A stretch of 64,000 nucleotides of DNA from Camelus dromedarius (Eukaryota). The DNA lies in NCBI RefSeq assembly GCF_036321535.1, contig NC_087454.1, forward strand, positions 20,150,001-20,214,000, in the 5' to 3' direction. The position numbers and the translations under genes are program-made. Shown piece after piece: positions 1 through 64,000 of the stretch; positions within the stretch are counted from its first letter, which is position 1, and the number at the start of each line of letters is the position of its first letter. Under the pieces are notes generated by a model. It was given only the letters and a program-made list of their open reading frames with translations. It ran no database searches and was not told the origin of the DNA.

Positions 1-191
1 GTGTGTCCAGGAGACTTAGGTACTGCAGGACGGAAGAGGGGAACCGTGCAGGAGGAACAGTGAAAAGGGGGATGGCCCCCCGCCTGCCACAAACTATAAA
101 CAGCAAAATAAACACAAAGAATCACAAATAATGGGGTCCTTCCTTGTGTCTCCTCCCATCCATTCTTCCAGAATGACTCCCACTGTGGTCC

Positions 192-3100
192 CTAGAGGTG
201 CCAGGGCATCTGGAAATTCTGGGCTGGGAGTGGGGTGCAGTGTGTGGCCTCGAAGTTGTGCAGATGCTTCTGAGCCTGAGGGGAGAGGGTGGGACAGGTG
301 GGGTGCAGAGCACGGACACCCTCCAAACCCACTGCCCACTCTACAAAAGATGTCGCTTCCAATGCTTATGGGGTACCCTGTTCCCAAGCCCCACATGTGC
401 CCCCTGGCCATTCAGGCACCCCCTTCCTGCTTCCCACCCTGGAGCTCACCAGAAACAAAGCCAGCTGCCGCCGTCCATCCACACTCATGTCCTCCCCTGC
501 AGAGAGGACACGCTCAAACTTGGGCCATGCACCTGGGTGTTCATCCCCAGCCCCCTCTCCTGCCCCGGGACTCCTTACCTACACTCCAGGGGAATTCAGG
601 CCCGTGTTCGGCCTGGTAGGAGCGGAGAACGGACAGGCACCAGTCCTCCTCCACCTCCCATCGGCTGTAAATCGAGGCTGGTTATGGAGAGAGAGGAGTG
701 CCCATCAGCAACCTGGCCCTGCTAGGCCCCCAACAAAGGCCTCAGTGGGTCCCCTCTCACCTTCCTCCAGCTGTGAGGAGGCCTCCAGCCACTGCCTCAC
801 CACTTGAAGACCCTCCTCTGCCATCACACGGGGATACCTACAGAGGGAGCGCCAAGGCAGGAGGTCGGGACCCAGTTCTCTGCACTCCTTATCCCTGACC
901 CTTCTCCCCGCCCTCCTTGCGCTGGTGACGGCACACACATACACCCTGGCTCTCACCGATGCTGCAGGAGCTTCAGCAGGAGGTCATTGCCTCGGTTAGA
1001 CATGATATCCTCAGGAACCCTGGAGGGTGAGAAGAATGTACACTGGAGGGGCTGGAGGCTGGGGAGGGAGGGTCTGGACACCTGGGTTTCTGGAGGGCAG
1101 AGGGAGGAGGGACAACTTCCTAGCTGTCTCTGGGATCCAGGAGGGCAGAGGTTCCCAGGCACTCACGTGGTGGTGATGATCTCATCCTTGGTTCTGCGGA
1201 TCAGCAGCACAGGGCCCTGGTACCTTCAGAGGACAGTGTAGTAGGGAGGGAGAGTTCAGAGGGAGACAGGTGACACTGCCACCCCACCCCTACACTGGCT
1301 GCATTCTTACCCCCTGCTACAGTAGGGCCCCTTCACCCAGGCAAGCCCTTCACCCAGGGCTGAGAGTCTGAACACTTAAGAGTGGGCATTGCTCAAAGGC
1401 AGGCCTTGCTGGGAGATCCCTGCTATGCCAGGTATGAACTGTTTGGTTACCAGATCATGGGAGGGTCCAGGATCCCAGGGAAGCTGGGAGGGGTTGGGTC
1501 TGCTGGGGTGATGGCAGGGTCACTCAGGGGATGTGGGTCAGTGGCCTTTTGCCAGCTTGCACTTTACTACTAATTTCAGCATTTGAATACGCAGCACCAT
1601 GTCTATGGTGGGGTGAGGCGGGGGAAAGGTGTTATATGCCGGACACTGGCCTGCCCTCACCTGCACAGCTGCTCCGCGTTGTTTAGATTGAGATGCTGCC
1701 TCACGGTCCTGGTCACCAGGCCCCCTAGAGTGAGATAAAAGTGAAGCGACAGCAGAGACAAAGCCCCTGCCCAACACAAAGGTCCCTACTGTTCATGGAG
1801 ATAGAAAACTGAGGTCCCCAGACAGGGGAGTCCTCCTGCTTCTCAACAGGGTGACCTACTCCCCACCCACAGAAAGGGGAACCATCTCCAATTAGAACAG
1901 CTCCCAGTTCCAGCCCACCCCTTCCCTGCACTCACTCCAGCTGTCTGGCATGACCTTCAAGGCCAAGGGCACCAGGTCATCAAAGGAGGCATCCAGGATC
2001 ACGGCACTAATGTCTGGATAAGACATGGCTGCCCACGTAGCTGGTACCAGGACAGGGAAGAAGGGTGATGATCAAGGGGCTTCTGCCCACCACCCCCACC
2101 CTCATCCCACTGATCCTGTAGGCGGACCCCATCCTCCCTACTAAGTTAGTCCCAGGTCTCTCCTTAACCCCTCACTTCAGTCAGCCAGGGCTCTGCCTGG
2201 AGAGGATGGAGAGAGAACAAAGTGCACTGAAGACAATACACACAGGAAACATTCACTTCCCTGACCTCCCCATCCCAGGACCCAGGTCTACTTCTTTTAA
2301 TAACTGGGCACAAGGGTGGAAGGAAATATGAAGTGTATATGAATAGGATACCTTCCTCCAGACCCACTCAGAGATCCCAGTTCCATTCCTTTCTTTAAGC
2401 CTCCACCCCACTCCTGGGCCACCAGTGCGTTTCCCCACCTCTCCTGGGTTGTGGGGTAGCATGGAGATGGCATGAATGTGCCTGCGCTGTGGGGGTAGGA
2501 GAGAGGCCGTTACCGGTGAAGCCGCCAATGGACCAGGCATAGAGGATGATGTCCTGGGGATGGAAGCCCAGGCGGTGGATGGCAAACTGGACCACCACAT
2601 CCACGGCATTGGCCTCATTCTGCGGGAACGGCACCCCCTGCAGGAAGAAGGGCAAAGGGTGCTGAGTGGGTCAGCACCAAAGGCTGGTTTGCCTGCCACC
2701 CCCACCCTTCCAGCATGGACCCTTCCTGCAGCTACCCTGCAACAGAGAAGATGGAACTGCAGCTCTGAACAGACATTTCAGAGTGCTACAGTCTTATTTC
2801 ATGGAAGAATAAATCTGTAGTCTTATTTCATGGAAGAATAAATTTCTGTCAGTGGCATTTAAAAAGAAGAAAAGAGTGGGGGAGAGTACAGCTCAGTGGT
2901 ATAGTGTGTGCTTAGCACGCATGAGGTCCTGGGTTCAATCCCTCATACCTCCCTTAAAAATAAATAAATAAACATAATTACCTCCCCCTCCAAATAAAAA
3001 TAAATGTAATGATAAAAAAAAAAATCAGTAAAAAGAGGGGGAAAATACCCTAAAAAAAAAGAAAAGAATAGGGTGGTGGAAGGGGCTCTTCTCTCTAGAA

Positions 3101-6100
3101 ACCAGTCATTTACAGCAAGGTCCTCCCTCCCCTGCTCCTGCCAATCCCTCAGTGTGAGAGAAGGGGGCTTGCAGCCCCTTGCTCTTGGCACCCAGGTCAC
3201 AGTGAGTGGGAGACCCCATAGAAATATACATGACTTTCCCTGACTCCAGGAGCTGACCAGAGGGAGACAGACCATCATTCAGGAAGAGGAAGGGATTCTA
3301 GAGAAGGTCTCACCGTGCTTCCAGCAAAGCCTGGATGATTCCAGCCCAGGACTGAATATCCAGCTGTAACACAGGGTATGGAAGGGCTGGAACTTTACTG
3401 CCCACGTCCACCCCCTGCCCCAGCTCTGGAAGAAGGAGCCACAGGACAATGGAGCCCTAAACAGCCCCCAACTCAGGCAAATAACTCCAAGCGTTCCCAG
3501 AATGGAGACATGACACCAAAGGTTCTGAGGCAGCAGAAGGGAGAGATACGTGATTGTTGGGGGCGGAACAGAACAAGGAGCATAATGAGGTTAGGGACAC
3601 AGCCCAAGGGGAGGGATGTAAGTTTAGCAAAGCAAATCGGGAATGCACTTTGCCCCAAAGGCAAGGGTCTAAAACCTCTCCCAGAGAAAGTGGTTAGGCC
3701 CTGGGAAGCTGGGGACATTCCATTCCAAGGGGCAGAGATAAGAGGCCTGAGGCATGGGCCTACCTTCCAGAGGTGTGGAGACGCAGCCCACCTCATAGAA
3801 GCCCGCGTTCCCCTCACAGCAGATCACCTACAGGGGGAGCAGGAAGGAGCCAAGTTGGAACCAAACATCCCCCTAGTGGCAGGGAGGGCAGCCTGTGGGA
3901 GCTTCCTAGGGAAGAGGAAAGCTCACGTTTCTTGTTCTCTCCAAGGGGAATGGAAACATCTCATTTCACAGGGTCCATGAAGTGAGAAGAAAAGTGCTTA
4001 GCAAGCTGAGCCCTCAGAGAAAGAAGAATGATCTGAGTTGAGATGCTCAACCCCTCCAGCACAGTGTCGTTTTTCCTTGGAAGACCACCACCTGGATAGC
4101 TCTCAGGATGGGATTATGGATGTTTTTTCCCTTTCTGGTTTCTGGGCCCATTTTTTCTGTGACTGTTCTTTCATGTGGTATGCCAAGTGCTTTCCCTTTC
4201 CCTCCTGGGCTCCAGACTTGTGGCTAGATATACTCTACTGGTGCCCGAAGCCAGAGCCCAGATATGGTGGGACTTACGTAGACCCTCACAGCAGCTGGGC
4301 AGAGCCAGGACTAAAGCCCAGCTCCCTGTACTGCTGGCTCAGTGCTCGTTCCAGGGCTGTGGCATGGATGCAGGAGACTTCGGAGCAAGGCTGCCTGGGT
4401 TCAAATCCCAGCTCTCCCACTCACTAACTGTGTGATCTGGGGAAGTTATTCTGTGCCTCAGTTTCATCTGTAAAATGGGCTAATATAAACGGTACCTACC
4501 TTACAGGGCTGCTGTGAGATCAAACATATGCCCTGCATGTGTACGTGCTGTCTCAGCAGCAACTGTTACGATGATGACTTTTTTGATCCTTGCGTGTCAG
4601 CTCCTACTTCTTCATCTATTTCCCTATCACAGGGATTTCCTGCACCAAGAGGTCTTTAGGGTGTAGCTGGGAGATGGGGTTATCCCCACTGTGCTTCCTT
4701 AGGGGCTGTAGAACTGAGATCCCCAGAACCCCCACTGCCCTCCCCACATTCTGCCTTTGCACTCCCTGCTCCCTCTCACCAGCTTCTGTCCCTGGGGCTC
4801 AGCTGTCCCCCGTCGGTCCACAAACATGGTGTCAATCTCGTTGCCGTCACAGGCCAGTAACTTTGCCCGGCGCCCGTTACACTGAGTGTGCGAGATGCAA
4901 CAGCCAGGTTGGACGGGCAGGAGGCCACATCCCAGGTCAGGGAAGAAAGGCTGTGGAGGGGAAAGGGAAGGGGAGCCTTACCTCTTCTACCAGCCGGGCC
5001 TGGCCCTGCAGCAGCACAGGCATGAGGGCCTTCTGGAGCAGATACACTGAGCCAGGATACAGCATCCGGCGCCCCAGCGTGTGTGCCACCAGGTAGCTGT
5101 GGGGAACATGGGTCTAATGAACCCCCAACCCCAGTGGGGCCCTGGCACCATCCCAGCCCTAGCACTCACAGACTCTGGGGCCTGCCTCACCCTTGACCTT
5201 CACAGGTTCATTTTTCCCCTTTCAGGACTTAATGAAACAATAATATATGTACCAACTTTTCAAACTTTTTCACGGCAACTTTTCAAAGATACTTTATATC
5301 ATGGCCTGGTACATGCATATGCACATATAATACTGAAAGTTTTATGAGATAACACTTTCTATATACGATAAGTAAAAGCAAGGTAATTAACAATTATGAT
5401 TCTGATAATATATAAATACAATTTATTAGAAGTCCCAAAATAGGCAATACTGATCACTGCGACATTCCCAATGTCTGCCATGTGGTAAGTGCTAAAAGCC
5501 TGGCACAGAGTAGGGGCTTAATAAATATTTCTTGAACAAATGTACTAATCTAGACACAAAAGATGTGGCAGGTGCTGTTCCTGAAAAAGACAGTTAAGCA
5601 GTTCCAGTTAATCCTGAAGTAGGATTTGTCCCCAGAACAACACTGTACAACCCCTTCCAACAGCCCCCTCAAAACCTCACACTTGGCTTGCCCCTCTGGT
5701 CAATCAGCACATGGTCAACAACCGACCACTAAGTCCACCCCTTCCTTGGTAGCCCACAACCCACCCCCCAGGCCCCAGCGACAGAATTCCCACAGTGCTG
5801 CTCCACTGTAAGATCCGGGTGGTCACTGGTGTTACTTCAGATGTCATCAGTGCCCACAACTACACTTTACTTGGGCCTCACCTCGTGCTCCCAGGCACCC
5901 AGGCAAGGTGGAAGCACTTCTGAATATGTTACCTACTTAATCTCACCAACCCTGTGAGCAAGTTGTTCACGGAGACAGAAAATGTAGCTCCTTCGAGGAG
6001 GAATGACCAAGGAGCAGAGGGGCCAGGGTAGGGCCGCAGCTGCCACCAGACCCTGCTGCGCTAAGGCTATGGGTTCCCTCCCCACCTGCAACCTCATTCT

Positions 6101-9100
6101 TCCTTCTCAGCCTCCCTGAAACAGCTTCTGAGTCAGACACAACTGCCTTGTGTCCCAGCTCTTCACGCTCCTCCTGTGAGACTCTGGATATCTGACCCTC
6201 TTCTTTTCACACAGAAACGTGAATCAAAATTACTCGGCTACAAATAATACGATGTATACAACATTCGGCTCAATAACTGACAGTTATCTAACAATGGAGC
6301 ACCCAGTCCCAGAGCCTGCGCCCCATGCCCCTCCACCCCTGCCAGCCTCTGCTCCCTCTGCTCCCCACCTGGTGATCTGACAGGGCAGCTTCTTGACCCG
6401 GTCAAGGAGGGTGTCTGCCGTCCCCCGGTGCAGAGGCTCTGGGCGGAGCAGGGCCACGCCCCGGCAGGAAGGGCCCCCTTGGGACTCCTTCCTGAAGAAT
6501 GGAAAGATGCAGGGGAAGACGGGGTCAGGAGCAGCAAGCTGGACGTCTGAGGTCTGATGGACAGTGGGGTCGAAGAATGAGGAGACGGCACTGGAAGGCA
6601 GGCACTGGAACCCAGAGAGGGTGGAGGTGGGGGACAGGTCAGAGTAGGGATGGAGCGAAAGAACTGGGGCCTCACCGGCTGCTGGGTTCTTCCCAGTGGA
6701 AGTCGACTGGCCAGCTTCTGAAGTCAAAGTTGTAGTTGGCAAGCTGCCTCTGTGGGAGGTCGAGAGAGAAGAGGGAGACCATGAAAAGGGGAGTAGGTGG
6801 AGGCCCACCTACCCACCCTCGACACTCGCATCATCCAGGGGACTGGTCCCCACACATTGCAGGGAGACAAGCAGAGGTTGACACTCTCCGGTTCACAGAT
6901 GGAAAGCTCTGCCAGGGCCAGAAAAATCAAGCAAGGGAGGGTTCCCTAGCAGACACACAGGCCAGCCTGTCTGCCCTTGTCTAGAAGCGAGACCCAACAC
7001 TCTTTGCTTTTCTAAAATCTAAGACTGACTCACCCCCAGAAAGGGTGGCTGGAGGTGCTGGTGCTTTGGAAGGAAGGGATGGGGGCTTGTTGGCTGGTAA
7101 GGCTCCCTTTCCCACCTGGGTCCTATACATGATGCAATCCTGAAGGATCAACATGTCTGTCCCAAGGTGAGGAGGGAGGGAAGGGGAAAGTCACACCCAC
7201 AGTAGCTCCTTTGCACCAGGCCACCACTTGAATGAAGCCTCTCTGACTGTTCCATCCTCATGGCCACCTCCCTTCCCTCAACTCCTGCAGCCACGGGCCG
7301 TTGATGCCACCCAGACCATCTGTGCCTCTGTTCACCCCACTGAGTCAGCCCCCGTGCTTTTTGAGGGCAGCAAGAGCGGTGTCTTCCACTCTGCCGTATT
7401 CCTTCCCACACCCCGAGAGCTCCCCTGCACTCTATTTTGAGAATAGTTTTTTTACTTTCTGTCACAGGAATTTTTTGACATTTTCAAAAATAGCTGGACT
7501 AAAAGAGAGCAATAGAAAAACTGTACAGAAATGTAAATGGCAAAACAAAACAAAATGAAGAAAAGCCCATTTCAGGCAAGCTCTGTTCAGACCTGGACCC
7601 AAATGCTCTTAGTCACTTCCCTGCTCTGTGACTCTGCTTGGGTCATGTAACCTCTTTTTGCCTCTGTTTCCTCAGACATATAAATAAGGGCAATAATGCC
7701 ACCTTATGCGGTTGTGTGAGGACTAGAAATGGTGTATCCCAAATGCCTCAGCCGGCGGCATGGCAGAGCATCATTACACAGCTCCGTAAGTGGTGGTGTG
7801 GGGTGACCAGTAATATGATGACAGTGGTCATAGCTGTTTGATCCCAGAAACCCCTTTGCTCCAGGAGAGAGCTTTATAAAGCCCCAAGGCCCCTTCTCAA
7901 AGATAATCACACTCCAGCAGTGGCAGGGCTGGAACAAGTCCAAGGACAGTCTGCCCTGGCTTTTGTCCCTCCTGGCGCCAGACAGTACTCCTGGGCGTGA
8001 GAATGGATATACCTGTCCATCTCGTCCTATCCCTCAACAAAACCAGCTCAGTGTTCAATGCACACAGCAAAAAATAAACAGACATTTACAGAATGGGCCG
8101 CTGTGATGAAGAGAAAACCCCTTTCTAAGAAACACTGTGGAATGTTTCACATCTAGACAATTCTTGCAGGTGGAGGGTGGGGGATTGTTCTAGTGGAATA
8201 TTTCATCAGAAGTGGGAGGGTGGAAAAATTCCTCGGGTGGACAGGTCACTTGTGGAGGGGAGAGGGGATCCAGTGACATGCAAGCAAAACACACCCCTGC
8301 ACCCAACAGAAGCCGGACCAGTGCTCCGGGGAGGCAGCGGCACCTCTCACCTTGTTTTCCGCAGACTGGTCCCTATGTGTCGCCTCCAAGATGGTGATGA
8401 ACTGCCGGTACTGGGGGTTGGTCCAGCGGCCGATGCCTGGTGGAGAGAGGATAGGAAACCATGTTAGGAAAACTGGGAAGCAAGATGAGTAGGTTTCAGG
8501 AAGAGAATTGGAGCTGGAGAAGACCCTGGAAGAAGAAGTGGGAGGAAAAGGAATAGAGGGCCCTGGAGCTGGGGAGATAGGAGACCTAAGCCAACTCCCT
8601 TTCTCCGTAATCCTCCGAAAGCATTCGTCCCCTAACTTCTCCTGTTTTTCTTTATAGACTATCGACCTTCTACCCTCCAGGACGTTCATTCTCCCCAGTC
8701 ATAAAACACTGTCACACGCCCGCACGCTTCGCCCTTGCTAACATTGGGTCTCTCTTCTTTTCACTCCACCCATCCCTGATGCCACCCTTCCCTCTTTTCT
8801 GTATAGTCCAACTCCCTGTCATCTGGCTTCACAGCTTTTGCTCTTGCCCCATAATTATGTCCTCGCTGAATCTGAGTCCCCTTCCTTGTCCTCATTCTCA
8901 TTTAACTGTGCCACCCAGCACTCCTCCTGTCCCTGGGGATTCCTTTCTCTTCTGCTTCCTGGGTCCATCTTTGCCTCATTCAGTTCCTGGACTGCTCCTC
9001 TCCTGCCTCCCTTCTACGTCCCTCTCGGAATCGAAAGCCATTCCTAACACTGGGCTCTTTTCTCTCCTCACTTGGCCCCTCAGCGATCGCACCTGCTCTC

Positions 9101-12100
9101 CCATGACTGCCAAGGAGTCTCAAACCCTGACTTCTCTGCTCCCTCTGACCCGAAGGAGTCATGCCCCAGGCACTGCTCTGATGTGGGAGAAACAGCAGGA
9201 AACGAGCGAGACACACGGGTCCGGCCCTCAGAGAGCTGGCCTTTCTGTTGGGGGTGGGGTGGGGCTGGGGAAAGACAGTAAATGAGTAAACAGGAACATT
9301 TCAGAGAAGCGTAAGTGCTATAAAGAAAACAAAACCAGAATGAACTAGAATGCTATGTGTTATCAAGGGGAGAGCCCCCAAACAATACTGAGAATGAAAC
9401 ATGCTGCAGGATGATTCGGATAGAATGATGCCATTTGTGCTAAAAAGGTAAAATGCGCCCCCCCAAATGCTACATATTGTTTATACTCACCATGTCGCAG
9501 ACTTTAAAATGCCTATTTTTTTCATATTTGAAAACTCTGAAATCAGTGTGTGTTTTACAATTTATAGCTGCTTAGATTTAATGGAATGAGGTATATATTG
9601 TGTAAAAGTAAAAAATATGGACCAGGAAGAAAACCTACACCAGATGACAGTGGCTACTTCTGGGGAAAGAGGAACGTGTGACTGGGGTTAGATTTAGGTG
9701 GGAATGTCAACTCTATCTGTAATGCTTTAGTATTTTACTGACAAAACGTATTTGAAGCAATAGCACAAAACACAAACATTTTAGTTCTTTTTGGTATTTT
9801 GTTCTCTGGACTTCTCTGTACTGAATTTTTCCCCCAGATTAAAAAAATGAAGAGGAGTGGGATCTATTTTTAGGCAGGGTGATCAGGGAGGGCCTGTCTA
9901 AGGAGGGAGCCCAGCCCCATGGTGATCAGGAGACAGAACAAGCAGAAGGTCCTCACCTTGGGCTGGACCCACCTGTAGCCATCCAGCTCCTGACCCCACC
10001 ACTCCCTTCTCAGGACCCCCCTCCCCCAGTTTTCATCATGTGCACCCACCAGAGGGCAATGATTTGGTTTGTCTCTCCATTTTTAAAATTGTGAGATAAT
10101 AACATATGTACATAAAACATACATTCAGCTTAAAAGATACAAACATTCATGTACCAATCACCCAGGATGAGCAAGAGAACAAAGCCATCTCCCGCCAGGA
10201 GGCCTCCTTGGCCTGTTCCCTCCCCACTCCAGGTAAGCAGTCTCCTGACTTTCAAGATACCCATGCCTGTGATTTTCTTTAGTGTTTCACCACTTAGATC
10301 TGCATCCCTGTTGAACTTCATATAAATGGAAACATACTGCATAAACTATTTGGTGGTCAGCATCTTTCACTCAGCATAACACCTCTGAGATCCATCTGTG
10401 TTGCTGAGTGTAACTCTACAGTCTGTGTGTCTGCCTTGCTCTATGGCGTTCTGTTGCAGGACTATACCCCCTAATGTATTTATCCATTCTGCTATTCGGG
10501 GCCATGCAATCCAGTTAGGGTTATTACAAACATATATATGGATATATATGGAACTGTTGTAGGGTATATGCATCTTTTCTAGGTAACAGCAAATGTTTCT
10601 GCCAATTATTTGTTTCTATTTACGACTCAAGCCCTTTAAGGAAAAGATCATGCCTTGACCATTAATTACTCCCCCTCAGAGACCAGCACCAAATTATATT
10701 TGCAGAAGGTACTTAATGAATATTTACCCAGTGATGGTATGTCCAAACCAGATCCCTCTCCACCTACCTCGGAGGCAGGCCACTCCTGCCAGTAGTAGAA
10801 GCAATGTCCCAGCATAGTGAGAAAATGGCACCACTTTGGACAAACTCAGGTAACCTGGATGGGAGAGGGATTATGTGAGACGCTTTCCCCCTTGACCCTC
10901 AGCTCCTTTCCCAGTTTGGTCCCAATCTCCACCCCACACCCTCTTTGGGGGACAGCCACACCCTCAGAGGAAGAAGATGCCTGATGGAAGAGGGAAGCCA
11001 AGCCATCCTCACAGGTTCCCTTTCCCCTTTAGGAGATGGGCTCAGCTGCCAACAACCTGCCCATTTCCTGTCCCACCACCTTGGAAACCACACTGACCTT
11101 TCCTGTACAAGTAGAAGAAGGCGAAGGGAGAGGAGTAATAAGAGATGGACCAGAAGACTGAAGCCTGCAGCAGAGAGACAGGGACAAGCAATCAATACAC
11201 TCACACACATGCACGCACACACAAGTCTGCCATTTCCAGGCCTAGGCTCTGAGCAAAGTGGATAACCTGAAGGATAGTATCATATCAAGTACCTACTCTG
11301 TGCATGACACCATGCACACAGTAGGTGCTCAATAATTTGTTGAAAAGCAGTGTGTCAGAGCATAACACAGGCTGGGAAAACTAGGTACAGCTTCTATTTT
11401 CTTCATCTAGTCATCTCCGGACATAATTTCATCACATCTGAAGGCCAGTCTCTTTTTCTACTCAAGTCAATCAAGCCTCTTCAATCAGCTCTGCTCAGGA
11501 CAGCCCCTGGCCTGGTCCCCAAGAGATGCACAAACGTCACCACAGGAACCTTGCCAGAGACAACAGCTGTCTCTGCAGCCAAAGAGGTTAGTTGCCAGGG
11601 AGGACAGGTCACTGGGGACTGCAGGACCCAGCACCTGGGGATGGTTCCAAGAGTAAAGGGTTTCCTCGTGGCTCAGGCTGCCCCAGAGAAAGCAGTGCAC
11701 ATGCCAAAGGGGAGTACCAAGTATGCGCGTTTGAGAGCCGTCTATGTGTGTGTGTTGGAGATGTCTGCTGCAAAGCCCAGAGCATTCCCCACCCCCAGGG
11801 GCGCTGCCTTCTCCTAGGCTGGGGAGGAGGAAGTTCAGGAGGGCAACTGGCTCTGAAAAGATGCAGTAGTAGTCTCAGATGCCCGGGGCAGACATACCAG
11901 TGCCAGGATGCTGTCAGCATGTTTCTCGAGGGCACGGGGCTGATAGTACGTATCCTGCCAAAACAGATGGTGGAATTAAGGACCCCGCTCATTGACAAGT
12001 TCTCCCTCTTCCCTTTCAGAAGCCCTGATGTGTGTCCTTTGGTTCTAGCCCCCAAAGCCATCTCTCCTGGGACACCTCTGGCTCCCAAGGAAGCCTCCCT

Positions 12101-13012
12101 TCCCCATCACAACTGAAAGCCTGATTTCCCACTCCAGACCATAGGAACAAACACGGGGGGCTGGACTTGGAAGGAAAAGTGAAAGCAACATTGGACGACT
12201 CTTGTTTTTTCACAACGCAGTTTTAAATGGGTTGTTTGCATATGGGAGAGGGGTTAGAGAAGGAAAAGACACCATGACAACTTTTAAAGGGAAAGAAGAG
12301 CCAGAAATAAGAGTGGGTTTTTGTTCGTTTGTTATTTAGGAGTAGGTGTGGCTGGAGGTGGGCAGTTTGCAGAGGACAGTAAACATAATTTGAGACTCCC
12401 GATAAAAAGGAAGACAACATTTACGGGCACAGCCTACCACCACCCCAGCTTTCAGGAACGCAGTGATCCTGGGGTCTCCAAGGTAGGCTGGGTGTGGGGT
12501 GAGGGGAGAGCGGATACACGATACGTTGAAGAAATCATTTTGAAATTCAAGGCCGGGGAGGATAAGCGGAACCGAGTGAGGCACTGAGTAAGAAGAAATG
12601 GAGAGCGTGATGGCAAAATCACCCAGCTCCGGAATCCGCGCAGGGTCTCTTCCAGGACTTTTAAGAGTCAATTGGGACCGGCAGGAACCACGACGGGTAG
12701 GGTGAGAGGCCGCGAGAGGAAAAAGGAGTGGTAGTCAGAATGAGAAAGCACTGGCAAACAGCGATAAAGCAGACGGCCAGTCCACAGGCGTGACTTTAAC
12801 CCAGGAAGCACAAAGAGCGCAGACTTTGCGGACAACTGGCTTGACAAGCAGGCTCCCCCTATTTCCAATAATGGGCGCTTCTGGGGATCAAAGGCCGCAA
12901 AGGGGTTTGGGCCATACTATGTTTTTAACCAGGGGAGAACTCGACTCACCCAGGAGCTGGAAGGGGGGGTAGTGACTGAAGTTGGAGTCCCAGGGACGCC
13001 GGACGGGGCCCT
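192..13012 (-). CDS. ABHD16A: Phosphatidylserine lipase ABHD16A (BAT5), 20 coding exons; start codon hidden in N-gap
   Basis: Exons (-): [gap]13012-12950, 11954-11898, 11164-11098, 10854-10768, 8436-8351, 6749-6676, 6491-6369, 5096-4982, 4881-4780, 3827-3764, 3363-3314, 2637-2514, 2040-1936, 1724-1661, 1223-1167, 1019-957, 837-761, 677-579, 496-450, 275-192 (TAG). All visible junctions are GT-AG with matching phases. Nucleophile motif YAWSIGG is in exon 12; C-terminus HLHNFEATHCTPLPAQNFQMPWHL*. Total is 558 aa if exon 1 has 132 coding nt as in human. Confidence 0.98.
2790..2843. repeat. Perfect 25-bp direct duplication (period 29)
   Basis: AGTCTTATTTCATGGAAGAATAAAT at 2790-2814 and 2819-2843, separated by CTGT; ABHD16A intron 11. 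Confidence 0.9.
2878..3070 (+). mobile_element. tRNA-Ala-derived SINE (camelid Vic-1-like), copy 1
   Basis: GGGGAGAGTACAGCTCAGTGGTATAGTGTGTGCTTAGCACGCATGAGGTCCTGGGTTCAATCCC has A and B boxes and a tRNA-Ala(AGC)-like head. It is followed by (AAAT)n, a CCTCCCCCTCC segment and an A-rich tail. Confidence 0.85.
4385..4560 (+). mobile_element. MIR SINE
   Basis: MIR core: ggttcaaatcccagctct...ctgtgtgatctggggaagtta...gcctcagtttcatctgtaaaatggg. Similar MIR fragments lie near 7590-7760, 25640-25790, 28240-28450, 33050-33130, 37620-37800, 44900-45010, 46570-46670 and 50930-51010. Confidence 0.75.
9340..10600. mobile_element. Old L1M 3'-UTR fragments in ABHD16A intron 4
   Basis: AT-rich L1M-type text, e.g. 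aggatgattcggatagaatgatgccatttg and ttcatataaatggaaacatactgc...tttcactcagcataac...gagatccatc. Confidence 0.6.
10855..10915 (-). ncRNA. miR-4646-like 5'-tailed mirtron hairpin at the 3' end of ABHD16A intron 3
   Basis: Minus strand reads ACTGGGAAAGGAGCTGAGGGTCAAGGGGGAAAGCGTCTCACATAATCCCTCTCCCATCCAG and ends exactly at the acceptor AG. The arms pair imperfectly (CTGG/CCAG, GGAG/CTCC, GAGGG/CCCTC). It resembles human MIR4646 as I recall it; expression is unknown. Confidence 0.45.
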
Positions 13013-13152
13013 NNNNNNNNNNNNNNNNNNNNNNNNNNNNNNNNNNNNNNNNNNNNNNNNNNNNNNNNNNNNNNNNNNNNNNNNNNNNNNNNNNNNNNNN
13101 NNNNNNNNNNNNNNNNNNNNNNNNNNNNNNNNNNNNNNNNNNNNNNNNNNNN
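13013..13152. other. Assembly gap (140 N) covering the ABHD16A start codon and 5'UTR
   Basis: Run of N. The visible part of exon 1 (RAPSGVPGTPTSVTTPPSSSW) runs into it. Confidence 0.95.
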
Positions 13153-13320
13153 GATGTTGCGTGCCCTTGACGTCAGCACGTACCGGCTCCGCCTCGTGCC
13201 GAGTCGAGACATTTTCAGCGCTTCCCGAACAGAGTTTCGCGCACTTGGAGCTACGGGTACAGCAATGGACAGAAATTAGTCGGAGGCGTTTGGAATGCGA
13301 GGAGGTAGAGAATTATCAGA
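13153..13320 (-). promoter_or_regulatory. ABHD16A CpG-rich promoter with perfect CRE
   Basis: CpG-dense sequence with the TGACGTCA palindrome at 13168-13175, just upstream of the gap containing exon 1. Confidence 0.7.
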
Positions 13321-13427
13321 CATAAGTAAATCAGTTTTTTCTATCCCTTATTATTGGCAGACTCTCGAGTGACAGTGGGGACGAAGAGTAGGATCATGAG
13401 CATTTGACAAGAGCAACAAAAAAGGTG

Positions 13428-14260
13428 TCTAGGAATACATCTAATAAAAGATATGCAAGATTTTACCAAGAAAATTACAAAAGTTCTTGAAAGAGGTAAA
13501 CGAAGCCTTGACTATGTGGAGAGCTACGCCGTGGTCATGGATAGGAAGATTTCGTATTGTTAAGATGTGTGAAATACTGTAAAAAAAAAAAAAAAAGATG
13601 AATTATCGTACTTAAGCTTGAACAAATCTCAAAACCATAATATTGAGTGGAAAAAAGAAAGCCACAGAAGACTGTGCACAACATGACACCATAGTATAAA
13701 ATTAAAAAACACATAAAATTTAATGATCAAGTATGTGAAAGATAAAGAGTGAATTTAGAATGTTGTTATACAGCATAGAGCATCTTTGAAATGATAGTAT
13801 TCTGTTTCTCAATAGGTATACAGGTTTGTTTTATTTTTCTTTGTACCTGACACCTACGTAATATATAAACTCTTTAGCTTTTCACTGCAGTAAACACATA
13901 TACAGAAAAGTGCACCAGTTGAGTATATCCATGTGATCAGCAGCACCCAGTTCAAGAACATATCATTACCGCATCTAGAAGACCCTCTCCAGATTACTAC
14001 CATTTGCTACCACCCCACCAGAGGTAATCACTATCTTAATTTCTAACCTTGTACATTAGCTTTGCCAATTTCTGCACTTTATATAAATGCAATACGTGCC
14101 TTTTGTTTCTGGCTTCTTTACTCTCATTATGTTTGTGACCTTGTTGCATATCTTTGTGGTTTACTCATTCTCATTGCTGTTGAGTGTTCCGTGTATGAAT
14201 ATACCACAGTTTATTTAGCCATTATATAGTTGTACATTAGATATAGTCTTTGGTATACAT
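13428..14260. mobile_element. Degraded L1: ORF2 remnant plus L1M 3' fragments
   Basis: 13428-13570 (+) matches the L1 ORF2 YLGINLTKDVQDL...WIGRLNIVKM region (ctaggaatacatctaataaaagatatgcaag...catggataggaagatttcgtattgttaagatg). L1M 3'UTR pieces follow in both orientations. Confidence 0.75.
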
Positions 14261-14825
14261 GAAATATTTCATCAAAAACAACTGTTAAAGGAATAGCCTT
14301 TGAAAATAAATAACACATTACAAACTATTAGAGCTATATGAAGATCTGCCCTAAGAGTCCTGCCTGGGGCAAAGGGATGAATCAGTGAATTTTCCAGGCC
14401 CCTGCTAGCCTTCTCCTTGAGTTAATAACTTAATATACTCATCAGAGGCTCAGAAGAAGTCTGTGGTGTGCCAGGCAGCCACAAGGAATGTCATTCTGTC
14501 ATTTATGGAGTACTGACTGGGTGTGCAGTCTTGTGCTGGGGTTCCATGGAAACCAACATGAAGACTCATCTTCACTCATGGCTGAGATCTCTAGGGTTGG
14601 AAGGCAGAACAGGGAATGTAATTCCAGACTGATGGGATGTGGACAACCGTGACTGCTTCTGGGCAGACGTCTTAGCATGGAGAGTTTTTGATCTGACTCC
14701 TTCAGCTGATGTGGAGTCTGAAGGGTGATGGGGTCATCTTCAGAGTGGCCTGAACTGGGTCTTTTCTCTCTCGGCATGGAAAGGTGGTGATCATTTTTTC
14801 TCCCTGGTAGACATGCAGCTAGGCT

Positions 14826-14922
14826 TTATCTCCCCAGCATTCACATCCCCTTCAGAGGCCCTTGTCACTCCAGACTAGGGAGAATGGGCGTTTATCTGGG
14901 CTCTGTTTCCTCCCTGGGGATA
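14826..14922 (+). promoter_or_regulatory. LY6G6F proximal promoter with GATA and ETS motifs
   Basis: TTATCT at 14826 and 14892, TTTCCT near 14906 and GATA at 14919, within 135 bp of the ATG. This fits the known megakaryocyte/platelet expression of G6f. Confidence 0.5.
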
Positions 14923-14959
14923 GCAGGTCCCAGGCAAGAGAAGTTGGCAAGCTCTCCCC

Positions 14960-17742
14960 ATGGCTGTCTTATTCCTACCCCTTCTGTGCTTGTGTGGGCT
15001 CCCCAAGGCTGTTGCAGGTAAGGAGCAGGAGGTGAGGGATTCTCTAGCTCTTCCCAAGGTTGGGAGGGACTGCTGCTATTTCTCCTTAGGGGCCTGGGGA
15101 AGGCATCTGGCTCACGAAGATAGATTTACCCCAGTTGACCTCCCCCTGTCTCTAGTACTGGGGAAGACCCAGAGACCATGAGGGTCCAGGTCAGGTACAG
15201 TTTCCTTTAGAAAACAAGAACGGACAAGTAAATGCTCATCCAGAAAATGAGAAATGAGGGGAAGGGAGATGGGCATTTCTTAACTATTCCAGCCTTTCCC
15301 CTCTTGCCCTCAGAGTCCTTCACTCACTTGGTGGGGATGGGGGAGTCCTACCCTCTTCTATTCACCTCAATTTTTTGTAGCTGTCACTTGAAAAATGTGC
15401 TTACAGCCAGGCCCAGTGGTGGGGGTACCCAGGAAGGGGAGGAAGGTAGGAGGTTGAGTGGTGGGGTTGTGGATTTGATGGAGGGCTCTGGTCTCATACA
15501 ACCCCCTCCCCACAGACAACATCCAGGCCATCTATGTCGCCTTGGGGGAGACGCTGGAGCTGCCGTGCCCCTCACCGCCCACCCTGCATGGGGATGAAAT
15601 CTTGTCATGGTTCCGCAGCCCTGCAACAGTCTCCTCTACTGTCTTAGTGGCCCAAGTCCAAATGGTCAGACCAACTCCCTACTCTGGGAAGCTCCAAAGG
15701 GAACCCCAGCTCAAACTGCTGGGAAACTACTCTCTGTGGCTGGAAGGGTCCAAGGAGGGAGACGCTGGGAGGTACTGGTGCGCTGTGCTGGGTCAGCACA
15801 ACAAGTACCAGAACTGGAGGGTGTATGATGTCTCCGTGCTCAGAGGTGAGTGGGGGGCAAGCAGACCAGGGGCTACTGGGAGTTAGGGAAGCCCAGACAA
15901 AAAACGAAGGGCTCCCTCTCTCCCTCCAGGATCCCAGTTCTCTGCAAGGGCTGCAGATGGATCCCCCTGCTCTGTCCTCCTGTGCTCTGTGGTCCCTGCC
16001 AGGCGCCTGGACTCTGTGACCTGGCTGGAGGGGAAGGGTACTGTGAGGGGCCATGTACAGTCCTTCTGGGGTGATGGGGCTGCCCTGCTCTTGGTGTGTC
16101 CTGGGGAGGGGCTTCCTGAGCCCAGGAGACGTAGACCAAGAATCATCCGCTGCCTCATGCCACAGAACAAAGGGATCAGCTTTAACCTGGCAGGTAAACT
16201 GAGGGACACTATGGGAAGGATGTTGCCTCCAACACATCCCACACCGCTGGCTGGGGAGGAGGGGAGAGAGGAGGCAAATCTGTTATTGGCCACGTGGGGC
16301 AGTGTGGAGGGGGTCATTTTTGGTGGAGCAGACTGCTGCCTGGAGGAGGAGGACTCTTTTCTCATTGACTCAATCCATTTAGCAGAGAAGGGGGTTGGTT
16401 AAGCGAGCTTTCTCATGGAATAGACCATCAGCCAAGAGGGAGAAGAATTCTGGTGGTCTATATCTGTATTTAGAAATAGAATAATCTGTGACTTTTGTGA
16501 AAAATCCCTTAGCAGAGAGGAGGAAAGTAAGAATTATTGCTGGGGCAGTTGTCTTTTGAAGAAAGGATATATGCACCGATGTTATAATGGCCCATTGATA
16601 GTGGAGGCAGAAGGAGGAAAAATATATGATTGTTTTACAATAAAAAGTCCATTATGCAGAGAAAGAATGCTATTGGTTGTAGAATAACCCATTCGCAAGG
16701 CAGGAGGGAGGAGCCAATGCCCATTATTTTGGTAAGCATAGGCCAATTAATGGGCAGTGACTGGGTTTTATTTCCCTCTCCATCCTCAGCACCTAATACG
16801 GTGTCTGGCACATGGTGGGCACTCTGCAGATGCTTATGGAGTGAATGAATGGAAGAACGAATAAACAGAAGGCACTGTCTTTTTTCTTGAAAGGGTGGAT
16901 TACTAGGAAGGGTATGAGTTAAAAATTGCAGTTGTGACTCATGGTCTGCCCTAGAGTTAGCTGTCCATGTGTAGGCAGGGGGCACTGGCACTCTCTATCA
17001 GTGTTGGCTCAGGGGGTCAGGGCGAGAGGCCTGGAAATGGGAGAAGGGGGGTTGTGGATATTGGGGGCAAGGAAGCATATGAAGTCTTCTTTTGGAAGAG
17101 CCCACCAGACTATGGGGGAAGCTTCTCTGTGGGGCACAAGGGACAGACCCCCTCCCTACATCCCTCCTGATCCCTCTTGTCTTGTCCTTGCTGCAGCCTC
17201 CATGGACGCCTCCCCTGCCCTCTGTGCCCCTTCCACAGACTGGGGTGTGCCCTGGATCCTGATGCTGTTGCTTGCAGTGGGCCAGGGGATCATTATCCTA
17301 GTCCTCAGCATCATGCTGTGGAGGTGGAGGGTCCAGGGGTCTCAGGGCAGAGGTGAGTCCCTCCTCCCCAGAGGGAAGAAGAGAGTTTGTGGGCACGAGG
17401 CAGAGGGGGTGAGCTCACATCTTGCTTTATGTGGTCTTCCCTAGGGGAGGAGGGGGTAAGGAATACAATTCTGAGTTATCTGACTTCTCTGCCGCACCCG
17501 CTATGGCTCCTTCTCCCCAGATGCCTCAATTCCTCAATTCAAACCCGAGATCCAGGTCTATGAGAATATCCATTTGGCCCATCTCAGGTGAGGAGCTAGG
17601 GGGCAGAGGTTTAAAACCCAGAGGAGACTGGGGTGGGGTGGGGATCAGATGCTGGTCCCCAAGAGGTGGCGAATGGAAGTATCCTTAATCTGTCTTTCTC
17701 CTTTGCAAAACCCACAGCCCACCTGCCCCCAAGACCAGGTGA
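14960..17742 (+). CDS. LY6G6F: G6f platelet Ig-superfamily receptor, 299 aa, 6 exons
   Basis: Exons 14960-15017, 15516-15845, 15930-16193, 17197-17352, 17521-17587, 17718-17742 (900 nt). Signal peptide, IgV (LPC...W...DAGRYWC), second Ig-like exon, TM (WILMLLLAVGQGIIILVLSIMLW) and cytoplasmic YENI Grb2-type motif. Confidence 0.96.
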
Positions 17743-18711
17743 TCTTAATGACAGCTGCTGGGAAGTGTCACCTGCTGTCTCCTTGGTCATCTGGCACCTG
17801 AAGGATTCCCTGAAAACCTTGGCAAGAGGGGAGGGGCTGGGAGTGCTACTTCCCAGTCCAGCTGGTCTCCAGCAGCCAAACTATGTTTTCTGTGTGTCTG
17901 TGTGTATGTGTGCGTGCATGTGTGTTTTAAGGGGCTGGGAGCTGAAAGAAAGAAGAATTATTTTGTGATGTCACCTATGAAAAGGTGTGGTTTCCTATCT
18001 CGCAGTAGCCAGTGACAGGGTGGCCTGAGCCTGCAGTACCATGGGATGAAGGGAGCCTGGGGTAGCTGGCAAGGGCTGAGGAGGGTTGGGGATGGGCAGA
18101 AAAGACACAGAGGAATCCAGAGGCTGGAGCGCTGGGAAAGAATCAGCTATGGGGAACCAAAGGACAAATGGGGGACATTGAAGAAGAGAGAAGGGAAGAG
18201 GCTCAAGGCAGAGTAAGGGGAAAGAGACAGACAGAAAGAGAGAAAAATAGAAGTACAAAGTGGGAGGATGGAGGGACAGAGAGAATGGAAATAACACTCA
18301 ACTTGCTTCTAATTTAAGCCAGATCCTCACCCCCGTCTCCTTCTCACAAAGAGAAGTTGAGAGAGAATAAGCACCTTTAATTGGACCCCAGACTTCCTCA
18401 GATGGAAGGGGAAGGAAGGGGTCAGGATGGGGTGCCCCCCCCCCACACCCCTCCTTATCCTCAGCACTCCATTGTGGCATCCGGAGCAGGGAGCAGCTTG
18501 TCACCCTGACATCCTGACAGCCCCACAAGTCACATGCTCTCTCCTTAGGCAGCGAGAGTGTCCTCAGCGGTGGGTGGGTGGATTCTCCGGTTGGGTGTGT
18601 AATCTGGTTTGTCAGTAAACCATGGACAAGTCTGGGCTGGTGAAGCGGGGGAGGACACTGGTGTTCCTTGTCTCCTGTGGCCTCCTAGCCACACCCTCAC
18701 CACTCCACCAG

Positions 18712-18801
18712 GGGCCCTTTTGTGTATCCAGTCAAGCTTGGGCTTCACTGGAGAAAGGGCCTTTTTGTGTATCTAGTCAAGCTGGGGCTTCGCTGGAGAA
18801 A
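18712..18801. repeat. 45-bp tandem duplication (41/45 identical)
   Basis: gggcccttttgtgtatccagtcaagcttgggcttcactggagaaa / gggcctttttgtgtatctagtcaagctggggcttcgctggagaaa. Confidence 0.9.
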
Positions 18802-19030
18802 AGCTTTCTTGGAAGTCTCACCTCAGCCTTCACGCTGCAGTGGCTTAAGCTAAGCTATTGGCAAGAAGGAGGATGCCAATGACAGATGGAAGATGAAGGG
18901 ACAGTTATTTTTCAGGTGCCAGCATCCCAGCCCAACCCACCAAGCAGCTATAGTTTGCTTTTAGAGAGAGAACGTGTGTGCTCGTGCACACACACACACA
19001 CAGGCGTTTCCGGACTCCCAAGACAGCACT

Positions 19031-19036
19031 TTTATT
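19031..19036 (-). terminator. LY6G6E poly(A) signal
   Basis: AATAAA on the minus strand about 450 nt after the stop codon. Confidence 0.65.
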
Positions 19037-19488
19037 ATGTATACTCTTCCTAGCTCCCCAAGCCCTCCTTCCTGAGTTCCTGACCTACTAAATTAACCTT
19101 TCCTAACAGAACTCTCTTCCCCACCACATCTGATGCCCCTTCAATCCCCTTGCCTGGGACCCCCAGCTCCATCAAACACTTGCCTTGCCAGAAGGCTGGG
19201 GTGAGAGAACACATCAGCAATGGACATCTAGAAAAGGCCAAAGATTTAGAACAGGTGTTCTTTATGAGGCTGGGCTCTGGGCAGGAACTCTGGGCCAGGA
19301 GGGGCTGGAGCAATGCCTGCAGGAATCAGGTCTTGTGGGGGTTCTGGGAAGCTCTTGAGACCAGGGATCTGAGGTCACTGTACAAAATCAGGTTCTTGGC
19401 CAAATCTCACAAGTGTCTGTGCAGGTGTTCCCAGGGCCATGGTGATGGTAGAGGAGTCCTAGGTTGACGGCTGTAGGTCTGTGAGAGG

Positions 19489-20703
19489 CTAGTGGAGAAG
19501 GTGGCCTCCCCAGGTGAAGCTGGCCATGAGGACGAGCAGGGTGATGAGGAGGCAGCTGGGGAGCCGCTGCAAGGTGGTGGCCGCATTGCACAGGTCCTGC
19601 TCACAGCAGTGGTGCTGCAGAGAGTAGGAGCGCTCCCAGTAGGTGGCATGGCCCTGCAGAGGGCACTGGGCCCTTGGGAGGCAGCCTTTCCGCTGGATGA
19701 CCTCACTCTGCTCTGTGGGACAAAGGGAGAATGCCAAGGCTTGGGCAGGAAAGAGGCAAGGGCCAGGAGGCCACAGGAAAGGTAGGATGGATGGCAGTGG
19801 GGAAGACCTGGAGAAGGTCCACTGGACCAGAATCCTACCTGAGGTACCAATGCTGATGCCACAAACTTCATCATCCTGACACTCGGTGGGAATAGGGTAG
19901 CAGGGTTTGGCGAAGTTGCAGGTGTAACAGCGGAGCCGTCCCTGGGCAGAGGATGTGGTGAGACCTGTGAGATGGATGGAGACCAGGCAGGGAAGAGAGG
20001 CAAACAGGACAGGTGAGAGGCTGAGCCCAGATCTGGGAATGGGATGCACAGAGAGAGGTGATACACAAAATGGGAGAGGGAAGCGTGAAATGGAGAGAAA
20101 AGCAGACAGAAGTAGAAAAAGAGACACAGAGAAGGGAGGGGAGACAGTGCCAGAAAAGAAAAAGACACAGAGGCAAGAGGGATACAGGAAGTGAGAGAGA
20201 TGCACAAACATGAACAGAAGCCAAGAGACTCAGAGATGAACACAGAGAATGATACAAAAAGCCAGACGGGATGGGAGAGGGATGGCAGTGAAGAAGTTAA
20301 GCAGATGGTGCCAAGTCAGATGGGAAAATAGGAATTAACATTGACCAAGGGGCCCAGCCAAGAAGCAAGAGGCAAGATAAGGGTCAGGGGAGACAGAGGC
20401 ATGTCAAAGACGCCAGAAGGAAGAGACAGTTATTCTCAAATGTCTTTGAAAAGAAACTTTTTTGTTTCACCTCATTAGACTGGCCAGAGACTGTTCCAAA
20501 TATCTCTTCTTTCCAAAACCCCTACAGCTCTCTCCTTGGCATCTCTCAGCACACTCCCCAGCCCCCTCCCCAGCCCTCAGGCTCCTCCACAAGCCCCTGC
20601 CACCACCCGACCCTGCCTCTAGCCCCCAAGGATTCCCCAGCTCACCCTTACCCAGTGCCCCACCAAGAAACAGAATGCAGAAGAAGATGCTGGAGGTGCC
20701 CAT
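19489..20703 (-). CDS. LY6G6E: LY6/uPAR GPI-anchored protein G6e, intact, 133 aa
   Basis: Exons 20703-20652, 19964-19839, 19712-19489 (402 nt). Signal peptide MGTSSIFFCILFLGGALG, 10-Cys LU domain ending CCEQDLCN, hydrophobic GPI signal. A probable 5'UTR intron lies at 20934-20727. Confidence 0.93.
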
Positions 20704-21612
20704 GGCTGGACCCAGGGCTCAGGAGTCTGGGAGAATGTGATCTGTACCCTGAGATCTGAGAGTTGGAGAGTTGGAGCATCTGAGCAAGACAGGGAGGGAC
20801 CAGAAAACAAACACACCTAGGGAGTGAATCTGTGGGGGGCGGAACTGGGAACAGATTCAGCAGCCTGACACAGCAGGGGCCCTGGCCCCACTGCTCTCAC
20901 ATCCTCCCTGCCTCCTACTGGAGTCTGCTCTTACCTTGAGGATCTTCTCTGCTCTTAACGTTTGCCTGTTACTCTTAGTTGCGTCTGCCGCTCCTGAGTG
21001 GTGTCTGTCAGTGTCTGTCACTTCCCCTCCTACTCATCTCCCTCCCTCCCCTTGTCTCAAGCTGTTCTCTGCTCTCTCCCAGTTTTTGTTTCTTGGTGTT
21101 TTCCCCTTCTGTGCATTTAAGTCTCTGAAGGTCACCCTCCTAAACAGCCTGGGCCCAGATCTGTTTGCGCATGGTATTTGAGTGTGGAATTAGCAACCCC
21201 CCAACCCCGCAACCTGCACACACAAAGCCCAGCTGCAGCTGCGTAAGGGAGGACCCCACCCAGCCTCTGATCCCTTTGATCTCCCCAAGCCTTAACATTG
21301 CTATCCCATAATTATCTCTCCTGCTTTACTACATTGGAGGAAAGAATTAATTATGGGTGGGGCCAGAGGGACTGATGTGTTTCCACTGGGGCAGGGTTGG
21401 GGGGGTCAGAAAGACTAGGAAGGAAGGCAGCGATAAGATCTGGAGCAGTGGTGGGGCGTGTGGTAGAGTCTGGAAGACTAGGGCTTGAGAGTCTAGGGAG
21501 AAGAGCCGCATCTAGGGAATCAGGGCAGAATGTACCAGGAGGAGTAAGAGGCAGACTGGGCTGGGGGAATGTGAGAGGGAGTGAGACAGAGGACACCCAG
21601 GTATTTGTTAAA

Positions 21613-22105
21613 CAGCAGTTTTCAAAAACATTTTTCATATCAGAACCTCTTTACACTCAAAAATTACTGAAGACCCCAAAGAGCTTTTCTTATGTAAGTT
21701 ACATCGCTATTTGTTATACTAGAAATCGAAATAGAACAGTGTGATAGGTTTATTCAAAAATTTAAAAATAAAAAATAAAAATAAAAAATCAATAAACCTA
21801 TTACATGTTAACAAAACATGGTTTTGTGAAAAATAGCCTCTTACCCAACAATACAGTAAGAAGAGTGGCGTTGCTTTATCCTTGGGAGAATCTATTTAAT
21901 GTCAGGCTTAATAGAAGAACCAGAAGATGACTGGGTTTTCACATCTGCTTCTGCATTCAACCTGCTGGGATGTGTTATTTTGGTTGAGGTTATAGTGAAA
22001 ATCTGACCTCACACAGATAAGTCATTGGAAGACTGTCAAGGACCCTCTCAAAGGGTCTTAGGGACCCCCAGGAGTTCTGGGGCCACCGTTTTAGAACTGT
22101 TTCTG
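21613..22105. mobile_element. hAT-Charlie (Charlie1/MER33-like) non-autonomous DNA transposon
   Basis: Starts cagcagttttcaaa...ctttacactcaaaaattactgaagaccccaaagagcttttc and ends ...gggacccccaggagttctggggccaccgttttagaactgtttctg. Terminal inverted repeats are imperfect and no TSD is evident. Confidence 0.55.
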
Positions 22106-22223
22106 AGGTGGAGGAGTTTGAGGACTTCAGAGGAATGTGGGGACTCCTGTGGGGGCCCCTCCCTGACCCCATTGGGGCCCCGGTGCCTGCTGGGGGAGAC
22201 TCTTTCCTCCCCTTTTATTGCCC

Positions 22224-22251
22224 TATAAAGCCCAAGGCCAGGGGGATAAAA
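22224..22251 (+). promoter_or_regulatory. LY6G6D core promoter (TATAAAG and GATAAAA)
   Basis: TATAAAG at 22224-22230 and GATAAAA at 22245-22251, 70-97 nt upstream of the ATG. Confidence 0.5.
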
Positions 22252-22320
22252 GGCTGGCAGAGCAGGGCCAGGGAGGGGGGTGGGAGGGAGGGAGAGGCGC
22301 TCTGGACACAGGCAGACACG

Positions 22321-23897
22321 ATGAACCCCCTATTTGTCGGGATCCTACTCAGCACCCTGCTGGGGGCTGCCTTGGGTAAGGAGGCAGCCCAGGCGCCTCT
22401 CACACAGGCCGGTCCCCCTCTGCCAGCGGCTCCCTTGAGAGCCCAGGTCCGGCACCTCTTCTCTCCTGCCAGGAAATCGCATGCGGTGCTACGACTGCGG
22501 TGGAGGCCCCAGCGGCTCCTGCCAAGAGACCGTGACCACTTGTGGAGAGGGCGAACGTTGTGGCTTCCTGGAGCGCAAACCCAAAGGGGACGTGGGACAG
22601 ACCAAGCTGTCTGGAAACCGTGAGTCCTCAGTTTCTCCCCCTTCCTCCCAGCCCCTCCCTGCCTCCAGCCCATCCCTCAATCCTTCTGGCTTCCAGAACC
22701 TTCCAGGCTCAGTCTGGCTCTGGGCAGATGGTGCCATTGTCGGAGTGGAGCAGTCTGTAGCCCCTTCTGGCTCCTGGCGCTGAGCCCTGGAAGCCTGCCA
22801 TCTGTGTAGCCCCACCTCCCTCCTTTTGACTCTCCAGAGTCTCATAGGCCCATTCACTCACAAATGGTTGGAAAAGCTGTGTCCCTTGAAGGACCAAAAT
22901 ATTCAACCAAACTTCAAATTGCAGGCATCAGTTAAGGATCCCAGAGGGGTGTGTGTGTGTGTGATTTTAAATTTTAATTAATTGATTAATTAATTTTTGG
23001 ATGACTGGGTCCAGCCTACTGCTCCTGGAGCAGCCCCCCACCCAATTTTTAATTTTGAAATAATTTTAGATTGACAGAAAAGTTGCAAAAATAGTACAGA
23101 ATAGTACTGTATATTCTTCACCCGGCTTCCTCAAATGTTAATATCTTATAAAGCCATAGTACAATTAGCATAATCAGAAAATAACACTGGTACAGTACTA
23201 CCAGCTACTCTACAGACCTTACTCAGTTTAGCTGGTTGTCCCACTTATGTCCCTTTTCTGATACAGAACCCAAACCAGGAGCCCACATAGCACTTAGCTC
23301 TCATGTCTTCTTAGTTGCCCCTTCTCTGTGACAGTTCTGAATCTTCCTTTTTTTTCCCCATGATCTTGACACTTTTGAAGAGTCCTGGTAAGTTACTTTA
23401 TAGAACATCCTGCAATTTGGATTTATCTGATATTTTCTCATGATTAGATTGAGCTCATGAGATTTGGGCAAGAAATGATGTTGGTCTCTCTCAGTGCATC
23501 CCATCAGGGGATTCACAGTGTCAACGTGTTAACTGTGATCACTTGGTTTTGGGGAGGTGTTTTTTGAGGGGGCGGAGGATCCCTTTGGGCTCCTTGAAGT
23601 CACATCTGCTCTGCCGCAGAAGGCAAGTCCTCAAGCCAGGCGTCCAACACCCCAGTCTCATTCTCTCTCTCAGCCTCAGTGACCTTGATTCATCATCATC
23701 CAGCCTGTGTGGCGGCCCATCATTGCAATCGAGTGGAAACAGAAGTGGTGGGAGAGGTGACTTATACGACCCACAGGGACTGCTGCGTCGGAGACCTGTG
23801 CAACAGTGCTGTGGCAAGCACTGCGGCCCCTGCATGCCTCTTGGCCGCAGCGGCCACCACCCTGGTCTGGCTCCTGCCGGGACTGTGGAGAGGGTAG
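22321..23897 (+). CDS. LY6G6D: LY6/uPAR GPI-anchored protein G6d, 141 aa
   Basis: Exons 22321-22375, 22473-22619, 23674-23897 (426 nt). Sequence MNPLFVGILLSTLLGAALGNRMRCYDCGG...DCCVGDLCNSAVAS, 10 Cys and a GPI signal. ATTAAA at 23982-23987. Confidence 0.96.
23045..23560 (-). mobile_element. L1MB-type 3' end in LY6G6D intron 2
   Basis: ttttaattttgaaataattttagattgacagaaaagttgcaaaaatagtacag...cttcacccggcttcctcaaatgttaatatc. Related fragments lie at 52710-53450 and 53790-54010. Confidence 0.7.
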
Positions 23898-25214
23898 AGG
23901 GAGCCGGGGAAGGGAAGGGAGCAATGGAGCAAGGGAACTAAGGCACTCTGAAGTGAGAAGACAAACACTCCTCTTTGAGCCATTAAAAGCTATCCACCAC
24001 TCTAAAGCTGACTGGAAAATTCCATCTTTTGTTGATGGGAGGGCTGAAGGAGTGATATGGGGTCATCTAGGCTTGAGTTTAGGGGTCATCAAGGATCAGT
24101 GGACTTAGTTACAATGGTGCACTTCTTAGCCAACTAAACCCCAAAGGACAATGGAGAATCTGCCCTAAGTTGCTCCTACATCCTGTTGCTAGAGAGAATC
24201 TTCCTTAGCAACGAGGATCACTGAGAGGAGCAGGATCTGGGCTGAGTGGGGGCCACCAGGAATCAATGAGCCTGGTTGTCTGGGCTTGTTCCCCTTTCCT
24301 CCATTTGCAACTTAGCTCCCAGTATGGCTATTTTGGATTGAGAAAGGAAATGTGCCTCACTTACCTGGCCAGGAGGCCTCTGACTCTAACCTGAGGGAGT
24401 GAGGCCTGGCAAGAGGGTCCCATGTCCCATCCCCATGCAACTCTCCTACCCTTTCTGGGGATCCCTCAAGCCAGGCTGTACCTCCTTCTTGACAGTACAT
24501 CAGAGGTATGGCCTAAATTTAGGATAAGGATTGTTTCTCCAAACACTGGGAGCTGTATGCCACCCCCAGACACCGGAAGAGGGATGGAGGCCTGAAAAAC
24601 CTGTTTCTCCTTTTGTCGCAGCCCAGCCTCCCAGAAAAACTCCCTGAGGGGTTCTTTGATGGGGGTGAGGTCTGAGAGTGTTATTTCCTGGCGGGGGTGG
24701 GGGGGTGGGTGGGCGGCTTTTCTGTCAATAGATCTTCTCACAAAAATGCACAATTGATCAGATACAGACATTTATTACTCAAAATGGAAAGGGGTGAGAA
24801 TGAGGCTGGGGCACATATGACAGCCAGGGTGTGGGGAATCAGCTCATACAATGAGGTCATCAGGTCCTTCTTGGGAGCCTTCACTGGGGACAGGGCAGAA
24901 CCCCCATTTCCAGCCCAGATTCCAATCCCTCCCCAAGGAGGGCATGGGAGAGTGCAGGAGGCAAAGGGGGGGGGGCCTTTTAGGAGGCCATGGAGGATCT
25001 GGAGTGGTGTTCAGGGAAATGGGGAAGGACTCCGGAAAAGCAGAGTGGAGGGTGTGGGGTGGAAGGATGGAGCGGGAGACCACTGTCTAAGCAAAGAAAT
25101 GTGAAGGGTCTGGAGGGTTGCTTTTCTGAGCAAAGGGAAGCAGAGGTTACAAAGACAGAAGAAGAGAGGCTCAGGCCAAGGCAGGTGGGAGGAGGGGCAA
25201 CCACGGAGTGGATT

Positions 25215-27397
25215 TCAGTGCAACAGCCAGAGGCCAAGGCCAGCCAAGGAGGTAACAAGGACAAGGGCCAGGGCCGGGGTGGGCCGAGGGGCTGGGCTAT
25301 TGCAGTTGTCCTTGTTGCAGCAGGTAGTGTTATAGGTCAGGCCCAGCTTGTGGCTGGTTTGGTTGAAGGCCTCCCGACAGGGCTCTTCTGGTGTGCCGCA
25401 GCGGAGATTGGAGAAAACCCACATCTTACCTGGGGTTAGAAGTGGCCAGTGGAGTCAGTTAAGGTGGGCACCTGACATGCCTGTGTCCACTTTCCCACCC
25501 CTGCACCCCACCCAGGCTTCCTTCCTTCCCAACTCTGCCCCTGGCCGTGCCCTTCTGAATCTCTTCTCAGTCTAACCTCCTGCACTTCCTTACTTTGCCC
25601 CATCACCCCAATCCTGGTCCTATCACTTGCTGGCCATGAAGTCTTGGACCAGTTACTGTCTCTTTCTGAGGCTGTTTCCTCAGTAGAACAATAGCAGCAC
25701 ATCTTAGGGTTGTTGTGACCATAAATTGAAACAATCCATGTAAAGACACGGAATGGTGCCTGGCGCACAAAAGTCCTTGGCCAATTACCATCATTGCTGT
25801 AATTCTCTGTTCCACCTCAGCCCCAGGCATAGTCTCCCACTGGACCCCTCTCCCTACTAGAGAAGGGATGTTACCGAGATACACATTTGTTGTCAGGCAT
25901 TGGTGTCCTGGTTCCAGGCGGCAGGACTGCCGGTCCACGCAGCCCAGCACAGGGACCTTGTAGCAGGAGTGACAGCGAATGTCAGCTGGGAAGACAGAAG
26001 TCATGCTGAGGTGATGGAGTGTCTGACTCACCTCGGGATGAGCCGAGCTGGGAGATAGGGTGGAGAAGAGCCAATCAAGTAGGTGTTCTGACCTGTTTGG
26101 TCTGCTAGGGACGGAGCAGGTGAGTGATGCAGAAGTGGAAGTGGGTGAGGGTGGAGTTGTTGCTCTGTGAATAGCCTGCACCCTAACATCTTTCTTCACT
26201 CCACCCCACCTGGAGATGAGTCAGGAGGAGCAGAGTTACCAAGAAAAACATGGGGCTGGGGAGGGACGGAATGTGAGCCTACCACAGGGAAGGAATGAAG
26301 GAGGTGAGGGAGAAGATGAAGGAATGCAGAAAACATCACAGATGGAGTCTTGAAACAGGAAGAAATATTAAAAGTAAAAACCATGGCGTTACAACACTTG
26401 TAGAAATGGCTTGGAACTTGAGGTGGGCAAGAAAGCCACCGGGGGCCAGCTTTAATAATTTAACCTTCAACCCAGGGGTGGCCAAGAGTGTGGGAAGAAG
26501 AACCAGACCTGAATGGAACCCTCCCAACACAGCAGCTCTCTGACAGAAAGGAATAATATCTGGGAGACAGATCATCGGAATCCATCTGAGCACTTTACCG
26601 AAATGGAAGGATGAGGGCAGAAGATGACACCCCTTAAAGTTTCTGCCTCAGCTGATTTAAGGTTTGAGTGAAGAAAGGGTTCAATCTATGGGTGGAGGAT
26701 CCTGGGACTGCAACTCAGGAAAACCTACCTCATCTGGGGGTGAGCAGCCCCGGTATTCCCTCCCCAGAAGGCTGGGAAATCTCCCTGGTTCTCTGGGAGG
26801 TTCTGAGGGGCCACTGGAACCCTCCAGAAAGCTTGTGTCCTTGGGGGTATGCACCCCAGGGAGGAGCAGAGCGTATCAGGAAAAGCCACTGCTTGACGGA
26901 CTGAGCACAAAGTCCCTGATGGAGTAGAAGGGAGGATGGAGAGCAAAAGAAGTCCCTGACTGCATGTCTAGATTTCTGAGAGAACACCCTGCTGAGTGCA
27001 GGTGGTGAGAGAAGGAAGCAGGTAAGCTGCATCCTAGAGAGTTTCATTATTGGAATGGGGCTGGCAGGGGAACTGGAGAGCAGAGTTTCCAAGAAGGAGT
27101 GGGGAACAGGGGAACTGGAACCCTGGGCAGGTTAAAAGAGTGGGTCTTGGTGGGGAGGAGTCTGAAGGATGGAGACTGGAGTCCTTGAGAAATGGAGCAA
27201 GGACTCCGTCACAGGGTCAACTGAGCCAGTTGGGTCTGGGGGCACTGGGGATCTTGAGTTGTGGGTAGTGTAGGGCAGTGGCTGGGACAGGGTGTGGAAG
27301 TCCTGACCAGGTGAACCAGGTCTTTGGGGGCCCCCAGGTGCTCACCTGAGACCCAGCAGAGCAGAGCAGACAGGATGAGCAGCAGAAAGCCTTTCAT
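25215..27397 (-). CDS. LY6G6C: LY6/uPAR GPI-anchored protein G6c, 125 aa
   Basis: Exons 27397-27346, 25985-25875, 25429-25215 (378 nt). Sequence ADIRCHSCYKVPVLGCVDRQSCRLEPG...TTCCNKDNCN, 10 Cys. AATAAA (-) at 24771-24776. Confidence 0.97.
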
Positions 27398-28734
27398 GGT
27401 GAGTGTCTTGAGAGTGGTAGCGGTAGCAGCAGCCGACAGAGTAGAATTTCCGGGTTGGGTTCTGGGAGTTGAGTGGCCTTTTTGGAATTTATAATTCCAA
27501 CGGTCCCTCCCTTCCCTGACTCTGGTGGCCCCTCCCTCCCCATTTAGGGAGGGGCTAAGCAGGGCCCAGTGAGGGAGTGGGGATGGGGATGGGAGAGAGA
27601 GGTGGGGAGGGTAGGTGCACTAGTGGCCAACTCCATTTTGGTTCTTGGTTTCAGTCCAAGACACACCCTCCTGGCCCCCAAGAGTAATATCCCCTCCTGC
27701 CCAGTCCTCTGAAGAGGTATCACCAAAGGCCCCTGTGATGTTACAGTGGCTGTGGTGGTAGCATCTGCTGGTTCCTGAGAAATGAACAATGGGGTATGGC
27801 CCAAGCTGAGTGCCAAATTTAATCCCCGGTGGGCATTTGTAGGGGCACGTGGGCAGAAATTGAGCACCAAATTAACCTCATTTCAGCCCCTACTTGGTCT
27901 TCCCAACCCCTGCTCAGCCACAGGATGAAGGGTTTGTGATGTCACCAAGGGCTTCTGTGATGTCATAGCAGCAGAGGCATGGGATGGAGCTGCCTGCTAA
28001 GGAAGGGTTGCTTCAGGCCCCCTGAAGGTTCTGAGGTCCTGGCTCTGGCTCTGCTTGGGCTTGGCCTGGACTTGGTTGCTCCAGTCTGGTAAGGGCTGAT
28101 GAAGTCCTGGGTGTGGGGCTTTGCACCTGCTCCAAAGCACTTCCTCAATCAAAACCTGCCAATTTGGGCGCAGCACCAATGGCTGGGAGGGACAGCGTGG
28201 GCACAGAGAGGTGAGGTAGCAGCTAAAATAAGAACAGAAATGGTAATAATGGCAAGTACATAGTGCTCCTATGTCTCAGCCATTGTTCTAGGCATTTTCG
28301 GTGTATTACTTAATTCTCACAATACTCTACAAGGTAGGTGTTTTTATCCCCATTTTACAGATAATGTCAACAAGCCCAGAGAAATTACACGACTTGTGCA
28401 CATCATGCATCTAGTACATGGCAAAGTCAAGATTTCAACTCAGACAGTGGGGATCTAGAAATCGTGGTGTATTAGGCACCTGCGACGCTGCAGTGGTTGA
28501 AGTCTGCGGTAGTGTTGGTGAAAACGGCCCCAGCAGGAATTTTAAGTGAGCATTGGTTGAGGGCTGTGACTTTGCCTGGGAAGATTCCCAGAGGGATCAG
28601 GGCAGCTGGTGGCCCCGCCCTCACCCCTTATCGGAGCCCCCAGACCTGCGGTCTCCCTCTCCACCCCCACCTCCGGTTTCCCTCCGGTGTCCTCCGCTGA
28701 TTCATTCGCCGCCTCTTACCATCACATTCCAGCT

Positions 28735-30426
28735 ATGGCCCTGGTTCTGCAGCTGCTACCGCTGCTGCTGTCGAGGGCCCACGGGAGCCCCGGGGGTAAG
28801 CCATCCCGGGAAAGTCAGAATGGCGACGAAGGACTGAGGCAGGGGGCGGGGATAAATAGGAGGAGTGGGATGTGTGTGGGAAGATCCAGGACGGCTGGAG
28901 AGCAGAGGAGACGAGAGGAGAGCAGACGTAAGTGAGGGGTCGTCTCGCCCTGTGGACTTTTCCTAACCACTACCTCTGGCCTCCCCTAGCTTCCCTGGTC
29001 GGCCGCCCTGGGGACAGGGTGAATCTCTCCTGTGAAGGGGTATCGCAACCCAGCCGCTGGGTCTGGGCACCTAGCTTCCCCGCCTGCAAGGGTCTGTCCA
29101 AAGGACGTCGCCCGATCCTGTGGGCCTCACCGAGCGGGACCCCCACCGCGTCTCCCGTTCAGCCCTTTGCTAGTCGCCTACGTGCTCTGGACCTTGATAT
29201 CAGGCGGCTGGAGCTGCTCCTGAGCACGGGGGACTCGGGCACCTTTATCTGCAAGGGCCAGCACCAGGGAGAGAGTCGAACGGTGCTTCACGTGCTGGGG
29301 GATCTGGCCAATTGCAGAGCTCCGGAGCCTACCCAAGGTAGGTCTAGGACTTCATATACAAGAGACTTAACCCTGACACACGCCCCCGGCAGGGAGGGAG
29401 GCCGTGGCTGGGGGTTCCTGAGTAGGAGACCTAGCTGTCCTCGCACCTTTGACCTTGGCATCCACCGCCACCCCGCCTCCAACATTCCCTTCGGGTCAGT
29501 TTATCCCCAGATCCTGATCCCGCTGCTAAGCGTTGGGTTGGTGCTGGGACTCGGAGCGCTGGGCTTGGTCTGGTGGCTGCGCAGGTGAGCACGAGGGGCG
29601 GGATTTCACCGGAGGCGGGAGGGGCAGGACCACAACTTTTGCAGACAAAAGCTAGATCTGGAGCCCTGGGGTCTGGTTTGGAGAAGAATGGAGGAGGTCA
29701 GAACTTGGCGAAGCCACGAGCTGGTGGGTGGAGCCCTGGCTAGGGAAGCGAAGCTAGAGGCGGAGCAGGCTCAGAGCGTGGGCGGAACTATCTGTGGGGG
29801 TGGGGCTTAAATTGTTTTGTGGGTCAGAGCCTGCACCGAGTTGGTGGGTTGTTGGTGAGTCCTGGGACCCAGAACTAGCGAGAGAAGACTGGTGGCTCTC
29901 AAATACTTTTATCCATCCTTACAGGCGCTCGCCCCCTCACCCGCCCTCGCCCCCTCACCCGCCTCGACCGCTGCCCAGATTTGGTGAGACTAACTCCACC
30001 CCATTTTCCTTCTCCGCACATTCCCCACCCAATGCCGGAGTCTTAGCCCTTGCTGGGAGCAGACAAGTTGGTTACCTTCTCTCAATTCTTCAGCTCTGTC
30101 CCCCCCACATAGTTCCACTCGTGAAAGCCGAGCCCCAGAGGCCAGTAGAGGAGGAGGAGCCAAAGATTTCAGGGGGCCTGGATCAAGAGTCGGTAAGGGC
30201 TTGGGGATGGAAAGGGGGCTGGTCAGAATCCCTGGGTAAAGTGGATCAAGAAAGACAGAGGCCTGGATCCCCAAGGGAGTCAGACTTCTGAGACCCTCCT
30301 GCCTTCCTCCCCACCTTTCAGAGCCTGCTGTACGCAGACCTGGATCATATGGCCCTCAGAAGGCCCTGCCGACTGTCCCCAGTGGCCCCAGCTGATGCCT
30401 CCACCATCTATGCGGTTGTAGTTTGA
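28735..30426 (+). CDS. MPIG6B: G6b-B megakaryocyte/platelet inhibitory receptor; non-canonical exon 3 acceptor; predicted 245 aa
   Basis: Exons 28735-28795, 28990-29337, 29500-29584 (ancestral start 29494 is preceded by CG), 29925-29983, 30113-30192, 30322-30426. IgV with an NLS sequon, TM, ITIM LLYADL and ITSM TIYAVV. Confidence 0.92.
29928..29963 (+). repeat. Perfect 18-bp coding tandem duplication (SPPHPP x2)
   Basis: CTCGCCCCCTCACCCGCC at 29928-29945 and 29946-29963 in MPIG6B exon 4. Confidence 0.95.
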
Positions 30427-30779
30427 AAGGAACCCCTTACTCCAAACCTCACAAGCTGGGGGCTCCCAGGTCTCCATAACCCTCCCCTTCTTGGCCCTTC
30501 ACGTGGGAAAGGAAGGCACTGTGAGATAGAAATGAGCACTAGACTGGGAGTCAGAAGAGCTGGGCTCCAGGCTATCCCTGTCACTGATCTTCTTCCTTCC
30601 TTCCCCACAACTTTCATGTCTCCTTCACCACTGATTTCCTTTCTAGAGCTGATCAAGCCCTGCTTCCCCATGTTGAGATATCTACAACTCCTAGATTACT
30701 GCCCTCTCTCTTTCCCTCTCTCCGCAGTCAAGCTCTTTCCACCAATGGCCTACACCTAGCTCTTCCATTTTCTTCAGTC

Positions 30780-31950
30780 ACCTCCTACTGCTCACCCCCT
30801 CTCCATGAGATTGCCAGTGATGTCCTAATAGCTACACTCAGCAGACATTTTTTATCATTCATCTGGCTTGGCCTTTGATTACTCTCATCTTTAAGCTGTT
30901 TTTCTTTAATGTTGATATCTTCCTTCTGGAATCCTCTTCCTTGCTCTCTCCCCCCTACAGTATTCCCCACCATTCTAGGTTTGTCCCTGTCTTTATCTGC
31001 CTTCTCCCTCTTCTGGGACACTATGATCCACAGCCAGTCCTCAGCCTTCACCTCTGCAAACAACAGCAAGAACTCTTTCTAGCTCAGATCCCTGATATGG
31101 GATTGCCAAACTGTCCCTCAGACATCCCTGCCTGGCTGGCCCTAGGCATTTTGCACACAGCAGGTCCAAAACCCAACTCACTGTCATCTCCCAAGCCACT
31201 TACTTAATTTAACCCTTCCTCCTCTGCATTCTCTCTTGATCAACCCAGTTGCCTAAGCCAGAAACTGGGAGTCATGTACACCTCTCATTCCCACACAATT
31301 AACCAAGTGCCTTTCTATTTTAATGTCACAGTCAAATCCACACCCTCTTCATGCCCAGTACTGCCACCTGAATCTCATCTCCTCGTTTCCTCCTTAGATT
31401 GCCCATAGCCCCACCTCATCCTCCTACCCTTGCTTAAGATCTTCCTTAGATGCTAACCTGCTCCTGACCGCCTGTATTTCAGAACTGCAGTATTTCAGCT
31501 CTGGGTCCACGGTCCTCAGATTTGGGTACAAGGTGCTATAGCTTTCGACCTACTTTCCAGGCTTATCTCTGTCACTCACATGCATAGAACATGACAGCTA
31601 TAGAGAAAGTCTCCCCAGCCCCAAATATGCATTTGCCCAATGCAGTTCCTTCTTCCTAGATTAATTACCCTTTGTCTCCTTCCCACTGTATGCCTGGCTA
31701 TTATTTATCCGCAGGACTCAGTTCAAGCATAGCCTTTTCTGGGAAGTGATCCCTGCCCCTCTTTGCCCATCCCTGCATACACTTTGATTTCCTAGAGGGT
31801 CCCCTTATTTCTCTCATAGCCTGCTGTGAATTGTTTCATTACAAACCATATTTCAATTTATAAGAAATTTTCATGTACCATGAGTTCCTTGATACCAAGA
31901 GATTAACCCTTTTTGTATCACTGCTAAGCTTCAGTAAATGAGTAAAAATG
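30780..31950. mobile_element. L2 LINE fragments
   Basis: Pyrimidine-rich L2-type text (ttgccagtgatgtcctaatagc; atcaacccagttgcctaagccagaaactgggagtcat). A similar L2 stretch lies at about 49550-50480. Confidence 0.55.
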
Positions 31951-32478
31951 AATGTCCCTGGAAATGTCATTTCCTCCTATGAATTATGGATGGACTGTTA
32001 ATCTCCTAGTCTCTGAATCATCTGACATTTAGATAAATGCAGTGATTGATTCACTCATATTTTCTCTTCTCTGCCCTGTACGTGCTCCCCACCACAGAAG
32101 TTCTGTCCTGTCCATTTTGTGGCCAAACACCTCTGATAGGGCTGGACCATGAGTTAGTAAGTGCCAAGAGAGGGTTTGATGAATGAAAGAGGCCTCCTTC
32201 CCAGCACTGACCTAACCTCAGGTTTCAGCCCTGCCCTTGTCCTTCTGCCCCAGTAAGACACAAGTCACAGCCCAGTCTAAAAGGTCAGTTCTATTTTATT
32301 AGTTCTTGGGGAAAGGACTTACCCAGTGGCCCCTATCCTTTTCCTTACATTATGCCCTCCCTCCATCTTGGGGCCCTCTCCCCACTACTACTGTTCGCCA
32401 TCCTCTATTGAATCCTCCTTCCCCTTCTACTCCTGTGCCACCCTACCCCTGGCCAGCCAGGACCCCAAGGCCAGGCTC

Positions 32479-34499
<2,021 letters not shown>

Positions 34500-35049
34500 C
34501 CCATCCACACAGAAGCCCCCTCCGGCCGCGCTGATTTCTTAGTTTTCTTTTTACTTCACCTGTCTGGGAGAAGAAAAAGAAAGGGGTGAAGCAGAGAAAG
34601 AAACATGCAGAAAAGGGTGTAGTGGGTGGTGGTTAAGAGCGCCCAGGTCTTCCTCCTGCCATCTCCGGGTGCCCCACCCACTCCACCCCACCCCCTCCAG
34701 TCGGTCCTCTTCTGCCGACCCCACTCCACCCCACACCCTCGTGGGTCTGCAGCTTTAGGGGGAGTCCGAGGAACAAGATCGGGATCCCTAATCTCCAAAA
34801 CACCTGTTGCCCCTGCTCGGGGGCTTCGAAAGGTCCCTGCCAGGCGCACCTCTTGGCAGCCGCTAGGATGCGCTCACTCCCCAAAAATGTAGCGGCCCCG
34901 CCCCCTTAACCCTCAGCTGCTCGCTGCCTTAGGGACCCGACTTGTGGCGAGGGGCCCACAGAGGTTATGGGTCAGGAGACAGCTGGGGAGAGTCAAGGCT
35001 TGGGGGATGGAAGTCCTAAACGTCCGAATGAGAAAGGGAGAGAGGGACA

Positions 35050-35880
35050 AGGAGGGAGGAATTAGAGACTAAGGAGTTAAACATCCTCTCTCCACCCCGA
35101 CCGGTCACTCCGTTCCTAGCGCGACCCATTGTAAACCAGACTGAGTCCCGGAGGACTGGGAGAGGTCTAAAACGAAATCCGAGGGGCGGGGAAACCGGGG
35201 GCGTGGTTCTGGGGAGCCGGCGCCACTCTGGGCACCAGGACCCGGTCCCCCAGTCTTCGGATCTATCTTCCCCAAAGTCCACTCCCACTCAGCTCCACAC
35301 CCAAATATCGACCCTTCGCACTGTCCGGCACAAGCAAGGGCCCCTCACCCCCAAACTCTGGCCCTCACATGATCCAAGGGCCACCTCCCACCCCAGACTC
35401 ACCTCTAGCGGCCACCCCCACTCCTGCCGCTCTGTGATCTTGGCTGCGGCCCCACCCCCCTGAGGACAGAGTTGGTGAAGAAGAGTCCTAGTCTTCAAGC
35501 CTTGAGGGTTGGAGCTTTGGCTTTGAGGGGTCCCGGGGTAAGCGAGCTCAAGTACTACAGTGGGGCGGGGTCGCGACGATCTGGCGGCTCCGGGGCATTG
35601 TCTAAGCGGGACGGGGCGGGGCTCCTCGAGGTCACGCCCATTCCGCTCTGCTACGCCGCGCCCACTCTATCCGGACTGCGCTCCTTCTCTGAATTCAGCC
35701 CCGCCCCAAGAGCGCTGCCTAGGCCCACCCAGATCTGGCCGGCTCTTGCGGCTGGGCTGCAAATGCGACATGGAGCGCAAGACAGCTCAACGGTGAACCA
35801 GCACTAAAAATGGCAGCCCCATCACAAGCACCCCTCTTCTAAATTCCGGGCTTCTGCTCGGAGCTCAGGGTCACTTACCC
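35050..35880 (-). promoter_or_regulatory. DDAH2 CpG-island promoter region abutting the CLIC1 3' end
   Basis: CpG-rich sequence with GC boxes (GGGGCGGG) and consensus donors at 35402 and 35878. Confidence 0.6.
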
Positions 35881-36168
35881 ACCCTTCATTCCGTGTTACT
35901 CACACTTCAAGCCCCTTTGTGTAAAAACACTGGATTTTCCTTCTGTATTTTATTATTGAAACACATTGTCCTATCCGCCCGACCCCACAATAAAAATCTC
36001 ACCCATATCCCCCATCCTTTCTCCTCATCACCCCCCAGCAAGCCCCGCACCAGGATTCTCTGTACACCGGCCGTTTTGGAGTGTGTCCATTGGGTAGCCA
36101 TGTGGAAACAAACGATCCAGGGCCTTGATGGAGAAAATGGATGGGGGTGAGGGAACCCCAGGAGGGAC

Positions 36169-41052
<4,884 letters not shown>

Positions 41053-41098
41053 GGTTGCGACGGGGACCAGGAAGCGACCGTCGCTGGGGGAACTGGGA

Positions 41099-41128
41099 GG
41101 GGCCGGGGCCGGGGCCGGGGCCGGGGCC
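41099..41128 (+). repeat. (GGGGCC)5 hexanucleotide repeat in the CLIC1 5'UTR (mRNA strand reads GGCCCC)
   Basis: Five perfect copies, 47-76 nt upstream of the ATG and inside the exon bounded by the acceptor at 41146. Confidence 0.95.
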
Positions 41129-43604
41129 AGGGAAGGCGGGTCTCACTGAAGAGAATCTGTCCCCTAGACCTAGGTCTGGCCCTTCAGCGCCGCACTAGCC
41201 CGATCAGACCCGCTCACTCCAGACGCGGCCTCCCGACCGGTCCAGCGTCCTCCACACCCTAGCTCTGCCCCCTCCTGGGTCGGATCGGGGAGCCGCTGAC
41301 TCACAGACCGCCCCGCCCTGAACTTGGGGAGGGGACCGGCGGGGGGCGGGACGATTCAGGGAGTGGGTCGGAAGGGAGATCCTCAGGTTTTCCAGATGAT
41401 CGAGGAGGAGGGTATCGAGGAGAGGGAATCCTGGGAAATTTGTTTCTCCGCCAGTCTCCCTGAACACAGAACTTTTTCTGCCTCAGTTTCCCTGCTTCAC
41501 TCATCAGAGGACACTCTCCCTCCACCCTCACACAAGAAACCGGACACCCACTGCTTGAGCACGTCCCTGACGGCCCAGAGAGGGAATTATAGAAGGGAAA
41601 GGTGGTGGTTTATTCCTTTTTCCACCTTGCCTTCGGACTCCAGTCCAAAGTCTGGGTTCCTAGGACTGTGGTCCAGGAAAGGGACTTGGAAGTGGAAGCT
41701 GGGGTTGGGAAAAGCGTGGTGAAATGTAGGGCAGGGGCGGGGAAAGGAGATAATCAGGCTCGTGTTGGGGAAACAGGAAGCTGCCTAACCACTGGGGGAG
41801 GTCCGCTACCACTCAGTAGCCTGATCAGTCATCTGGGGCCCCTTCCTGTGCCCCTTGTCCTTTTTTCTCACTGACACGTTACCTTGGAGACAGGGTAGGA
41901 GCCTAGGGTTGTTGTGGCCCCAGGATAGCTCTGCCCTGATCCTAAGGTCTTGGTGGTAGCTAGTCCTAACAGTGGGGAAAAAAGTGAAGATTAGACAGGA
42001 TAGTGTGAGTGGAGTCCTTGGGGATACAATTAGAGAAGTAGGGAGGACAGAAGAATAGCTCTCTTCCTTCCCAATAACCTTAATTTTGGAGGTTCTAGCA
42101 AACTCTTTATGGTCTGTTGAAAAATAGCCCAAAAATATGTCCTCTGAACTGGACATAGGCCAGCCTCTACATCTGACTCTCTCTCCTATCTAACCATCTT
42201 TTTCCTCCCCACCACCTTCTGTCTAGCAACACACCTACAGTTTCAGAGAAACATAGTGGAGTGTAAGGACATAGGGGCAAAACAGGGCTAAAAACGTAAA
42301 GAAAAGGAGAGAGTTGGGGGAGGAGAGAGTGGAGAGAAGAGAGGTGCTCGAACCAGCAGTTAGTGGTTTCCTCTTATGCTTCCTCTTCTGTGGGTTTTTT
42401 CCTCCCTGCGGGAAGGCGTTTCTCCACCCCCAAGAAGGAATATATGTGGTGTTTGCTCCCTTGAATTATCACAGCTTATAAGGATGTAGAATGAGTCAAT
42501 GAGTATGCATTTGTTGGGGGGGGGAATCTCCTTTATGTGTGATCCTCAAAATCTGCACACAAGAGCCCTTTCATCTGAGGAAGGGAGGTCAAAGCAGAGC
42601 TACTTCCTAGGGTCCTCTTCTGCTCCAGGTGGTCAATTTGCTCCACAAAAATCTCCCCTCTGGGAGAAGCCTCAGGCAAATGGGGCCAGCCCTGAGCTCA
42701 AACAGGTTTGGCAGATTCTCCCCTGCCTCTTTTCCCTCCTACAGCTTTTTACAGCTAGAGCTGCCTTGATCATCAATATTGACTTTGGCTAGCTGGTATG
42801 GTTACCCACAAAGAATTTTGCCTTAACTTCCCACGTGACAGAGAATGCTGCCCTCTCCTGGTGCCATCCATCAGTGCCTTATGGATTTGAAGCCAGGGGC
42901 TGTACCCCCAAATCCTGCATCAGAGAAGTTTCCCTCCCATATCAGTCTCCTTGCCTTTGCTTTTCTCCTATCTCAGTATCTCCGCTTTCCTTCCCCAGGC
43001 TTCTTTCTCCACTACCTCCCCTTCCTCAGCTTGGTAAAGCAGTCCCTAATCTCTTTCCACCCCAGACTGGAAGGTGTGTCCCTCCCCGACACTCCTTAGA
43101 GCTGTCACCTGGCCTCCAGTTCTCCGTAACTTCATTGCTCAACAATTTGCCAGGGGTAACCATTAACTCAGACCTTAACTCACTCTCCCAGCTTTCTCAC
43201 TAAATGGGATTTTCCAATCATTGGTTAGCAGAGCCAGGTTACACTCACTATCTTTCCTAAACTCTTGGGTGGGATCTCCACATCTCAGAGTACCCAGAAC
43301 AGTTAATTAGAGGGGAGATATATTTTAAGGGAAGTTTTTTAAAGTATATAATTGTTTATTTCTGTCTCCTTCACCTTGCTTCTTCTCCCCTTACACACAC
43401 ACACTCAAAAATTAAGCTGGTGGAGCAGGGATTTAATTATGCTCTCTGCTTTTGAGTACACCACCTGGCCCAGAAGGGAATGAATGATAAACCCTCTGTC
43501 CTTAGGGGTATGTGTTTGTATAGGGGTGTAGGTGTTCTTATCAGGGTTACTTCTTTCTGCAAGAATTTAGTGTAATTCGAATGCTTTCACCTTCTCTTGG
43601 GGGA

Positions 43605-43732
43605 CAGAGAATGCAGTGCTAGTGGGCTGGGGGAGAGGGGCAGAAAGGCAGACGCTGCCATCTGCGGCGTTGATATGCAAATACTTTGGGACAACCACCT
43701 CTCTTCAGCCACACCCACCAAGAGGAGAGAGT
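43605..43732. repeat. ~127-bp interspersed direct duplication, copy B (CLIC1/MSH5 promoter side)
   Basis: Matches 40090-40216 and contains the perfect octamer ATGCAAAT at 43675-43682. Confidence 0.9.
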
Positions 43733-44664
43733 CTTAGAATTGTTGGCACAAGTTGAATTAATGTTGCTTATCTCTACTCTCCAGAAAACCAAACCAAACC
43801 AAACCAAAAACGCGCCTCTGTTCCTTTAAGGTCGGCCTTCTCTCCAGATTCCCCAATGCCCCTAGACAAGCTACGGGGACCCGAACTCAGACTCAGTTAA
43901 GAACCTTCTCACAGGCTCCACCCCGTGTCAATCAAAGCCTAGAAACCCAGATCGCGCGAGGCCCGGGTGCTAAGCAACGGCAGAGGGCGGGAAGTTTTTA
44001 CGTTCTAGCACCGCCCCATATGCAAATAGGCCAATCACCGTCCAGCCTTCTCTGCAGTTCCCTCCTCCCCCTCTCTCTGTTGGATCTCTGGGGAGTTTCC
44101 GGATCCCTTCGACGAATAGCGGCTAAGAAGGCGGGGCGTATGCGCGCTCACCCCGCCCTCGCGCCGGCGCACCCCTCCCTGCAGGCTCGCGGCTGTTAGC
44201 GGCGGTCAGTGACGCGCGGTCTTGCACACGTCGCGACCCAGGTGACTGAGAAGGCGGGAAAACACCGCGAGTTGTCCGCAACTGGGTGGGGAAGTCAAGA
44301 AAGTGAGGCTGTGAACTTGGGGAATTATTTGGCAGTGGTGGAGAGAGGAAGCGTGCACAATTCGCCCCACTGGGCCCTCAGACCGTCTACAAAGTAGAAC
44401 CTCCGCCTGACAGAAATGAGGGTGGGGCAAGTGGGGTTTTCTACAGTCTGTACTTTAGTGAAATACTCGAGAAGTCGCTCCTCCCAATGCCCTATACCTG
44501 TCACCACAGCGCTCCAAGGGCCCTCGCAGCCCTGCCCCTCAGCCCTCTCCCATTAGTTCTCAGCGGTTTTGCATTTCTGCGCGCCCCCCTACCCCGCCCC
44601 CTCGCAGGTGACATCTCGCTCCAGAACCGCGTTAATTTTCTGCATCCGCAGAGCCTTCAAGGCC

Positions 44665-58576
<13,912 letters not shown>

Positions 58577-59000
58577 GAGTCCTTCCTCGGCCCTCCTCCG
58601 CCTCCCAGACCCTCTTTGTTTCCTTATCTCCTTCAGACCTAGAGTTCTCAGTTTCCCTGTAAATTTTGTTTTCTGTCAGTAATAAAGTTTATTTTGGAGA
58701 AAGTTATTGTTTCCTTAGGCCAGACAGACAGGAGAATAGGAAAGAGATGAAACGCAAAGCAGCAGTCCACAGAGGGACCTGCCCTGCCTCATTAAAAATA
58801 CAGTATCACTGCTGGAGGGAGACCCTTGAGTTCTACACAGAAGGACTCCATGAGGACCAGCCACTTCAACAGATCTTACAAAAACAGACGAGGGGGAAGA
58901 CAGGAGCCCACGGGAGATGGTCTTTCTCCTTAGAGTAGGAACACCTCAGCCTCAGGCAGACACAGCAGGAAGGGCTCTGAGAGGCTGAAAGTCTAGGTAG

Positions 59001-60524
<1,524 letters not shown>

Positions 60525-61232
60525 GGTCTCCTCTGGTTCCCCTCAGTTGTGCTGGGGAGGCTAGGTCAGAACCCCCAGCCTCCTTATTCCTTTTTTTGAC
60601 TCAACAGCTAAATGGCTCCAAGTAGTGGGTCAACTGAAGTCCAAACATTTTGGTATATAGTTTCTTCTCTCCTGAAAACTTCCATCTCACCTTTTTGGTG
60701 TTTTACACTCTCCCTCTTCCCTAAATGATTTGCATAATCTTTCTCTGAAATCCCTCTGGGGAGAAGAAATGTTTATTGAAACTGTCCTTCAACTTTAAAT
60801 ACAAAAATAAAATAGAAGCATCTCTAGAATTTCAATAAAAACAATTTTATAAATAATACATTTTGGTAGGAGGTGGAATACCTTCCTCACACTCCAAATC
60901 TTAATCTCTGCCCCCACATTATCTTCCCCTCTACCTGAGCCTGAGAGAGCATGAATAAGTAGTGGGATAAAGATGCTACAGAGGAATAGAAAGCAACTTT
61001 CTCCAGAAATGAGTCTTTGGTTTGGTTCCCACAAGGATTAGGGAAAGTGCATTATGAGAGAATCCATTGCCCTCCACTACAATCTTGCTAAGAAAGAGAC
61101 GGGATAAGTGCATGAGAAGGAAAACCGCCATCCTACCTGGGAGAGTAGGGTCCTGAGGCCCATGTTGCCTTCTCACCAATGGGGCAAGATAGCAAATACC
61201 GCTGGAGACCCATCCCTCGAGGGGCTGTTGTG

Positions 61233-63934
61233 TCAGCAGGAGGCCAGGCCTAGCAGGATCAGCGCCCCTCCAACTGTGCCCCACCACGGGTTGCCTACTA
61301 GCCCTCCCCCAGCTCCGCCCCGAGTCACCGAAGTAGAAGGATGAAGGGTAGGGCTGGTTGTGGTGAGGACAGGGTCAGTGGAGTAGACAGGAGCAGGGAG
61401 CTGGTTCTGGGGAGAAGGAGAAACTGTCAGGGTGGCTGTACCACCCTCCTCTTGCCCTGCCTATTCTGCAGTGGAAAGTGGGGGCACCTCACCTGTGGGG
61501 CCGGGGGCAGCACCAGGAGCCGGAGGAAGGCATGGGTTGGGGGCACTGTGCTGGCTTCTCGATCTGTCGCAGTCACCGTCACCATCACCACAGAGTCCGG
61601 GGCAGCTGAGTCTGGGACCTCCAGCCACAGGCGCCCCCAGGCAGACTCATTCTGTTCTAGGCTAACCCTGGAGAGTAGTGACATGGACTGACATCAGGCT
61701 GAAGCCCCAGGCTCCAAATAGCTGAGAGCCAAGCACAGGCAGGGAGAGGAGCAAGGAATCTGAGCACCAATCTGAAAGGGCAGGAGGCAAGGCTTAACGA
61801 GGTATACCAGAGCCTGAAACCTGGGAATAGAAAGATGAGTCCCAAAGGGAGCAGGAGGATTCAGGGGATTCACCTGGAGAGGTTGGAGGTGAGAGTGAAG
61901 CTGGGGTTGACAGATGTCCTAAGATCAAGATCCCGAGGGCCTGAGAAACTGGCAATGTGGAGGCTGAGCGGGGCCTTGGTTCCCGGCGCCAGGAGACTTG
62001 GGGGACCGCTGAGCTGTAGAGGAGGGCCAGTCAGGGGAGGGGCAGGTCCTATTCTCTCCAGCCCTGGCCACACCTTCCATTGGCTTCTCACCTCCAGAAG
62101 GACAGGAACTACAGCACAGGGCTGGGGGGCTGCCCGGTGTAGGCCCTGCCCCGCTCCATCCTGGCCAATAATCTCCAGAGAAAAGGGTCCCGCAGTGGAC
62201 AGAAGTGTGGGCGGTAGAGAGGCAGCAAAGAGACCTCGCTCCTGGGGTCCCACGGGCTCCAAAGGCACCTGGCCCAGCTCAGCACCCTGCGGGACTCCTC
62301 GAAGGACAACATGGGAGAAATGTGGCAGAGGATCTCCAGGGTGTCCTCTGGAGCCCAGCCCTGTCACTTCGACCAGCAGTTGGGTCTGGAGACCTGGGAC
62401 AGGGATGGGGGGGGGGGGGAGAGAACAGTGATCTGCATGAGGTTTGGAGACAAGGAGAAAAGGATGAGCAGCTTTGAATAGGGGTTGGTTCTGGGGAGTA
62501 TGGATGGGGAGGGCCTGGAGTGGGTTCTGGGATGCGAAATGTTCTACAGCTTGAACTGAGTGATGGTTACATGGGTGTATTATATAGAATCCACCCACCT
62601 GAACACTTAAATTTGGTGGACCTTATTAAATGTTTATTGTAATTCACTAAAGTTTATATATATATAAACAAGTTAGGGATGCGGGTAGATGTACCTGCAA
62701 CTGGTTGAGTCAGGGGGTAGAGGCCAGGGTGGGGTCCATCCTCCTTGGGGATCCCAAAGTGGAAGAGGAAGTCCAGGGAGGTCTGGGCTGAGGGAGGGCA
62801 AAGGCAGTCAGAGACCCTCCCGAGATGGTTGTGACTGATGTTGCTCTCTGAGCTCGGCAGTCTTCCTTTCTTTTCCCAGAAGTATCTCCCTCCTTACCTT
62901 GCACTCTTACCCGGGGGATGCCCTTGGCTGTGACCTGGATCTCCCAGGTTCCTGTCTGCAAGGGGTCATTCATGGTCACCATCCAGAACTGCCCGAAGCG
63001 GCGAGTGTGACCTAGAGGCCCGTCACCTTCCTCCTGGCCCTGGGAGACTCCTGAGTGGGTGTTGGGGATAAGAGATTGTCACATGAGAATTCCCCTCATT
63101 CTCCAATCTCCATTCTTCCCTCTGCCTTGAGAAACACATGTGGAAGTACCTGCAGGATTCCTGATCCAGAAACTGCTGACTTCCCCGTGGATCCGGACTG
63201 TGACCCTCTGGAGCCGCCCATCCACACTGAACACAAGTGGCCTCTCAGGCACAACAACAGAAGGCTCCAGGGGCAGGGTCACCTTGAGGGAGCAGGGCCG
63301 AAAAATGGGGAGAAGATAAGACATGGGATGAGGGGGAAACAAAGAAGAAAGAAAGGTAGAGACAAACTAAATAACACATAGAGAAGGGATACCACTGAGG
63401 GAGGAAGGACCAGGGTTGAAGCTATGGTCAATGACAAAGTTGAAGGAAAGGGACTAAGGATGATGCAACCATTTCTTGCCCCCCTTAAAAGATGGCAGGA
63501 CTTCTAGGGTAGCCATGAGGACAGAACACTAGAGGCCATGACTAGGGGGGAGATGGAAGTACTAATACAGTAGTGTAGAAGTTTGTAGCCATGGATCTCA
63601 GAGGGAGAGAAACTTCCTTTCCCACCCTTCTGCCTAGAATGGCAAATCAGCAATGGGAGCCATTCTCCTACAAGAAAGAGAAATGCAGTGTCACCCATCC
63701 CCTCAGTCCTGAGTTGAGTCCACTGATCTGTCTGGCCCCTACCCTTACCAGGTCAGCTATGCTGTCCCCAACAATGGCTGCCACATCCCGAATATACTGG
63801 TCTTTGGTGAAGATCACTTCTCCTCCTGAGGCCAGGGCCACTGCTTCATATGGCTCAAAACGCAGAGGGGACAAGACCTCACGTCGAGCTCGGCCATGAA
63901 ACCTAGATGGGTCTTCAGTCACCAGGAATGTGAC
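61233..63934 (-). CDS. VWA7: von Willebrand factor A domain-containing 7 (G7c), last 8 coding exons; gene continues beyond the window
   Basis: Exons 63934-63749, 63282-63150, 63050-62898, 62787-62695, 62393-62092, 62013-61874, 61667-61493, 61406-61233 with consistent phases. Contains [18 protein letters not shown] and a hydrophobic C-terminus [24 protein letters not shown] (-) at 60772-60777. Confidence 0.95.
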
Positions 63935-64000
63935 CTGTGTCCGGAAGAGAGGCCAGTACTTGAGGTTTCTATGTGCCATCTAACATTGTAAACAAAGGTC

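What the first reader, a model, noticed from the sequence alone, without database searches (positions are those of the whole stretch)
29461..29510. G6b-B transmembrane exon has lost its ancestral AG acceptor, with two in-frame rescue routes
Seen: exon 2 ends CAA G| (phase 1), so the orthologous exon (GSVYPQ...) must begin at GG 29494, but it is preceded by ...ccctTCG, not AG. The first AG after the pyrimidine tract is GTCAG at 29498-29499, and there is no other AG from 29461. Splicing there gives G+TT TAT CCC CAG = ...EPTQ-VYPQILIP, in frame and lacking only Gly-Ser. Independently, the 156-nt intron 29338-29493 is a multiple of 3 and stop-free, so retention gives a full receptor with a 52-aa longer stalk. 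Established: G6b-B signals through its ITIM/ITSM and SHP1/2, and its loss causes macrothrombocytopenia and myelofibrosis in human and mouse, while TM-exon skipping gives soluble forms. Inference: this is either lineage-specific splice-site turnover that may shift the membrane/soluble isoform balance, or a base-call error.
Basis: partly seen in the sequence, partly recalled or inferred. Interest (0 to 1): 0.75.

Follow-up and report, generated by a model that had tools for sequence, protein, structure and literature searches.

The report
Camel G6b acceptor site moved 6 bases
In camels the splice acceptor in front of the membrane-anchor exon of the platelet receptor gene MPIG6B (G6b) has been destroyed and replaced by a new one six bases downstream, which most likely just removes two amino acids from the receptor's stalk: a real but ordinary case of splice-site migration.

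Summary
Window 29490-29499 reads ttcgggtcag. The position where every other mammal examined has CAG| reads TCG, and the only AG between 29434 and 29508 is at 29498-99.

The same letters occur in five Camelus assemblies and four independent run contigs.

Eight outgroups have the ancestral CAG: pig, sheep, minke whale, otter, bat, monkey, pika and a published human primer. None has the downstream AG. So camels both lost the old acceptor (A>C at 29492) and gained a new one (C>A at 29498, silent in the old Ser codon).

Splicing to 29500 is in frame and gives a 245-aa G6b-B lacking Gly-Ser, with the TM, ITIM and ITSM intact. The public gene call in three Camelus assemblies spans exactly 28735-30426 with a 245-aa product. 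Alpaca RefSeq isoform X3 carries the junction EPTQ|VYPQ.

The in-frame, stop-free intron 2 is shared with pig, whale and sheep and shows no codon-position bias, so it is probably incidental.

Actual usage and any shift in isoform balance therefore remain inferred. This is a known kind of event and of low-to-moderate interest.

The parts
28735..28795 (+). MPIG6B exon 1 (start codon, signal peptide; ends in phase 1)
   Evidence: Translation. The public gene call in L013-L015 starts at exactly this base.
28990..29337 (+). Exon 2: G6b-B V-set Ig-like ectodomain, ending CAA G| in phase 1, followed by a consensus donor gtaggt
   Evidence: Pfam PF15096 G6B, E = 3.4e-62. 100% identical to the Camelus bactrianus G6b protein P0001.
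29338..29499 (+). Intron 2 as now spliced (162 nt = ancestral 156 nt plus 6 nt of former exon)
   Evidence: GT at 29338-39. The first AG after 29434 is 29498-99. The 156-nt ancestral intron is in frame and stop-free.
29449..29453 (+). Candidate branch site TTGAC (A at 29452), 47 nt before the new AG
   Evidence: TGACC is invariant in all seven aligned species. Distances were computed. The branch-point role is inferred, not shown.
29492..29493 (+). Dead ancestral acceptor: CG where all outgroups have AG
   Evidence: Alignments A1 and A2 and the pig locus show CAG| in whale, sheep, otter, bat, monkey, pika and pig.
29498..29499 (+). New, camel-derived acceptor AG (tCAG|TTT), created by C>A in the former Ser codon (TCC>TCA)
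   Evidence: Outgroups read GTCCG, GTCGG, GTCGT or GTCTG here. The human primer in PMC6742478 reads GGG TCC GTG. Alpaca isoform X3 has the junction EPTQ|VYPQ.
29500..29584 (+). Exon 3 (85 nt instead of 91): juxtamembrane VYPQ plus the transmembrane helix ILIPLLSVGLVLGLGALGLVWWL
   Evidence: Translations. The 245-aa product of the public gene call fits only an 85-nt exon 3.
29925..29983 (+). Exon 4 (proline-rich cytoplasmic segment; contains a perfect 18-nt tandem duplication at 29928-29963)
30113..30192 (+). Exon 5 (cytoplasmic)
   Evidence: The e2>e5 isoform P0001 joins here.
30322..30426 (+). Exon 6: ITIM LLYADL, ITSM TIYAVV, stop codon
   Evidence: The public gene call ends at exactly 30426.

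Best explanation
This is the camel orthologue of MPIG6B (G6b). In the camelid lineage the 3' splice site of intron 2 migrated 6 nt downstream. The ancestral CAG| became TCG (A>C at 29492, with two neighbouring C>T changes). A silent C>A change in the first full codon of the old exon (Ser TCC>TCA, 29498) created a new CAG|. No AG lies between the conserved branch-site region and 29498-99, so the spliceosome's second step should take that AG. This is the established 'first AG downstream of the branch point' rule. The phase-1 G of exon 2 then joins TT to make Val. The mRNA stays in frame and encodes a 245-aa membrane receptor identical in architecture to G6b-B, but lacking Gly-Ser about five residues outside the membrane. 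Shown: the DNA state, its fixation across Camelus, its derived nature, the frame arithmetic, and the match to public gene models. Inferred: that 29500 is the acceptor mainly used in vivo, and that the two-residue deletion is functionally neutral.
For: The DNA is real: identical TTCGGGTCAG occurs in nine independent camel sequences, and full word share is held by DNA runs labelled as four organisms. The state is derived: seven outgroup loci have CAG| and lack the downstream AG, and the human primer agrees. The frame holds: exon 3 from 29500 gives a 245-aa protein with TM, ITIM and ITSM. Public models agree: the G6b gene call in three Camelus assemblies spans exactly window 28735-30426 with a 245-aa product (mapping). 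The ancestral form would give 247 aa and retention 299 aa. Alpaca RefSeq isoform X3 (P0003) reads EPTQ|VYPQILIPLL. Among the 120 best G6b proteins, every other TM-containing form keeps the two residues. The AG-free zone runs 29434-29497 and the new site has a CAG context. The stalk tolerates length change: sheep lack 12 nt at the end of exon 2. The TM exon is identical at protein level in camel and alpaca, and camel is no more diverged from the consensus than whale.
Against: The 245-aa camel product was recognised only by its length and exact gene range, not by its sequence, and it did not appear in the protein search. The camel proteins whose sequences I could read are TM-less (P0001, e2>e5, 197 aa; P0122, 156 aa) or unspliced (P0002). 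The new AG is separated from the pyrimidine tract by cGGGtc. A well-set CCCCAG lies 11 nt further on at 29509-10 and could compete; it would frameshift. Gene models can be built from homology and need not reflect transcripts.
Confidence: 0.8

Rival explanations
1. The migrated acceptor is weak, so camel pre-mRNA mostly skips the TM exon (e2>e5 in frame, 197 aa; or e2>e4, frameshifted). Camels would then make mainly TM-less G6b and little membrane G6b-B.
For: The only Camelus G6b proteins returned with sequences are TM-less (P0001 197 aa, P0122 156 aa). A purine-rich cGGGtc lies between the pyrimidine tract and the AG.
Against: The 197-aa e2>e5 form is annotated in many mammals that have an intact acceptor (seals, bears, cats, primates), so it is not camel-specific. 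Three Camelus assemblies carry a 245-aa product. Exons 3 and 4 remain open, the TM is conserved between camel and alpaca, and the ITIM and ITSM are intact. Loss of G6b-B causes severe disease in human and mouse (PMC6742478).
Confidence: 0.1
2. Intron 2 is retained as coding sequence and supplies the membrane receptor, with a stalk 52 aa longer (299 aa).
For: The intron is 156 nt, in frame and stop-free. Whale RefSeq isoforms with the retained intron exist (P0010). Pig, whale and sheep introns are also multiples of 3 and open.
Against: Differences between camel and whale or sheep are spread evenly over codon positions (9/7/8 and 12/8/10). Compensating frameshifting indels change the peptide between species, so there is no sign of coding constraint. 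The open frame is not camel-specific and therefore did not arise as a rescue. The only camel sequences with the intron retained are co-linear with the genome over the stretch each covers (L005 across all the introns) and over intergenic DNA, so they look like genomic DNA.
Confidence: 0.04
3. Splicing goes to the next AG (CCCCAG| at 29509-10), giving a frameshifted product without TM or ITIM. In this case G6b-B would be functionally lost in camels.
For: That AG has a good pyrimidine context (TTTATCCCCAG) and lies only 11 nt downstream.
Against: It is not the first AG after the branch region. The upstream site has the favoured CAG context. The product would be 231 aa and frameshifted, which matches neither the 245-aa camel gene call nor the alpaca X3 junction. 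The same CCCCAG exists 17 nt inside the exon in most mammals without being the annotated acceptor.
Confidence: 0.03
4. A base-call or assembly error at 29492 hides a normal AG.
For: None found.
Against: Nine independent camel sequences from at least three species labels carry the same letters. Three of them differ from the window at nearby sites, so they are not copies of the same assembly. Twenty runs hold the stretch.
Confidence: 0.01

Closest known systems
Tandem (3n-spaced) alternative acceptors / 'wobble splicing' (NAGNAG and delta-6 sites) and their evolutionary turnover (PMC2668829, PMC2279118, PMC2018619)
   Same: Two acceptor AGs lie a multiple of 3 apart. The change removes two residues in frame from an unstructured segment. 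The new site arises from a synonymous change in the old coding frame, as described for species-specific wobble sites (abstract of PMC2668829).
   Different: Here only one AG is left. It is a completed migration, not a present-day alternative pair. No sampled species carries both AGs, so the intermediate state was not observed.
AG scanning/competition model of 3' splice-site choice (Smith, Chu and Nadal-Ginard 1993, as listed in the references of PMC2018619)
   Same: There is an AG-free stretch of 64 nt from the branch region to 29498-99. The first AG, in CAG context, is the predicted acceptor.
   Different: This was not tested for this intron. The branch point is only inferred from a conserved TGAC.
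Human/mouse MPIG6B (G6b-B), ITIM/ITSM inhibitory receptor of megakaryocytes and platelets (PMC6742478)
   Same: It shares the PF15096 Ig domain, a single TM, ITIM LLYADL, ITSM TIYAVV, the six-exon structure, and a position next to LY6G6C.
   Different: Camel lacks the Gly-Ser of ...THGSVYPQ... just outside the membrane, and has an extra SPPHPP in the cytoplasmic proline-rich segment.

Membership tests
MPIG6B (G6b) orthologue | G6b-B extracellular V-set Ig-like domain (Pfam PF15096) | tested here: met
   Exon 2 translation scores 208 bits, E = 3.4e-62, against a cut-off of 24.3.
MPIG6B (G6b) orthologue | Single hydrophobic TM segment after a short stalk, then a cytoplasmic ITIM (LxYxxL) and ITSM (TxYxxV) | tested here: met
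   ILIPLLSVGLVLGLGALGLVWWL, LLYADL and TIYAVV are all present in the 245-aa translation. This was judged by inspection; no TM predictor was run.
MPIG6B (G6b) orthologue | Position in the MHC class III LY6 cluster next to LY6G6C | tested here: met
   LY6G6C exons lie at 25218-27397 on the minus strand. The same neighbour is present in camel, pig and pika loci. The downstream neighbour was not identified.
Migrated (tandem-type) 3' splice site | Ancestral AG present in outgroups and absent in the focal lineage | tested here: met
   CAG| in seven outgroup loci versus TCG in all camel copies.
Migrated (tandem-type) 3' splice site | Replacement AG at a distance that is a multiple of 3, keeping the frame, with no AG in between | tested here: met
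   The shift is +6 nt, the protein is 245 aa and in frame, and the AG list shows none in between.
Migrated (tandem-type) 3' splice site | The new junction is the one present in mature mRNA | not testable with these tools
Only indirect support exists: the alpaca X3 junction and the 245-aa camel gene call.
Migrated (tandem-type) 3' splice site | An intermediate with both AGs exists or existed | tested here: inconclusive
   None of the seven outgroup loci, nor the human primer, has the downstream AG. No alpaca or llama DNA could be fetched.

The most novel reading that the evidence does not exclude
The migrated acceptor is measurably weaker than the ancestral one, because of the GGG spacer before the AG and the competing CCCCAG 11 nt downstream. 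Camelids would then make less membrane G6b-B and more TM-less or frameshifted transcripts than other mammals. That would be a natural hypomorph of a receptor whose loss causes macrothrombocytopenia and myelofibrosis, tolerated or compensated in this lineage.
Probability: 0.1. Interest if true: 0.45.

Novelty: new member of a known kind. Interest (0 to 1): 0.25.

Why it matters
It is a clean, datable natural example of how an acceptor site can move without breaking a disease-relevant gene. One substitution makes a spare AG at an in-frame distance and another kills the old one. It also explains why camelid G6b models look odd in databases (245 aa, or only TM-less forms), and tells annotators that the Gly-Ser gap is real. 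The intact TM and ITIM/ITSM make a large physiological effect unlikely. Unless RNA data show a changed isoform balance, this is a footnote to splice-site evolution rather than a discovery about platelet biology.

Tried and rejected
- After no DNA of 28742-28781 was sent to a search tool. Scripts on the closed machine aligned fetched loci to the whole window.
- **Alpaca locus.** P0003 is not on record in the look-up of encoding contigs. Alpaca LY6G6C was not among the listed cluster members. No alpaca or llama DNA was obtained.
- **Spliced camel transcript fragments.** A search of the protein collection with P0003:60-151 returned none.
- **Alpaca X3 alternative first exon (MAPLGILT).** Not found in the window upstream of exon 2.
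- **Literature.** No paper mentions camel MPIG6B splicing.
- **Exact look-up of the 245-aa spliced protein.** Not done, because a spliced sequence has no reference and would have to be typed.
- **Splice-site strength.** No MaxEnt-type score was computed because no model tables were available. Only pyrimidine counts and context are given.
- **Readings rejected.** Base-call error; an upstream AG at 29433-34 (frameshift and stop); coding constraint on intron 2.

Full report
**Identity of the gene.** The + strand of 28735-30426 carries a six-exon gene:

| Exon | Window coordinates |
|---|---|
| 1 | 28735-28795 |
| 2 | 28990-29337 |
| 3 | 29500-29584 |
| 4 | 29925-29983 |
| 5 | 30113-30192 |
| 6 | 30322-30426 |

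Exon 2 matches Pfam PF15096 (G6b-B V-set Ig-like domain) at E = 3.4e-62. It is 100% identical to Camelus bactrianus G6b (P0001) and 99% identical to alpaca G6b isoform X3 (P0003). LY6G6C lies just upstream on the minus strand. The window is 100% identical over 14 kb to assembly GCA_036321535.1, and 99.87-99.98% identical to three other Camelus assemblies.

**The observation.** Exon 2 ends CCCAAG|gtaggt at 29337 in phase 1. Positions 29490-29499 read ttcgggtcag. AGs within 29400-29520 start only at 29421, 29424, 29427, 29433, 29498 and 29509. Starting exon 3 at 29500 gives a 738-nt CDS and a 245-aa protein...EPTQVYPQILIPLLSVGLVLGLGALGLVWWLRRR..., with ITIM LLYADL and ITSM TIYAVV. The ancestral start at 29494 would give 247 aa. 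Retention of the 156-nt intron gives 299 aa without a stop.

**Not an error.** The string CAACATTCCCTTCGGGTCAGTTTATCC occurs in the following:
- C. ferus GCA_000311805.2 (L011);
- four chromosome-level Camelus assemblies (L012-L015);
- four Logan run contigs (L004-L007).

Three of the run contigs differ from the window at 2-7 nearby sites, and L011-L013 and L015 also differ elsewhere, so they are independent. Twenty runs hold the stretch; DNA runs labelled as four organisms, among the 10 studies these holders belong to, hold all 187 sampled words of 28700-30450.

**Ancestral state.** I fetched orthologous loci for minke whale, otter, sheep, a colobine monkey, a bat and a pika through their G6b proteins, and for pig through LY6G6C. 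All seven read CAG| at the ancestral acceptor. All seven lack the downstream AG; they read GTCCG, GTCGG, GTCGT or GTCTG where camel has GTCAG. A human cloning primer in PMC6742478 reads CAT GGG TCC GTG TAT CCC CAG, which is the same state.

So the camel lineage made two relevant changes. The first is A>C at 29492, which kills the old AG. The second is C>A at 29498, silent in the old Ser codon, which makes a new CAG. Three further substitutions (29490, 29491, 29501) fall in the same 12 nt.

If the old AG had been lost first, the next AG would have been 29509-10, which frameshifts. A tandem-acceptor intermediate (gain first, then loss) is therefore the more plausible order. This is inference: no species with both AGs was seen.

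The indirect evidence is as follows.
- Alpaca RefSeq isoform X3 has the junction EPTQ|VYPQ.
- The public gene call for G6b in three Camelus assemblies spans locus 2972-4663, which maps to exactly window 30426-28735. Its longest product is 245 residues, the length given only by an 85-nt exon 3.
- Among the 120 best G6b proteins, every TM-containing form other than alpaca X3 keeps the two residues.
- A conserved TGAC branch-site candidate (A at 29452) is followed by an AG-free zone up to 29498-99, and the site is a CAG. This fits the scanning rule cited in PMC2018619.
- The TM exon is identical at protein level in camel and alpaca, and exons 3 and 4 remain open.

One caveat applies. I saw the 245-aa camel product only as a length and a range, and it did not come up in the protein search.

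**Consequence for the protein.** Gly-Ser sits about five residues outside the membrane in the stalk (...THGSVYPQ|LLIPLL...). The human ectodomain constructs span residues 18-142 (PMC6742478). The stalk varies naturally. Sheep lack 12 nt at the end of exon 2, and bats, a lemur and the pika have other residues at the Gly-Ser position. A neutral or nearly neutral two-residue deletion is the most likely outcome.

**The second 'rescue route'.** Intron 2 is a multiple of 3 and stop-free in all four cetartiodactyls sampled: camel (156 nt), pig (159), minke whale (159) and sheep (171). In the other four species:

| Species | Intron 2 |
|---|---|
| Otter | 152 nt, not a multiple of 3 |
| Bat | 148 nt, not a multiple of 3 |
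| Monkey | 165 nt, a multiple of 3 but contains a stop |
| Pika | 120 nt, a multiple of 3 but contains a stop |

. Whale RefSeq lists retained-intron isoforms (P0010). However, camel-whale and camel-sheep differences are even across codon positions (9/7/8 and 12/8/10), and compensating frameshift indels alter the peptide. The open frame therefore looks like a GC-rich accident inherited from the cetartiodactyl ancestor, not a camel rescue. The camel contigs that retain intron 2 are co-linear with the genome over the stretch each covers (L005 across all the introns) and across intergenic DNA, so they look like genomic DNA.

**TM-less forms.** P0001 (197 aa, e2>e5) and P0122 (156 aa) are the only Camelus G6b proteins whose sequences were returned. 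The 197-aa form is annotated in many mammals with a normal acceptor. It is therefore not evidence of camel-specific exon skipping. A quantitative shift in the isoform ratio remains possible and untested.

**Comparison and novelty.** Mechanistically this is a completed 6-nt migration of an acceptor through what was probably a tandem-acceptor stage. That is a known kind of event (PMC2668829, PMC2279118, PMC2018619). No paper mentions it for camel MPIG6B, but public gene models already embody it. I rate it as a new member of a known kind, of low-to-moderate interest. Its main value is as a tidy example and as an annotation note.

**Earlier scan notes.** The one earlier scan note returned concerns another place and had no bearing on this report.

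Noticed in passing
window 29928-29963: Perfect 18-nt tandem duplication (CTCGCCCCCTCACCCGCC x2) inside exon 4. It adds SPPHPP to the cytoplasmic proline-rich segment (RRRSPPHPPSPPHPPRPLPRF, against RRRSPPHPPRPLPRF in otter). It is present in all seven camel copies that cover it.
   Followed up: partly
window 29338-29493; L001, L003, L016: Intron 2 is in frame and stop-free in all four cetartiodactyls sampled (156, 159, 159 and 171 nt) but not in otter, bat, monkey or pika. Differences show no codon-position bias, so the open frame is probably incidental. Whale RefSeq nevertheless lists retained-intron isoforms.
   Followed up: partly
window 29490-29501: Five camel-specific substitutions fall within 12 nt around the old acceptor (29490, 29491, 29492, 29498, 29501). 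This is denser than the roughly 17% camel-whale divergence of the locus and could reflect a multi-nucleotide event.
   Followed up: no
L005:1934 = window 29927; window 29537: A second camel haplotype or species (Logan contigs L005-L007) has G>C at 29927 (Arg>Pro in the RRR stop-transfer motif; seen in L005 only) and a synonymous G>A at 29537 in the TM exon.
   Followed up: no
L012:2972-11261: In assembly GCA_000803125.3 the G6b gene call spans 8.3 kb across LY6G6C with a 252-aa product. In the other three assemblies it spans 1.7 kb with a 245-aa product. This looks like a chimeric model.
   Followed up: no
L003 (sheep), alignment A2 columns 17-28: Sheep lack 12 nt at the 3' end of exon 2 (stalk 4 aa shorter...KALG|SSYSH...). 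This shows natural tolerance of stalk-length change in G6b.
   Followed up: no
protein search: The 245-aa Camelus G6b product recorded in the gene-position index was not returned by the protein search, although it should share every word with the query. The searchable camel set therefore looks TM-less only because of database content.
   Followed up: no
window 13013-13152 and 56200-56347: Two runs of N (140 and 148 nt).
   Followed up: no
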